NCBI GenBank assembly: GCA_036229005.1
Contig: JAZAMN010000002.1
Span: 32,001-96,000 of the forward strand
Source: Myxococcota bacterium
GTDB lineage: Bacteria; Myxococcota_A; UBA796; CAJQPC01
Direction of reading: 5' to 3'
DNA: 64,000 bases
The translations under genes were made by a program, and so were the position numbers. The notes beneath the pieces were generated by a model. The model ran no database searches. It saw only the letters and a list, made by a program, of their open reading frames with translations, and was not told the DNA's origin. Below are positions 1 through 64,000 of this stretch, piece after piece; within the stretch, counting starts at the first letter, position 1, and each line of letters begins with the position of its first letter.

Positions 1-2
1 TC

Positions 3-2234
3 AGCTCCTGCACCTTCAAGAACAACGACAGCTACCAGGGCGGCGGACTCTATGTGACCGCCTCCACCATCGAGCTGACCGACTGCATCATCAAAGGCAA
101 CAGCTCCACCCTCAAGGGCGGCGGGCTCCAGCTCCGGCAGGGCAGCGACGCCACGCTCCTGCGCACCGAGGTCTCCGCGAACGAGAGCGACGACCAGGGC
201 GGCGGCGTCAACATCGAGGACAGCGACCTGAGCTGCCAGAACTGCAGCGTGCTGGACAACATCGCCGGCAGCTCCGGCGGCGGCGTCGCGGTGGACGGCG
301 CGCTCTCCGCGGGCACCACCTTCTCGGGCAAGAACTCGGTGATCAGCGGCAACCAGTCCGTTGGCGCGGGCGGCGGGCTCTACGTCTGGGACGCCAAGCT
401 GACCCTGAGCGGGGAGCTCTCCGACAACAGCATCAGCGGCGACGGCAAGGGCGCGGGCCTCTACTACGGCAAGGCCAAGCTCACCCTGACGGACCTGGAT
501 GTGTCGGGGCACAGCGCTGGAGACGGCGGCGCCATCTTCGTGTCCTCCACCGCGACCAAGGTCGTGGCCAGCGGCGGCACCTGGTCCGACAACAGCTCGA
601 GCTCCGACGGCGGCGCGCTCTACAGCGGGGCCCCCCTGGAGCTGACCGACACCGTCGTCCAGAACAACAGCGCGGTCGGCGCCGGCGGCGGGATCTTCGT
701 GGACTCCCAGACCACCACCGTGGACGGCGCCACCTTCACCGGCAACAGCGCGACCAAGGATGGCGGCGGGCTCAAGGTCTACAAGGCCGAGGCCACCGTC
801 AAGACCAGCAGCTTCCTGGGCAACACCGCCCCCATCGGCGCCGGCTACTACCACCACGCGGTCAGCGTCGCGAGCTCCAAGGCCACCGTGATCAGCTGCA
901 CCTTCGACGGCAACAGCGCGTCCACGCGGGGCGGCGGCCTGTCCATCGAGAGCGCCTCCGCCGCCAAGGTCACCCTGAGCACCTTCAAGGGGAACAGCAG
1001 CGACGGCCTCTACATCAGCGGCACCAGCAACCCCGTGCTCCTGGACGACAACTTCAAGAGCAACGTGGGCAGCGGCCTTGTCCTCGACAACACCACGGGG
1101 GGCCGGGGTGAGCGGCTCAAGGCCCAGGGCAACAGCGGTGTGGGCGCGACCCTGGGGAGCACCAAGAACTTCACCCTCTACAACTCCGTGTTCGACGGAA
1201 ACGGCGACACCGGCCTGGAGATCCTGGCCCCCTCCGCCGGCAACAGCATCCAGAACAGCGATCTGGTGGACAACGGCGGACACGGCCTGGAGGTGCTCTC
1301 CGGCAGCGACATCGAGGTCCTCAACTGCATCGCCGCCTACAACGTCGACGACGGCTTCGGCGGATCCAACAACGGCGGCGCGGTGACCTACAGCGACGCC
1401 TACGGGAACGGCGGCAGCAACTTCGCCAGCGTGTTCTCCGGCGGGACGGGGCAGCTCACCAAGGATCCCCAATACACCGGGTTCTCCGACGACGGAAACC
1501 CCAACAACAACATCCTGTTCCTGGGGAGCAGCTCCCCCTGCCGGGACAAGGGCGACCCCAGCATCTCCGACACCGACGGCTCCCGCAGCGACATGGGCGC
1601 GTTCGGCGGCCCGGAGGCCAGCGACAAGGACTCCGACGGCGACGGCTACAAGCCCTCCGACGGCGACTGCGACGAGTCCGACGCCAGCGTCTACCCCGGC
1701 GCGCCCGAGACCTGGTACGACGGCATCGACAGCGACTGCGCAGGCGACGATGACTTCGACCGGGACGGCGACGGCTACCGCCACGAGGACTCCGGCGTGG
1801 CCGCCAGCAAGGTCGACTGCAACGACCGCGACAAGAGCGTGCACCCCGGCGCAGAGGACGTCCCCGGAGACGGCGTGGACAGCGACTGCGATGGCGCCGA
1901 CGGCGAAGACACCGGAGGCCCCGACGACACCGGAGACACCGGGAGCGGCAGCGTCGACGACACCGGCGAGCCCGGCTGGTGGGTAGACGCGGACGGTGAC
2001 GGCTACGCGCCCAGCCAGGGCGACTGCAACGACGCGGAGATCGGGGTCTCCCCCGGCGTGGACGAGGTCTGCGACGACGGCGTGGACAACGACTGCGACG
2101 GCGACATCGACAAGTACGACGCGGCCTGCTTCGGCGACGCGAGCTGCGGTGGCTGCAACGGCGGCGCGGCCGGGGGCGCCATGTGGGTGTTCAGCCTGCT
2201 GCTCCTGGGCATCGGTCGTCGCCGCAGGGACTGA
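3..2234 (+). CDS. 5'-truncated surface protein: right-handed beta-helix (GGG/GGA-FxxN repeats), MopE-type DxDGDG/DC metal-binding repeats, C-terminal MYXO-CTERM-like anchor
   Basis: Frame is open from base 3; repeated GGGL/GGAI and FxGN motifs; DSDGDGY..DCD..YPGAPE repeats; ends SCGGC-hydrophobic-RRRRD. Confidence 0.85.
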   Translation, partial: SSCTFKNNDSYQGGGLYVTASTIELTDCIIKGNSSTLKGGGLQLRQGSDATLLRTEVSANESDDQGGGVNIEDSDLSCQNCSVLDNIAGSSGGGVAVDGALSAGTTFSGKNSVISGNQSVGAGGGLYVWDAKLTLSGELSDNSISGDGKGAGLYYGKAKLTLTDLDVSGHSAGDGGAIFVSSTATKVVASGGTWSDNSSSSDGGALYSGAPLELTDTVVQNNSAVGAGGGIFVDSQTTTVDGATFTGNSATKDGGGLKVYKAEATVKTSSFLGNTAPIGAGYYHHAVSVASSKATVISCTFDGNSASTRGGGLSIESASAAKVTLSTFKGNSSDGLYISGTSNPVLLDDNFKSNVGSGLVLDNTTGGRGERLKAQGNSGVGATLGSTKNFTLYNSVFDGNGDTGLEILAPSAGNSIQNSDLVDNGGHGLEVLSGSDIEVLNCIAAYNVDDGFGGSNNGGAVTYSDAYGNGGSNFASVFSGGTGQLTKDPQYTGFSDDGNPNNNILFLGSSSPCRDKGDPSISDTDGSRSDMGAFGGPEASDKDSDGDGYKPSDGDCDESDASVYPGAPETWYDGIDSDCAGDDDFDRDGDGYRHEDSGVAASKVDCNDRDKSVHPGAEDVPGDGVDSDCDGADGEDTGGPDDTGDTGSGSVDDTGEPGWWVDADGDGYAPSQGDCNDAEIGVSPGVDEVCDDGVDNDCDGDIDKYDAACFGDASCGGCNGGAAGGAMWVFSLLLLGIGRRRRD

Positions 2235-2239
2235 CTCCC

Positions 2240-3829
2240 CTACTCCACCGCCTCCAGCGCGGCCCGGATGCTCTTCTCGCCCACATAGGGCGTCGCGGCC
2301 AGCTCCTGGACCGTGCCAAAGGGCCGCTTCTCCAGCAGCACGTTGACCCCGCGGGAGTAGATCCCCGCCGCCCGCAGCTCCTGCTCGGTGGCCCCGTTGA
2401 CCCACACCAGCAGCGCCTGCGCCTGCCCCGAACTCATGGCCACGCCGTCCACGAACATCAGCGTGTCCTCGGCTGCGGGCTCGGGCTCTGGGGAGTGTGT
2501 GGGGGTCGGGTTCTGAGGAGGTGGGGGCGGGGTGGTGGTCACGCTGCCAGTCCTCACCTCCTCTGCCTCTGCTGGCGCCCGCACCACCTCTACAACCCCG
2601 GCATCCACGAGGACAGGCTGAGGCGGACCCGGCTCCTCCAGCTCAGGCTCCTCCAGCTCTGGGGGCTCCGGCTCCGGATCTGGCTGCTGCGCTGGCTCGG
2701 GCACCGGCGGCACCGAGTCCTGGGGCGCGGGGACGGACGGCTCGGGGAGCACCTCGACCACGGCGGGGGTCTCTGGGATGGGCTCCGGGCGGAGCAAGCG
2801 CCACCCGGCCTGGCCCAAGATCAGCAGGCCCCCCAGACCCGCCACCACCAGCAGCAGGCCGCTCACGCCCTTGTTGGGACGGGCAGGCGGCCCAGGCGCG
2901 GCGGGGATCTGATCGGGGGGATGCGCTGGCGTGCGCTGGGGGCTGACGGAGACCACCCAGGCCTCCAGGACCTCGGCCAGCTCCTGGGCGGTCTCGAAGC
3001 GCTGCTCGGGCTCCTTGGCCAGGCAGCGGCGTACGATGTCCTCCAGCTCCGGGGCCACCCGCACCTTTGGGGCGCGCTCGATCATCCGGGGCACAGGCTC
3101 GCGCAGGTGCTTGATGGCGATCGCCATGGGGTTGTCGGCGGTGAAGGGGAGCTGCCCGCAGAGCATCCGGTAGAGCACCACCCCCAGGCTGTAGATGTCC
3201 GCGCGGTGGTCCAGGTCCTCCAGGCCCTTGGCCTGCTCGGGCGCGATGTAGTGCGGTGTGCCCAGGAAGCTGCCCACGCCTGAGATGCTGGACTGCGTGC
3301 CCTCCTTGACCAGCCCGAAGTCCAGGAGGCGGGCGCGCTCGATGCCCTCGTCGTCGGCGACCAGGAAGATGTTCCCGGGCTTCACGTCCCGGTGGACCAG
3401 GCCCCGCACGTGCGCGTGGTGGAGTCCTCGGGCGATCTCCGCGGCGATCCGGGCGGCCGTCACGGGCTCGATGGGGGCGGTGCGGAGCATCCGGCGCAGG
3501 CTGCGTCCCCGAAGCAGCTCCATGACCAGGAAGCAGTCCCCGTCTTCGGTGCGGCCAAAGTCGTGGACCGTCACCACGGCCGGGTGGCTCAGGCGGCCGG
3601 CGAGCGCGGCCTCCCGCAGGAAGCGCTGCTCGAACTCCAGGCGCAGGTCCTCGTCCAGGTCCGGGCGCACCAGCTTGAGCGCGACCTGACGCTCCAGGGG
3701 GTGCTGGATCGCCCGGTACACGCGGGAGGTGCCGCCCTGGCCGAGCTGCGAGAGGACCTCATAGCGGCCCAGGAGCACCCGCCCGATGGTGGGATCCCGC
3801 GTCGGTCGCGTTGGTGGAGAGGAAGCCAC
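2240..3829 (-). CDS. Hanks-type Ser/Thr kinase with TM helix, Pro/Glu-rich linker and C-terminal ComEA-like HhH domain
   Basis: GQGGTSRVY, VALK, HRDVKPGN, DFG, GTPHYIAPE, DIYSLG; TM GLLLVVAGLGGLLILG; C-terminal VNGATEQEL..RPFGTVQELAATPYVG. Confidence 0.92.
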   Translation of the reverse strand: MASSPPTRPTRDPTIGRVLLGRYEVLSQLGQGGTSRVYRAIQHPLERQVALKLVRPDLDEDLRLEFEQRFLREAALAGRLSHPAVVTVHDFGRTEDGDCFLVMELLRGRSLRRMLRTAPIEPVTAARIAAEIARGLHHAHVRGLVHRDVKPGNIFLVADDEGIERARLLDFGLVKEGTQSSISGVGSFLGTPHYIAPEQAKGLEDLDHRADIYSLGVVLYRMLCGQLPFTADNPMAIAIKHLREPVPRMIERAPKVRVAPELEDIVRRCLAKEPEQRFETAQELAEVLEAWVVSVSPQRTPAHPPDQIPAAPGPPARPNKGVSGLLLVVAGLGGLLILGQAGWRLLRPEPIPETPAVVEVLPEPSVPAPQDSVPPVPEPAQQPDPEPEPPELEEPELEEPGPPQPVLVDAGVVEVVRAPAEAEEVRTGSVTTTPPPPPQNPTPTHSPEPEPAAEDTLMFVDGVAMSSGQAQALLVWVNGATEQELRAAGIYSRGVNVLLEKRPFGTVQELAATPYVGEKSIRAALEAVE

Positions 3830-3835
3830 GAAGGG

Positions 3836-3841
3836 ACATTA
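3836..3841 (-). promoter_or_regulatory. Putative -10 box (TAATGT) 6 nt before kinase GTG; leaderless-type promoter
   Basis: TANNNT-N6-start geometry, no Shine-Dalgarno. Confidence 0.5.
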
Positions 3842-3883
3842 GCCCTGGGTGCCCCACCCCGCCCAAGGCAAGTCCGTGAACCC

Positions 3884-4447
3884 CTACTGCTCGGGGAGCA
3901 GGGCCATGCCCAGAGCGCGCATGAGCTGATCCTCCTCGGCGTCGGCCTGGGCCTTGAAGTCCACCTGCACGTAGTCGCGGTCGTCCAGGTTCTGGCCGCT
4001 GCCCTCCTGGATCCCCAGCGCGGCGAGGGCGTCGCGGAAGGCGGGGTCGTCCGGGTAGCAGTGGATCATGCCGAGCTCATCCAGCACGAGCTGCTCGCGC
4101 ATGCGGCCGCGCACCCAGAGTTGGTGGCGGGCGTCGGCGTAGATCAGGGTGCGGTTGGCCGAGAGCACCGCGCCGACCAGGTCGACGGGCTTCTCCATGG
4201 CCAGGAAGCGCTTGGGGGCCGGGTGCTGCTTGCCGGCGCGGCGGTCCACCATCTGGACGTAGAGCACGCCCACGGGGCCGTCCATGGCGCGCAGCAGGGC
4301 CTGGTGGGTGGCCTCCAGGCGCTCGGGGGGCACCGACACGGAGATCCGGGTCTGGCCGACGTCGTTGAGATCCGCGCGGAAGAAGGTCTCGGGCACGAAG
4401 CCGTCGGGGCTGCCGTCCTGGGTGACGGAGCGGGCCTTGGGGGTCAC
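3884..4447 (-). CDS. Hypothetical protein (187 aa)
   Basis: GTG start overlaps upstream stop (GTGA); globular composition, GC3 bias. Confidence 0.75.
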   Translation of the reverse strand: MTPKARSVTQDGSPDGFVPETFFRADLNDVGQTRISVSVPPERLEATHQALLRAMDGPVGVLYVQMVDRRAGKQHPAPKRFLAMEKPVDLVGAVLSANRTLIYADARHQLWVRGRMREQLVLDELGMIHCYPDDPAFRDALAALGIQEGSGQNLDDRDYVQVDFKAQADAEEDQLMRALGMALLPEQ

Positions 4448-5004
4448 TTGCTCTCCGGGAGCTGGGTGAGGGCCCAGCGGGCGTGGGCGCGCCAGGCGGG
4501 GTTTGCTGCGGGGTTGCCCTCGACCAGGGTGTAGGCCTGCCGGGCGGTGGCCCACATGGGGGCCTGGATCTCCGCGATGTGCGCACGGTGCGCCTTGGGC
4601 TGCGCTCCGACCGGCGGCGGGACCTGATCCAGCACCCCGGCCGCCAGTCGGTTGGCGTCGGCCGCCCGGATCCGGCACAGCGGCTCCAGGCTCTGGTCTG
4701 TGGCGCACTCCTTGAGGGTGATCGCGATGGTGTCCGCGGTCTTGAGGGCGCGCTGCGCGTACTCCAGCCGGGCGTCGTAGCTGGGGTTGTCGGAGGGCGT
4801 CAGGGCCTGCCCCTCCAGGCTGGCCAGGAGCTGTTCGGCCTGGATCAGCGCGTGGTGTGCGGGGCTGCTGGGCGCGTCGAAGGGGTGGCCGGCGCCCAGG
4901 GGCAGCGGCCGCAGATCGGGCGAGGCGTCCTCTCGCTCGACGACGGACCACCCCTCGGTGGGAGAGGCCTGGGTCAGCAAGAGGGGGAGCAGGAGCCAGT
5001 TCAT
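4444..5004 (-). CDS. Hypothetical secreted helical protein
   Basis: Short hydrophobic leader MNWLLLPLLLTQA; operon spacing. Confidence 0.7.
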   Translation of the reverse strand: MNWLLLPLLLTQASPTEGWSVVEREDASPDLRPLPLGAGHPFDAPSSPAHHALIQAEQLLASLEGQALTPSDNPSYDARLEYAQRALKTADTIAITLKECATDQSLEPLCRIRAADANRLAAGVLDQVPPPVGAQPKAHRAHIAEIQAPMWATARQAYTLVEGNPAANPAWRAHARWALTQLPESK

Positions 5005-5013
5005 CGCCCCCTG

Positions 5014-7236
5014 CTAACCGGCGCTGGCGCCCTCAGCCGCCAGGGCGATGCCCACGGCCTCCAGGAGCTGGACCGGCGCGAAGGGCTTGGAGAGGAAGTG
5101 TGTGCCCGCCTGCAGGACCCCGTGGTGCACCACCGTGTTCTCCGTGTACCCCGAGACGTAGAGCGCCTTGAGGGGATGCCCCTCCGCCGCGAGGGCGTCG
5201 ATCATGTCCTTCCCGCTCATCTGCGGCATCACCACGTCGGTGAGCACCAGGTCCACGGGCACGCCCGAGCGCACGATGGCCAGGGCCTCCAGCGGGCCGT
5301 TCGCCGCGATGGGTCGGTAGCCTCCCCGCCCCAGGACCTCCACCACCAGGCGCCGCAGGCCCGGGTCATCCTCGACCACCAGCACGCGCTCTCCGGCTGA
5401 TGGGCGCGGCTGCACAGGCTCCGCCTCGATGGCGTCCGCGGCTCCCTCTGTGTGCACCGGCAGGTAGATCTTGAAGGAGCTGCCGCGGCCTGGCTCGCTG
5501 TAGACCCAGATGTGCCCGCCGCTCTGCCGCACGATGCCGAACACCGTCGCCAGCCCCAGGCCGGTCCCCCGCCCCACCGCCTTGGTGGTGAAGAAGGGCT
5601 CGAAGATGTGCCGCTGGGTCTCCGCGTCCATGCCCACCCCGTTGTCCGAGACCGTGAGCAGCAGGTAGGGCCCCGGCACCACCTCGCTGTGGGTGCGCGC
5701 GTATTCCTCGTCCAGGACCACCCGCTGGGTCTCCAGAACGACCACGCCGCCGTCAGGCATCGCGTCCCTGGCGTTGATCAGCAAGTTGAGCACCACCTGC
5801 TCCAGGCGCCCCGGGTCCACGCGGGTCAGCGCCCCCAGCTCGCCCAGCTCCACGCGCAGGTCCACGTCGGCGCCCAGCAGCCGGCTGGCGATCCGCTCCA
5901 GCTTGCTGACGCTCTCGTTCAGGTCCAGGGGGCGTGGCCGCAGCACCTGCCGCCGGGAGAAGGCCAGCAGCTCCGAGGTCAGCCGCCCCGCGCTCTCAGC
6001 CGCCCGGTGGATGTCCTCCAGGTACTCGTCGGCTGTGGGCGCGTCCGGTCCGTCCTCGCGCAGCAGGTACAGGGAGCTCTGGATCACCGACAGCAGGTTG
6101 TTGAAGTCGTGCGCCACCCCGCCGGCCAGGCGACCGACCGCCTCCAGCTTCTGGGAGTGCAGGAGCTGCGCCTCCAGCTCCAGCTTCTCGCTGAGATCCC
6201 GCGCCTGCACCGAGATGAAGCTCTCCAGCCAGGGCAGATCCGCCGGGTGTAGCTGCAGGACCACCGAACAGGGGATCACGCCCTCCGGGCCCCGAAGGTC
6301 CAGATCGCCCTCCCAGACGCCGCTCTCCTCCAGCCCCGGCAGCAGCGCCTGCACGAGCTGCTCGATGCCTGAGCTGGGCAGCAGATCACAGATCCGCAGC
6401 GCATCCACCGACTGCCCCGGGGCCAGCCCCAGGCTCTTGCGCCCCGAGGCGTTCGCGTAGAGCAGCGTCCCATCCCGCCGCGCCAGCGCGACCACGTCCG
6501 GAGAGGACTCCAAGGCCGCCGAGAGGCGCCGCTGCCGATTCTGGACCAGCACCTCGTCCGTCACGTCCTTGGTCGAGCCCACCGTGCGCAGGACCCGGCG
6601 CTCCCCATCTTCGCCCTCGCCAAAGTAGGACCAGCCCACGCTGTGCACCCAGCGCATCTGGCCGTCCGGCCCCCAGGACCGGTTGGTGTGGTCAAAGCGC
6701 CCGTTCCCCGTCGGCGAGTGCGCAGCAGCCACCGCAGCCACGAAGCTCTCCCGGTCCGCCTCCACCACGCAGGCCGTGAAGTCCGGCACCTGCAGGTCCA
6801 CCTTGTCGCCCAGGCCAAAGTGCTCCCGCGTCGCCTCGGAGGCGTAGACCTGGTCGCTCACGTGGTCATGCTCGTAGATCCCGATCTCCCGCCCCTCCAC
6901 CGCCTGCTCCAGGCGCCGGAGCTGGATGGCGTCCGAGGCCGCCGGGCTCACCCCCACCGAGATCAGCGCTCGCCCCTCCAAGCCATCCGGGAAGGAGGCC
7001 CAGAAGCTGGCCCGGAAGGTGGAGTTCCGGCACAGCAGAGCCAGCTCTCCACCCTGCTCCGGCAGGTCCTCGACCCACCCGCTCAGCTCCCTGCGTTCAG
7101 CGGGGGTCAGCAGCCGAGAGAGGTGGGGACCGAGGAGGGACTGGGCCGCTTCATTCATCCACCCCACACCCTCTGGCCCCCAGACCAGGTGTGCCAAGGG
7201 GTGACTGCGCAGCAAAGCGAGGACATCAGTGCTCAT
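5014..7236 (-). CDS. Hybrid PAS sensor histidine kinase/response regulator
   Basis: PAS/PAC segments, H-box [38 protein letters not shown], receiver VEDD..TDVVMP..KPF. Confidence 0.95.
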
Positions 7237-7312
7237 ACGGGAAAGACCCTACACCAACCTCAAGGGCCCGGAGACCTTGACGCGGTCGGTGCCACAGGAA
7301 AGAAAGAGGCCC

Positions 7313-8374
7313 ATGTGGTCCACCTCCTACAGCGTGGGCGCGGTCACCGTGTCCCCCAACATTGTCCTGGCCCCCATGGAGGGGGTCACCGACCTCACCT
7401 TCCGGCGCCTGGTGCGGCAGATCGGCGGCGTCGGCCTGACCTGCACCGAGTTCGTCCCTGGGGCAGGGCTCCAGCGCGGCGACGACCGCGTGCGCAAGAT
7501 GGTCGAGTTCGACGCCGACGAGCGCCCCATCTCCATCCAGCTCTACGGCAAAGACCCCGCGCAGATGGCCGAGGGCGCCAAGGTGGTCCAGGACCTGGGC
7601 GCCGACATCTGCGACATCAACATGGGCTGCCCCTCCAAGAAGGTCTGCCAGAACTCCGGCGGCAGCGCCCTGATGCGCGAGCCCGAGCTGGTGCGGCAGA
7701 TCGTCCGGGCCGTCGTGGGCGCCGTGGACATCCCCGTCACCGTCAAGATGCGCTCCGGCTTCGACCACGCGCAGCGCAACGCCCCTGAGATCGGCTGGAT
7801 CGCGCAGGAGGAGGGCGCCCAGGCCGTCGCCATCCACTGGCGCACCCGCGCCGACCGCTACTCCGGCGAGCGCGCCATCGACAAGATCGCCGAGACCAAG
7901 GCCCGCCTCTCCATCCCCGTGCTGGCCAACGGCGACATCGTGGACATCGCCTCCGCCCAGGCCATGTTCCAGGACACCGGCTGCGACGGCATCCTCATCG
8001 GCCGCGGAGCCATCCGGAACCCTTGGCTGCCCCTGCAGATCGCCCAGTGGCAGGCCGGCCAGCCCCCAATCGTCGTGGATGCCAGCGAGCGCGAGCGCGT
8101 GATGCTCGGCTACTTCGACGCCATCACCGAGGCCTTCGGGGGCAGCGAGAAGGGTGCGCTGGGGCGCTTCAAGATGCTCGCCAACCAGTACTGCCGCGGG
8201 CTCCCCGGGGGGCGGGAGTTCAAGAAGTTCGTGCTGCACAGCATGGATGGGCCCACCGCCCGGGCTCAGGTCCACCGCTACTTCGATCTGCTGCGCCGGC
8301 ACGAGTCCGGCGAGGACGGGGTGTTCGCGGACTACAAGGCCCCCAAGTGGGAGCGCAAGAAGAAGGCCGGGTAA
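7313..8374 (+). CDS. dusB: tRNA-dihydrouridine synthase (DusB-like)
   Basis: LAPMEGVTD, QLYG, DINMGCP, VTVKMRSG, ANGDI, IGRGA. Confidence 0.88.
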   Translation: MWSTSYSVGAVTVSPNIVLAPMEGVTDLTFRRLVRQIGGVGLTCTEFVPGAGLQRGDDRVRKMVEFDADERPISIQLYGKDPAQMAEGAKVVQDLGADICDINMGCPSKKVCQNSGGSALMREPELVRQIVRAVVGAVDIPVTVKMRSGFDHAQRNAPEIGWIAQEEGAQAVAIHWRTRADRYSGERAIDKIAETKARLSIPVLANGDIVDIASAQAMFQDTGCDGILIGRGAIRNPWLPLQIAQWQAGQPPIVVDASERERVMLGYFDAITEAFGGSEKGALGRFKMLANQYCRGLPGGREFKKFVLHSMDGPTARAQVHRYFDLLRRHESGEDGVFADYKAPKWERKKKAG

Positions 8375-8408
8375 GGCTTTCAGCCGCCGCGCGGGCCAGG
8401 TGCCCCCC

Positions 8409-8414
8409 TATACT
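8409..8414 (+). promoter_or_regulatory. Putative -10 box TATACT 6 nt before ATG 8421 (leaderless)
   Basis: Near-consensus -10, N6 spacing, no SD. Confidence 0.6.
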
Positions 8415-8420
8415 CCGCCC

Positions 8421-9857
8421 ATGATCCTGCTCACCCTGACCTGGCTTGCCTGCTCCCCCTCCCCCTCGGACACCCAGGCGGCCGACACCGCCCCGGAGAC
8501 CGACGCGGACACGGACGCCGACTCCGACAGCGACACCGACTCCGACGCGGACAGCGACCCCGTCACCTCCTGGGACCCCGCGGACTTCAGCACCGTCTGG
8601 ACCGTCGGTCCCGAGCACACCTACGCCGAGCTGGACGAGGTCCCCTGGGAGGCACTCACCGCTGACACCCTGGTCCAGATCCACTGGCGCGAGGCCCCCT
8701 ACCTGGGCAAGTTCGTGGTCACCGCCGCCGGCAGCCCCGACGCGCCCATCGTCATCACCGGCGTCCCCCAGGACGGCCAGCTCCCCGTCATCAGCGGGCA
8801 GGACGCCGTCACCCGCCAGGCCCTGGACTACTGGAACGAGGGCCGCTCGGTCATCAAGATCGGCGGCGCCTCCACCCCCTCGGGGACCCCCGCCTACGTC
8901 ACCATCGCCCACCTGGACATCCGCAGCGCCCGCCCCGGCTACAGCTTCACTGACGACCGCGGGGAGCGCGCCGAGTACAGCAGCAACGGCGCCAGCGTCC
9001 ACGTCGAGGCAGGCGACCACATCACCGTGCTGGGCTGCACCCTCCACGACTCCGGCAACGGCCTGTTCGTGGGCAACGACGCCAGCGAGGTGCTGGTCTA
9101 CGGCAACCACCTCCACGGCAACGGCATCGAGGGCTCGGTCTACGAGCACAACAGCTACACCGAGGCCCTGGGCATCACCTTCGAGGCCAACCACTACGAG
9201 CCCCTGCGCGCCGAGTGTCTCGGCAACAACCTCAAGGACCGCTCCGCCGGGACGGTCATCCGCTACAACCACATCGTGGGCGGCAACCGCGCCCTGGATC
9301 TGGTGGAGAGCGACCGCGATCTGCTCACCGAGGACCCCCGCTACCACGAGACCTTCGTCTACGGGAACGTGTTCATCGAGCTCGACGACGGCGGCAACAG
9401 CCAGGTCCTGCACTACGGCGGCGACGGCAGCGGCGTGTACCGCGGCGGGACCCTGCACCTCTACAACAACACCATCGTCTCCGAGCGCCCCGGAAACACC
9501 ACCCTGCTGCGCCTGTCCAGCGAGAGCGAGCACGCGGACCTCCGCAACAACGTGGTGGTCGCCCCCAAGCTCGCCATCCTCAACGGCAGCGGCTCCGCGG
9601 AGCTCCAGGACAACTGGCTCAGCGAGGGCTGGAGCGACGCCTTCTCCGGCGACGGCACGGTGCAGGACAGCGGCAACCTGAGCGGCACGGATCCGGCGCT
9701 CGACGCCGACTACCGCCCCAGCGCGGGGAGCCCTCTCTTGGGAGGAGCCGGATCCCCCCACCCGGACACCTCGGCCCACCCCGTCGACCGCGAGTACAGC
9801 GACCAGTCCACGACGCCCCGTCCCACCAGCGAGGACATCGGGGCCTTCGAAGGCTGA
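8421..9857 (+). CDS. Lipoprotein with right-handed beta-helix (pectin-lyase-like fold, putative polysaccharide-active enzyme)
   Basis: MILLTLTWLAC lipobox, (DX)n acidic linker, repeated GN/NN beta-helix motifs, HNSYTE, ends DIGAFE. Confidence 0.8.
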   Translation: MILLTLTWLACSPSPSDTQAADTAPETDADTDADSDSDTDSDADSDPVTSWDPADFSTVWTVGPEHTYAELDEVPWEALTADTLVQIHWREAPYLGKFVVTAAGSPDAPIVITGVPQDGQLPVISGQDAVTRQALDYWNEGRSVIKIGGASTPSGTPAYVTIAHLDIRSARPGYSFTDDRGERAEYSSNGASVHVEAGDHITVLGCTLHDSGNGLFVGNDASEVLVYGNHLHGNGIEGSVYEHNSYTEALGITFEANHYEPLRAECLGNNLKDRSAGTVIRYNHIVGGNRALDLVESDRDLLTEDPRYHETFVYGNVFIELDDGGNSQVLHYGGDGSGVYRGGTLHLYNNTIVSERPGNTTLLRLSSESEHADLRNNVVVAPKLAILNGSGSAELQDNWLSEGWSDAFSGDGTVQDSGNLSGTDPALDADYRPSAGSPLLGGAGSPHPDTSAHPVDREYSDQSTTPRPTSEDIGAFEG

Positions 9858-9868
9858 GCCCCCCCGGC

Positions 9869-11161
9869 TCAGTCCCGCTTGAGCAGGCCCTTCACCTTCG
9901 CGCTCACCCGCCAGGTGGGGCTGCCGTGGATCCGGGCGAGCTCCGAGCGCAGTCGGTTCACCTCGCTGGCGAGCTGGGTGTTGGGGTCGGTGAAGGCCGG
10001 GGTGCGCGTCGGTGAGGACACCCAGTCCGCGACGGCCCCCAGAGCCTCTTCTCCCCGATAGCGGCGGTGCAGGAAGGCCTGGGCGCGGCGGATGCGCTCG
10101 GGGTCGATGCCCTGGCGGGTCAGGCGCTGCAAGAGCTCGGCGATGGCGCCGGGGCTGCCCATCTCCAGCGGGTACAGGTGGCCCATGGCGGCCAGCTCCT
10201 GGGCGAGTTCGGTGCGCACGCTGCTGGCGATCGCCAGGCCCTGGTGGGTGGCAAAGAGCAGGCGGGTGCGGCTGCCCAAGAGGGGCTCGACGCCGGGGCG
10301 GTCCAGGCTGAGCAGCAGGTGGCAGCCCTGGACCACGGCGGGCAGCGCGGCGTTGGGGACCCAGCCATGGAACACAAAGCGGTGGGGGTGCGGGCCCGAC
10401 ATCGCGCCCTGGTGGAAGTCGGCGAACGCGCCCTCATGGTGTCCGACGACCCCGCCGCCGGTGACGTGGACCTCCAGCCCCGGGAGGCTGTCCATGGCCT
10501 GATGCAGGCCCTCCAGCAGGGTGGGCGCGTCCAGCCAGGTGTTGAAGCCGCCCGCCAGCAGCACGCGCAGGGGCTCTCCGGGCTCCAGGCCGCGGGGCTC
10601 GGCCCCTGGGAGCATGCCGAAGTCGTGGGCGACCGGCGCCAGGTGGGCCCAGGGGTAGGCCGCGGGCATCGTGGGCAGGCGCCCCATGTACCCGAGCTGC
10701 CCCAGGATCGCGGCGACCTGGGCCTTGGAGACACCCAGGAAGGCATCGCCGCGGGCCAGCACGGGCCACCACAGCGCCTGGGTCTCCAGGGTCGCCCTCC
10801 CCCCAAGCTCCGGATTCAAGCTGTCTTTTACCTGCGCCTCCGCGAAGGGGTCACCGGGCACGTCCACGAGCAGGGGCAGCGCCTCTCCTGCGCACACCGT
10901 CGCCACGGCAGCCGGCCAGTACGGCCCCGCCGAGACCACGCAGTCCGGGGACACTTCGCCTGTCCTCGCCTGGGCCAGGGGTTCCCAGTCGCTGTGGGGA
11001 TCCAGCAGGCCAGGCGTTGAGCCCACCAGCAGCGTGTCCACCGCATGCCCCCTCCCCTCCAGCACCCGCCGGATGCCGTCCACCCGGAGCTGGGGGAAGC
11101 CGGTCTGCGGCGTATCGGCGGCAGGGAGTGGCCCCTGACCGACCAGCAGGACGCGCGCCAC
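9869..11161 (-). CDS. GT-B (GT4-like) glycosyltransferase with C-terminal coiled-coil/SxTWR tail
   Basis: RVLLVG N-terminus, FHGWVP, SRTRL; tail LRSELARIHGSPTWR typical of surface-glycan proteins; directly after wzt. Confidence 0.7.
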   Translation of the reverse strand: MARVLLVGQGPLPAADTPQTGFPQLRVDGIRRVLEGRGHAVDTLLVGSTPGLLDPHSDWEPLAQARTGEVSPDCVVSAGPYWPAAVATVCAGEALPLLVDVPGDPFAEAQVKDSLNPELGGRATLETQALWWPVLARGDAFLGVSKAQVAAILGQLGYMGRLPTMPAAYPWAHLAPVAHDFGMLPGAEPRGLEPGEPLRVLLAGGFNTWLDAPTLLEGLHQAMDSLPGLEVHVTGGGVVGHHEGAFADFHQGAMSGPHPHRFVFHGWVPNAALPAVVQGCHLLLSLDRPGVEPLLGSRTRLLFATHQGLAIASSVRTELAQELAAMGHLYPLEMGSPGAIAELLQRLTRQGIDPERIRRAQAFLHRRYRGEEALGAVADWVSSPTRTPAFTDPNTQLASEVNRLRSELARIHGSPTWRVSAKVKGLLKRD

Positions 11162-12670
11162 TCAGCCCTCCTGCACGTCGGCGGCCGGGCCCTCGGCGTG
11201 GGTGATCAGGCCCCAGGAGTGCGGGATCTGCACCATGCCGTGATCTTCGACCTGCTGGGCGACCTCGAACTCGTAGAGCTGGTTGTGCCAGACGTGCGGC
11301 TTGAGGTGCCCCTTGTCGAAGATCGCGACGCTCACCCGGTAGCGCCCGGCCAGCAGCGGCAGCTCCGGGTAGTGCAGGAAGAAGGTGTAGATGCCCTCGT
11401 AGGTCCCATCCAGCACCTGGTCGAAGCGCGTGTTCGGCCCGTAGACGTAGACCCCGTCGTTGCGGTGGATGGCCACGCCCAGGATGGGCCGCTCGATGGG
11501 CTCGGTGGTCTGGAAGGTCACCGCGACGGCCAGGGGCTCTCCGCTGCGGAAGCGCTCCCGCACGTGGCCCTTGGCGTCCAGGATGCGCACCTGGAGGATG
11601 CGGGCCTCGCCGCTGCCGATCAGCACCGCCCGCTCGCCGTCGTAGTTCTCGTAGGGGGCCGTCTGCAGTGGCTGCGCCCAGCGCTGGGCCGCGTCGGGGA
11701 GCGCGCAGGCCTCCACCAGGGCCTTCCTCAGCCGCGGATCCGGGTCGTGGGCTGTGTAGCGCACCACACCCTGGCCCCCACCGCCCGGCATCGACACCGC
11801 GCTCCCCTGCTCTGCACTCCCCCCCATCGGCGAGGTCACCCTCTCGCCGACCTCCTCGTCCTGGCTGGCCGCAGGCTCGGGATCGGGGACGGCCACCGGG
11901 CGGGGTCGGCGCTGCATACCCACCAGCTCGCGGTCGACGTCCATGTACTGCTCGATCACCTCGCGGGCGGGGCCCAGGGCGCGCACCTCGCCGGAGTCCA
12001 GCCAGAGCACCGTGTCGCAGAGGGAGCGGATGGCGTGCAGGTCGTGGCTGACGAGCACGATGGTGCGGCCCTCGTGGACAAAGTCCTGGATCTTCCGCAC
12101 GCACTTGCGCTGGAAGTACTGGTCTCCGACCGCAAGCACCTCGTCCACCAGGAAGACCTCGGAGTCCATGTGCGCCGCGATCGCGAACCCCAGGCGCAAG
12201 GACATCCCGGAAGAGTAGGTTCGCACCGGGTAGTCGATGAACTCGCCCAGCTCCGCGAAGGCCACGATGTCGGCCAACCGCGCCTCGATCTGATCCCGGG
12301 ACATGCCCAGGAGCTGGCAGTTCAGGAAGACGTTCTCCCGCCCGGTGAAGTTCTGGTGGAAGCCCAGCCCCAGGTCCAGCAGCGTGGAGATGGGGGCGTT
12401 GACCTGCAGGCGACCCCGGGTGGGCTCGGAGATGCCCGCGATCAGCTTGAGCAGGGTGGACTTGCCGGCGCCGTTGGAGCCGATGACCCCGAAGCTCTGC
12501 CCCCGGGGGACGGAGAAGCTGACGTCCCGCAGGGCCCAGTGCTCCTGGTGGTGTCGCCGCCGCCCCAGGAACTCCGAGAGGCGGCTGCGGTCGTTCAGGT
12601 AGATGTCGAAGCGCTTTCCGACGCCGTGGGCCTCGATGACCGGGCGGGGGGTCGCGTCTGGCTGGGTCAT
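11162..12670 (-). CDS. wzt: Wzt-type polysaccharide ABC transporter ATPase with C-terminal carbohydrate-binding domain
   Basis: WALRDVSF, GSNGAGKST, YSSGM, VDEVLAVGD, VSHD; Wzt_C-like beta-sandwich. Confidence 0.9.
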   Translation of the reverse strand: MTQPDATPRPVIEAHGVGKRFDIYLNDRSRLSEFLGRRRHHQEHWALRDVSFSVPRGQSFGVIGSNGAGKSTLLKLIAGISEPTRGRLQVNAPISTLLDLGLGFHQNFTGRENVFLNCQLLGMSRDQIEARLADIVAFAELGEFIDYPVRTYSSGMSLRLGFAIAAHMDSEVFLVDEVLAVGDQYFQRKCVRKIQDFVHEGRTIVLVSHDLHAIRSLCDTVLWLDSGEVRALGPAREVIEQYMDVDRELVGMQRRPRPVAVPDPEPAASQDEEVGERVTSPMGGSAEQGSAVSMPGGGGQGVVRYTAHDPDPRLRKALVEACALPDAAQRWAQPLQTAPYENYDGERAVLIGSGEARILQVRILDAKGHVRERFRSGEPLAVAVTFQTTEPIERPILGVAIHRNDGVYVYGPNTRFDQVLDGTYEGIYTFFLHYPELPLLAGRYRVSVAIFDKGHLKPHVWHNQLYEFEVAQQVEDHGMVQIPHSWGLITHAEGPAADVQEG

Positions 12671-12727
12671 GGGGGCCTCGCCCCGCACTCTATCGCGGTA
12701 CACTGAATGCCTGGAAGGCGACACACC

Positions 12728-13300
12728 ATGTGGCTGATGCTCCTGGCCTGCTCCTCGCGCGACAAGGTCCCCATCTTCACGGAGGGGGGCTGTGATGGCT
12801 GCGCGGCGAGCCGCTACACGACGGTCGAGTCCGTGATCGACGGCGACACCGTGCAGTTCTCCGGCGACGAGGAGACCACCCGCCTGCTCGGCGTCGACAC
12901 CCCCGAGGTGTACACCGACGGCGCCCCCGCCGACTGCTACGGCCTGGACGCCAGCGATTTCACCAAGCGCCGCCTCCCCGCCGGGCTGGTCGTCGAGCTG
13001 CAGTACGACGTGGACACCACCGACGTGGTGGGCCGGAACCTGGCCTACGTGGTCTATTGGCCCGACATGGAGGACGAGGACCTGGACGACATCGAGGACA
13101 TGGACGCCGGAGAGCTGGAGGACGCCTTCGGCGACCCGGTGATGCTCAACATCGAGCTGCTGGAGCGCGGCTACGCGCGCATCCCCGACGACGACGACTA
13201 CATCAGCGGGCTGCGCTACGAAGAGAGCCTGCGAGCCGCGGAGCAGCGCGCCATCGAGAGCGGCGCCGGCCTCTGGGGCGAATGCGAGGAGCAAGGATGA
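12728..13300 (+). CDS. Thermonuclease (SNase-like) lipoprotein
   Basis: VIDGDT, RLLGVDTPE, GRNLAYV, LLERGYAR, GLW; MWLMLLAC lipobox. Confidence 0.9.
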   Translation: MWLMLLACSSRDKVPIFTEGGCDGCAASRYTTVESVIDGDTVQFSGDEETTRLLGVDTPEVYTDGAPADCYGLDASDFTKRRLPAGLVVELQYDVDTTDVVGRNLAYVVYWPDMEDEDLDDIEDMDAGELEDAFGDPVMLNIELLERGYARIPDDDDYISGLRYEESLRAAEQRAIESGAGLWGECEEQG

Positions 13301-14355
13301 AGAGACCGAGCGAGCCGGGCACCCCCGGCCTCCTGAGCGCCCTGGAGGCGGTCTCCGCCTGGCGTGAGGCCCAGGAGGAGGAAGCCGCCACCCAACTCGC
13401 CGAGGTCGACGCCGAGGAGGCGCGCCTGCGCGAGGCCATCGCCGAGCTCCAGAGCCAGATCGCCGGCCTCGAGCCCCTGCGCGAGAACGTCCGCAAGCGC
13501 AGCGCGAACCTGGACCTCAAGGAGCTCCACCGCTCCCACCAGGCCCTGCTGGACAGCATGACCGCCGACCGGGACCTGCTCGCGGACCGCAGCGCGCGCC
13601 TGCAGGAGAGCACCCAGGCCGACCGGGAGCGCGCCAAGGCGATGCTGAGCGACGCCGAGCTGGCCGAGGTGGTCAAGGAGTACGAGGGCTTCGCCGAGGT
13701 CCAGAAGGGCCTGGCCGCCCTACCCCCCAGCTACCGCAAGGCGATCGAGGACCACCACAACGCGGTCAAGCGCCGCCTGCAGCCCATCCTGGAGCTGCTG
13801 GATGGGAGCGCGCGCCCCCTGGATGAGCGGACGGAGGCGATCTCCCTGGTGGCTTCGGTGGATCCCGTAGAGGGACCTCCCCAGGCCCTGGCGCTCGTGC
13901 TCCCCGTCGACGCGGAGCTCTACTACGAGTGGTCGGCGGAGTCCGACGATCTCTGCGCCCACCTGGCCTACCGGGTGGTGGCGGCCGTCAACTCCCTGGC
14001 CGCCCGCATCGGCGCGCCCGACGCCCCCATCGCCTTCACGAGCCTCAACGGCCTGCTGACCATCCAGCTCTGGCTGGGGGACCACGACATCCAGGCCGAC
14101 CTGCGCGAGGTCGCCACGGGCGTGCTCGACGTGACCAGCGGCGCCCCGGAGCTGGAGGCCGCCAAGCTGGAGGTCTACGCCCTCTGGCTCCCCCCCGAGG
14201 TGCTCTCGCCGCCCGAAGCCGAGGACACCGACCTGGAGCAGGAGCTGTCTCTGGGTGTGGAGAGCGCCCTGCCCGAAGACAGCGTGGACGAGGTCCTGCT
14301 CTCGGACGACCGCGTCCCCGGCGATGACGACCCCGTTCCCGGCGCGGAGGACTGA
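13297..14355 (+). CDS. Hypothetical coiled-coil protein (352 aa)
   Basis: ATGA overlap with nuclease gene; heptad-rich N-half, alpha/beta C-half, acidic tail. Confidence 0.8.
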   Translation: MKRPSEPGTPGLLSALEAVSAWREAQEEEAATQLAEVDAEEARLREAIAELQSQIAGLEPLRENVRKRSANLDLKELHRSHQALLDSMTADRDLLADRSARLQESTQADRERAKAMLSDAELAEVVKEYEGFAEVQKGLAALPPSYRKAIEDHHNAVKRRLQPILELLDGSARPLDERTEAISLVASVDPVEGPPQALALVLPVDAELYYEWSAESDDLCAHLAYRVVAAVNSLAARIGAPDAPIAFTSLNGLLTIQLWLGDHDIQADLREVATGVLDVTSGAPELEAAKLEVYALWLPPEVLSPPEAEDTDLEQELSLGVESALPEDSVDEVLLSDDRVPGDDDPVPGAED

Positions 14356-14852
14356 TGAGCACCCTGGACAACCTCACCCGCCTGTCCCTCGCGGAGACCG
14401 CGACCCAGCTCGCGCTCCACCCCTTCGATCTTGTGCGCGCGCTGGTGCACCTGAACGCCCTGCCCGATGACCTCCGCTTCGACCGCGATGCCGTCGACGG
14501 CCTGCGCCAGCGGATCGGCCTGCAGACCTGGTTCCCCGAGGGCCGTCAGAGCCCGGCGACCCCCAAGGGCCTGCTCCAGGATCTGTCCCACCAGCTCGTC
14601 ACGCGGGGCGTCGTCGGCGAAACCGGGACCCGCCTGGACAACCTCAGCCGCGGCCTGGACGAGGCCGAGAAGGAGCAGGCCATGGCGCTCGTTCGCGGCC
14701 TGCACGCCGCGGGGGTTGTGCAGACCTGGACCGAGCCCAGCGGCCTGATGATCTCCGTGGTCGAAGGCAAGGAATATGTCGTCGCCGACCTGGCCGAGGG
14801 CGGCGATGCGCCCGACGGGGTGTTGGAGAGCCTCTCGCCGGTGCTAGACTGA
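14355..14852 (+). CDS. Hypothetical protein (165 aa)
   Basis: TGATG coupling to upstream gene; GC3 bias. Confidence 0.75.
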   Translation: MSTLDNLTRLSLAETATQLALHPFDLVRALVHLNALPDDLRFDRDAVDGLRQRIGLQTWFPEGRQSPATPKGLLQDLSHQLVTRGVVGETGTRLDNLSRGLDEAEKEQAMALVRGLHAAGVVQTWTEPSGLMISVVEGKEYVVADLAEGGDAPDGVLESLSPVLD

Positions 14853-14858
14853 CCGCAG

Positions 14859-16562
14859 ATGGCGGAAGACAAGAACAAGATCAAGCGCTCCTCCGGCGGC
14901 GGGCTCTTCTCCGGCCCCGCCGACCCCTTCGGCGCTGGGCTGGGGCGGGGCAAGCGCCCGGGTCGCCCCAAGAAGGCGTCCAAGCCGCCCAGCCGCACCT
15001 CGTCGATGCCACCTGCTGCAAAGAAGGCCGAGCCCCCCAAGCCGGCCCCGGCGGTGGATCCAGTCGTGGAGTCCGCTCCACAAGCCCCCTCGGTCCCCGA
15101 GCCTGAGCAGGCCACCGCCCCCGCGCCCCCCAAGCCGACCGCCCCGCGCCCCGGCGGCATCCCCCTGGGTGGACAGAGCGCGCCCGCAAAGCCTGAGCTC
15201 TCTCAGCTCCCCGCCAGCATGCGCCTGCGCATCGCCAAGGCCGAGCACGAGAAGGAGATGGTGCGCCGCACGCAGGAGCAGGAGCCCAAGCCGGCGGTGG
15301 AGCTCGCGCCCGCGGACACGGATGAGACGCCGCTGCCCTCTGACGGGAGGCGGATCACGCTCCCGCCCGTCTCCGAGCGGGGGGCTGCACCCTCTGGAGA
15401 CACTGGGCAGAGCGAGAGCTTCGATCTCCTGGGTGACGACGAGGACTTCGGTGCGCCGGGTGGCTTGATGGACCTGGTCCAGGACGAGCCCTCCGAGCAC
15501 ATGGCCCCCGAAGAGCCGGAGTTCCCGGAGTCTCCGGGCCGCGTGGTCGCCTCCCTGGAGATCCACGACGCGCTGCGCGCCCACTCCCACTCCGACCGCT
15601 CCAGCCTGGAGGAGGTCGACGCGAGCGCCTGGGCCGACCCCCAGACGGACCACGACGCGCTGTTCGACATCAGCGCCCGCGCCCGCAACGAAGAGGACGT
15701 GCTGGACCCGCCCTCGGACGTGATGACCGACCTGGGCGACCTGCCTCGCGGCGGCCCCGTGGTGGTGCGCAAGGGCAAGGGCGCCGACTTCAAGCGGGTC
15801 TCTCCCCGCCCCATGGTCGAAGACTCGGGGGTCTGGAAGCCGGAGCCGATCACGCCCGCGGCCCCGGAGCCCTCAAGCCCCAGGCAGAGCGCAGCGTGGT
15901 GGGAGAAGAAGGAGCCTGCCGCCCCCGCCAGCGAGCCCCTGAGCCAGCGCATCGCCCCTCTGCCCGAGCCCGCTCCGGCCGCGCCCAAGCGCCCCGCGCC
16001 CCCCAGCTTTGTGGGCAAGACCCGCCAGGAGCGGGAGGCCACCCAGCGCCGCAAGGTCGCCATGTTCGGCGGCATCGGCGCCCTGCTCGTGCTCGCCCTG
16101 GTCGGCGTGATCGTGTGGATGAGCCAGACCCCCGGCTCCGAGACCCCGGTCCACACCCCGGCCAAGGTCGCCCCCAGCGCCGGCGACCTGCCGCCCCCCA
16201 CGACGGCGCCCTTGAGCACCACGCCGCCGCCCATCGAGCCGCTGCCCGACCCCATCCCCGAGCCGGACCCGCTCCCCGAGGCCCTGCCGGAGCCTCCCCT
16301 GCCCGAGCCCGTGGAGCCCACCCAGCCCGTGGTCGAGCAGCCCAGCCTGAACGCCGCCGAGCCCGGCTTCCTGAACATCCGGGCCGAGCCGCGCGCGGTG
16401 ATCTTCCTGGGCCGCAAGAACCTTGGGGAGACCCCCATCGAGCGCCTGGAGCTCGAGCCGGGCAGTTACACCCTCAAGGCGGTGGCTCCGGGCAAGCGCG
16501 CCAAGACCCGGACCGTCCGGGTGGACTCCGGGCGCGCCCAGCAGATCGTCTTCCGCTGGTAG
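14859..16562 (+). CDS. Pro-rich single-pass membrane protein with C-terminal PEGA-like domain
   Basis: Long disordered N-part, RRK+TM, GFLNIRAEPRAVIFLG..LGETPI..LEPGSYTL. Confidence 0.8.
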   Translation: MAEDKNKIKRSSGGGLFSGPADPFGAGLGRGKRPGRPKKASKPPSRTSSMPPAAKKAEPPKPAPAVDPVVESAPQAPSVPEPEQATAPAPPKPTAPRPGGIPLGGQSAPAKPELSQLPASMRLRIAKAEHEKEMVRRTQEQEPKPAVELAPADTDETPLPSDGRRITLPPVSERGAAPSGDTGQSESFDLLGDDEDFGAPGGLMDLVQDEPSEHMAPEEPEFPESPGRVVASLEIHDALRAHSHSDRSSLEEVDASAWADPQTDHDALFDISARARNEEDVLDPPSDVMTDLGDLPRGGPVVVRKGKGADFKRVSPRPMVEDSGVWKPEPITPAAPEPSSPRQSAAWWEKKEPAAPASEPLSQRIAPLPEPAPAAPKRPAPPSFVGKTRQEREATQRRKVAMFGGIGALLVLALVGVIVWMSQTPGSETPVHTPAKVAPSAGDLPPPTTAPLSTTPPPIEPLPDPIPEPDPLPEALPEPPLPEPVEPTQPVVEQPSLNAAEPGFLNIRAEPRAVIFLGRKNLGETPIERLELEPGSYTLKAVAPGKRAKTRTVRVDSGRAQQIVFRW

Positions 16563-16578
16563 CCCGGCCGCTCCCCGC

Positions 16579-17235
16579 TCAGCCGCGGCTGCCGAAGATG
16601 GCGCTGCCCACCCGCACGTAGGTCGCGCCGTGGGCGATGGCCTCGCGGTAGTCGGCGCTCATGCCCATGGAGAGCTCGGTCAACGGGAGCCCCTGGGCCC
16701 TTCCCGCGGCGGCCAGCTCAGCGAGCTGCTGGAACCACTGGCCCTGCCCCGGAGGCGGGATGCACATCAGCCCGCGCAGCTCGACGCCGGGCAGCTCCAT
16801 GAGCTGGGTGCACAGCGCCAGCGCCTCGGAGGCGGGGACGCCAGACTTGGACTGCTCGTCGCCCAGGTTCACGGAGACCAGGATGGGCTGCCGGCCCGAG
16901 GCCCGCTTGGAGATCTCCTGGCCCAGGCGCAGCGAGTCCACCGCGTGGATCAGCGCGGCCTTGTTGACCACGTACTTGACCTTGTTCCGCTGCAGGCCGC
17001 CGATGAAGTGCCACTCCACCGGCTCCCCCGCCATCTGCTCGGCCTTGTCGCGCAGCTCCTGGGCGTAGTTCTCGCCCAGCTCCCGCTGCCCGGCGGCCAG
17101 GGCCTCCCGCAGGTCCGACACGGGCTTGGTCTTGCTCACGGCGATCAGCCGCACGCTCTCCGGGTCCCGCCCGGCGGCCAGGGCGGCCTCCCGGATCTGC
17201 TGCTTCACCTGCGCCAGGTTCTCGGCGATGCTCAC
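16579..17235 (-). CDS. yggS: YggS PLP-homeostasis protein
   Basis: LIAVSKTKP, GENYAQE, WHFIG.LQRNK, LSMGMSADY, VRVGSAIFG. Confidence 0.95.
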   Translation of the reverse strand: MSIAENLAQVKQQIREAALAAGRDPESVRLIAVSKTKPVSDLREALAAGQRELGENYAQELRDKAEQMAGEPVEWHFIGGLQRNKVKYVVNKAALIHAVDSLRLGQEISKRASGRQPILVSVNLGDEQSKSGVPASEALALCTQLMELPGVELRGLMCIPPPGQGQWFQQLAELAAAGRAQGLPLTELSMGMSADYREAIAHGATYVRVGSAIFGSRG

Positions 17236-17801
17236 TTGGAAAGCTCCGGGGAGAAAGGGGCTGGGGCCCCCAGAGACGCCAGGTCGCTCAACACCTCCGC
17301 CAGCGGGAGGCCGACCACGTTGGAATAGCTGCCCTCGATCGAGGACACCAGGAAGCCGCCGATGCCCTGGATCCCGTAGGCGCCGGCCTTGTCCATGGGC
17401 TCACCGGTGGCCACGTAGCCGCGCACCTCCTGCTCGGTCAGAGAGCGGAAGCGCACGCGCGTGGTGGTGACCCGGAGCCGCTGCTGATCCCCCCACCGCA
17501 CGCAGCTCCCGGTGCTGACCTGGTGGACCCCGCCGGAGAGCCCCAGCAGGATCTGGACGGCGTCCTCGACGCCCTCGGGCTTGTGGAAGATGGCGCCGTC
17601 GCGGTGGACCACAGTGTCTGCAGCGACCACCAGGCCGTCCGCGGTGAGCGCCTTCTCGTGGGCCATGCGCTCGGCGTAGGCCAGCGGGTCCTCGCCGGCA
17701 CGCGGGGTCTCGTCGATGTCGGCCGGCAGGATGCGCAGGCGGTATCCCAACTGCTCCAGGAGCAGACGGCGGCGGGGGCTGCCGGATGCGAGGGTCAACA
17801 T
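17232..17801 (-). CDS. maf: Maf nucleotide pyrophosphatase
   Basis: LASGSPRR, DIDETP, AADTVV, DKAGAYGIQG, NVVGLP. Confidence 0.95.
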   Translation of the reverse strand: MLTLASGSPRRRLLLEQLGYRLRILPADIDETPRAGEDPLAYAERMAHEKALTADGLVVAADTVVHRDGAIFHKPEGVEDAVQILLGLSGGVHQVSTGSCVRWGDQQRLRVTTTRVRFRSLTEQEVRGYVATGEPMDKAGAYGIQGIGGFLVSSIEGSYSNVVGLPLAEVLSDLASLGAPAPFSPELSK

Positions 17802-18277
17802 CACCGCTCCTTCCTCCGCTGCTCCCGGACCTTCAGGCGGTGGTCCCGCCGGGCCTGGGCCTCCTGCGCGCGGCGCTCCCACTGGGGGTCCCCGCTGGTC
17901 TCCAGGGTGGGCACGCGGTTGGGGTGGCCCTCGGCGTCCAGGCTCACGAAGGTCAGGTACGCGCTGCAGCAGTGCTGACGGCGGCCGGTGATCGGGTGCT
18001 CGGCCTCGATGCGCACGCCGACCTCCATCGACGAGCCCCAGGCGCGGTTGACCATGGAGTTCAGCTCCAGGACCATGCCCTGCTTGACCGGCTTGAGGAA
18101 GTGCAGCTCGTCGATGGACACGGTCACGACGCCGCTGCGGGCGAAGCGCTGGGCCGAGATGGCCGCGCAGATGTCGGCCCAGGCGGCGATCTGTCCGCCG
18201 AACACGGTCCCGTGGTTGTTGGTGAACTGCGGCAGCACCATCTGGGTCATGGTGGTGGTGGTCTCTTCGGGCGTCAC
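17801..18277 (-). CDS. Acyl-CoA thioesterase (hotdog fold)
   Basis: VLPQFTNNHGTVFGG, VVTVSID, SSMEVGV, AYLTFVSLD. Confidence 0.92.
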   Translation of the reverse strand: MTPEETTTTMTQMVLPQFTNNHGTVFGGQIAAWADICAAISAQRFARSGVVTVSIDELHFLKPVKQGMVLELNSMVNRAWGSSMEVGVRIEAEHPITGRRQHCCSAYLTFVSLDAEGHPNRVPTLETSGDPQWERRAQEAQARRDHRLKVREQRRKER

Positions 18278-18849
18278 GGCGCCTCCAGCAGGCTCTCGGC
18301 CCAGAAGCCCTCGGGGAGCTCCCGGATGATGGGGATCGCGTTGGGGACCTGGACGTCTCGGATTGCATCGGGGGCCAGGCCATCGGTGCGGCGCAGGATC
18401 ACCCGGATCACGCCGCCATGGGCGACCACGAGCACATCTCCGGAGCCAGCCTCCAGCCCGGCCAGCGTGGGGATCACCCGACGATCCAGGTCGGCGTAGC
18501 TCTCCCCGCCGGGGGCCTTGCCCTCCCAGGTCCGCATGGCGTCGAACGCTCCCGAGGCCCGCAGCGGCGCCTTGAGATGCCGCGCCCACTCGCCCATGCT
18601 GCGCTCTCCCAGCTCCCGGTGGATCCGGGGGGTCAAGGGGCGGGGGCCTACAGCGATACGGGCCGTCTCCACCGCCCGGCTCAGATCCGAGCAGAGCACC
18701 GCAGCGATCTGGGCCCCAGCGAGGTCACGCGCAGCCTGTCGGGCCTGGTCCCGCCCCCGCTCGGTGAGGGGGGTGTCGACCTGGCCCGACAGCCAGCCTT
18801 CGGCGTTGGCCACGGACTCGCCGTGGCGCAGGAAGATCCAGCGGCGCAT
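18274..18849 (-). CDS. Histidine phosphatase (PGAM family)
   Basis: RHGES, SDLSRAVETA, LGERSMGEW, VAHGGVIR. Confidence 0.92.
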   Translation of the reverse strand: MRRWIFLRHGESVANAEGWLSGQVDTPLTERGRDQARQAARDLAGAQIAAVLCSDLSRAVETARIAVGPRPLTPRIHRELGERSMGEWARHLKAPLRASGAFDAMRTWEGKAPGGESYADLDRRVIPTLAGLEAGSGDVLVVAHGGVIRVILRRTDGLAPDAIRDVQVPNAIPIIRELPEGFWAESLLEAP

Positions 18850-18850
18850 C

Positions 18851-21800
18851 TCAGTCCTGGAGCAGCGCGCGCACCCGCTCTTCCGCGACCATGAAGGCGG
18901 CCACGTTGTTCGCGCGCGCGAGCACCGCGTCCGTCCCGGCCCGCAGGCGCTTGAGGTCGCCCCAGACCAGGCGGTGGCTGAGGCGCTCGACGTTCAGGCG
19001 CAGGTCGCCGGTCAGGGGGGTCTTGGAGATGACCTCGCGCAGCAGCAGCAGGTAGCGGTTGCGGACCATGCCCATGGCCACGTTGTCCCACTTGTTGCTG
19101 GCGATGTAGTCCTCGACCTTGGTGACGCCCCCGAGCAGCCCGGAGGCTTCTCCGATGGCCAGGAAGCGCACCATGGCGTCCCGGTCGGAGTCGCCGTTGT
19201 TGGCCTGCAGCCGGGCGATCTCGTAGGCGAAGGTGATGTTGTCCATCGCCACCACCCGCTCCGCGACGTTGAGCGGCAACCCCTTGTCCACGAAGCTCTG
19301 GACGACCTGGGGATCGTAGGTGCTCAGGCTGCGGGCGTGTCGGCCCACGCGGCTGAGCAGCGACTGCGCCTTCTCGAGCTGCTCCAGGGTGGGGATGCTC
19401 TCGCCGGGGCTCATCCAGGTCGCGCAGAGGCGCGCGATGGAGCGGGTGACCCGGGCCCAGGCGTCGTAGCGGGTCTGCAGCGGCGCGCCGGTCTTGTTGA
19501 TGGCGCTGCGCAGGGTGTTGATGCGGAAGGCCTTGGCCGCCCGGAGGAAGCCGCCCATGATCTCGCCGGGGTGGCGGGGGGCCAGATCCAGCATCATCGG
19601 GAAGAAGGTGGCCCCCATGTCCGCGACCGTCTCGGTCAGGGACACGGTCATGCCGATCTCCTTGGCCAGCATGTGGCCCTCGACGCGCTCGGGCCAGGTC
19701 AGCCGCACCTTCTTGGGGAAGTAGCCCAGGAGGCGCTGATCAAAATCGGGGATCCAGGCGGGCTCCGCGTCGTGCAGCGCGCGGTAGACATGCATCTTGA
19801 CGTGACTGGAGAGCACCGCCAGCTCTGGGCGGCTCAGGCCGGCGCCCGCCTCCCGGCGGCGGAAGAGCGCGTCGCTGCCCGGCAGGGTGAGGGCCGAGCG
19901 GCTGGGGCTGCCCTGCTCCTGGATCCAGGAGATGGTGCGGCCGAAGCTGAAGGGGTCATCGATGGAGCGGATGCGGTCGATCGAGAGCTGGCGGGCGTGG
20001 GCGTCGTTGTTCGCGAGCACCGAGCGGGTGACGGATCGGGTGAGCTCCGCGATCAGCTCGTTGCGCTGCTCGACGTTGACCACCTGATCCCGGACCAGGC
20101 CGCCCAGGAGGATCTTGAGGTTGACCTCGTGGTCGGACATGTCGACGCCGCCGGAGTTGTCGACAAAGTCGGTGTTCAGGCGGCCGCCGTTGAGGCCGTA
20201 CTGAACGCGCGCCGCCGCCGTGAACGAGAGGTTCGCGCCCTCGCCCACGGCCCGGGCCCGGATCTCGTCCGCGTTGATGCGCAGGCGGTCGTTGGGCGGG
20301 TCATCGGCGTGCTCGTGGGTCTCCCAGCCGGCCTTGAAGTAGGTTCCGATGCCGCCGCACCACAGCAGGTCCACCTCCATGCGGAGGATCAGGCGGATGA
20401 CCGCCTCGGGCGGCAGCTCATCCTTGAGGGTGCCCAGCATGGCCTTGGCCTGGGGGCTCAGGCGGATGCTCTTGGCCTTGCGGTCGAACACGCCGCCGCC
20501 CTCGGAGATCTTGCTGGTGTCGTAGCCATCCCAGCCGCGCACCGCGCGGAACAGGCGCTTGCGCTCCTTGTAGGAGCTCTCCGCGTCGGGCTCGGGGTCC
20601 AGGAAGATGTGCAGGTGGTTGAACGCCGCCCGCAGCTTCATGGTCGGGTACTCGATCACACCGTTGCCGAACACATCGCCGCCGGTGTCCCCCACGCCGA
20701 TGGCGGTGAAGGTGTCGGTGCTGGGGTCCAGGCCCATCTCCAGGAAGTGGCGGTTCACGCACTCCCAGGCGCCGCGGGCCGTGATGCCCACCTTCTTGTG
20801 GTCGTAGCCGTGGCTACCGCCCGACGCGAAGGCGTCCCCCAGCCAGAAGTCGTACTCGTCGACCGCGACCTGGTTGGCGGTGTCGGAGAGGTGCGCGGTG
20901 CCCTTGTCCGCCGCGACCACCAGGTAGGGATCCCGGCCCCCATCGTGCATCACCACCTGCGGCGGGTTGATGACCTCGCTCCCCCGATAGTTGTCGGTGA
21001 CGTCGAGCAGGCCCCGGATGAACCAGCGGTAGAGCTCATCGGCCTTGCGGCGCCGCTCAGCCCGGTCATTGATGGTCTTGCGGATGCGGAAACCACCCTT
21101 GGCGCCCTCGGGCACGATGACCACGTTCTTGACCATCTGGGTGGTGACCAGGCCCATGATCTCCACGCGGTAGTCCACGCGGTCGGACCAGCGCAGGCCA
21201 CCGCGAGCGACCGGGCCGCCGCGGAAGTGCAGGCCCTCCATCTCGGGGTGGTGCACGTAGATCTCGTACATCAGCCGGGGCTCAGGGACGAGCCCCTCGA
21301 GCTGGGCGTGCTCGATCTTGTAGGAGATGTACCAGGCCTTGCGGTCGCTGCGGAAGAAGTTGGTGCGCACCGTCCCCTGCATCAGCCGGAACAGAGAGCG
21401 CAGGGCGTAGTCCTCGTCGCCGTCGAACACGCGGCGGAGCCCGTCCTGGACCGCGTCGGCGGCCTTGGCCATCTTGCCCTTCCGGGCGCTCTCGCTGATC
21501 TCCGGGTCGAAGCGGGCGTGGAAGTACCCGACCAGGCGGCCCAGCATCTTGGGGTGCGCCAGCAGGATGCCCCCCAGGCGCTCGCTGCTCAGGCGCAGGC
21601 CGAGCTGGTTGAGGTGGCCGTGGTAGGCGCGCACCAGGTCGACATCCTTCCAGGACAGCCCCGAACGCAGGACCAGCCCGTTGAGGCGGTCATCGGGGCA
21701 CTGCTTGGTGAACACCGCCTCAAGAGCCTCGACCAACAGCTCCCCGCGGGCCAGCAGCTCCTCGGGCTCCATCCCGAAGGCGCCGTGCAGACGGAAGGTA

Positions 21801-23539
21801 TCCATCTCCCGGGCCGGGCAGTTCTCGGGGGTCACCTTGTCGGCGAACTGGTCGATGACGACGAGCCCGAAGTTGTCCAGCACCGGCAGGGCGTCGGACA
21901 GGATGATCGAGCCCACCTGATACAGCCGCAGATACATGTCCCCGCGGTACTGGAACACCGTCGCCGTGACGGGACGCACGCCGGCCTCCAGCTTCTCCAG
22001 GTGCAGGATGTCGCGGCGGGCGCGCTTGGGCGTGGCCCAGGACTGGTAGTCCGGCTCGAAGGCGTCGGAGTACTTGGCGAACAGCCGCTCGGTGGTCTCC
22101 TCGTCGTAGTCCTCGGACAGCACGTCGTAGAGGCGGTTGTCCCAGGGGGTGGCCAGCTCCACCAGGCGGTCGTGTAGCGCCTCGGCCTGCTCATCCTCCA
22201 GGCGCCGCGCGCCGGTCAGGTAGTAGTGGACCAGGACGGTCTGGTAGCGGCCGACCAGCACGCCGTGGTCGGAGTAGGTCGCGCCGGTGGACTCGTGCAG
22301 CACGTTCTCCATGCGCACGCGGGTCTCCTCGGCGTACTGGGCCCGGGGCATCGCGACGAGCACGAAGGTGATGCCGGACTTCTGCACCAGGAACACCTGG
22401 ACCTGCTGCCCGGCCTCCGCGTCCAGGACGCGGTCCACCATCCCCGTGATCTCCTCGATCGTGGCGGTGAACAGGTACTCCGTGGGGAGGCTGTCGAACA
22501 CGTTGGCCACGCCCTTGTAGCGCCAGCTCCCGGGCCGCGCGGTCTCCAGGGACAGGACCTGGGCCAGGATGCGGCGCAGGATGGGCACGCTGCGGGAGGG
22601 CTGGGTCACAGCGCGGAAGGTGAACATGCCGCGCATCACGAGCACGTGCTGGGGCTCACCCGCCTCGTCCGGCACCAACACCCGGATCTCGTCCACCCGG
22701 CCGGCGCGGTGCACCGGCGACTCCCGATGGCCCTTGACGACCTGAACCGGGGTCTCATCGAACTCGGCATCGTCCAGGCCGGGCGCGGCGATGTGCTCCC
22801 AGTGGGCGGAGACACACTCGGCCTCGAAGCCCAGGCGGCGGCCGGTGCCGTCAGCCAGCCCCATGAACACGAAGTTGTCGGCGAGCAGCCAGCGCAGGAA
22901 CTCGGAGGCCTCGCGGAAGTGGCCTTTCCCTTCGGTGTCGCGCGCGTCCAGGCGGGCGTAGAGGCTGGCCACCCGATCCACGGCGGCGGTCATCTCAGCA
23001 AAGTCCCGCACCATGGAGCGCGCCAGGCGCAGGTTGCCCTTGAGCGTGGTGTCCAGGTGATCCAGCTCCGCCGAAGGCACGCCGCTGATCTCGAACTCGG
23101 TCACCGACTCCAGCTCGTCCTCGTTGTCGCCCAGGCGCAGCATGCGGCCGCTCTCGTCGCGCCCCACCGGCATCACGGCGTTGAACCCAGACTCGTGCTG
23201 GGCCCCGACCTGCTCCAGCAGCAGGCGGATGGTGTCGACGATGAAGGGCTGATCCAACATCGAGGTGCGCAGCACCGCCGGCCCGTGCTCGCTGCGGACC
23301 AGCTCCGTCTCGATCTCGTCCTCCTTCCGGACCAGCGCCACCTTGAACGCTGACAGCAGCGCCTGGGGAACCTGCTTTGCGCCATAGCGGGCGATGTAGG
23401 GCTCGCGGAGCTGCGTGGCGACGGTGCGGGCGAACTCCCGGAACAGGCCCTGCTCGTCTTCGGGGAGAGAGGCCAGCGCCTCCTTGGCGTGGGCCATCAC
23501 CTTTCGGGCGCGGTTTGCGGACTTGCTCTGACGGTTCAT
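18851..23539 (-). CDS. gdhB: Large NAD-specific glutamate dehydrogenase
   Basis: ARGGLRWSDR, QMVKNVVIVPEGAKGGF, YLVVAADKGTA, GYDHKKVGITARGAW, GEGANL, DNSGGVDMSDHEVNLKI. Confidence 0.95.
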   Translation of the reverse strand: MNRQSKSANRARKVMAHAKEALASLPEDEQGLFREFARTVATQLREPYIARYGAKQVPQALLSAFKVALVRKEDEIETELVRSEHGPAVLRTSMLDQPFIVDTIRLLLEQVGAQHESGFNAVMPVGRDESGRMLRLGDNEDELESVTEFEISGVPSAELDHLDTTLKGNLRLARSMVRDFAEMTAAVDRVASLYARLDARDTEGKGHFREASEFLRWLLADNFVFMGLADGTGRRLGFEAECVSAHWEHIAAPGLDDAEFDETPVQVVKGHRESPVHRAGRVDEIRVLVPDEAGEPQHVLVMRGMFTFRAVTQPSRSVPILRRILAQVLSLETARPGSWRYKGVANVFDSLPTEYLFTATIEEITGMVDRVLDAEAGQQVQVFLVQKSGITFVLVAMPRAQYAEETRVRMENVLHESTGATYSDHGVLVGRYQTVLVHYYLTGARRLEDEQAEALHDRLVELATPWDNRLYDVLSEDYDEETTERLFAKYSDAFEPDYQSWATPKRARRDILHLEKLEAGVRPVTATVFQYRGDMYLRLYQVGSIILSDALPVLDNFGLVVIDQFADKVTPENCPAREMDTFRLHGAFGMEPEELLARGELLVEALEAVFTKQCPDDRLNGLVLRSGLSWKDVDLVRAYHGHLNQLGLRLSSERLGGILLAHPKMLGRLVGYFHARFDPEISESARKGKMAKAADAVQDGLRRVFDGDEDYALRSLFRLMQGTVRTNFFRSDRKAWYISYKIEHAQLEGLVPEPRLMYEIYVHHPEMEGLHFRGGPVARGGLRWSDRVDYRVEIMGLVTTQMVKNVVIVPEGAKGGFRIRKTINDRAERRRKADELYRWFIRGLLDVTDNYRGSEVINPPQVVMHDGGRDPYLVVAADKGTAHLSDTANQVAVDEYDFWLGDAFASGGSHGYDHKKVGITARGAWECVNRHFLEMGLDPSTDTFTAIGVGDTGGDVFGNGVIEYPTMKLRAAFNHLHIFLDPEPDAESSYKERKRLFRAVRGWDGYDTSKISEGGGVFDRKAKSIRLSPQAKAMLGTLKDELPPEAVIRLILRMEVDLLWCGGIGTYFKAGWETHEHADDPPNDRLRINADEIRARAVGEGANLSFTAAARVQYGLNGGRLNTDFVDNSGGVDMSDHEVNLKILLGGLVRDQVVNVEQRNELIAELTRSVTRSVLANNDAHARQLSIDRIRSIDDPFSFGRTISWIQEQGSPSRSALTLPGSDALFRRREAGAGLSRPELAVLSSHVKMHVYRALHDAEPAWIPDFDQRLLGYFPKKVRLTWPERVEGHMLAKEIGMTVSLTETVADMGATFFPMMLDLAPRHPGEIMGGFLRAAKAFRINTLRSAINKTGAPLQTRYDAWARVTRSIARLCATWMSPGESIPTLEQLEKAQSLLSRVGRHARSLSTYDPQVVQSFVDKGLPLNVAERVVAMDNITFAYEIARLQANNGDSDRDAMVRFLAIGEASGLLGGVTKVEDYIASNKWDNVAMGMVRNRYLLLLREVISKTPLTGDLRLNVERLSHRLVWGDLKRLRAGTDAVLARANNVAAFMVAEERVRALLQD

Positions 23540-23614
23540 TGCTTCACCTGGGGCAGGTTCTTTCAAGGTGCCCAAGACCCTAACGCAGGTTCAGAATCCG
23601 TCCTCCCGGAGCTG

Positions 23615-24556
23615 TCAGGGTTCGGCCACATCCACCGCCGACGAGGGGTAGAGCGCCCACGCGTCCCCCTCTCGAAACTCGACCACACCGAGCTTCCCGC
23701 CGTAGTGTGAAGAGATCCCCAGGTCGATTCCCAGCAGCGCGCCGCCGCAGCGCTCCGCCACCTGTCCGGTTCGCTGGGTGGTGTGACCGACCACCATCCG
23801 CCGCGCCCCCAGGGTCCCCAGCGCCTGCTGCAGCTCCAGGCAGGCCCGCTCGCTGCCGCTGACGTAGTCCCGGTACCAGATCGGCGAGTCCGTCCCGAGC
23901 TGACTGGGCGGCAGCCGCCCCTGCACCACCCCCGCCGCGAGCGCGTTCATGCTCTCTACCCCCAGCTTGGCGAACCCCGGCGTGATCCCCCCGTGCACGA
24001 ACACCGTGTCTCCCACCTGCGCGACCATCGGGCGCTCCCGCAGCCACGCCCCCAGCGTCCCCTGCGCCGAGAAGGCCTGCTGCCGCGCCTCAACGCTCCC
24101 GAAGTCGGCCACGTCGCCCTCACTCACGTAGCGCCAGTCGCCCGTCAGGTTCATCACCTCGTGGTTGCCCAGCAGCACGATGACCTCGCCCCCAGCGGCC
24201 GCCGCCTCCCCCTGCAGGCGCATCAGCAGCTCCAGCACCTCCTTGGAGTCCGGGCCCCGATCCGTCTGATCCCCCGTCTGCACCAGCACGGCCTCACCGC
24301 CCACCCAGTGGCCCTCCGCGTCGCTCAATCCCGCGAGCTGCAGCACCGCCAGGGTCTGAGGCAGATCTGCGTGCAGATCCCCGATCGCCACAACCCTCTG
24401 GGGCCAGGGGTCCCAAGACACCTCTGCAGCTCCCGGTGTCGGCGAGGTCACCTCGGCGCGGACCGCTTCGACAGCGGCCGCCGAGGGCGCCGCGGGCTGA
24501 GGCTGGGAGGGGGTGGTGCGCGTGCAGGCGAGGGCCAACCACAGGGCGGCGGACAT
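23615..24556 (-). CDS. Shewanella-like (Shelph) calcineurin-type metallophosphoesterase, lipoprotein
   Basis: GDLHAD, GDQTDRG, GNHE, HGG, GHT, IDLG; LALAC lipobox. Confidence 0.88.
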   Translation of the reverse strand: MSAALWLALACTRTTPSQPQPAAPSAAAVEAVRAEVTSPTPGAAEVSWDPWPQRVVAIGDLHADLPQTLAVLQLAGLSDAEGHWVGGEAVLVQTGDQTDRGPDSKEVLELLMRLQGEAAAAGGEVIVLLGNHEVMNLTGDWRYVSEGDVADFGSVEARQQAFSAQGTLGAWLRERPMVAQVGDTVFVHGGITPGFAKLGVESMNALAAGVVQGRLPPSQLGTDSPIWYRDYVSGSERACLELQQALGTLGARRMVVGHTTQRTGQVAERCGGALLGIDLGISSHYGGKLGVVEFREGDAWALYPSSAVDVAEP

Positions 24557-24624
24557 GGGTGCTCCGGGCAGAGGGCTCTGGGAGGGGCTACGCTGATTGC
24601 AGCACATCCGTGCGGAGGAGGACC

Positions 24625-25938
24625 ATGGACAGCGAGGATCCCAAGCTGCTGCCCGCCCTGGAGCGACTGGCAGAGCTGGCCCAGCAGAAGGGCGCGAGCG
24701 ACGTGGAGCTTCTGGACCTGCGCTGGCAGGCCAGCAGCGTCGAGGTGCGGGACGGCCGCGCCGGCCCCACACAGCACACCCGGGGCACCATCCTCCGGGG
24801 CCGCGTCTACGCCGGCGAGGGCCAGGTCGCTGGCTTCGCCACCAAGGATCCGGCCCGCGCCACCGAGGCGCTCTCCGACGCGCTCCTGCGCGCCCGCAGC
24901 ATGGCCCCTGCCCCCGCGGCCGCTCCCGCCGAGCGCTTCCCCATCAGCGAGCGCGGCCAGGGCTTGGACGACCGTCGCTACGGCCAGATCTCCGATCGCG
25001 AGCGCGCCGAGGTCGCCCTGGAGAACTTCTCCGGCTGCGACCTCAAGGGCGTCCACTGCCTGGGCGCTGACTACAACGACAACCGCAACCTGCGGGCCTT
25101 CTTCTCCACCCGGGGCATCGCGACCACCAACAGCGACACCCGCTACGACGTGCGCGTGCGCGCGAGCCTGGCGGACGGCAGCCACGAGACCTCCTTCCAG
25201 GCGGCCGGACGCGCCTTCGCGTCCATCGGCGTCCTCCCCTACGGGCGCGATCTCGCCGAGCGCCTCAAGGAGCTCGCCGCCACCCCGGTCCCCTTCCCCG
25301 GCGGAGACCCCGCCATCGTGCTGGAGCCCGAGGTCCTCTCCACCCTCGTGCACCAGCTCGGCCCCGCGTTCTGCGCCGACCGGGTGCAGGCCGGCGCCTC
25401 CTTCCTCTCCGGCCACGACGGCCCCCTGGGCAGCGACCGCGTCAGCCTGATCGACGACGGCAGCCTGCACGGCGCGCTGCTCGCCCGGGCCTTCGACGAT
25501 CGCGGCGTGCCCCCCATGCCCGTGCCCCTGATCCGGGACGGCGCGCTCGGGGGCCTCCTTCACAGCCCTGAGACCGCCCGCGAGGGCCAGGCCCGCCCCA
25601 CCGGGCACGTCCTGGACGGCAACCTCTCCCCCAGCAACCTGCTGCTGCGCCCCGGGCGCCGCAGCCGCACCCAGATGCTCGGCGAGGTCCCGCTGGCCCT
25701 GCAGTTCGACCGCCTGGACGGCGAGCTGGATCTGCGCACCGGGCGCTTCGAGTACCGCGGCCCCGCCTGGATCCTCGAGGCCGGCAAGCGCCGCGGACGA
25801 GTCGCTCAGGCCGTGCTCCGAGGCCACATCACCGAGCTCTTGGCCGGCGTGAAGGAGCTGGCCAACAACCAGCGCCGCACCCTGGACGTGGACTGCGCCA
25901 CCGCCGTGATCACCGACTTCCCGGTGAGCGCCGAGTAG
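24625..25938 (+). CDS. TldD/PmbA family protein (PmbA/TldE-like)
   Basis: SD GGAGGAG; LIDDG, FDDRGVP, LIRDG, PTGH, SPSNLLL. Confidence 0.85.
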   Translation: MDSEDPKLLPALERLAELAQQKGASDVELLDLRWQASSVEVRDGRAGPTQHTRGTILRGRVYAGEGQVAGFATKDPARATEALSDALLRARSMAPAPAAAPAERFPISERGQGLDDRRYGQISDRERAEVALENFSGCDLKGVHCLGADYNDNRNLRAFFSTRGIATTNSDTRYDVRVRASLADGSHETSFQAAGRAFASIGVLPYGRDLAERLKELAATPVPFPGGDPAIVLEPEVLSTLVHQLGPAFCADRVQAGASFLSGHDGPLGSDRVSLIDDGSLHGALLARAFDDRGVPPMPVPLIRDGALGGLLHSPETAREGQARPTGHVLDGNLSPSNLLLRPGRRSRTQMLGEVPLALQFDRLDGELDLRTGRFEYRGPAWILEAGKRRGRVAQAVLRGHITELLAGVKELANNQRRTLDVDCATAVITDFPVSAE

Positions 25939-25980
25939 CCCCCGAAGCCGAGCCTCCCAAGCGGGGCTCCATCTGGGCCG

Positions 25981-26982
25981 TCAGCGCAGGATCTGGTGCA
26001 TCGCCCCGAGCTGGCTGTGCACCGACCGCGCGAGCGCGAGCTGCCCCTGACCCCGGAGCAGGTTGTGCGCGCCGCGGGTCGGCGCGACCTTGGGATTCCA
26101 CCCAAAGTAGCGCTCCTCCAATGCGTCACACAGAAAGCGCGCGGACAGCTCCAGGCAGATGCGCTCCACGCCAAAGGGCAGCAGCACGCGCTGCCAGGAC
26201 TCCAGCGGCCGCTCCGCCAGGTAGCCCCGGGCGCTGGCCTCGAAGAGCTCCAGATCAAAGCGCGTCTCCGCGGCGTCTTCGGCCGCCGGGTTGCACCAGC
26301 TCCGCCAGGCATCGCCCAGCTCTACGCTCAGGGGCAGCCGCCCCATCGTGTCCAGGTCCAGCAGACAGATCCCCTGCCCGGCCTCGTCAAAGCGCAGGTT
26401 GGAGATCTTGAGGTCGCCGTGGGCGACCGCCGTCGGCTCGTCCAGCTCCCCCTGCCAGCGCTCCCAGAGCCCCAGCACCTCCTGCGCCAGCGGGGCGACC
26501 TGGTCGTGGAGCCGGTGATCCTTGTGGGCGTCCAGCGCCTGCTGCAGCAGCTCCATGTGGTGCGGCGTGTGGTGGGCCAGCGGGCGGGAGAACACGAACT
26601 CGTGCTCCAGGTCGCTCACAGCGTGGTGCCATCGGGCCACCAGCGCGCCAGCCGCCGCCGCGAGCGCCGGGTCGGACACCTTGTGCACGCTGCGCCCGGG
26701 GACCCAGGTCAGCGCCCGCCAGGGCCCCTGCTCGGTCTCCACCCACAGCCTGCCGTCGGCTGCGGGAATCACCCGGGGCGTGCACATGCCCTTGGCGGCC
26801 AGGTGCGCCGTCACCGCCGCGATGTCCTCGTTGACGCGCCCCGGGAACACCGGGTGCAGCTTCTGGACGACCGCAACAGGCGGTGTGCCCACCGCGTACG
26901 TCTCGTTGATCAGCCCGCCATCCAGGGGCTGATGTGGCAGTGAGCACAGCTCACTCCACGCTTGCAGGGGAGGTCTGGACAT
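25981..26982 (-). CDS. APH-superfamily phosphotransferase (N-acetylhexosamine 1-kinase-like)
   Basis: GGLINETY, HGDLKISN, LDLDT, ELSARFLCD. Confidence 0.85.
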   Translation of the reverse strand: MSRPPLQAWSELCSLPHQPLDGGLINETYAVGTPPVAVVQKLHPVFPGRVNEDIAAVTAHLAAKGMCTPRVIPAADGRLWVETEQGPWRALTWVPGRSVHKVSDPALAAAAGALVARWHHAVSDLEHEFVFSRPLAHHTPHHMELLQQALDAHKDHRLHDQVAPLAQEVLGLWERWQGELDEPTAVAHGDLKISNLRFDEAGQGICLLDLDTMGRLPLSVELGDAWRSWCNPAAEDAAETRFDLELFEASARGYLAERPLESWQRVLLPFGVERICLELSARFLCDALEERYFGWNPKVAPTRGAHNLLRGQGQLALARSVHSQLGAMHQILR

Positions 26983-27043
26983 GACAAGAGTTGTATCACC
27001 TTCCCCTGCCCCCGCCTCCCCCGCGATTCCTCCCGGAGCCCCC

Positions 27044-27613
27044 ATGTCCCGCCTGCTGACCCTGGCCCTGTTCTCCATCATGCTCGGCGCCACCTGCCGC
27101 AAGAACAACACCGACGTCACCGTCGACCCCACCGGTGGCGTTGGCCAGACCGACGGCAGCGAGGGCGCGGACGGCAGCAACGGGAGCGGCGGAATGGACG
27201 CCACCCCCGACCGCGACACCCCCGAGCACGTCGCCACCATCGTGGCCAACTTCTCGCGCGTCTACTTCGACTTCGACAGCTCCGAGCTGGCCCCCGAGGC
27301 CAAGGCCGCCCTGGACGCCAACGTCGCCCTCCTGCAGAAGTACCCCGACATCAAGGTGCAGATCCAGGGCCACGCCGACGAGCGCGGCACCACCGAGTAC
27401 AACATGGCCCTGGGCGACCGCCGCGCCAACGAGGTCAAGACCTACCTGGCCAACCAGGGCGTCGCCCCCAGCCGCCTGACCCTCATCTCCTACGGCGAGG
27501 AGATGCCCCTGGACGCCAGCGGCGGCGAGCGCGCCTGGTCCGTCAACCGCCGCGCCGAGTTCATCGTCACCTGGGGTGGCGACGGCCAGATCGGCTCCAG
27601 CACCGGCGAGTAG
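27044..27613 (+). CDS. pal: Peptidoglycan-associated lipoprotein (Pal/OmpA domain)
   Basis: YFDFDS, GHADERGTTEYNMALGDRRA, SYGEE, NRRAE. Confidence 0.92.
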   Translation: MSRLLTLALFSIMLGATCRKNNTDVTVDPTGGVGQTDGSEGADGSNGSGGMDATPDRDTPEHVATIVANFSRVYFDFDSSELAPEAKAALDANVALLQKYPDIKVQIQGHADERGTTEYNMALGDRRANEVKTYLANQGVAPSRLTLISYGEEMPLDASGGERAWSVNRRAEFIVTWGGDGQIGSSTGE

Positions 27614-27631
27614 TCCTGCCCGGGAGTCCCG

Positions 27632-28375
27632 ATGCCCGGCCTGCTCGACAGCCACTGCCACCTGGACTTCCCGGCCTACGACGGCCAGCGAGACGCCCTG
27701 CTCACCCGCGCCCGAGAGGCCGGGGTGCAGGGCGTCGTCGTTCCAGCGACCCACCCCGACACCTGGGCGCGCACCTGCAGCATGGCCGCCCTGCCCGGCG
27801 TCCGGGTCGCCCTGGGCCTGCACCCCGTGTTCATCCCCAGAGGCGGATTGGAACCGGGTGACCTCGCTGGCGCCCTGCAGTCTCAGCTCGTGGAGAGCGG
27901 GGCGGTGGCTGTAGGTGAATGCGGGCTGCACAAGGGCCCCATCCCCTTCTCCCTCCAAGAGCAGCTCCTGCGCGTCCAGCTCCAGGTGGCCCGCGCCCTC
28001 GACCTCCCCGTCATCCTGCACTGCGTCGGCGCCCACGGACGCCTGCTGGCTCTGCTACAGGACTTCGGCCCCCTACGCGGCGTGCTGCACAGCTACTCCG
28101 GCTCGGCGGAGATGGTGCCCGCCTATGCGGCGCTCGGGCTTCACTTCTCCTTTGGCTGGCCCGTGACCTGGGAGGAAGCGCGACGGGTGCGCTCGGCGCT
28201 CTCGGCCACACCGCCTGGCCGCTTGATGGTCGAGTCCGACGGCCCAGATCTCCCCCATCGACGAGGTCACCCGTCCGCAGACCCACCCCAGCCCGCGGAC
28301 GTCGCGGCGATCGCTGCGCACATGGCCGCCCTGGGCCACACGCCAGGCTGGGGGCCCTTCACCCCCTGGGACTGA
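27632..28375 (+). CDS. tatD: TatD family hydrolase
   Basis: DSHCHLD, GLHP, AVGECGL, VILHC, GVLHSYSG, ESDGP. Confidence 0.9.
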   Translation: MPGLLDSHCHLDFPAYDGQRDALLTRAREAGVQGVVVPATHPDTWARTCSMAALPGVRVALGLHPVFIPRGGLEPGDLAGALQSQLVESGAVAVGECGLHKGPIPFSLQEQLLRVQLQVARALDLPVILHCVGAHGRLLALLQDFGPLRGVLHSYSGSAEMVPAYAALGLHFSFGWPVTWEEARRVRSALSATPPGRLMVESDGPDLPHRRGHPSADPPQPADVAAIAAHMAALGHTPGWGPFTPWD

Positions 28376-28382
28376 GCGCCCC

Positions 28383-29189
28383 CTACTCGGCCTCCAGCAG
28401 CCACTCCAGCACCGCGGTGGAGAAGCGCGGTCCGTTCAGCCAAGGCGAGTGGCCGCTGTCCTCCAGCGTCCAGAGCTCCACGCGGTGGCTGCAGCCGGTG
28501 TGGCGCTCCACCGCCGTCTCGTCCTGGTTCGTGCGGGTCAGGTCCAGGCGCGCGCCGGCCTCGCTCCCGGTGCACCCCGCGCGCTCGGACCAGCGCGCCA
28601 CCGAGGCCTGGGCCCCGGGGTACTCGCCCTCGCTCCCCTCGTAGAGGATGGTGGCGTCGTCCTGACCGTGCAGGTGGAGCACATCCACCGGCTCGCCCAC
28701 CGCGCAGTCCGCCTCGTCCCAGGACACCGCCCCCGCCAACCCACCGATCGCGTGGATGCGGTCAGGGGCCTCGCAGGCCATCCGATAGCTCATGAAGTGG
28801 CCGTTGCTGTGGCCAAAGAAGCGCGCGCCCTCTTGGGCCCCCAGCTCCTGCTCCAGCTCGTCCTGAAGCCCGAGCAGAAAGCCCACGTCGTCGACCTCTG
28901 CCTCGGTGTTGCAGCAGAACTCCGTGGCGTCCCAGCTCTGGCGGCCGTCCTGGGGGCGCTCCAGGCCCTCGGGGAGCACCAGGTGAAAGCGCAGCGCGTC
29001 CACCTGCTCGGAGAAGCCCATGTACCAGTCCTGCCGCTCCGCGTGTGCGCCCAGGCCGTGCAGCAGGAACACCGTGGGGAGCGCCTGCCGGCCGTCCCAG
29101 TCGCTGGGGCTGATCACCTGGGTGGGGCGCTCGGCCGGCCCGATCAGGACCGGCTCAGGAGCGCAGGCGCTGAGCACAAAAATCAGCAA
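28383..29189 (-). CDS. Alpha/beta hydrolase lipoprotein (PHB depolymerase/LpqC-type esterase)
   Basis: LLHGLG, DDVGFL, GHSNG nucleophile, HGQDD, GH. Confidence 0.85.
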   Translation of the reverse strand: MLIFVLSACAPEPVLIGPAERPTQVISPSDWDGRQALPTVFLLHGLGAHAERQDWYMGFSEQVDALRFHLVLPEGLERPQDGRQSWDATEFCCNTEAEVDDVGFLLGLQDELEQELGAQEGARFFGHSNGHFMSYRMACEAPDRIHAIGGLAGAVSWDEADCAVGEPVDVLHLHGQDDATILYEGSEGEYPGAQASVARWSERAGCTGSEAGARLDLTRTNQDETAVERHTGCSHRVELWTLEDSGHSPWLNGPRFSTAVLEWLLEAE

Positions 29190-29204
29190 AACCCAGCTTC
29201 AACC

Positions 29205-30479
29205 TCAATAACTGATCATCGAGAAGAAATAACACATCTCCTCATCCGTGCGCTCGCCGTAGCCGGTGGTGACGGGCTCGTCGTAGGGCAGGTCGGGGTT
29301 CGAGGTGCTGTTGTTCCAGGTGCAGGAGTACTCGAGGGTGTCGCCCTTGGCCAGCACCGGCAGCTCGCCCTCGAACTGGTAGGTCAGCTGGTTGTCGAAG
29401 TCGTAGTCGCCCTGCACCAGGCAGGTGGTGCTGCCATCGGCGTGGGTGATGCTGGCGCTGTAGGCCTTCCCGAGCACGTGCATGTGGGGGAAGATGTTGT
29501 GGATCTTGACGTCGATCGGGTAGGTGTTCTCGAAGTCGCCGCTGTCGGTGTAGGCGTCGTCCCCGGCGGGGATCTCGAAGCGGCTGAGCCCCAGGGGGAC
29601 CAGCAGGACCTGGGTCTCGACCTCGTCCTTGGGCATGGTGCGCAGCTCGTAGCCGCTGCGGTCGTCCTCCCAGGTGGCCTGGGACTGGAAGTAGTGCATC
29701 TGCAGCACGACCACGTCGTCCTTGTCGAGCTTGAGGGCGTTGCCCTCGCCCAGCTCCAGGGGCAGCATCCCGGGGGCCCAAGCACCCAGCATCCCCTCGC
29801 CCGCGCCGGACATGTCGATGCAGTCAAAGCCCTGGGGGTCCCACTGGGACTCGCTGATGTCGCCGCGGTCTGTGGTGAAGGCGACCACGTGGTGCACCAG
29901 GGCTGCGTTGTCCACCGCCGGGGCCAGGGCGTTGATGTACACGTCCTCATCCAGCTCCGGGTCGAGGACAAAGCAGCGGTACTCGTTGCCGGGGTTGGCC
30001 TCGTCCGAGAAGCTGGGCGTGTAGGCCTCGGTCATCAGCAGGGAGATGTCGGCGTCGTCCAGGGTCTCCTTGATGGGCTCCACCCCGGGGTCGTCGGCGA
30101 CATCCCCGAGCTCCTTGCCCTGGTCGATCCAGGCCTGGAGCACGGCCAGCTCGCCGGCGCTCATGTTCATGTGCTCGGAGCCGCTGTAGTCGTGGCACTC
30201 GGGGTCGCTGGTCGCGGGGGGCATGGCGCCGACCTCGACCTGATTCAGCATGACCTCAGCGAAGCTCACCACCGTGTCCGGGTCGGTGAAGTCCCCGATG
30301 CCCAGACCGCCCTCGTAGTGGCAGCGCGTGCAGTGGACATCCAGCAGAGGCTTGACGTCCTTGTAGTAGGTCGTGTCCGCGTTCCCGCCGGACGTGTCTC
30401 CGCTGTCGTCCCCACGGACGTTGGTGTCACAAGCCAAAGCAGCGAGCAGAACAATCACGAGCACCTCCGAAGGCCGCAC
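29205..30479 (-). CDS. Copper type II (PHM/DBH-like) monooxygenase lipoprotein with N-terminal heme-c motif
   Basis: LAALAC; CTRCH; YRCF, VHH, QMHY, PHMH, EEMC copper ligands. Confidence 0.85.
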   Translation of the reverse strand: MRPSEVLVIVLLAALACDTNVRGDDSGDTSGGNADTTYYKDVKPLLDVHCTRCHYEGGLGIGDFTDPDTVVSFAEVMLNQVEVGAMPPATSDPECHDYSGSEHMNMSAGELAVLQAWIDQGKELGDVADDPGVEPIKETLDDADISLLMTEAYTPSFSDEANPGNEYRCFVLDPELDEDVYINALAPAVDNAALVHHVVAFTTDRGDISESQWDPQGFDCIDMSGAGEGMLGAWAPGMLPLELGEGNALKLDKDDVVVLQMHYFQSQATWEDDRSGYELRTMPKDEVETQVLLVPLGLSRFEIPAGDDAYTDSGDFENTYPIDVKIHNIFPHMHVLGKAYSASITHADGSTTCLVQGDYDFDNQLTYQFEGELPVLAKGDTLEYSCTWNNSTSNPDLPYDEPVTTGYGERTDEEMCYFFSMISY

Positions 30480-30493
30480 TGTATAGGTGACTC

Positions 30494-30994
30494 ATGGTCA
30501 CTGGCAATCCCATCACGCTCCTGATCCTGGGCTGTCACCCAACTGAGCCTGTGGACAGCGTCCCCCAGCCCCTGGTCGAGCTGAGCGCGTGGGAGATCCT
30601 GGGGGACGACCAGGACCCCATCGGTCCGGCCCCCAGCCCCTGCGCTCCGACCGCGGTCCACGAAGAGACCGGCTTCCTGGAGATCGAGACCGACGACTGC
30701 CCCTGGGTGACCGTGGGTCAGCTCAGCGGGGCGCGGGTGGGACCGGAGCACGAGCTGGCCATCCTGGCCTGGCACAGCTCCCTTGCTGCCGCCGAGCCCG
30801 CCACCGGACACATGAGCCTGTGGATCGGCGACGAGGAGATCTGGCGCATCGAGCCCGCCATCCCAGGCGACCCGGAGATCCACGAGGCCAGCGTCCAGGT
30901 CACCCAGGAGCACGCCGCCGGGAGCTGGGTGCGCCTGCACGTCCACAACCACGGCGCGAACGCCTGGCGCTTGGGCCGCCTGGAGCGTCGCTGA
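30494..30994 (+). CDS. Hypothetical lipoprotein with C-terminal HVHNHG motif
   Basis: LLILGC lipobox, beta-rich body. Confidence 0.7.
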   Translation: MVTGNPITLLILGCHPTEPVDSVPQPLVELSAWEILGDDQDPIGPAPSPCAPTAVHEETGFLEIETDDCPWVTVGQLSGARVGPEHELAILAWHSSLAAAEPATGHMSLWIGDEEIWRIEPAIPGDPEIHEASVQVTQEHAAGSWVRLHVHNHGANAWRLGRLERR

Positions 30995-30998
30995 CTGC

Positions 30999-33131
30999 TC
31001 AGCCCAGGCCCAGCAGGCGCCCACCCTGGTAGACCACGAAGCTGGCGACCCAGGCCAAGCCCGTCATGTAGACCACCATGAAGATGGGCCACTTCCAGCC
31101 GCGCGTCTCGCGCTTGACCACCGCCAGCGTGCTCATGCACTGGGCGGAGAGGGCAAAGAAGACCAGCAGGCTCAGGCCAGCCAGCGGCGTGTAGACCGGG
31201 CTGCCGTCGGGGTGGGTCTCGGCGTGCATCCGAGCGCGCAGGCCCTCGTCCTGCTCGTCGATGTCCTCGCCCACGCTGTAGACCACGCCCATGGTGCTGA
31301 CGAACACCTCGCGGGCGGCGAAGGCGCCGATGAGGCCGACGCCGATCTTCCAGTCAAAGCCCAGCGGCTCGATGACGGGCTCGATGAAGCGCCCGACCTG
31401 CCCCGCGTAGCTCCCGGCGAGCTGCTCACCCTCACGCTGCTGCTCCAGCGCCTCGACCTGCTCGGGCGAAGAGGCGGCCGCGATGGCCGCGTCGTAGTCC
31501 TGGGACATCGGCACGTTCTGCGGGAAGGACAGCAGGCCCCAGACCACCACCGTACACACCAGGATGACCGTGCCAGCATCCTTGAGGAACTCGCGGGCCC
31601 GGCGCCACATCATCAGCGCCACGTCCTGCAGCTTGGGCCAGCGGTAGGTGGGCAGCTCCAGCACCAGCGGCACCGGCTCGGCCCGCAGCACGGTCTTGGA
31701 CATCAGCCAGGCCGCGGCCAGCGCGGTCACCACCGAGAACACGTACATGCCCAGCAGCAGCCCGGACTGCACCCAGGCCTCCCCGGCGAACAGGGTGCCG
31801 ATGATCAGCGTGTAGACGGGCAGCCGCGCCGAGCAGGTCATCAGCGGCACGACCATCATGGTCAGCAGCCGGTCCCGCTCGCGGGGCATGCTGCGGGTCG
31901 CCATGATCGCCGGGACCGCGCACGCAAAGCCCGAGAGCATGGGCACAAAGGCCCGCCCGTTGAGGCCCATCAGGCGCATCACCCGGTCCATCAGATAGGC
32001 GACGCGGGCCAGGTACCCGGAGTCCTCCAGCAAGCCCAGCAGGAGGAAGAGGAGCAGGATCTGCGGCAGGAACACGACCACACCGCCGACACCACCGATC
32101 ACCCCCTCCACCAGCAGATCCCGGCCAAGCGAGGGCGCCATGCTGCCCTCCACCAGCACCGCCAGCCACTCGAAGAGGGTCTCGATGGCGCCGATGGCCG
32201 GGTCCGACCACGCGAACAGGCCCTGGAAGAGCAGGCCCATCACCAGAAGGAAGATGCCGAAGCCCGCGACGGGGTGGATCAGCACCCGATCCAGCTTCTC
32301 GGTGAAGCTGCGGTCGACCTCTCCCTGGAGCAGGGGCAACAGCTCCCGGTCCAGCCAGCCGTAGCGGCCGGAGATCGCCTCGTCGTCGATGTCCTCGGGG
32401 TGCAGGTGCAGGCGCGAGACGGCCTCGGCGAGCCCGGCGGGCAGACCGCCGTCGTCCGTGTCGGACCAGGACATCAGCGCCCACAAACCCAAGCCGTGCT
32501 GCCGGGGCCAGCCCTCGGGCAGCGCGTCCATGGCGGCCTCGATCGCCTCCTCCAGGTCCTCGCCTGGCTCCCATCTCCACAGAGGTTGAGGGGGGTCTTG
32601 AGCCAGAGCGGTGGAGAGGGCAGCGCGGAGATCGTCCAGCCCCTCCCCCTCCCGCGCGACGGTCCGCACCACCGGGCAGCCCAAGAGGTCGGAGAGCGTG
32701 TGGGTGGACGGCAGGGTGTCTCCGGCCTGGTCTGACATGGTCAGTACCAGGACCACCGGGACGCCCAGCTCCTGGAGCTGCAGCAGCAGGTAGAGGCTGC
32801 GGGAGAGCACGGTGGCGTCCGCGCAGAGGGCGACGACATCCGGAGTGGGCTGCCCATCCAGGCCCAGAACGGCCTTGAGGGTGACGCGCTCTTCCAGCGT
32901 GCGCGCGACCAGCGAGTAGGCGCCGGGCAGGTCGACGATGGTGGCCGTCCCGCTCCCCAGGCGGGTGCTGCCGATGGAGCTCTCCACCGTGACGCCCGGG
33001 TAGTTGCCGGTGCGCGCGCTGCCGCCCGTGAGGCGGTTGAACAGCGTGCTCTTGCCGGAGTTCGGGTTGCCGGCGAGCAGGATCAGGGGCTCTGACGTGG
33101 CCACAGTGTCGACGGTCGCCGTGGTGCTCAC
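30999..33131 (-). CDS. feoB: Ferrous iron transporter FeoB
   Basis: GNPNSGKS, GNYPGVTV, DLPGAYSL, EDSGYLAR, GFACAVPA, CSARLPVY, AAREVFV. Confidence 0.97.
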   Translation of the reverse strand: MSTTATVDTVATSEPLILLAGNPNSGKSTLFNRLTGGSARTGNYPGVTVESSIGSTRLGSGTATIVDLPGAYSLVARTLEERVTLKAVLGLDGQPTPDVVALCADATVLSRSLYLLLQLQELGVPVVLVLTMSDQAGDTLPSTHTLSDLLGCPVVRTVAREGEGLDDLRAALSTALAQDPPQPLWRWEPGEDLEEAIEAAMDALPEGWPRQHGLGLWALMSWSDTDDGGLPAGLAEAVSRLHLHPEDIDDEAISGRYGWLDRELLPLLQGEVDRSFTEKLDRVLIHPVAGFGIFLLVMGLLFQGLFAWSDPAIGAIETLFEWLAVLVEGSMAPSLGRDLLVEGVIGGVGGVVVFLPQILLLFLLLGLLEDSGYLARVAYLMDRVMRLMGLNGRAFVPMLSGFACAVPAIMATRSMPRERDRLLTMMVVPLMTCSARLPVYTLIIGTLFAGEAWVQSGLLLGMYVFSVVTALAAAWLMSKTVLRAEPVPLVLELPTYRWPKLQDVALMMWRRAREFLKDAGTVILVCTVVVWGLLSFPQNVPMSQDYDAAIAAASSPEQVEALEQQREGEQLAGSYAGQVGRFIEPVIEPLGFDWKIGVGLIGAFAAREVFVSTMGVVYSVGEDIDEQDEGLRARMHAETHPDGSPVYTPLAGLSLLVFFALSAQCMSTLAVVKRETRGWKWPIFMVVYMTGLAWVASFVVYQGGRLLGLG

Positions 33132-33385
33132 GCGGGCACGACCCGGATCTGGGAGGCCTCGAAGCGGCGGATGGACAGGCGGGAGCCACGCAATGAGAGC
33201 TCCAGGGGATCGCCCAACGGGGCCACGCGGACCACCGAGACCGGAGTCCCGGGGAGCAGCCCAAGCTCGAGCAGACGACGCCGGAACCCGCGCTCACCCG
33301 CGACCGACTGGACCACCACCTGCTGCTGCAGGGGGATGGCGTCCAGGGTGAGCTGGGAGGGGGCGCTGTCTTCGGGCGCGTGCAT
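33128..33385 (-). CDS. feoA: FeoA
   Basis: RRLLELGLLPG, APLGDP, LSIRR; GTGA overlap with feoB. Confidence 0.92.
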   Translation of the reverse strand: MHAPEDSAPSQLTLDAIPLQQQVVVQSVAGERGFRRRLLELGLLPGTPVSVVRVAPLGDPLELSLRGSRLSIRRFEASQIRVVPA

Positions 33386-33408
33386 GTCGCTTCCTGGTTT
33401 CACCACTA

Positions 33409-33435
33409 AGTATGTTTGATGAAAACAGCAGTCAA
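33409..33435 (-). promoter_or_regulatory. Candidate feoAB promoter (TTGACT-N15-CATACT) overlapping a weak Fur-like half-palindrome
   Basis: AT-rich island; TGAAAAC-A-GCAGTCA loosely matches a 7-1-7 Fur box; spacer is short. Confidence 0.35.
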
Positions 33436-33448
33436 CTACTGCAGCCCC

Positions 33449-33835
33449 TCAGCTCACGAGCTGCTGCTCCAGATCACGCAGGAGCGCGCTGGCCGGACCG
33501 GTCCTGGAGGAGGCGATGCAGCGCTTGTAGGCCTTCCAGAGCTCCCCCAGGTAGGGGTCGTCGGTGAGCCGGTGCTCGTTGGGGTCCGGATCGGTGATGC
33601 CCAGCTCGGCCGCCCCCACCGAGCGCCGCCGATGCAGGGACTTGAGGCTGCGCAGGAAGAGCTCCGTGGCTTGGGGCTCCCCCCGACGGCTCAGCTCCAG
33701 CCAGGTGCGCCAGAGCTCCGACTCCGGCATGCCCTGCGGGTCATCTCCCGGCCGCCGAAGCCGCCGAATCAGCAGGCGGGTCTCCACCGCCTTGAGCTCC
33801 CCACGTGTGCTTCCGAGCGCTTCAACAGCCTGCAT
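33449..33835 (-). CDS. Hypothetical helical protein
   Basis: ORF with protein-like composition upstream of feoA; start uncertain. Confidence 0.6.
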   Translation of the reverse strand: MQAVEALGSTRGELKAVETRLLIRRLRRPGDDPQGMPESELWRTWLELSRRGEPQATELFLRSLKSLHRRRSVGAAELGITDPDPNEHRLTDDPYLGELWKAYKRCIASSRTGPASALLRDLEQQLVS

Positions 33836-33921
33836 AGAGCTTCACCTCGTGCCAGGATCGTCACAAGGTTAGCACACAGCGAACACCCGACATTCCCCCT
33901 GTACAAGCTCTTGATGTGTGC

Positions 33922-35217
33922 ATGATGACTCTCCTTCTGTCCCTCGCCTGCATCAAGCCGACCCCGCCGGGTCCCTCCCCCGCCCAGCAGCGCGAATCGC
34001 TCCGCGCCGTGGTGTTCTCCGAGCACGCGCAGGGGGCCCCCGTGACCATCCAACTGGCCGTCCAGGCTGGCTCCGCCACCGACCCCACCGGCGCCGAGGG
34101 CCTGGCCTGGCTCACCGCCCACATGCTCAGCGAGGGCGGGATCGGCGCCGAGTCCCCCGCCCGCCTGGACCACCACCTGGCCGCCTTGGACGCCTCCCTG
34201 AGCGTACTGGTGGACAAGGACCTGGTGCGCTTCACCGGCCAGGCCCCCGCCGAGAACGCGCAGGCGCTGTCGGAGCTGATGGCGCAGATGCTCACCGAGC
34301 CCGCCTGGACCCCCGCCTACCTGGATGTGCTCAAGCAGCGCGCCCAGGGACTGCTCGCCGCGCCCCCCGCGCTGGAGCTGCTGGCCCTGGAGCTCTGGGT
34401 GAACCACGGCCACCCCTATGGACACGCGGACTTCGGCCGGCAGGGGAGCCTGGAGCTGTTGACCCTCGAGCAGGTCCAGGCCCACCACCGGGACACCTAT
34501 CTGCGCGACAGCATCGCAGTGGGCATCTCCGGCCCCGACGAGGACACGCTGGCCGCGACCCTGGACCAGGGTCTGATGGCGCTCGGCGTGGGCCGCAGCG
34601 CCCTCCCCCAGCCCTACACGCGCCAGGTCCCCGACGCGCCGACGCTGTTGCCGGTGCAGGGTGCGACGGCCGCGCCAGTGCTCGGACTCCCCCTGGAGCC
34701 CACCCGCGACAGCGCGCAGTGGCCAGCCCTGGAGCTCGCCCTGGTGGCGCTGGGCCAGGAGCACCCCGAGTGGGGCCTCTCGCTGAGCGCGCCGGCGCAG
34801 CGCCGGCAGGCCACCCTGGTGCTGGAGCCGGGCGGCGCGCTCCCCGAGGCCAAGGCCACCCTGAGGGCGCTGCAGGACGCCCTGGACGCCGGGCTCACCC
34901 AGGAGCAGCTGGACGCCGGCCGACAGGCGCACCTCGCTTGGGCCCAGGAGCAGACAGAGGATCCGGACGCCGCGCTGGTGATCGCGGTGGAGACTGCAGC
35001 CCTGGGGCTCCCGGATCCCCTCGCCCCCCTCCCCTACGAAGCGGTGACGCTGGAGCAGGCGCAGGCCGCGCTGGCGCAGGGGGTGGACCTGGACGGGGTG
35101 CGCATTGTGGCGGTCTCGGACGACCCCGCCACGCTTCAGGGCAGCCTGGGTGAAGAAAGCGGCCTGCCCACCGTCCAAGCCCGCGACCCCCTCACTCCCC
35201 AGGAGCTGCTGCGATGA
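33922..35217 (+). CDS. M16 (insulinase)-fold lipoprotein, non-catalytic type
   Basis: AGSATDP..EGLAWLTAHML (no HxxEH), HPYG; LSLAC lipobox. Confidence 0.8.
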   Translation: MMTLLLSLACIKPTPPGPSPAQQRESLRAVVFSEHAQGAPVTIQLAVQAGSATDPTGAEGLAWLTAHMLSEGGIGAESPARLDHHLAALDASLSVLVDKDLVRFTGQAPAENAQALSELMAQMLTEPAWTPAYLDVLKQRAQGLLAAPPALELLALELWVNHGHPYGHADFGRQGSLELLTLEQVQAHHRDTYLRDSIAVGISGPDEDTLAATLDQGLMALGVGRSALPQPYTRQVPDAPTLLPVQGATAAPVLGLPLEPTRDSAQWPALELALVALGQEHPEWGLSLSAPAQRRQATLVLEPGGALPEAKATLRALQDALDAGLTQEQLDAGRQAHLAWAQEQTEDPDAALVIAVETAALGLPDPLAPLPYEAVTLEQAQAALAQGVDLDGVRIVAVSDDPATLQGSLGEESGLPTVQARDPLTPQELLR

Positions 35218-36050
35218 AGCGTGCGCTCGCCGTCTTGAGTCTGCTGCCCGCCCTCACCGCCTGCGAGGGCTGGGAGGACGTGAACCTGGACCCCTACAAG
35301 CCCACGGTGAGCTTCCAGGATCTGGACGTGAACGACGTGAACTGGGAGGGCGTGGACGCGGACTTTGTGTTCGCGGTCGAGAACCCCAACCCGGTCTCCG
35401 TGGAGCTGGCCCACTTCGACTACGGGCTGGCCTTCGAGCAGGTGGACTGGCTCAGCGGCGACAACCCGGACGGGCTGGTGCTGGCGGCCTCTGGGGGCTC
35501 GGATCTGGCGCTGCCGGTGGCCTTCCAGTACAGCGATCTGTGGGAGATGGTGCAGGCGATCCGCGGCAAGGACGACATCGACTTCGGGCTCTCGGGCAGC
35601 TTCGGCTTCGACAGCCCGGCGGGGGTGATCACGCTCCCCTACGACGAGGCCGGCGACTTCCCCGCGCCGCGCAAGCCGGACATCCAGCTCAACACCCTGC
35701 AGCTCCAGAGCCTCAGCCTGAGCGGCGCGGAGCTGGAGCTCACCCTGGACGTCGACAACGCGCACGGCAGCCGCCTGGACTTCCTGGGGCTGGACTACGA
35801 CCTGGCGCTGGCCGGGGTGGACCTGGGCCAAGGCAGCGTGCAGTCCCTGGGCAGCGTGGAGGGTGACAGCAGCAAGCGCCTGGCCATCCCGCTGGAGATC
35901 TCCTTCCAGGGGGCCGCGGGGGCGCTCTACTCCGCGTTCCAGGGCGAGAAGCTCAAGGTGGATCTGGACGCCACGGTGGACGTCGACACGCCCTTTGGCG
36001 TGCTGCCGCTGGCATTCGACGAGTCCGGGCAGGTCGAGCTGGTCAAGTAG
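35214..36050 (+). CDS. Lipoprotein with two LEA_2/WHy domains
   Basis: LTAC; VENPNP..FDY and second VDNAH..LDYDL repeat. Confidence 0.82.
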   Translation: MKRALAVLSLLPALTACEGWEDVNLDPYKPTVSFQDLDVNDVNWEGVDADFVFAVENPNPVSVELAHFDYGLAFEQVDWLSGDNPDGLVLAASGGSDLALPVAFQYSDLWEMVQAIRGKDDIDFGLSGSFGFDSPAGVITLPYDEAGDFPAPRKPDIQLNTLQLQSLSLSGAELELTLDVDNAHGSRLDFLGLDYDLALAGVDLGQGSVQSLGSVEGDSSKRLAIPLEISFQGAAGALYSAFQGEKLKVDLDATVDVDTPFGVLPLAFDESGQVELVK

Positions 36051-36078
36051 AGGCGCCCGCCGGCCCGGGACGCAGAGG

Positions 36079-36084
36079 TAGACT
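36079..36084 (+). promoter_or_regulatory. Putative -10 box TAGACT 6 nt before ATG 36091 (leaderless)
   Basis: TANNNT-N6-ATG. Confidence 0.55.
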
Positions 36085-36090
36085 CCGCGC

Positions 36091-37314
36091 ATGCCTACAC
36101 GCTCCTACGTCGACCCGCGCGATGTCCTGATCAGCCACCAGGACTACTTTGGACACGACCGCCTGGCCCGCAGCTTCCTCAAGACGCTGCCGCGGCTCAA
36201 GGCCGGCACCACGGTGATGGTGCACGGCGCCCCGGGCTCCGGGAAGAACACCTTCCTGCTGCGCTGCGCGGCCCTGATGGCGCACCAGCGCGACACCCTG
36301 GACTTCGATCCGACGGCGCGGGTGGGCACCTGGTGCTGGTACAACCCCTGGCTGTACCTCAAGCACGGGAACATCCTGTCCGGGCTGGTCGCGACCATGT
36401 CCAAGTACAGCGAGTCCCCCCAGGCGCTGGAGCGCGCCCGCGACATCGTGGGGCACCTCAACCGCATGCACTTCGGCGACAGCATGCCCACGACCTCTGG
36501 CACGGGCGTGAACCGCGGCGATGTGAACCCGGTGGAGCGCGTTCGGCGGGGCTTTGTGCAGCTCACCGAGATGCTGCGCCAGCAGAACCCTGGCCGGGTC
36601 GTGGTGTTCATCGAGGACTGCGACATGCTGCGGCCCAGCGCCCGCCTGCTGCTGCTGGAGGGCCTGCGCCTGCTCAGCACCGAGAACAGCTCGGTGACCT
36701 TTGTGGTCGCCATCGGCCGCCAGTCCGCGCTGGAGGCGATGCGGGTCCGAGAGGGCGCGGTGGACGACATCAGCGCCGCCCACTGCCTCGCCGAGCTGGT
36801 GGATCTGGACATCACGGTCCCCGGCCTGGACGTGCGCCGCATCTCCCAGCTCGTTCAGAAGCACCTGGGCACCGGCGCCCAGCAGGTCCGGCAGGCCTTT
36901 GGCAGCGACGCCACCGACGCCCTCGGCGCCGCCCTCACTGCCCGCCCCCTGGGCCGCCCGCGCTTCCTGGAGCGCCTGAGCGGCCGCGTCCTCCTGCTGG
37001 CCGAGTACGCCCTGGACGCCCGCACCACGCGCGAGCTCTCCGAGGCCCAGTGGGCCTGGGTCATCGTCTCCGAGCGCTGGCCGGAGTTCCGCCGCTTCAT
37101 GCTGCGCGGCGGCCGCGACCGCTGGCTGCACCTCCGCGACGCCCTCAGCCGCTCCATGGGCCAGCCCCAGACCGAGAGCAACCCCGAGGTCGTCGCCTGG
37201 CTGCAGAAGGACCTCATCCTGACCGACTACCTGCGCCTGTACGCGGACGACTTCGAGCGCGAAGCCGAGTCCGTGTATTGGCTGGAGACGCTGCAGCTTG
37301 CCTGCGGGTTGTAA
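36091..37314 (+). CDS. KAP-family P-loop NTPase
   Basis: HGAPGSGKNT, YNPWLY, VVVFIEDCD..P, LLEGLR, FVVAI. Confidence 0.8.
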   Translation: MPTRSYVDPRDVLISHQDYFGHDRLARSFLKTLPRLKAGTTVMVHGAPGSGKNTFLLRCAALMAHQRDTLDFDPTARVGTWCWYNPWLYLKHGNILSGLVATMSKYSESPQALERARDIVGHLNRMHFGDSMPTTSGTGVNRGDVNPVERVRRGFVQLTEMLRQQNPGRVVVFIEDCDMLRPSARLLLLEGLRLLSTENSSVTFVVAIGRQSALEAMRVREGAVDDISAAHCLAELVDLDITVPGLDVRRISQLVQKHLGTGAQQVRQAFGSDATDALGAALTARPLGRPRFLERLSGRVLLLAEYALDARTTRELSEAQWAWVIVSERWPEFRRFMLRGGRDRWLHLRDALSRSMGQPQTESNPEVVAWLQKDLILTDYLRLYADDFEREAESVYWLETLQLACGL

Positions 37315-37369
37315 GTCCTAGGCCTACAACAGCTCTTCTCCGAGGGGCACGGGTACCGGGGCTCGGGAA

Positions 37370-37791
37370 TCAGGTATCAGGTATCAGGTATCGGTCATCA
37401 CGCCGGTCCAATCCGAAGCGCAGTCCCCGGGCCGGGCGCCGGGCCCCCTTCCAGGCACCGGCCGCTCCCGTGGCCCGCACGAAGTGCCGCGCCCTCCCCA
37501 AGACGCCCCCCAAGTCGGCTGCCACCAGCGCCCCGCCCCACCAGCGCGTCATCGACGGTCCCCGGTCGCCGGTAGCCGGTCGCCGCCACCCAAGAGCGAC
37601 CTCCGATACCTGATACCCGATACCTGACCTCCGGACCCCTCCCCAAAACGCCCCCAAAGTCGGCTGCCACCAGCGCCCCGACCCAGCAGCGCGTCATCGG
37701 CGGTCCCCGGTCGCCGGTAGCCGGTCGCCGCCCCCCAAGCCCGACCACCGATACCTGATACCCGATACCTGACCCCCGATACCCGATACCT
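37370..37791. repeat. MITE-like intergenic element: 25-bp heptamer-built inverted repeats plus a ~138-bp direct duplication
   Basis: TCAGGTATCAGGTATCAGGTATCGG (37370-37394) is inverted to 37603-37627 and 37748-37772; 37492-37629 is repeated at 37637-37774. Confidence 0.85.
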
Positions 37792-39154
37792 ACTCAACCC
37801 AGTAAACCGCCCCATCCCCCGCAGTCACCTTCCCCGTGGTGACCTCGCCGGTGACCAGATCTGTCGCGGTGCCCGAGGCGGTCCCCTCCCACAGGAGGGT
37901 GGGCCCATCCGTGCCCAGCCGGATCGATCCCTCTCCCGGAACAACCTCGACCCGCCCCAGGGCCTCAAAGCGCTCCGCCAGGCGCCGCCAGGTCCCCACG
38001 ATGGGCTTGGCGACCAGCTCCCCGCCGGGCTGCTCGTAGAAGGAGTGGTGCTTCATGCCGGGCTGCTTCATCTTGCCCGGAGGCGCGTCGGCCAGGGTGT
38101 GCCAGAAGAAGGTCTGCACGCCCTCCCGCAGCGACACGCCCAGCATCTCCACCATCATCGAGGCCTGCCACTTTGGGCTCACGTACTCCTCGCCCTTCTT
38201 GTCCGAGACGCTGGGCTGATTGGTCTCGGTGATCCAGATGGGCTTGCCGGGCAGCACCTCCTTGGCGTTGGCCAGAGCCTTCTCCAGGCGGCGCGTGTCG
38301 GGGTCCGTCGCGTAGACGTGCAGGCTCAGAGCGTCGATGGCCTCCACGGTCCCCGGCTGGCCGAACACGGCGCGCATGTAGTCGCAGCCCCCCTCGGTCT
38401 GGGGCCGGTAGAAGCCGCCCCCCAGCACCACAGCCTGCGCGTCGGCCTCGCGGATCGCGGCGGAGGTGGCCACCAGCACCTCGGCGTACTGCGGGGGCTC
38501 ACAGAAGTTCTCGGGGGCCTTGATCTTTGCCTGCGGTGGGGGCCCGTCGTTCTTGAGGTCGGGCTCGTTGTCGACCTCCCAGTGGTGCACCCCCGACTTG
38601 AGGCCGGGCATGTCGTCGATGCCGTCGCCGTCGTAGCGCTCGACAACCTCCTTGACCCACGCGGTGTAGGCCGCCATGTCCGGCGGCGGGTAGCTGTCGG
38701 TGGCCCGGTGCGTGTAGGTGCCCGGCCAGGGCGAGACCATCATCAGCGGCTCCAGCCCGTGGGCCTGCACGGTGCGCACCCACTGATCGGCCTGGGCCTG
38801 CGCCACGCGGCGGTTCTGCTGCCAGTGCTGGTGGTGAAGGAAGGGGAAGCCGCCGGAGTTCGTCCGCACCCAGTGCGCCCCCAACTCCTGGGTCAGGCGC
38901 GCGTCCTTCTCCAGCTCCTGGCCGATCTGCTCGGGGCTTGGGCGGTCCCGCATCAGGATCATCGGGGGGATGGCGACGGCTTCGTTGACGCCGAGCACCG
39001 CGCCCAGATCCACCTGGGCTCTGGGGGGGCTCTTCGCGCTCGCTGCGCTCTGCGGCACCGGCGAGGTCGGGCTGGGTGTCTCGGTCTGCTGCCGGCCCCC
39101 GCAGGCCAGCGCCAACAAGGCGAAGGTGGTGAGCAGGGGCACGGCAGACCTCAC
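37790..39154 (-). CDS. Clan GH-A glycoside hydrolase lipoprotein (GH39/GH5-like)
   Basis: LALAC; ERYDGDG, WEVDNEPD acid/base, SLHVY, WITE nucleophile. Confidence 0.85.
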   Translation of the reverse strand: MRSAVPLLTTFALLALACGGRQQTETPSPTSPVPQSAASAKSPPRAQVDLGAVLGVNEAVAIPPMILMRDRPSPEQIGQELEKDARLTQELGAHWVRTNSGGFPFLHHQHWQQNRRVAQAQADQWVRTVQAHGLEPLMMVSPWPGTYTHRATDSYPPPDMAAYTAWVKEVVERYDGDGIDDMPGLKSGVHHWEVDNEPDLKNDGPPPQAKIKAPENFCEPPQYAEVLVATSAAIREADAQAVVLGGGFYRPQTEGGCDYMRAVFGQPGTVEAIDALSLHVYATDPDTRRLEKALANAKEVLPGKPIWITETNQPSVSDKKGEEYVSPKWQASMMVEMLGVSLREGVQTFFWHTLADAPPGKMKQPGMKHHSFYEQPGGELVAKPIVGTWRRLAERFEALGRVEVVPGEGSIRLGTDGPTLLWEGTASGTATDLVTGEVTTGKVTAGDGAVYWVE

Positions 39155-39813
39155 TTGATGAGCCTCAGGGTGGGCCGGGACTCGGGCTCGGGCTCAGGCT
39201 CCGGATCCGGCTGGGGGGCGTCCTGGGGGTCCGGCGGCTCGCAGTAGAGCGTGACCTGGAGCACCGAGGACCAGGGGAAGACGCAGGTGTAGATGGTGTC
39301 GAAGCTCAGCGTCAGCGTGAGCCCGAAGTCGTCGTACTGGGGGGCGTTGTACTTGTGGTACGCGGCGTCCAGGCGGATCAGCATGCGCTCGGGGAAGCGC
39401 GCGAGCACATCGGGGGGTACGCCGGAGTCCTTGAGCTGGGCGCTCTCGGACACGAAGGCGAAGTCCACCGACATGGCGAACGCCATCTTGATGGCCTGCT
39501 CGGCGTGCAGCCCGTAGGGGCTCAAGCGGATGCTGTCGTCTTCATCCGCCTGGGCGAGATCGGCGGCGCCCAGGGTGGCGACCTTGGGCTCCTCGGGCAT
39601 GACGCCGCCAGCGAGCTCCTCGACGCCGAGGCCCAGGCTCTGGGTCCAGGTCATGAGCTGGTCCACGGTCAGCGGCTCCTTCCCGGCGAGCACGCGCTTG
39701 ACGAGACTGCGCTTCTCCCCCACCTGCTCGGCGAAGGCGGCCACGTTCAGCTCGCGCTCCCGGAGGGTGGCGCGGATCAGGGCCAGGACGGGTTCAGAGG
39801 GTCGGGACGGCAA
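39151..39813 (-). CDS. XRE-type HTH fused to SspB-like ClpXP adaptor domain
   Basis: N: LRERELNVAAFAEQVG..VKRVLAG; C: GVP, DDFGLTLTLSF, CVFPWSSV, acidic Pro linker, terminal RPTLRLIK. Confidence 0.75.
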   Translation of the reverse strand: MPSRPSEPVLALIRATLRERELNVAAFAEQVGEKRSLVKRVLAGKEPLTVDQLMTWTQSLGLGVEELAGGVMPEEPKVATLGAADLAQADEDDSIRLSPYGLHAEQAIKMAFAMSVDFAFVSESAQLKDSGVPPDVLARFPERMLIRLDAAYHKYNAPQYDDFGLTLTLSFDTIYTCVFPWSSVLQVTLYCEPPDPQDAPQPDPEPEPEPESRPTLRLIK

Positions 39814-39906
39814 GGGGGCTCCAAGCTTTGTCCCATGCTACCGCGTCAGGCGGATGCAAAGGGGGCACGCGCCTGGAACCAGCAGCATCGGGCCCGGTCT
39901 GTCACA

Positions 39907-40407
39907 ATGACAAGCCAAGGAGCGATTGTGCTGGACTGGATCCTTGCAGGCGTGGTGGTGCTGATCTGCGCCGCCCTGGCGAGCGCGGGCCTGCGCTTTG
40001 GACGCAAGCAGAAGCGGCGACAGGCAGCGGCGCTCTCCAAGGGCGAGACCCCGGTGCTGCAGCAGCTCGACGTGCCGGCGCGGGTCTACGTGGACCGCAC
40101 GCTGCTGGGCGGGCCGGTGGCCGGCAAGATCAACCACCTGGACACCGACATCCTGCTGACCGAGGGGCGGCTGGTCGTCGCCACACACCAGGGCCGCCTG
40201 CTGGAGGTGCTGCCCGGCAAAGACGGCAGCGTGCGCTGCACGGGCCCCGGCCGCCTGGTGATCGAGGGGATGCGCCCGTCCGCGAAGGAGGACATCCTGG
40301 TGCGCGTGGAGGCCCTGGTGCCCACCGCCGATCAGTGGGCGGCGCGCGCCAAGGAGCTCCTGGGAACCCGCACCTCGGCGGTGCCTACCCGTCCAAAGAT
40401 GGGCTGA
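39907..40407 (+). CDS. Hypothetical membrane-anchored protein
   Basis: N-terminal TM followed by RKQKRR; beta-rich remainder. Confidence 0.7.
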   Translation: MTSQGAIVLDWILAGVVVLICAALASAGLRFGRKQKRRQAAALSKGETPVLQQLDVPARVYVDRTLLGGPVAGKINHLDTDILLTEGRLVVATHQGRLLEVLPGKDGSVRCTGPGRLVIEGMRPSAKEDILVRVEALVPTADQWAARAKELLGTRTSAVPTRPKMG

Positions 40408-41500
40408 GGGCCGCGGGGTCCGACGGTGGGCCGGGGAGCGGCGGGGCCTTGAGGGCCGGCTCCTTCCTGACCGGGAGGCTGTGGGCCCAGCTCCCGGTGT
40501 CGTCCGCGACGGGCTGCGACTGGGGACCGTGGGCGTGATCGTCGCTATCATGGGGCGCCCAGCTCCCGACCTCGCGGATCTCGGGAGCGGCGGGAAGAGA
40601 GCGGGACCACTCTGCGGGTTCGGCGTTCGCGGAGAGCACGACGGCGCCCAGCACACGGCCATCGGGGGCGTGCGCCTCCAGCCCGAGGACATCGGGGCCG
40701 ACCTGGATCTGGGGGGCGCTGTCCTGGGGCTCGAAGGCCAGCGCGGTTGAAGTCGGGACCTGCGCGGGGGCTGCCGAGGCGCCCCCTCCCCCACCGCCAG
40801 TGGGCGGGTGGCTGTGGGCCGGGGTGGCCTTGACCTTCTTGGGAGGCAGAGGCGCGCCGCCGTTGATGTGGACGGTCGCGGCCTTGAAGGTGGAGATGGT
40901 GCTGGTGTACTTGGCCTGGTTCTTGGCGTTGTGGACCAGGGTCTTGCCGGCGCTCTGGGTCAGGCTGTTGTCACAGATGACCTTGAAGTCCTTGCACTTG
41001 ATGCTCAGGGTGGCCGCGCACTCCCAGATGGTGTCCTTGTCGGAGTACTGGCGGAACTCCTTCTTGGCGGCGTCGGCGGTCTGGTGGATGGGGCCACCGG
41101 TCACGTCCATGCGGCTGCCGCTGGTGGCGCCCAGGCTGACGAACTCGTTGCCGGGCTCGTCGCTGAACATGACCATGGAGCCCGCGCGGGACCAGAACAG
41201 GCGGACGTTGTTGTCGCCGTCGTCGTTGGCGTAGGGCTCGGCCTTGTCCTCGCCGCCGTTGTAGACGCAGCCGACTAGGTAAGGGTGCAGGGCCTGGGTC
41301 CCGTAGACCAGGATGACCTCGGTGCCCTTGTCGGGGAGCATGACCATCCCGCGGGAGCCGCCGGCCATGGGGCTGGCCATGCGCACCCAGGTGCTGGCGG
41401 GGGCCTGCTCGGCGTCGACCTTGTACTCGACGAGCACGCGGTGCTGGCCGTCGGGATCGACGTTGTCCTTGACCGTGCCGATGACGGTGCCGTTGATCAT
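40385..41500 (-). CDS. Phage baseplate gpV/gp5-like spike (OB fold + beta-helix) with HxH motif and C-terminal extension
   Basis: VKDNVDPDG..RVLV, WVRMASPMAG..GMVMLP.KG.EV, VYNG, SRAG; AHSH. Confidence 0.85.
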   Translation of the reverse strand: MINGTVIGTVKDNVDPDGQHRVLVEYKVDAEQAPASTWVRMASPMAGGSRGMVMLPDKGTEVILVYGTQALHPYLVGCVYNGGEDKAEPYANDDGDNNVRLFWSRAGSMVMFSDEPGNEFVSLGATSGSRMDVTGGPIHQTADAAKKEFRQYSDKDTIWECAATLSIKCKDFKVICDNSLTQSAGKTLVHNAKNQAKYTSTISTFKAATVHINGGAPLPPKKVKATPAHSHPPTGGGGGGASAAPAQVPTSTALAFEPQDSAPQIQVGPDVLGLEAHAPDGRVLGAVVLSANAEPAEWSRSLPAAPEIREVGSWAPHDSDDHAHGPQSQPVADDTGSWAHSLPVRKEPALKAPPLPGPPSDPAALSPSLDG

Positions 41501-41510
41501 GGCCGCCTCC

Positions 41511-42188
41511 TCAGCAGTTGATCTTGGTCATCGACTTGGCGTTCAAGGTGAGCATCTTGCCGCCGTTGACGGTGAGCTGCTGCCCTGCGTTCAGGTCCAC
41601 CTTCTGCTTGGCGTCCATGGAGATGGACTGCTCGGCCTCGAGCACGAAGTCCTTGCACTTGATGGAGAAGGTCTCCTTGGACTCCAGGATGATGTCCTTG
41701 CCCGAGTAGACCGACAGGGTCTTGTTCGCGGAGTCCCAGATCACCCGGATCTCCTCGTTGTGGGTGACCATCTCGATGCGCTCGGCGCCCGCGGTGTCGT
41801 CGAAGGTGACGCGGTGGCCGCTGCGGGACTGGAAGACGCGCAGGTTGTTCTCCCCGTCCTCGTTCGCGTAGGGGGGCGTGTCCACGCCGTTGAACATGCC
41901 GCCCAGCACGATGGCGTGGTTGAAGTCGCCGTGCATGAAGCTGACCAGCACCTCGTCCCCGATCTCCGGGATGGTGGACCAGCCGCGGTTCTTGCCGGCC
42001 ATGGGGGTGCTCACGCGGGCCCAGTGGCTGGTGGGGCTGTCGCCGCCGTTGCTGCCCGGGAGCGTGGGGAACTTCACCTTGACGCGGCCCATCTTGGCCG
42101 GGTCCACGTTGTCGGTGACGATGGCTTCGACCAGGCCGGGCATCTGCCCTGTGCTGGGCCTGCCCTTGCGGTCTGTGAGCTTGGACAT
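41511..42188 (-). CDS. Phage baseplate gpV/gp5 (VgrG C-part)-like spike
   Basis: VTDNVDP..GRVKVKFP, WARVSTPMAG..G..IPEIGDEVLVSF.HGD, SRSGH..FDD; ends KINC. Confidence 0.92.
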   Translation of the reverse strand: MSKLTDRKGRPSTGQMPGLVEAIVTDNVDPAKMGRVKVKFPTLPGSNGGDSPTSHWARVSTPMAGKNRGWSTIPEIGDEVLVSFMHGDFNHAIVLGGMFNGVDTPPYANEDGENNLRVFQSRSGHRVTFDDTAGAERIEMVTHNEEIRVIWDSANKTLSVYSGKDIILESKETFSIKCKDFVLEAEQSISMDAKQKVDLNAGQQLTVNGGKMLTLNAKSMTKINC

Positions 42189-42302
42189 CGCGGCTCTCCC
42201 AAGTGCGTGCAGGGGGCGCGGGCCCCCGGTGGGTTCGACTTGATCAGGTGGCGAGTCCGTCGTGCGTGCTCGGTGCGGCCTACACGCGCGGACCCGACTC
42301 CA

Positions 42303-43076
42303 TCATGCCCCGCCAGCGGGTCCCGGGGCAAGGGTGGAGTGCGCGGCCGCCTTCCGGGCCAGCAGGGTGTGCGTGCTCAAGCGCGCGCGGCTGCCGTCGG
42401 AGCGCTGGATGGGCCAGTCCAGGGTGTGCTCCTGGAGCAGCGTGTAGCCAAAGCGCATCCCCAGCGCGTTCCGGTCCCCCTCCAGGGCAGCGCGCAGGGT
42501 GCCCCACTCGAATCGCCGCTCCAGCGGAACGACCGGATCCCACGCGAAAGGCAGCGAGATCAGCAGGACCCCGCCCGGACGAAGCAGCGCGTCCGCCTGG
42601 GCCAGCACAAGCTGCGGGTTGGGCACGCAGTCCAGCAGGTTGACCAGCAGCACCGCGTCGAAGCTCTCCGGGGGGAAGGGAGGATCCGCGGCGTCCGCGA
42701 TGACGCCCACACCGCCTCGGGCTCTGAGCAGGCCTGCCCGCAGGTCCAGCCCCACCACATCCGTGCGCCCCCAGGCCTGCACCCCACACCCCAGATCCAG
42801 CACCTGGCCCGCCAGCGAGGTGATCGTCTGCGTGAGCCAGGCGTGCAGGGGTCCGCTGCTGCTCGCGCGCATCAGCTCCACGAGCTGGGCGTCCAGCTCG
42901 GGCTCGGCCTGCAGCTCCAGCCCGGCACGCAAGACCAGCGGCAGCCCATCGACCACGGGGTGTCGCTGGCCGCAGCCCAGGCAGCGCAGCCAGTCGCCCT
43001 CGGGGCTCAAGTGGGACAGCATCCAGCGGCCCTGGTGGACGTGCCGGCAGCTTGGGCAGATCAGAGGGGGGCTCAC
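42303..43076 (-). CDS. Class I SAM methyltransferase with N-terminal Zn-ribbon (Trm112-like)
   Basis: CPSC..CLGC..PVVDGLP; VLDLGCG, ADA..PF..ESFD, LRPGG; GTGA overlap with PAAR stop. Confidence 0.85.
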   Translation of the reverse strand: MSPPLICPSCRHVHQGRWMLSHLSPEGDWLRCLGCGQRHPVVDGLPLVLRAGLELQAEPELDAQLVELMRASSSGPLHAWLTQTITSLAGQVLDLGCGVQAWGRTDVVGLDLRAGLLRARGGVGVIADAADPPFPPESFDAVLLVNLLDCVPNPQLVLAQADALLRPGGVLLISLPFAWDPVVPLERRFEWGTLRAALEGDRNALGMRFGYTLLQEHTLDWPIQRSDGSRARLSTHTLLARKAAAHSTLAPGPAGGA

Positions 43077-43390
43077 CCGACCTGGGTCTTGCCGGCGCCG
43101 GTGACCAGCGCGCCCACGCCCCCGCAGTGCACGGTGATGTCCCCGATGCGCGCGACCGCGATGTTCTCGAAGTACACGGTGCCGGAGCCGGTGAGCACGG
43201 CCCAGACGTTGGGCCCGCAGCAGGCGGCGTGCACGCCCGGGTCGCCGATGCGCAGGGGCTTGTTGCCCTCGACCAGGATCGTCGCTGCGCCCATGATCCC
43301 CGGGCCGGCGACCGGGTGGGGGCAGCAGGGCTTGCCGTGGGAGTCCGCGGGGTTGACCGCGATGTCGGTCACTCGGGAGACATTGGGCAT
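43073..43390 (-). CDS. PAAR-domain spike tip protein
   Basis: SRVTD, PLRIGD, VARIGD..HCG; SD AGGAG. Confidence 0.9.
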   Translation of the reverse strand: MPNVSRVTDIAVNPADSHGKPCCPHPVAGPGIMGAATILVEGNKPLRIGDPGVHAACCGPNVWAVLTGSGTVYFENIAVARIGDITVHCGGVGALVTGAGKTQVG

Positions 43391-43453
43391 CTGAGACTCC
43401 TGGGGCGCGCGGTGCCGGTGCAACCCCGATGCGCTCCATGATTACATCATGCC

Positions 43454-43657
43454 GTGGACTCCCGCAGCGCGAAGACCCTGGCCAACACCCTCCACGCCCT
43501 GGGGCGCGGCGCGCGCGCGCTGATGCCGGAGCGGGTCAAGCGCGCGCTGGAGGACCGCTTCTTCTACGCGGTGTTCCAGATGACCCGCGTGCAGAACGAC
43601 GACGCCGTGAGCCCCCAGGTGCGCGCGCGGCGCGCCAGGGAGTCCCAGCGGCGCTGA
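43454..43657 (+). CDS. Small hypothetical protein (67 aa)
   Basis: GC3-biased ORF; motif RFFYAVFQMTRVQND. Confidence 0.55.
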   Translation: MDSRSAKTLANTLHALGRGARALMPERVKRALEDRFFYAVFQMTRVQNDDAVSPQVRARRARESQRR

Positions 43658-43664
43658 GGCCCGC

Positions 43665-44150
43665 TCAGAAGGCGCTCGCGGGCTCCCCTGACCAGCTCAC
43701 GCCCAACACCAGGTTGATGCCCAGGGGGTTGCTGGCCTCGAGCTGGAGGTCCGCCGTGAGCTCTCCGTCGTCGGAGACCGTGTAGGTCCCGGCGAACACG
43801 TCCTCGCTGTTCCAGGACGCGGAGCCGTTGCTGACGGAGACGCTCACCGACCCGTCGGGCAGGTTGTAGCTGCCCACCCCAGGGGCGCTCACGGAGAGGT
43901 GCACCAGATCTGCGTCGACGTAGAAGCTCATCTCAGCGTCGGTGCCGTCCGCGCTCACACACAGGGCCCGGGCGTAGCCGTAGCTGGAGAGGCCATCGAC
44001 GGCGTAGGCGTTCACGAACACCCTGCTGCTGTCGCCAGTCTGGAAGCCACCGCTGCAGTCGCCGCTGCTGGAGCCGGTGTCCGAGTCCTGGGTGGTCGGC
44101 GCGTCGGTGTCGGGGAACTGGAGGCAGGCCAAGAGCGTGAGTGCAAGCAT
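43665..44150 (-). CDS. Hypothetical beta-rich lipoprotein
   Basis: MLALTLLAC, DSDTG linker. Confidence 0.75.
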   Translation of the reverse strand: MLALTLLACLQFPDTDAPTTQDSDTGSSSGDCSGGFQTGDSSRVFVNAYAVDGLSSYGYARALCVSADGTDAEMSFYVDADLVHLSVSAPGVGSYNLPDGSVSVSVSNGSASWNSEDVFAGTYTVSDDGELTADLQLEASNPLGINLVLGVSWSGEPASAF

Positions 44151-44200
44151 GCCTGCCCTTTATCCCGGACACCCCCTGTCCCGCGAGCTAAGAGCCGGCC

Positions 44201-45091
44201 ATGACTCCCTTCTCCGTGCGCCTCTCCGAGGCGGTCTCCGAGCGTGGGCCGGTGTGCATCGGCCTGGATCCCCACCTGCACCGCCTCCCCGCTGTGCGCC
44301 GCGCGGCCTACGAGCACCTGGAGGGCGCGGCCTTCCGCGCCGCCGCCGCTGCGCAGGTTCAGGACTGGGGCCTGGAGGTCCTGGACGCGGTCTCGGACCT
44401 GGCCGCGGCCATCAAGCCGCAGGTGGCGTTCTTCGAGCAGCTCGGGGCGCCCGGCGTCGCGGCGCTGGAGGTGCTCAGCGCGCGGGCGCGGGAGCTGGGG
44501 CTGATCCTGCTGCTGGACGCCAAGCGCGGGGACATCGGCTCCACCGCCGAGGGCTACGCGCGGGCCACCCTGGACGCCGGCGGCCCCATCGGGGCGGACG
44601 CAGTGACTCTGAACCCCTACCTGGGGCCGGAGAGCCTGGCCCCCTTCCTCAAGCGCTGTGATGCCGACGGAAAGGGACTCTTTGTCCTCGTTCGCACCAG
44701 CAATGCCGGCGCGGACGCGCTGCAGGGGGACGGGGTTGCCGAGAAGGTGAGCCAGTGGATCTCCGAGTGGAACCAGAGCCGCCTCGACCCCCAGGGCCTG
44801 GGCCCCGTTGGAGCGGTCGTCGGCGCGACGGTCCCGGAGGAGGCGATCGAGCTCCGGGCGCAGCTCCAGGGCGCGTGGATCCTGGTCCCCGGCTACGGCG
44901 CCCAGGGCGGCAGCGCGGCGGACACCCTGCCCTGCTTCCGCAGCGACGGTCTGGGGGCGCTGGTGAACTCCAGCCGGGGCGTGCTGTTCGCTGGCCAGGG
45001 CGAGGCGGATCGCTATGAGGCCGACCCCGTGGGGCTGGTTCGGGAACACGCAGAGCAAATGGTGCGTACGCTCAAGGCTTTGCATGAATAG
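44201..45091 (+). CDS. pyrF: Orotidine-5'-phosphate decarboxylase
   Basis: CIGLDP, KPQVAFFE, DAKRGDIGST, GAVVGAT, LVPGYGAQG, NSSRG. Confidence 0.96.
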   Translation: MTPFSVRLSEAVSERGPVCIGLDPHLHRLPAVRRAAYEHLEGAAFRAAAAAQVQDWGLEVLDAVSDLAAAIKPQVAFFEQLGAPGVAALEVLSARARELGLILLLDAKRGDIGSTAEGYARATLDAGGPIGADAVTLNPYLGPESLAPFLKRCDADGKGLFVLVRTSNAGADALQGDGVAEKVSQWISEWNQSRLDPQGLGPVGAVVGATVPEEAIELRAQLQGAWILVPGYGAQGGSAADTLPCFRSDGLGALVNSSRGVLFAGQGEADRYEADPVGLVREHAEQMVRTLKALHE

Positions 45092-45170
45092 GCCAATGTG
45101 ACGACTGGGTTTCTGATAGGGTCCCGAAAGACGACTGAGCGTTTCTTTCAGCCCACCCCCGAGGAACCCC

Positions 45171-46010
45171 ATGACACGCGCATTTCTTGCGTCCTCCGTG
45201 CTTCTGCTCACCCTGAGCGCCTGCTCCAAGGGAGCCGTCTCGGGCTCCGTCACCGATGGCCTGAGCGGACAGCCCGTGTCGGAGCTGCGGATCCTGGCCC
45301 GCTCCGAGGCCACGGACCTGACCTGTCAGGCCTTCGAGACCACCACCGACGCCAGCGGCGCGTACAGCTTCGACGCCCTCTGCGCCGGCAACACCTACAC
45401 GCTGAGTTCGGGTGACGAGGACCGCTTCTTCACGGGCACCACCGAGGTCTCGGGCGACGCGCAGCTCCCCGACAACGCGCTGCAGTCCTGGATCGGCCCG
45501 GACGGCTCCGGCGTCTACATCCTGGACGCTGAGGGCAAGATGACCCCCATGCGTACCCACTCGGATGTGCAGAAGGCCAGCATCTTCGAGACCGAGACGA
45601 TGGTCCGCTACCCGGACTCCACCCCCGGCACCTGGCCGCGGATCGTGCCCGGCACCTACCTGATGCTGGTGGGCCAGAGCACCATCGAGAACCAGAAGCT
45701 GCACCCCATGGAGACCAGCCCCGAGGTCAAGTTCAACCCGGACCGCGACGGCATCACCCACTTCTCCCTGGGGCAGCCCTGGCTCTACATCGGCGCCAAG
45801 ATGGACGAGGAGGGCGGGTACACCCAGCTCACCGCGCAGCTCGACGAGGCCAAGCTGATCGAGGCCTCCGCCGGCGAGCGCGCCGTGCGCTACATCCCGG
45901 CTGATGCGCTGCCTGCGGGCAAGTACGCCCTGCTGCCCGACAAGGCCAAGCGCACCTACATGATGGAGTTCGGCGCGGCCCCCGCAGGCGAGGAGCCCGC
46001 GAGCGAGTAG
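45171..46010 (+). CDS. Lipoprotein with carboxypeptidase-regulatory-like N-domain
   Basis: LSAC; VSGSVTD..GQPV..TTTDASGAYSF. Confidence 0.78.
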   Translation: MTRAFLASSVLLLTLSACSKGAVSGSVTDGLSGQPVSELRILARSEATDLTCQAFETTTDASGAYSFDALCAGNTYTLSSGDEDRFFTGTTEVSGDAQLPDNALQSWIGPDGSGVYILDAEGKMTPMRTHSDVQKASIFETETMVRYPDSTPGTWPRIVPGTYLMLVGQSTIENQKLHPMETSPEVKFNPDRDGITHFSLGQPWLYIGAKMDEEGGYTQLTAQLDEAKLIEASAGERAVRYIPADALPAGKYALLPDKAKRTYMMEFGAAPAGEEPASE

Positions 46011-46022
46011 CCGGCGTCTCCC

Positions 46023-46850
46023 CTACTCTTTGAGGAGGTCCACCTCTGCATGGGGGTGGGCCTCTCTCAGCTCTGCGGTCATGCCCTTGACCTGCGACCA
46101 CGCGGCGTCGAAGAAGGCGTCGAAGTCGTCGGGGAAGTCGCTGGGCTGCACGGGCTCACCGATGCGCATCCAGCAGTCCTGGAACAGGCGGACGCCCTTG
46201 TTGGTGGGCGGGATGATGAGGTCGGTGCCCCAGCAGCTCGCGGGGACCACCTGGATGCCGGCCTCGTAGGCGGCCTTGACCAGCCCCGGGTAGGTCTTCT
46301 CCCGGATGGGGCCGGTGCGGGTGCGGGTGCCCTCCGGGTAGACGTGCATGGCCCGGCCCTGGCGGATCATGCGGATGGTGTCCTCTTTGCCCTTGCGGCG
46401 GCTCTCGGGGCTGTCGCGGTCAAAGAAGACGGCGCCGCCGAGGTAGCCCAGGTAGCCCATGACGGGGAACCACTTGACCCCGGACTTGGAGATGCCGTGG
46501 GTCTGGCCGGCCCAGATGAGCAGCAGCACGTCGACGAAGCTGCGGTGGTTGGAGATGAGCAGGTAGGGCTCCCCCACGGGCAGCTTGTCCAGGCCCTCCA
46601 GGTGGGGGCGGCCGAGCAGCGCCAGGCGCAACATCCCCCAGGAAGCCAGGCGCGAAGCCCAGAATGTGTAGGGCTCCCGCTTGAAGCGCGGGATCAGCGC
46701 CAGGGGCAGGATGGGCAGCAGGCAGAGGGTGGACCAGGCCACCGCAACACTGCCCACAAAGGGGACCAAGAGCATGTTGCGCCAGGTCATCGGCGTGCTC
46801 TTGTCCCAAAAGGCCGCTATGGGCCGCTTCCGGGAGGTCAGCTCAGCCAT
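46023..46850 (-). CDS. plsC: 1-acyl-sn-glycerol-3-phosphate acyltransferase (PlsC family)
   Basis: NHRSFVD, FFDR, YPEGTR, VVP; start uncertain. Confidence 0.88.
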   Translation of the reverse strand: MAELTSRKRPIAAFWDKSTPMTWRNMLLVPFVGSVAVAWSTLCLLPILPLALIPRFKREPYTFWASRLASWGMLRLALLGRPHLEGLDKLPVGEPYLLISNHRSFVDVLLLIWAGQTHGISKSGVKWFPVMGYLGYLGGAVFFDRDSPESRRKGKEDTIRMIRQGRAMHVYPEGTRTRTGPIREKTYPGLVKAAYEAGIQVVPASCWGTDLIIPPTNKGVRLFQDCWMRIGEPVQPSDFPDDFDAFFDAAWSQVKGMTAELREAHPHAEVDLLKE

Positions 46851-46851
46851 G

Positions 46852-47100
46852 ATGGAGCCATCTGAGATTCAACGCATTCTCCAGGAGTCCCTGCCTGACT
46901 GCACCGCTCTGGTGGAGGACAACGCGGGGGACAAAGAGCACTTCCAGGCCCAGGTGGTGTCCTCGGCCTTCGAGGGCCGCACCAGAGTGGCCCAACACCG
47001 CCTTGTCTATCAAGCCCTGGGCGACCACATGAAGGGCGCGATCCACGCCCTCGCCCTCAAGACCTACACCCCAGACGCCTGGGCCAAGCGCCAGGCCTGA
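46852..47100 (+). CDS. bolA: BolA family protein
   Basis: HFQAQVVSSAFEG, QHRLVY, IHALALKT. Confidence 0.92.
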   Translation: MEPSEIQRILQESLPDCTALVEDNAGDKEHFQAQVVSSAFEGRTRVAQHRLVYQALGDHMKGAIHALALKTYTPDAWAKRQA

Positions 47101-47112
47101 TTGGAGATTCCC

Positions 47113-47430
47113 ATGTCCGAGCGAAACGTCCAGGACTTCATCAAGGACCTCGTCACCCAGAACCGCGTGATGCTGTTCATGAAGGGCAACAAGTTCTTCC
47201 CCGCCTGCGGCTTCTCCGCCCGCGCGGTGCAGATCCTCAAGCTCAACGGCGCCGAGTTCGAGACCTTCGACGTCCTGAGCGACCCCGGCGTGCGCCAGGG
47301 CATCAAGGAGTTCGCCCAGTGGCCCACCATCCCCCAGCTCTACATCGACGGGGAGTTCGTCGGTGGCTCCGACATCATGCTGGAGATGCATGAGTCCGGC
47401 GAGCTCAAGGGCATGGTCGACGCCGGCTGA
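47113..47430 (+). CDS. grxD: Monothiol glutaredoxin Grx4
   Basis: FMKG, CGFS, WPTIPQLY, GGSDI. Confidence 0.95.
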   Translation: MSERNVQDFIKDLVTQNRVMLFMKGNKFFPACGFSARAVQILKLNGAEFETFDVLSDPGVRQGIKEFAQWPTIPQLYIDGEFVGGSDIMLEMHESGELKGMVDAG

Positions 47431-47468
47431 GCCGCTCCCCGACCGGGCGGGCCCTCTCCAGCGGGGGT

Positions 47469-48578
47469 CTACTCGGAGGGGGCACCCTTGGGGGGGGACT
47501 CATCGCTGTCGGCGCCGTAGCGCTTGGTCTCGTGGGCGGAGAAGCCCTCGCCGTCACCGCGCAGCAGCACGTCGCAGTAGAAGCGGGTCTTCTTGACCAT
47601 CTGCCCCAGCGCGTTGTGGTGGATGTTCTTGCGCAGGGCCACCAGGGTGCGGCGCTCGACCTTGTAGCGGTCCCACTTGTCGCTCTTGGCCTTGGCTCTG
47701 GCCTTGGTCTTGGCCTCGTCGGCGTCGACCTCGGACAGGGGCGCGAACAGGGACTCCCGGTCGTAGCCCCAGGTCTCCAGGTCCTCGTCGCTGAGGCCGT
47801 CGATCATGCGGCGCAGCAGGGCCTCCTTGTCGGGATCGGCGGCCGCGGACTGCGCCCACTTGTGCACAGAGGTCTTGACCGGCCGGCTGTGCTTGGCCAC
47901 CCCGATGGGGTCCCCCAGGCCACCCTCGACCGCGGGCTTGGACTTGCCGTAGTTCACGGTGTCCGGCTCGTGGGGGATGCCGATGTGCTCGTAGATGCGC
48001 TTGAGCTGGGACTCGGGGTCGGCGACGATGTCCTCGTAGGACACCCGGACGAAAGGAACCGAGGCCGTGCGGATGAAATCCGCCATGGCCGGCACGTACC
48101 GAGCCAGCACGGGGTTGAAGTCGAAGGCCGCCTGATAGTCCCCGTCAAAGAAGCTCGCCGCGAAGCTGTCCCAGACCGACAGCGGGTTCCGGGTGAGCAC
48201 CACGAAGTGGGCCTGGGGGAAGAGCTTGGCGATGAATGGGAGGATCAGCGCGTAGGCGGGCGTCTTGTCCAGGAAGTAGGGCTTGTCCTGGGTGGCGAGC
48301 ATGCGGCCGTACATGACCTCGCAGTAGGCGCGCAGGGCGTCGAGGTAGTCGTCTTCGCCGCCAGGGAGGTCTGCCACGAACTCCTTGAGGGCCATGCCGG
48401 CCTGGAGCTGGTCGAAGGGGGCGCGGTCGACGTTGTCGTAGAAGCCCAGGTGCGCCAGGGGGGTCAGCAGGTGGGGCTCCGGCCGCGAGTAGATCTGCGA
48501 GTGCGAGGAGAGCATCCGCATGAGCAGGGTGGAGCCGGAGCGGGGGGGCCCGATGACGAAGATGAGCTTGTCTTGCAT
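47469..48578 (-). CDS. Sulfotransferase
   Basis: FVIGPPRSGSTLL PAPS loop, DKTP, RNPL...S, VSYED. Confidence 0.92.
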   Translation of the reverse strand: MQDKLIFVIGPPRSGSTLLMRMLSSHSQIYSRPEPHLLTPLAHLGFYDNVDRAPFDQLQAGMALKEFVADLPGGEDDYLDALRAYCEVMYGRMLATQDKPYFLDKTPAYALILPFIAKLFPQAHFVVLTRNPLSVWDSFAASFFDGDYQAAFDFNPVLARYVPAMADFIRTASVPFVRVSYEDIVADPESQLKRIYEHIGIPHEPDTVNYGKSKPAVEGGLGDPIGVAKHSRPVKTSVHKWAQSAAADPDKEALLRRMIDGLSDEDLETWGYDRESLFAPLSEVDADEAKTKARAKAKSDKWDRYKVERRTLVALRKNIHHNALGQMVKKTRFYCDVLLRGDGEGFSAHETKRYGADSDESPPKGAPSE

Positions 48579-48584
48579 GCCCTC

Positions 48585-48590
48585 ACCCTA
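48585..48590 (-). promoter_or_regulatory. Putative -10 box TAGGGT 6 nt before sulfotransferase ATG
   Basis: TANNNT-N6-ATG. Confidence 0.5.
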
Positions 48591-48688
48591 ACGCCGTGAA
48601 CTGTGGGGTGACATGAGCCTGCACAGACTCTGCGCTTCGCCGGCACCTTGGGGCCCCCGGGGTCTCCCCCAGGGGCCAGGAGAGGAGG

Positions 48689-50053
48689 TCAGATGCAGCC
48701 GGTAGCGTCGCAGCTCAGATCCCCACCGCTGTACCCGCCGACCGCGTAGACATGGACATCCGCGGGGCTGTTGCCGGCGAAGTCCGTGTCGGTGATGCTG
48801 GCGGTGGCGTCGTAGAGCGCGATGGCGCCGTAGTGGCTGCCCAGGTTGTCGGTGAAGCTGCTGTCCACCACGCTCAGGTGGGGCGGCGCGGAGAAGCTCC
48901 CGAAGATCCGGACGGCGCTGCCGTAGGGGGAGCTGTTGTCCACGAAGTCGACGCCGTCCAGGGTGACGTCCTCGTAGGAGTAGATGGCGCCGCCCAGGGA
49001 GCTGGCGCTGTTGCCGTCAAAGAAGCAGTCGTAGAGCTCCAGCGTGCCCGAGGATGCGAAGATGGCGCCGCCCATGATGGCGCTGTTGTCCACAAAGTCC
49101 ACGCCCTCAAAGCGCACAGTGCCGGTGCTGTAGACCCGCGCCGCGCCTCCGTCAGCGGTGAAGCTGCTGCCCGTGGGGGTCCCGTTCCGGATCTCCAGGT
49201 CGTAGAACGCGGGGGAGCCGCCCGTGATGTTCAGGGCGCGCACGCTCCCCTCCCCGTCCAGCACGCTGCCGCCTGCAGGGTAGCCCTCGAGGTCCAGGCT
49301 GGTGCTGATGGTGGTCTCGCCGGTGTAGACGCCCTTGTAGAGGCTGATGGTCCCGCCTCCGGCGTCGACGGCGTCCTGAAGGGTCGCGTAGGGGGTGCCG
49401 TCGCGGAGCACGAGGCCCTGGCCAGAGAGCATGCCGTCGGCGTAGGCGAGCAGCTTGTCCATGGCGGACTGGCCGACGTAGGAGACGGCGTCGAGCTGGT
49501 TCAGGTCGCTGATGCTGCCCTCGCTGACGATGTTGCGGGCGGCGCGTGCGTCCAGCGCGACGTCGTGGTCCAGGGCGTCCTGGCTGAGGTTGTTGGCCAG
49601 ATAGAGCACAGCCTCGGCCTCGAAGGAGCCGACCAGCACGCCGAGCACCGACTCGCCGGTCATGCCCAGCGTGTCCTCGCCGTAGCCGACCAGGTCCTCA
49701 AATGCGCTGGGGCCGACGTAGGAGACCCCATCCAACTCAGCGACAGTGGTGAAGACGAGATCGTCGGAGGTGCCCTCCAGCCCGTCAGCTCCCGCGCGGT
49801 AGGTGACGATGTTCGCGGCGGCCCGGGAGTCCAGGGTGACGTCGTCGTCCAGGGTCTCCTGGTCCAGGTGGTTGGCCAGGTAGAGGGCGATGGTGGCCTC
49901 GTCGCTGCCCTCGGCGGGCACGGAGGACTTCACGGAGGCGACGGAGTCACCGGCCTGGTGGGCCATCTCAGCGGAGGGACCGCAAGCGACGAGGGTGGAG
50001 AGGGCGCCGAGGAGGGTGGCGGCGAGCAGAGGGGTGGTGGTCAGACGCTTCAT
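48689..50053 (-). CDS. Lipoprotein with two ComEA-like HhH repeats and C-terminal beta-helix
   Basis: LVAC; LYLAN..LD..LD.RAA.NIV..LD.VSYVG twice; GGAI/F.DN repeats. Confidence 0.82.
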   Translation of the reverse strand: MKRLTTTPLLAATLLGALSTLVACGPSAEMAHQAGDSVASVKSSVPAEGSDEATIALYLANHLDQETLDDDVTLDSRAAANIVTYRAGADGLEGTSDDLVFTTVAELDGVSYVGPSAFEDLVGYGEDTLGMTGESVLGVLVGSFEAEAVLYLANNLSQDALDHDVALDARAARNIVSEGSISDLNQLDAVSYVGQSAMDKLLAYADGMLSGQGLVLRDGTPYATLQDAVDAGGGTISLYKGVYTGETTISTSLDLEGYPAGGSVLDGEGSVRALNITGGSPAFYDLEIRNGTPTGSSFTADGGAARVYSTGTVRFEGVDFVDNSAIMGGAIFASSGTLELYDCFFDGNSASSLGGAIYSYEDVTLDGVDFVDNSSPYGSAVRIFGSFSAPPHLSVVDSSFTDNLGSHYGAIALYDATASITDTDFAGNSPADVHVYAVGGYSGGDLSCDATGCI

Positions 50054-50198
50054 GGGTCGTTCTCTCAAGGGTCGTTTTGGTGAGCCGCAGATTCGTTCTC
50101 GGACAACGGAGGAGGGACTCGTCGGAGCCGCTGCGGACCTGATTTCCTTTGTCGGGGGCGGAACGCGGGCTGGGGTGTGCAGCTTTCAGTTTTTTTTT

Positions 50199-50995
50199 AT
50201 GGGGGTCTCGCGACCCCCCTGAACCCCAGCGGAGCTGGGGTCACCCCCCGCGGGCTCTTCGAGGGGGCAGAAGCGGAAGTACTCCTCGGCGCGTCGGCGC
50301 GGCTGCGCCGCTTCTTTGGCTTTGTCGGAGTCCTTCCGGCCCCTCTACGAGCCGGCTGCGCGCGCAGGGTTGCGCGCAGCAACCCCGGCTGTGGCTGGGC
50401 TGAGGAAGCGGCTGTGCGACTCGCGCGCCCCCCCTGAACACCAGCAGAGCTGGGGTCACCCCCCGCGGGCTCTTCGAGGGGGCAGAAGCGGAAGTACTCC
50501 TCGGCGCGGGCTCTTTTTGTATGGGGGTCTCGCGACCCCCCTGAACCCCAGCGGAGCTGGGGTCACCCCCCGCGGGCTCTTCGAGGGGGCAGAAGCGGAA
50601 GAACTCCTCGGCGCGTCGGCGCGGCTGCGCCGCTTCTTTGGCTTTGTCGGAGTCCTTCCGGCCCCTCTACGAGCCGGGTGAAGGCGCAGGTTTGCGCACT
50701 TCACCCCCCGGCCGTGGGAGGGCGGAAGCAACCAGCCGGCGCGCGCCCGCCCTGACCCCCCGCGGGCTCTTCGAGGGGGCAAAAGCGGAAGCTCCCCTCG
50801 GCGCGTCGGTGAGCCGGCAAGCCGACTCACGCTTTGGCTTTGTCGGGGAGCTCCCGGCCCCTCTACGAGCCGGCTGCGCGCGCAGGTTTGCGCGCAGCAA
50901 CCCCGGTCGTGGGAGGGCGGAAGCACAGTGCGACCGTTTTATGGGGGTCTCGCGCCCCCCTGAACCCCCCGAAAGGGGTCCGGTCGAGGGTTCAG
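50199..50995 (-). repeat. Array of structured GC-rich repeats (3 near-full and 2 partial units); candidate ncRNA or REP-like element
   Basis: 50199-50355 matches 50521-50677 with 1 mismatch; further units at ~50421-50508, ~50755-50935 and 50941-50995; compensatory stem changes. Confidence 0.9.
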
Positions 50996-51082
50996 TCCGG
51001 ATGCTCGGGCGAGGATCGATCGCCGCCGCCTCGAGCCTTCGTGGTACGAGAGCCACCCCTCCCCCGTGAGCGAGACCCCCGC

Positions 51083-51982
51083 ATGCGCGGCTTGAACACC
51101 AGATTCTTCAACGCGCTGAGCGACGGCTTCCTCCGTCCGATCCTCGACCGGGTCCACCTCGACCGCACCCTGTGCCTCGAGCTCCGCGACGACTACCTGA
51201 ACGTCTACTACCGGGGAGGCAACCTCCTGCGCCTGGGCCGCAGCGGTGACGCATACGCCGCCACCTTCGACGTGAAGTACGCCAAGGGCACCCCGCTGGC
51301 CCACCCCGCCTCCGCCGTCCGCGAACCGGAGCACGTCCGCGCCTGGCTCGACGCCATACCCCACCTCAAGCTGGCGATGGACCTCTACATGGGCCACCAC
51401 CCAAAGGAGGAGCGCGAGATCCAGCAGCTCATCGCCCGCGACAACAACATCGGCAGCGTCAGCCGAGCCACCGACTACTACGTGTGCGACATCGAGTACG
51501 CGAACGCCCACGGTCGCTTCGACTTGGTAGGGGTCCACTGGCCCTCCACCGGCACAGACCGAAAGCAGAGCGACGGGCGCCGCCTGGTGATCGGCGAGGT
51601 GAAGCAGGGTGACAAGGCCCTCTCCGGCAAGGCGGGGCTGCACGCCCACCTACGCGACGTCGACGGCTTCCTCTCCGACCCAGGACGCCTGGCCGGCCTG
51701 CAAGAGGAGATGGTCACGGTCTTCAACCAGAAGCGCGCCCTTGGCCTTGTCAACTGCGGCCGCGACCTGGGGTCCTTCAGCGCCGAGCCCCCGCTCTTCC
51801 TGCTCATCCTGGCGAACCACGACCCCGACAAGACCAAGCTGCGAGGGGAGCTCGCCACGCTCCCCCGCGCCAAACACTGCGAGCTCCGCGTCGCTACGAG
51901 CTCGCTCGTCGGGTACGGGCTCTTTGACCCGGGCCTGCTCACGATAGAAGAGGTGCTCGCGAGGCCGGAGACCAGCTTGTAG
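51083..51982 (+). CDS. Putative PD-(D/E)xK restriction-endonuclease-like protein
   Basis: EREIQQ helix, DIEY, RFDLV, IGEVK; N-terminal LRDDYLNVYYRGGNLL; more A/T-ending codons than neighbours. Confidence 0.7.
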   Translation: MRGLNTRFFNALSDGFLRPILDRVHLDRTLCLELRDDYLNVYYRGGNLLRLGRSGDAYAATFDVKYAKGTPLAHPASAVREPEHVRAWLDAIPHLKLAMDLYMGHHPKEEREIQQLIARDNNIGSVSRATDYYVCDIEYANAHGRFDLVGVHWPSTGTDRKQSDGRRLVIGEVKQGDKALSGKAGLHAHLRDVDGFLSDPGRLAGLQEEMVTVFNQKRALGLVNCGRDLGSFSAEPPLFLLILANHDPDKTKLRGELATLPRAKHCELRVATSSLVGYGLFDPGLLTIEEVLARPETSL

Positions 51983-52054
51983 CGGCCTGGTCCTCAGGGT
52001 CCACCCGCTGCAGACCTGATGCCCTCAAGAATCGCTGGGGCCACGCCAAGTGCC

Positions 52055-52966
52055 TCAGATCCCCAACGGGTCGGGGCCCCAATCGCCCAGGAGTTGGACC
52101 TCGGGGCGCAGGAGCACGCCGGTCTGCTCGAAGACGACGCGGCGGGCGTGCACGATGAGCTGGCGGACGTCCTCGGAGCTGGCGCCGCCCTCGTTGAGGA
52201 AGAAGTTGGCGTGCTTCTCCGAGATGACCGCGCCCCCGATGCGGTGGCCCTTGAGGCCGCAGGCGTCGATCAGTCGGCCAGCGGAGTCCCCGGGCGGGTT
52301 GGTGAAGGTGCTGCCGCAGGACGGCAGGTCCAGGGGCTGGGTGGCCTTGCGCCGCTCCAGGAAGGCCTCGCGGGCGGCGGCACGGGTGCCCTCGCTGTCG
52401 GACTGGAGCTGCAGAGTGGCGCGGGCGACCACGGAGCCAGGAGGTAGAGCGGAGTGTCGGTAGGACAGACCGAGCTGGCCCACCTCCAGAACCTGCAGGC
52501 TGCCGTCCGGGAGCACGATCTCGGCGCTGACGAGGAGATCCTTGGCCTCCCCCAGCGTGGTTCCGGCGTTCATGACGACGGCGCCCCCCATGGTGCCGGG
52601 GATGCCGGCGAAGGGCTCCGCGCCCGCCAGACCTGCGCGATCCAGGCGAGAGAGCAGGACGTTCAGGCGCAGGCCACCGCCGACGACGGCGCGCTCACCC
52701 TCGATCTCCACCGCGGCGAGCGCCCCCTTGAGCATCAGGGTGATGCCAGAGATGCCGTCGTCGTGGACCAGGGAGTTGGAGCCGCGGCCCAGCACGGTCA
52801 CGGGCTGCTGGTGGGCGTGGGCGACCCGCATCACGGCCTGGAGCTGCTCGAGGCTGCTGGCCTCGACCAGGAAGCGCGCGGGGCCGCCGCAGCGCCAGTA
52901 GAGCTTGCGGTTGAGGTCGGCGTTCTCGCGCACCTTGGCGCCGGTTTCCTGGAGGGCCTGCAGCAT
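52055..52966 (-). CDS. murB: UDP-N-acetylmuramate dehydrogenase
   Basis: GGPA, LGRGSN, GIPGTMGGAVVMNAG, YRHS, QP..PSCGSTFTNP, SEKHANF. Confidence 0.96.
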   Translation of the reverse strand: MLQALQETGAKVRENADLNRKLYWRCGGPARFLVEASSLEQLQAVMRVAHAHQQPVTVLGRGSNSLVHDDGISGITLMLKGALAAVEIEGERAVVGGGLRLNVLLSRLDRAGLAGAEPFAGIPGTMGGAVVMNAGTTLGEAKDLLVSAEIVLPDGSLQVLEVGQLGLSYRHSALPPGSVVARATLQLQSDSEGTRAAAREAFLERRKATQPLDLPSCGSTFTNPPGDSAGRLIDACGLKGHRIGGAVISEKHANFFLNEGGASSEDVRQLIVHARRVVFEQTGVLLRPEVQLLGDWGPDPLGI

Positions 52967-52999
52967 GGGGCTGGGCTAACGCCGAGGCCCGCCATTGGG

Positions 53000-53005
53000 T
53001 AGGCT
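53000..53005 (+). promoter_or_regulatory. Putative -10 box TAGGCT 6 nt before ATG 53012
   Basis: TANNNT-N6-ATG. Confidence 0.55.
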
Positions 53006-53011
53006 GGGGGC

Positions 53012-53935
53012 ATGTTGCTGCTTCTGCTGCTGAGCTGCGCCCCCGGGCGGGCCATCGGAGAGAACGTCGGGACGGGGCTGCGCACGGCCTTGGCCGAAGA
53101 GGACCCCAAGCTGCAGCAGGCGGTCTCGGACCTGGGGGCGGCGCTGACCTCCGGGGCCCTGGCGGGGCTGTCCGAAGAGGAGCGACGAGTCGCCCTGCAG
53201 GCGCAGATCGATGCGCTGATCGAGGCGCTGGCACCGCAGCTCTCGGCCGCCATCCAGGACGAGATCGGGCCGGCGCTGGCCGAGGCGCTGTCCAATGCGG
53301 TGCAGGAGGCTCTGGGCGAGCTGGCCAGCGCACAGGGGCAGGCGGACCTGGAGACCATCGCTGGGACCATCGCAGAGGCCCTCGTCGCGGGGCTGGCCAA
53401 GGACGCGGGCCCAGAGCTGGCGCTGGCGCTGGAGCGGGATCTGGGCCCGGCGCTCAAGACGGTGCTGGAGCGCGACCTGGCGCCCACCTTGCAGACGGAG
53501 GGGGTGGCTTTTGCCCAGGCGGCCAGCGAGAAGGCGGCGAGCGCGCTGGGGGCACAGCTCGCGGAGGACCTGGACGGACCACTGGGGGCGGCGCTGGAGG
53601 CGCGGGCGACCAACATCATCGAGGCCACGCGGCAGGCCGCGGAGACGGAGGGGCAGCGCTGGCAGGGCTTCTTCTGGAGCGCGCTGGTGGCGCTGGCTTT
53701 CGTGGTCACCGGGATGGGCGGGCTGGGGTGGTTCCTGCTCAAGGAGTTCCGCGAGGCCCGCGGGCTCCGGGCGGCGCTGGACCTGGTCACAACGAACATC
53801 AAGCGCTCGGAGGACGACGAGGCCGTGAAGGCGCTCACCCGCCGGATCCGGGATGAGGGCAAGGAGACCGAGGGGGGGCAGGCGCTGTCCGCGTTCCTCA
53901 AGGAGCGGCGACACAACAAGATCGAGATCGAGTAG
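53012..53935 (+). CDS. Hypothetical all-helical lipoprotein with C-terminal TM
   Basis: MLLLLLLSC; repeated L..dLGPAL helices; TM near C-terminus. Confidence 0.78.
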   Translation: MLLLLLLSCAPGRAIGENVGTGLRTALAEEDPKLQQAVSDLGAALTSGALAGLSEEERRVALQAQIDALIEALAPQLSAAIQDEIGPALAEALSNAVQEALGELASAQGQADLETIAGTIAEALVAGLAKDAGPELALALERDLGPALKTVLERDLAPTLQTEGVAFAQAASEKAASALGAQLAEDLDGPLGAALEARATNIIEATRQAAETEGQRWQGFFWSALVALAFVVTGMGGLGWFLLKEFREARGLRAALDLVTTNIKRSEDDEAVKALTRRIRDEGKETEGGQALSAFLKERRHNKIEIE

Positions 53936-54073
53936 TGGCCTGACGACCCACGGCGAGCAGACAGGTCCCCCATCTCCGTTTCAGAGTGGGGCCGCTTCCG
54001 AAACAGAACATGTTCCATGCAACCCCCTGGTCCTGGTGGACATCATGGGGGAACACTTTGCTTGGATTGTTTC

Positions 54074-54504
<431 letters not shown>

Positions 54505-54508
<4 letters not shown>

Positions 54509-55011
54509 ACAAGGCCAACCTCGCGTCTGGCGCCGTCGGGCTGCTCTTCGCCTTTGGCCTGGGCCTGGCGGGCATGACCCAGCCGGGCAAGGTCGTGGGC
54601 TTCCTGGACGTCACCGGCGACTGGGACCCCTCGCTGGCGCTGGTCATGGGCGGCGCTGCGCTGACCTTTGGGGTGCTCTACCGGCTGATCACCCGGCGGC
54701 AGGCCCCGGTGCTGGAGCCCGTGTTCCGCCTGCCCACGCGCTCGGACATCGACCTGCCGCTCATCGCCGGCTCGGCGCTCTTCGGCCTGGGCTGGGGCTT
54801 GGGCGGCTTCTGCCCGGGCCCCGGGCTGGTCTCCGTGGTCTCGGGCGCCCTGCAGCCGGTGGTGTTCGTCGCTACCATGCTGCTCGGGATGTTCCTCCAT
54901 TCCCTGTGGACCGAGCGCAACGCGCAGCCCAAGCAGGAGTCCAGTGGCGCCGAGCCCAGCCCAGAGCAGCAGCGCCCAGAGCGCCTCGAACGCGCCCCCG
55001 TCGAGGGCTGA
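54505..55011 (+). CDS. YeeE/YedE family partner
   Basis: GMTQPGKVVGFLD, WDPSL, FGLGWGLGGFCPGP. Confidence 0.9.
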
Positions 55012-56932
55012 GTCCGGCGGCTCCACCGCCTGGATCCCCGGCCTGCTGATGCTCGTGGCGGTGCTCCTGTACCGCCGCACGACCACGTACCCCTACGTGC
55101 TCGACGACAACTACGTGGTCGCCAGCAACCGCTGGGTGCAGCAGGGCTTCTCGGGCCTGCTGCCCCTGCTGGAGGGCAGCTACTGGGACGGCTACTTTGG
55201 CGGCTACGCCCAGTACTACCGGCCGCTCCCCATGCTGAGCTACGCCGTGGAGTTCGGGCTCTTCGGCATGGACCCGGGCATCTCCCACGCCGTGAACGTG
55301 GGGCTCTACGCCCTGACCGCGCTGCTGGTCTACCGCTTCGTCGAGCGGGTCAGCGGCGGCTGGCTGCTCCCCACCCTGGCGGGCGCCCTGTTCGTGGCCA
55401 GCCCCCTGCACGTCGAGGTCGCCGCGAACATCAAGAGCCGCGACGAGCTCTTTGTGCTGATCTTCCAGCTCTCCGCCCTGATCGGCGCGGTGGACCTGAT
55501 CCGGTCACGGGCAGCCGCACCTCGCCGATGGGCACAAGGTGCAGTGGTGTCCGTGAGCATCCTGTGCGCGTTGTTGGCAAAGGAATCCGGGCTGCTGGTC
55601 CTGGCCCTCCTCCCCCTGACCCTCTGGACGGTGACGGACCTCAAGCCGGTGCGCATCGCGGGCTGGACGGCGGGGCTGGGCGCGGTGCCGCTGGTGCTCT
55701 ACTTCGGGCAGCGCCTGCGGGTGACGGGCGCGCTGCTCTCGGTGTCCGGCGGGGCCGAGGTGATCGAGAACAACGCCCTCTGGGCGGCCGACAGCGCCAG
55801 CGAGCACTGGGGGATGATCGCCTGGATGATCACGGACTACGCGCGGCTGCTGGTCTACCCGGCGCCGCTGCTCTGGGACCGCTCACTGGGCTACATCCCC
55901 ATCATCGACCTGAGCAGCCCCCGGGCCTGGCTGGGCATCGGGATCGCCGTGACCTGGGCGGGCCTGACGCTCTGGCAGCTCCGCAAGCGCTCGTTGCCGG
56001 GGCTGGCGTTGAGCTGGATGGCGGTCTGCTACGCGCTGCCCTCCAACATCCTGGTGCGGGTGGACGGCAGCACGATGGCCGAGCGCTACCTGTACACCTT
56101 CACCCTGGGCTTCTGCCTGCTGCTGGCCTGGGGGCTGAGCCGGGCCTTCTCCCTGGACCGGGCTCCCCTGCCCTTCTCGCTCAAAGGCCTGGAGCGCGCG
56201 TTCTTCCCCCTGGGGCTGGGCGCGATCGTTGCCCTGCTCTGGAGCGCCGCGACCCTGCAGCGCGTGCCCGCCTGGTCCAGCCTCAGCGCTCTGATCGCGG
56301 CCGACGTCGACAGCGCCCAGGGGAACGCCCGCCTGATCAGCGCCCGGCTGGGAGAGCTGATCCCGCAGCGTGAGCTGGCCCAGGACCCCAACGAGAAGGC
56401 CGCTCTGCGTCGCGAGATCTCTGAGCTCCTGGCCACCAGCGAGGCACTGCTGGTCGAGGACCCCCGGCGCTACCAGCTCCTGCGCCCCGAACTGCTCTGG
56501 GCCCGCGGGATGTCGGCCTTCCAGGACAAGGACTGGGCGCTCGCTCGGGGTGAGCTGGAGGCGCTCGTGGCCCTCTCCCCCACCCACTACCGGGGCTGGT
56601 GGCACCTGGGCTTCTCCTGCTACCAGCTCGGCGACTACGTCTGCGCGAGCGAGAGCTGGTACGAGGCGCTGGAGCAGCGGCCCAAGCAGGGCTTCGCGCC
56701 CGGGGACCGCGTCCTGCTGCAGGACTACTACTTCAACCTCTGCCTGGCGGAGCAGCAGCTCGGAGCCTGGGAGTCCAGCCTGGAGAGCTGCCGGGGCGCG
56801 CTGCAGTGGGATCCCCGGCACGCGCAGGCCCAGGCGGGGGTGGGCATCGCGCTCACGCAGCTCGGGCGCACGGAGGAGGGACAGGCCGCGCTGGAGGCGG
56901 CCTACGAGATGGACCCCAGCCTGCGCCCCTGA
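54944..56932 (+). CDS. TMTC-like GT-C membrane glycosyltransferase with TPRs (start may be 55049)
   Basis: YVLDD, YYRPL, PLHVE...IKSR.E, KE, MAERYLY, C-terminal TPRs. Confidence 0.85.
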   Translation: MAPSPAQSSSAQSASNAPPSRAESGGSTAWIPGLLMLVAVLLYRRTTTYPYVLDDNYVVASNRWVQQGFSGLLPLLEGSYWDGYFGGYAQYYRPLPMLSYAVEFGLFGMDPGISHAVNVGLYALTALLVYRFVERVSGGWLLPTLAGALFVASPLHVEVAANIKSRDELFVLIFQLSALIGAVDLIRSRAAAPRRWAQGAVVSVSILCALLAKESGLLVLALLPLTLWTVTDLKPVRIAGWTAGLGAVPLVLYFGQRLRVTGALLSVSGGAEVIENNALWAADSASEHWGMIAWMITDYARLLVYPAPLLWDRSLGYIPIIDLSSPRAWLGIGIAVTWAGLTLWQLRKRSLPGLALSWMAVCYALPSNILVRVDGSTMAERYLYTFTLGFCLLLAWGLSRAFSLDRAPLPFSLKGLERAFFPLGLGAIVALLWSAATLQRVPAWSSLSALIAADVDSAQGNARLISARLGELIPQRELAQDPNEKAALRREISELLATSEALLVEDPRRYQLLRPELLWARGMSAFQDKDWALARGELEALVALSPTHYRGWWHLGFSCYQLGDYVCASESWYEALEQRPKQGFAPGDRVLLQDYYFNLCLAEQQLGAWESSLESCRGALQWDPRHAQAQAGVGIALTQLGRTEEGQAALEAAYEMDPSLRP

Positions 56933-56938
56933 ACCCGC

Positions 56939-59935
56939 TCAGATGCCCCAGTCCAGGGAGAGGGAGACCTTGGTACCCTTCTGGATGGACTCGATCTCGT
57001 TGTCGCCCTGGGTGACGCGCGCGGGGGAGTTCAGCAGGTTCTGGCCCTTGACCTTGACCGAGAAGCCCTTGGGGAGCTGCTTGCTGGCGACCAGGTCCAG
57101 GGTGTGCACCGGCTGGAGCATGGTGTCGGGGATGCCCAGCGCGCCGACCTCCTGGATGCGCGGCCCGGCGACGTTGTAGAGCGCGGTCACCGTGAGCCCG
57201 GAGTCGGGGTTGTCGTAGCCGGCCTGGACGTTGAACACCCAGGGCGCCTGGCCCTGGAGGGGGCGCTCGGAGGAGGTCTGGATCCCGCTGCCTTCGGCCA
57301 GGACCACGCGGCTGCGGATGAGGCTGAGGTTGCCGGCGACGAAGAAGTCGGGGGCGGGCGGCAGGTTCTTGCGGCCCTCCAGCTCCAGGCCCAGGTTGTT
57401 GGCGGACTCCGCGTTGGCGAAGGTCACGGGGTTGCCGCCGGAGGGCACGATCACCATCTCGATGGGCGAGATGAAGCGCTTGTAGAAGAGCCCCACGGAG
57501 ACGCTCTCGCCCGCGCTGGGGTACCACTCCCAGCGGCCGTCCAGGTTGTGGAGGATGGCCCGCTGCAGATCGGGGTTGCCGTAGACCGCGCGGCCACCGG
57601 TGACGTCGAAGAAGGTGGCCGGCGACTGCTCGCGGAAGTCCGGGCGGGAGACCGTGCGGCCATAGGCGGCGCGGAGCTGCATGTCCTCGCGCAGGCTGTA
57701 GGCCACGTTGCCGCTGGGCAGGAAGTCGGTGTTGTCGATGCTGGCGACGATGGGGGTGGCGTCGGGGTCGAAGCGCGCGTAGGTGACGACCTCCTGGGCG
57801 CTGTGCTCCACCCGGAAGCCGGCCATTCCGCGCCAGGGACCGTGGCCGCCGGAGACCATCAGGAAGCCGGCCTGCTGACGCTGCTGGGCCAGGTAGTTGT
57901 CCGTGGACTGGGTGTTGTCCTGGAGCTGGAAGCCGTCGGGGCGGATGGTCTCGGGGGTGAAGTACCCGGAGCTGTCCCCGGCCAGGGTCGCGTCGATGGT
58001 GGGGTCGCTGGCGGAGAATTTGTCGAAGTAGCGGTAGCGCCGGGTGTCCACCTGCCGGTCCCGCATGCGCGCGCTGCCGCCCACCTTGATCGCGCCGTCC
58101 ATCCAAGGCACCGGCCGGGTGACGCCCACGCCCATGTCGTGGTTGTCCTCGCGCAGCTCGGAGAAGAGGATGCCGTTGCCGAAGGAGCGGGTGGACAGGG
58201 TCCAGGTGTCCGAGCCCTCCTGGTACTCGTCGGTCCAGTGGCGGCGGTCGGGCTCCACGCGGGTGGCCAGGCTGTATGCGTAGCGCCAGTCGACCTCCAG
58301 CCCGCCCAGGGCCTGGGTCTGGTGGACGCCGCTGACCTGGTTGAAGAGGAGCTGGCGCTCGATCCAGCGGATGCGCCCCTCCCGGATGATGGCGTTCTCG
58401 TCGCGAGCGAAGCCCTCGTAGGTGCGCGACTCGTAGGAGGTGTCGCGGTTGATGAGCGAGACCACCGCGATGGAGTGGGCCTCCCCGAGCTGGACGCCGC
58501 CGGCCGCCATGGCCCCCAGCCCGATGCTGCGCTCGGTCGACTGGAAGCGGTAGTTGGAGCTCTCCTCCATGCCGTCGCCGGAGAGCACGTACCAGGTGCG
58601 CTCGAAGTCCAGGCGCTGCCAGCTCTGGCCGTAGTTCACGCCCAGGCGGAAGCCGGCGCTGCGGTCCTGGCCCCAGCTCGTCCCCCACCCCGCGCCGACG
58701 TCGACGCCGAAGTCCATGGGGATCTGGGTCTCCTCCAGGTACCAGCGGTTGGGGAGAGACTCGCCAAAGGCCTCGAGCTCCTCGGCGCTGTAGCCCTCGG
58801 AGAACATGTCCCCCAGCACCAGCGCGTTGTCCCGGGACGCGGCGTCCAGCTCGGCGGGGAGAGCCCGGTAGCTCGCCCCCATGCCCAGCCAGTCGGTGGG
58901 GCCGGTGTCCCCGATGAGCCCGGTCTGGAAGGAGGTGCCGTGGCGGTAGCCGCCGGAGACGCCCACCTCGAAGAAGGGCTCAGAGGGAGCCATTCGGGCC
59001 TGAAGCTGCACCACACCCCCACCGAACTCAGCGGGCTGGTCGGGCGACATGGTCTTCTGGATCGTGACGGAGTCGAGGACACTGGAGGGGAAGAGATCCA
59101 GGGGCACCACGCGCCGCTCGGGCTCCGGCGAGGGCAGGCTGGAGCCGTTCAGGGTGGTCGCGGAGTAGCGGTCGCCCAGACCGCGCACGTAGACGTAGCG
59201 GCCGCCCACCACGGTCAGGCCGGTGACGCGGGACAGGGCGGAGGCGGCGTTGGAGTCACCGGAGCGGGACATCTCCTCGGCGCCCAGCACCTCGGTGACG
59301 GTGTCGGCCTCCTTGCGCTCCTCCAGCAGGGCCGCGGTGCCGCCTTCGACCCGGGGGGCCAGGACCACGAAGTCTTCGCCCTTCACGCCGGCGGGCACCA
59401 TCTCCAGGGCCACGCTCTGCTCCTGCTCGGAGGCGATCTGGACGGTGGTGGACAGGCTGGAGTAGCCCCCCAGGATGATGCTGAGCTCCAGCTCTCCGGG
59501 GGGGAGGTCCATGGCGAAGGCGCCGGAGGCGTCCGTGATGCCCTCGACGTCGAGCCCCCGCACATAGATCCGAGCTCCCGCCAGGGGGCGGCCGTCCTCC
59601 GCGTTGTGGAGCGTTCCGAGCAGCCGCCCGGGGGGCCCCGTGACCGCTATCTCCACCTGCTCGGGGGGCGCCTCGATGGCGACGCCCTGCCCCAGGGTGA
59701 CCAGGAGCTCGGTGGCCTGGCCGTCGACCACGCGGAAGGTCCAGGCCTCCTCTCCGATCACCAGGGTGTGCTCGCCCTCGGGGAGGGTGGCCACGAAGCC
59801 GCCGTCCTCATCCGCGGTCACGACGTGGTCACCGACGACCAGCATCGCGCCGGCCGCGGGCAGGCCCGTGTCCCGGAAGACCACACCCTCGACCTGGCCA
59901 TCGGCCCACGCCAGGGCGCTCAACCACCACCACAT
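56939..59935 (-). CDS. TonB-dependent receptor with two N-terminal carboxypeptidase-regulatory-like domains
   Basis: Plug ALSRVTGL..VYVRGLGDRY, PLDLFP, GNPDL, NLLN, aromatic terminal strand. Confidence 0.93.
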   Translation of the reverse strand: MWWWLSALAWADGQVEGVVFRDTGLPAAGAMLVVGDHVVTADEDGGFVATLPEGEHTLVIGEEAWTFRVVDGQATELLVTLGQGVAIEAPPEQVEIAVTGPPGRLLGTLHNAEDGRPLAGARIYVRGLDVEGITDASGAFAMDLPPGELELSIILGGYSSLSTTVQIASEQEQSVALEMVPAGVKGEDFVVLAPRVEGGTAALLEERKEADTVTEVLGAEEMSRSGDSNAASALSRVTGLTVVGGRYVYVRGLGDRYSATTLNGSSLPSPEPERRVVPLDLFPSSVLDSVTIQKTMSPDQPAEFGGGVVQLQARMAPSEPFFEVGVSGGYRHGTSFQTGLIGDTGPTDWLGMGASYRALPAELDAASRDNALVLGDMFSEGYSAEELEAFGESLPNRWYLEETQIPMDFGVDVGAGWGTSWGQDRSAGFRLGVNYGQSWQRLDFERTWYVLSGDGMEESSNYRFQSTERSIGLGAMAAGGVQLGEAHSIAVVSLINRDTSYESRTYEGFARDENAIIREGRIRWIERQLLFNQVSGVHQTQALGGLEVDWRYAYSLATRVEPDRRHWTDEYQEGSDTWTLSTRSFGNGILFSELREDNHDMGVGVTRPVPWMDGAIKVGGSARMRDRQVDTRRYRYFDKFSASDPTIDATLAGDSSGYFTPETIRPDGFQLQDNTQSTDNYLAQQRQQAGFLMVSGGHGPWRGMAGFRVEHSAQEVVTYARFDPDATPIVASIDNTDFLPSGNVAYSLREDMQLRAAYGRTVSRPDFREQSPATFFDVTGGRAVYGNPDLQRAILHNLDGRWEWYPSAGESVSVGLFYKRFISPIEMVIVPSGGNPVTFANAESANNLGLELEGRKNLPPAPDFFVAGNLSLIRSRVVLAEGSGIQTSSERPLQGQAPWVFNVQAGYDNPDSGLTVTALYNVAGPRIQEVGALGIPDTMLQPVHTLDLVASKQLPKGFSVKVKGQNLLNSPARVTQGDNEIESIQKGTKVSLSLDWGI

Positions 59936-61020
59936 CACAGGCAGCCTCCGGCGTCCCGGCAGCGGTCCATGGCGCTGCGGAGCGCGTTCGCGCGGGCAAA
60001 GACGACCGGGTCCGCGATGCCCTTGAGCAGGGACTCCGCGGCGTCCAGATCGCCAGACTTGAAGCGGGCGTAGGCCAGGCCGTAGCGCACCTCGTCCTCG
60101 CTGAGCAGGCCCAGGCGGGACAGGCGAGAGTGCAGGGCGGAAGCGCGCTCCCACTCTTCGAGCTCAAGCAGCAGGCCCAGGCGCTGGCGGGCCGCGTCGG
60201 TGGCGTCGGGCACCCGAGCGTTGAGCATCAGGGCGCGCTCGCTGTTGCCGGCCTGGCGGAAGCACTCGGCGGCCTCCAGGGCCAGCGCCGGGTTGTCCTC
60301 GACTGCGCGCTGGAGCAGAGAGCCAGCGGTGAGGGGCATGTCCTGGGAGAGGTACAGACGCGCGGCGTGTACGACCAGATCCACCTCCTCCGGGTGAAGG
60401 AGCATGGCCTGCTCCAGGACGATGAGCGCTTGCTCGGTCTGGCCGGCCCGGTGCATGGCCTCGGCGACCACCACCTGGGTCTGGACGGAGAGGCCGCGCT
60501 CCTGTTGGATCCTGGCGCCCAGGGCGCGGGCCTCCTGGTAGAGGCCGAGTTCAACCAGCACCAGCACGCGCTGCTCGTCGTAGAGGGCCTCGCCGGGGTA
60601 GCGCGCGGTGGCGGCCTCCAGGACCTCCCAGGCGCCGACCAGGTCGGGGGGCTCCTGGCTGGCCAGGGAGTGGGCCAGGTGCGCGTGCAGGCGGGGCTCG
60701 TCGGCGCCGGCGTCGATGGCGGCGCGCAGGTGGATGACGGCCTCGCTGTGGGCCCGCTCGTGCATGGCGACCAGGGCCATCAGGGTGTGGTAGCGCGCGG
60801 CGTCCAGCTCGGGGTGCTGGGTGTCGACCTCGGCGAGGGCCAGCTTGGCGCGGTCCCAGTGGCCGTCCCCGATGAGCATGGAGGCCAGGGAGAGCTGCTC
60901 GGCGGGGAGGACCTCGACGGCCTCTGGGTCCACCGCCTTGCGATCGGAGCGCACGCCAGGGCCAGACCACGCCAGGGTGGAGCCGAGGAACACCGCGAGC
61001 AGAGGCAACCAGCGGGTCAT
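59935..61020 (-). CDS. TPR protein of TonB operon
   Basis: Signal peptide plus repeated helical TPR-like motifs. Confidence 0.8.
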   Translation of the reverse strand: MTRWLPLLAVFLGSTLAWSGPGVRSDRKAVDPEAVEVLPAEQLSLASMLIGDGHWDRAKLALAEVDTQHPELDAARYHTLMALVAMHERAHSEAVIHLRAAIDAGADEPRLHAHLAHSLASQEPPDLVGAWEVLEAATARYPGEALYDEQRVLVLVELGLYQEARALGARIQQERGLSVQTQVVVAEAMHRAGQTEQALIVLEQAMLLHPEEVDLVVHAARLYLSQDMPLTAGSLLQRAVEDNPALALEAAECFRQAGNSERALMLNARVPDATDAARQRLGLLLELEEWERASALHSRLSRLGLLSEDEVRYGLAYARFKSGDLDAAESLLKGIADPVVFARANALRSAMDRCRDAGGCL

Positions 61021-61634
61021 TGGAGCCGGAAGTGCAGGGTCTGCTGCATGCGGGTGGCGACGGGCAGGCCCTCGTAGGTCGCGGGCTCGAAGCGCCACTG
61101 GGCGACGGCCTCCTTGGCGGCCTGCTCGAACACGCCGCTGGGCTGGGCGTCCAGGATGCGCAGCTCCTCGACCGAGCCGTCCTGCGAGACCCGCAGGGAG
61201 AGCGTCACGTAGCCCTCGATGTTCTTGGAGCGGGCGCGCTGGGGGTAGCTGGGCTGGGCCTGGGCCACCGGGATGGGCGCGGAGTCCACGGTCTCCTGGG
61301 TCATCACCACGTCGGAGGCGTCGCCGAGCAGGCCCTCGGTGAGCTCGCCCATGGCGGGACCGGGGAGGCCCAGATCCAGGCCGGACAGGCCGGCGCCCAG
61401 GTTGGGCAGAGGCGCGCGGGCGCTGGGCGTGGACTTCTTGGGGCGGGCCTTGCGGGGGCGCTCCTTCTTCTTGGGGGGCGGCGGCTTGGGGGCCGCGTCC
61501 AGAGCGATGGCGGGCTTCTCCTGGACCGGCGGCGGGGCGACGGCGTTCAGGTTCAGGCCGACCAGCAGCGAGAAGACCCCGGTGCTGCCCGCGAGCATGG
61601 TCGCGGCGGCGATCAGCGGCTTGGGAAACATCAA
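61017..61634 (-). CDS. tonB: Energy transducer TonB
   Basis: TM, Pro/Lys linker, PSYPQRA..IEGYV, FEQAA..WRFEPA. Confidence 0.92.
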   Translation of the reverse strand: MMFPKPLIAAATMLAGSTGVFSLLVGLNLNAVAPPPVQEKPAIALDAAPKPPPPKKKERPRKARPKKSTPSARAPLPNLGAGLSGLDLGLPGPAMGELTEGLLGDASDVVMTQETVDSAPIPVAQAQPSYPQRARSKNIEGYVTLSLRVSQDGSVEELRILDAQPSGVFEQAAKEAVAQWRFEPATYEGLPVATRMQQTLHFRLQ

Positions 61635-62035
61635 CCCTCCTCGGCGTCGGTGATGACGCCCACGTTCTCAGCGCCGGCGAGCCGGCAGCGGTCCACGACC
61701 TCGATCAAGGTCTGCGCGGACACGGAGCGGTCGGTCACGACCACCACCGCCGGCTCGGCCTGGCCGGAGAGCATCTCGCGCATGCGCGACTCCAGCATCC
61801 AGGGCTTCACCGGGACCTCATCCACGTAGATGTTCTCGCCCGCGTCCACGTAGACCCGGACGGCCTTGGTGGAGGCCGGGCTGCTGGAGCGCGCGCTGGG
61901 CCGCTCCAGGTCCAGCTTCATGTCCTTGACGAAGGTCGTCGTGACCATGAAGAAGATGAGCAGGATGAAGACCACGTCGATCAGCGGGCTGATGTCGATG
62001 TCGCGGTCCTGCTGGCGCTTGCGGCGGAGCTTCAC
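61631..62035 (-). CDS. exbD: ExbD
   Basis: IDISPLIDVVFILLIFFMVTTTF. Confidence 0.95.
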   Translation of the reverse strand: MKLRRKRQQDRDIDISPLIDVVFILLIFFMVTTTFVKDMKLDLERPSARSSSPASTKAVRVYVDAGENIYVDEVPVKPWMLESRMREMLSGQAEPAVVVVTDRSVSAQTLIEVVDRCRLAGAENVGVITDAEEG

Positions 62036-62628
62036 GCGGCCTCCTCGTGGCCGAAGCGCGCGGAGAGCAGCTCTTCGACCTCGTCGATCTCGACCTCCAG
62101 GCGCTCCTGCTTCATGGCGAGCAGGCGCCCGGCGATCACACCGGGGACGGCCACGACCAGCCCGGCTTGGGTGCTGACCAGGGCCTGGGACACGCCGCCG
62201 GCGATGCCACCGGAGCGCGAGAACAGGGTCATCGTCGCCAGAAAGTCGAAGGTCTCGATCATGCCGGTGACGGTGCCCAGCAGGCCGGCCAAGGGGGCCA
62301 CGCCGACCAGGATGGCGATGGTTCGGGAGCCGCGGGAGAGCTCCTCGCGCAGCCCCTGGATCATCCACTGCACGCGGGGGCGGACCTGGGCGGGGTGGGC
62401 CTTGGCGAGGGCGACCCCCTCCACCAGCGCGCCATCGACCACCCCGCTGGGCTCAAGGGAGCCGGCTTCGGCCTGGACAAGCAGGCTGCGCAGCGTGCCC
62501 GAGCTCCCCCGCCGCAGCCGCGCAAAGCGCATCCCCAGCGTCCACCACAGCACGAGCGTGGCGACGGCCAGAGGGGGCATGACGAAGCCGCCAGCCCGCC
62601 AGGTCTCCAGGGCGGACTCAAGAAGCAA
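62032..62628 (-). CDS. exbB: ExbB (MotA/TolQ/ExbB)
   Basis: APLAGLLGTVTGMI.TF, GGVSQAL.ST.AGL.VAVP. Confidence 0.92.
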   Translation of the reverse strand: MLLESALETWRAGGFVMPPLAVATLVLWWTLGMRFARLRRGSSGTLRSLLVQAEAGSLEPSGVVDGALVEGVALAKAHPAQVRPRVQWMIQGLREELSRGSRTIAILVGVAPLAGLLGTVTGMIETFDFLATMTLFSRSGGIAGGVSQALVSTQAGLVVAVPGVIAGRLLAMKQERLEVEIDEVEELLSARFGHEEAA

Positions 62629-63919
62629 GGCGCCCCTCCTTGGAGTCGACGGCGTTGACCATCGCCAGGGCGGCCTGGTCCAGCGCGGAGAGCACGGCCT
62701 CGGTCTTGCCGCCGATGGCGTTGCCGAGCAGCACCGCGGGGATGGCGACCACCAGGCCGAGCTGGGTGGTGATCAGCGCGGTGGAGATGCCCCCGGAGAG
62801 CATCTTGGGGTCGCCCGTGCCGAACTCCGTGATGATGTCGAAGGTGGCGATCATGCCGGTCACCGTGCCGAGCAGCCCCAGCAGCGGAGCGACCGCGGCG
62901 ATGACGAGGATGGCGGGGCCCATGCGCTCCAGCCGGGGGGTCTCGCGGAGCACCGCCTCGCTGGCCAGGTCTTCGATCTGGGCGCGCTGCAGGCCGCGTG
63001 CGGCGAGGACCGCCTGGGCCACCCGACCAGCGGCGTTGTCGGCCTGCGCGGCCTTGAGGGCCCCCGCGAGGTCCCCGCCGTCCAGGGCCTTGCAGACCGC
63101 GTCGGAGAGCGTGGTGGGGTCGCCGGCGCTGCGCAGGAGCAGCAGGCGCAGGCCCGCGATCAGGAAGGCCACGACGCCCAGGCCCATGATGATCCAGCCG
63201 ACGATGCCGCCGCCCTCCATCACCTGGCCGAAGGTCTTGGCGGGCTGCTCGGTGATGCGCTTGGCCAGGCTCTCGTACAGGAAGATGGGCAGGGTCTGGG
63301 GGACCTCGCCGGCGCCGAAGGACTGGGCTGCGCCGCTGGCGTCCTGGGGCCAGAGCTGCAGCCTGTCCTCGCCTGCGGGCGCGAGCGCTCCAGATTGGGG
63401 ACCGGCCACCCCGTAGGAGGCGATGTTCCCCACCCTGACGAGCTGCCCCTGAACCTCCTCACCCCCCTTGTCGAACCAGGCGCCAGACTCCACGCGGACC
63501 TGGCCGCCCTGCTCGATCCGGACCGCGGCGGCGCTGAAGACCGCGCGCAGGGCCTCGGCTTCGGCCTCGGCGCCCTCCACCTCCTCGGGGAGCTCCACGC
63601 CCTCCAGGCTGGTGCGGGCCTGCATGAGCAGCGCGCCAACGCGGTCGGCGTCCTCTTCGGCGGAGAAGGACTCGCGCTCGGCCTGGGAGAGCTGCTCTTC
63701 GGCCTTGTCGGCCTGCAGCGTCATGTAGATCAGCCGGCCCTGGAGGGACTCGGTCTGGGACTCCGCGGCCTTGCGCTCCTTGGCGGCGCTGGCCTCGAAC
63801 TCGGTGGTGGCCTTCTGCAGGGACTGCTTCTCGGCCTTGAGGTAGGCGAACTCCTTCTGGTACGCGGCGTCGAGCTCCGCGCCGAAGGAGAGGCTGGCGA
63901 GCAGGGAGAGCAGCGACAT
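62618..63919 (-). CDS. Long MotA/TolQ/ExbB protein (TtpC-like)
   Basis: Periplasmic coiled coil, VRVG, then APLLGLLGTVTGMI, GDPKMLSGGISTALITTQLGL. Confidence 0.9.
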   Translation of the reverse strand: MSLLSLLASLSFGAELDAAYQKEFAYLKAEKQSLQKATTEFEASAAKERKAAESQTESLQGRLIYMTLQADKAEEQLSQAERESFSAEEDADRVGALLMQARTSLEGVELPEEVEGAEAEAEALRAVFSAAAVRIEQGGQVRVESGAWFDKGGEEVQGQLVRVGNIASYGVAGPQSGALAPAGEDRLQLWPQDASGAAQSFGAGEVPQTLPIFLYESLAKRITEQPAKTFGQVMEGGGIVGWIIMGLGVVAFLIAGLRLLLLRSAGDPTTLSDAVCKALDGGDLAGALKAAQADNAAGRVAQAVLAARGLQRAQIEDLASEAVLRETPRLERMGPAILVIAAVAPLLGLLGTVTGMIATFDIITEFGTGDPKMLSGGISTALITTQLGLVVAIPAVLLGNAIGGKTEAVLSALDQAALAMVNAVDSKEGRLAS

Positions 63920-64000
63920 CACTTCACCACCACGGCGGCAGGGTCGATGGCGGCGGGAAGCTCGAAGAAGCCCACGCGGATCTGCTTCTCCAGGGCGTCG
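63919..64000 (-). CDS. 3' end of a probable DUF3450-type (TtpB-like) protein
   Basis: DALEKQIRVGFFELPAAIDPAAVVVK*, stop overlaps next start; position in operon. Confidence 0.55.
   Translation of the reverse strand, partial: DALEKQIRVGFFELPAAIDPAAVVVK

Follow-up and report, generated by a model that had tools for sequence, protein, structure and literature searches.

A tandem array of covarying hairpins in a Myxococcota draft genome: one site of a genus-level, gene-less mosaic repeat with probable mobility

The window analysed here is a stretch of 64,000 nucleotides (G000:C2:32001-96000) from the 6.4-Mb draft genome G000 of a Myxococcota bacterium (70% GC, 74 contigs, 94% complete). It was compared with three congeners, G001, G002 and G003, all four genomes being related and from uncultured organisms. 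The feature under study is a mosaic array on the minus strand (50190..50995), delimited by repeat families and a module map and built from a modular unit of ~200 nt in three full and two partial copies. It is bordered by a lipoprotein-like gene with a beta-helix/POMP-repeat C-terminus (48689..50053, minus strand), a neighbour outside the element, and by an ORF of 299 aa (51083..51982, plus strand) that displays a PD-(D/E)XK-like motif, as judged by eye, is sporadic in distribution and appears to be a bystander.

Repeat families of 88 nt (four copies), 195 nt (two copies, at 94%) and 90 nt (three copies) make up the array, in agreement with the original prediction of three near-full and two partial units of ~190-230 nt. 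Read on the minus strand, to which all following modules belong, it begins with a terminal module and continues with head-to-tail units of H1 hairpin, core and terminal module, so that the module map contains three cores, three H1 hairpins and one 3'-half core. The 5'-most terminal module (50942..50994) combines a variant first hairpin (50961-50994) with a GCGA-tipped second hairpin (50942-50960). The first unit follows with an H1 hairpin (50873..50898), whose inner GCGCA/TGCGC is conserved and whose outer stem is variable, and with a core of the long-hairpin variant (50765..50871, tip g(CTTG)c) that comprises a 5-bp stem, a GTA/GAA 3x3 loop, a G-C stem, an 11-bp covarying stem and a conserved internal loop. 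The second unit has an H1 hairpin with outer stem GGGTGAAG/CTTCACCC (50676..50706), a core with tip c(GCA)g (50575..50675) and a terminal module of two hairpins and an A-rich tail (50513..50565; hairpins at 50522-50565 in the module map). After a partial copy consisting of the 3' half of a core and a degenerate terminal module (50421..50508), the third unit displays an H1 hairpin (50355..50380), a core again tipped with c(GCA)g (50253..50353) and the 3'-most terminal module (50190..50243; 50200-50243 in the module map), which ends in GACCCCCAT and a 9-nt A run.

The lipoprotein gene has orthologues in G001 (59% identical) and G002, in both cases at another locus that lacks the array. In all three congeners murB lies less than 100 nt from a sulfotransferase gene, which marks the 3.4-kb stretch of lipoprotein gene, array and nuclease-like gene (window 48579-52054) as extra in G000. 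The lipoprotein gene itself appears to have been relocated from the region of G000 C57:74700-74900. The 299-aa ORF matched no Pfam, NCBIfam or PADLOC entry and had homologues in three of 153 other genomes of the order. None of these was flanked by such repeats, and the ORF was therefore rejected as a mover. Two of the three homologues were followed by an ORF resembling a hydrolase of the metallo-beta-lactamase fold (by eye), possibly forming a defence pair.

The type-A core is composed of a 5-bp stem, a 3x3 loop of the form G-N-A/G-R-A, an 11-bp stem, an asymmetric internal loop and a tip hairpin of variable size. The internal loop, GACAAAGCCAAAG opposite CGACGCGCCGA (AAGCC-AAAG / GACGCG), kept its sequence in four genomes while the stems turned over. 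A second subtype (type B), absent from the window, displayed a 15-bp stem and the same internal loop in a shorter version. The inner hairpin, taken for CGGCGC/GCGCCG in the original prediction, is actually GCGGC-NNN-GCCGC with a 3-nt loop; in seven of seven type-B copies its five pairs are invariant and the loop varies. Single arrays mixed both core subtypes.

Covariation was assessed on 14 type-A cores from three genomes and one metagenome contig. Nine of the 11 main-stem pairs were altered on both sides. The exchange of ACTCC/GGAGT for CTCCCC/GGGGAG noticed earlier was right, and so was the swap in the outer stem of H1. Across these cores 91% of cells were paired, a value reached by none of 500 shuffles and compared with 41-52% in slid controls; the structure was drawn from the same related sequences, so that these figures are not a probability. 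The G-U-type pairs fell on one strand of the cores. All 14 cores displayed G-N-A/G-R-A in the 3x3 loop, distributed as GUA/GAA (three), GGA/GAA (five), GGA/GGA (four) and GUA/GGA (two), the conserved form being G(T/G)A opposite G(A/G)A. The bacterial loop E motif is a conserved GUA opposite GAA. Here that combination was restricted to three cores, all of them in the window, and the GUA/GAA loop cannot be called conserved, as had been claimed, nor the family assigned to loop E.

The BLASTN search and covariance model proposed with the original prediction yielded, respectively, 13 loci on six of the 74 contigs, supplemented later by one copy at the end of contig C54 and a degenerate end module on C52, and 17 cores in G000. 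The same model counted five cores in G001 and one each in G002 and G003. Neighbours of the copies were unrelated genes, whose stop codons were often directly abutted (according to gene calls by codon score). Loci clustered by contig (p 0.002 by length, 0.0005 against repeat-network regions; 12 loci, with C4 counted twice and C62/C74 once). In G001 to G003 the position behind the core, taken by the terminal module in G000, was occupied by a different hairpin tipped with c(GRA)g, which indicates that modules are exchanged. The contig ends C62:1-375 and C74:46060-46555 overlap within one array, which would thus sit between divergent groES-groEL and dnaK-dnaJ (named by eye from their translations). 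At L002:1575-1600 (G001:C30), a GGAGG of this companion hairpin may be the ribosome-binding site of the next gene, whose likely ATG begins 5 nt further on.

Outside the genus, the core model was run on samples of the order, class and phylum (150 genomes each, overlapping, with 35 candidates scored per genome) and returned only weak matches, of which one in G019 was judged homologous by eye, one in G141 was possible and the rest were attributed to chance. A loose pattern over 154 genomes of the order gave mostly noise, as judged by a reversed control. In scans of sequence collections, 10 of 17 metagenome matches and four of 23 genome matches were real by eye, and all resembled the copies of G001 and G003. 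Four scans of viral contigs gave zero, one (chance), zero and zero matches, and plasmids and phages gave only short ones (E 0.7-0.8). The Rfam search that had been suggested produced no match, with none of 4227 families at its gathering score and the best E-values (0.11-0.15) far below gathering scores. No description of the family was found in the freely accessible article texts covered. A related mosaic, with G-run end hairpins and GAA tips, was seen in another genus of the same family (L133, L137 and L138, from G019 and G015).

Some orthologous sites were empty. In G000 only 6 bp separate the two genes that enclose the G001:C4 copy, the element at G001:C23 is absent from G000, and the copy at G001:C124 is an in-frame insertion that adds about 50 codons to a conserved ORF. 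One site was common to G000 and G001, with the same downstream gene and the same orientation, and none was common to all four genomes. The sites displayed no terminal inverted repeat and, at 13 of them, no consistent target duplication; flank matches were no longer than in mismatched pairs, element boundaries being approximate. A 7-bp flank match at G001:C4 was considered as a target duplication and rejected as within the null. The window site, C62/C74 and G001:C30 lie between divergent genes, unlike most REPs. We consider it very probable that the family is a mobile non-autonomous repeat. The original prediction had set its RNA reading against a known REP or MITE family scattered genome-wide; the scattered pattern was found, and no named REP or MITE family was matched.

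The minus (folding) strand folded better in 16 of 17 copies. The stable c(GGA)g tip of the terminal module's first hairpin (50190..50243) is on the plus strand. For the unit at 50510-50740, the z-score of the fold as RNA was -4.4 on the minus and -3.0 on the plus strand. Since the bias was the same under RNA and DNA parameters, it does not name the molecule. Counting against DNA, the window copies gave stronger z-scores with RNA parameters (-7.8 and -5.3) than with DNA parameters (-2.0); energy models were unable to separate DNA from RNA. The locus was absent from the three metatranscriptome runs searched, which speaks neither for nor against its expression. On the few contigs with a clear third-position GC skew (C54, C4 and C74), the folding strand of every copy was the C-richer one, the direction of replication being only inferred there.

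Hairpin tips point to DNA. Among 25 scorable rows of 27, inner-hairpin tips were c(GNA)g in 16, c/g(CNNG) in three, c(AAA)g in two and other in four; they occurred on different stems, and counts from related copies overstate the evidence. Long variants were tipped with c/g(CNNG), and the companion hairpin beside all seven G001-G003 copies also displayed a GNA-type tip. As an internal control, the repeat network of the genome was set against terminator-like hairpins: c(GNA)g tipped 68 of 416 network hairpins and one of 46 terminator-like ones, and c(UUCG)g one of 416 and six of 46, although network copies are not independent. In the portions of the literature consulted, mini-hairpins of the form GCGNAGC/GCGNNAGC are credited with an extraordinary stability in DNA that is lower in RNA and are placed at ssDNA priming sites (PMC13037366), and cGNNAg, cCNNGg and gCNNGc are given as DNA tetraloop classes (PMC10085684). 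The same holds for reports that single-stranded attC sites also display a G-T bias and purine-rich loops on one strand (PMC5027507) and that RNA screens also return ssDNA motifs (PMC5737381). The two RNA tetraloops named in the original prediction each occurred once: UUCG was closed by U-G and read c(GAAA)g on the plus strand, and G(CUUG)C was replaced in other long copies by c(CCTG)g or c(CTTG)g. Neither molecule is favoured by the GCGA/GCAA tips and the tandem G-A loops, which fit RNA as well as DNA. The earlier inference of selection on a folded minus-strand RNA thus stands as far as a fold kept on one strand, more than a symmetric palindrome, is concerned; RNA as its form is weakly supported, given that DNA parameters give the same bias, loop E is not conserved and GNA triloops of the DNA type prevail at the tips. 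That the fold matters as DNA is suggested by its c(GNA)g tips, and DNA is probably its selected form. An RNA screen would then be misled by the covariation, the G-U bias and the apparent loop E of the family, and a census of tip loops against terminators would be a cheap discriminator between DNA and RNA.

Candidate movers were sought among the genome's enzymes and repeats. A single repeat network, which includes some IS remnants, comprised 230 of 2327 intergenic regions of at least 60 nt in G000, namely 80 of 259 convergent, 67 of 1241 tandem and 11 of 711 divergent regions, a REP-like placement, and 72 of 116 regions at contig ends (region types rest on the codon-score gene calls made here). 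Pfam profiles for Y1_Tnp, for Y2_Tnp (with a control that was likewise silent) and for the reverse transcriptase RVT_1 found no match in G000 (94% complete). The Y1 result proved misleading, because a profile built from 27 order-level Y1 frames retrieved five RAYT-like paralogues, divergent in sequence and carrying the HUH and Tyr motifs, L202-L206 (C21:19780-20583, C24:38089-38889, C27:37209-37985, C32:32302-33138 and C52:40968-41744). Their products were 49-69% identical, matched NCBIfam NF047646 below its cut-off (E 4e-9 to 1.6e-7) and resembled E. coli TnpA-REP 4ER8 weakly (E 0.095). GIY-YIG gave one match, in a 612-aa frame. Four of the five genes each clearly adjoined a separate inverted array in which short direct repeats are strung together, and the one on C27 lay beside a remnant cut by an IS; these arrays matched 97 of the 230 network regions.

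RAYT-like genes were also found in relatives (three in G001, five in G002, up to 18 matches in G021) and none in G003, though that genome has a core. The core model gave no match at 29 RAYT-like loci, no convincing match at 30 Y1 loci and none at six tyrosine recombinase (integrase) loci. The family shared a region with RAYT-type arrays at three of ten testable sites, not above the network average. Assembly breaks at repeats mean that a sixth RAYT-like gene could be missing. An imperfect TGTC..GACA palindrome lay within 150 nt upstream of 16 of 24 RAYT-like genes against 36 of 3939 others (L202-L236; the pattern was drawn from the same sequences). Both the core and the companion hairpin contain CGACA as well, which is no more than a hint of a tie to that motif. 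That a RAYT-like enzyme is or was the mover of the family seems to us somewhat short of an even chance.

Two other hairpin families were noticed in G000. One is a mosaic with a module like a four-way junction and c(GGA/GAA/GCA)g tips, often at contig ends (C46:33900-34500, C47:46400-47700, C70:85550-86100, C71:197850-198950 and C17:4330-5364). The other displays a c(GRA)g tip, a G-run/C-run end hairpin and a variable long hairpin (C7, C12, C16, C20:148180-148330, C23, C30, C37:35380-35658, C48 and C62:117970-118256).

The array is best explained, with a probability of roughly 0.55, as one site of a genus-level, gene-less mosaic repeat that occupies mostly different sites in four genomes and keeps its pairing on one strand: a REP/BIME-like mobile DNA, non-autonomous, that would fold in its single-stranded state and offer its internal loop for recognition to an HUH nuclease (Y1, RAYT-like) acting in trans. 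Of this explanation we infer the DNA form, the enzyme and the reading of the loop by a protein, the last from the fixity of AAGCC-AAAG / GACGCG while the stems turn over. TnpA-REP handles ssDNA strand-specifically, according to the part of PMC8266576 consulted. Copies would spread by cut-and-join on single strands, for the most part to nearby sites, and arrays of n units plus one end would arise as terminal modules recombine with one another. With insertions elsewhere being purged, most surviving copies would lie between gene ends or directly behind them, and any effect on mRNA would be secondary.

RNA as the selected form was judged unlikely. The element would then be a mobile repeat that folds in transcripts, as a 3'-end stabiliser or processing site of the kind suggested for ERIC and REP, or else a unit that multiplies through RNA in the manner of a SINE. 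The one-strand G-U-type pairs, the stronger RNA z-scores of window copies, the GNRA-compatible GCGA/GCAA tips, and the sharp 3' end with its A-rich tail and solo 3' modules are consistent with it. So is the contact with stop codons, and at four of the five sites in tandem or intragenic position the element runs in the direction of transcription, but the G003 copy is anti-oriented, and at convergent sites the 3' end faces a gene of the opposite strand whose mRNA would carry the worse-folding strand. In the text of PMC3733652, as far as consulted, a function as RNA is deduced from the G-T pairs of REPs and from where REPs lie; here, GNA triloops dominate and GUA/GAA is limited to its three cores, while neither an RVT_1 match in G000 nor a consistent target duplication accompanies the repeat. 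An RNA gene acting in trans from multiple copies, with the conserved loop binding a ligand or protein, was regarded as very improbable. It would account for a conserved internal loop within covarying stems and for at least one core in each genome of the genus; it fits poorly with copy numbers of one to 17, with the lack of a common site and of an Rfam match, with a copy inside a reading frame, and with an array in which a consensus scan found neither a sigma-70-like promoter nor a minus-strand hairpin-plus-U terminator. The array had also been proposed as the leader of the lipoprotein gene, whose strand it shares about 140 nt upstream of the start codon. This is largely refuted by the G001 orthologue, which keeps a similar proximal leader and has no array, and since other copies flank unrelated genes, a cis-acting leader is hardly tenable.

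Two further readings concern the means of spread. Hairpins might be recombination-prone sites without a dedicated enzyme, spreading by local gene conversion, slippage and repair and resisting removal by their stable DNA tips. Clustering on few contigs, subtype mixing within arrays that lie side by side with other repeat families, and the lack of a linked enzyme and of a defined 5' end all suit this account, which we nevertheless hold to be improbable, as it leaves unexplained both an asymmetric internal loop that is invariant across four genomes and insertion at sites without an earlier repeat. Rather doubtful, too, is a new class of non-autonomous elements that would be recognised at the internal loop, moved as ssDNA in a rolling-circle-like manner by an enzyme not yet linked to repeats, and able to carry neighbours such as the relocated lipoprotein gene. 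Such elements, with their multi-branched DNA fold, would be the bacterial counterpart of non-autonomous Helitrons, a reading that rests on the fixed 3' hairpin end, the variable 5' end and the head-to-tail multimers.

If the REP/BIME-like reading is right, a complex covarying ssDNA fold is added to a class in which most of the members studied so far form simple hairpins, and the enzyme can be sought among five RAYT-like proteins with a defined substrate whose loop is conserved. The family is narrow, and no long-standing question is answered by it alone.

Among known systems, ERIC/IRU-type MITEs share with the family a long imperfect hairpin and, in an E. coli copy, two short motifs of loose similarity flanking the inner stem at its base (PMC2759123, in the part consulted). 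The terminal inverted repeats and TA duplication of such MITEs, as given in the accessible parts of PMC2759123 and PMC2267715, are lacking in the family, and the resemblance to ERIC was dropped after the core model gave no match to the ERIC copy of E. coli. With attC sites and ssDNA origins (partial texts of PMC5027507, PMC13037366 and PMC5737381) the family shares a strand-biased fold, G-T pairs, purine-rich loops, GNA tips and a size-variable terminal hairpin. It differs from attC in having neither RYYYAAC/GTTRRRY end boxes, nor a cassette array, nor a core beside the six tyrosine recombinase genes, and from ssDNA origins in that no plasmid motif of Rfam is matched. The RAYT-like proteins of G000 recall TnpA-Y1 subclass 2.1, or TIRYT, in being long Y1 proteins with a C-terminal extension (PMC6006769 and PMC3733652, as far as consulted), a tentative assignment made without a tree; they are flanked not by the hairpin family but by short direct repeats in inverted arrays. 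A cognate RAYT gene flanked by the repeat, as in a REPtron, was likewise not encountered at the RAYT-like and Y1 loci.

REP/BIME elements remain the closest counterpart. According to the portions of PMC3733652 and PMC8266576 consulted, they too are gene-less, intergenic and multi-copy, form tandem mosaic arrays in local clusters, carry G-T pairs on one strand, abut stop codons and occur in genomes with RAYT-like genes, and the family agrees with them in placement near gene 3' ends. It differs in having only 17 cores in G000 and no flanking RAYT gene, in a multi-branched unit of about 200 nt where the text of PMC3733652 describes a REP palindrome of 20-50 nt, and in lacking inverted doublets, the sole inverted pair of terminal modules being at C57:106322-106859. 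The unpaired terminal GTAG or CGTC tag of REPs, taken from the text of the same paper, also sets the two apart, as GTAG/GGAG and CGTC/TGTC are internal to the fold of the family.
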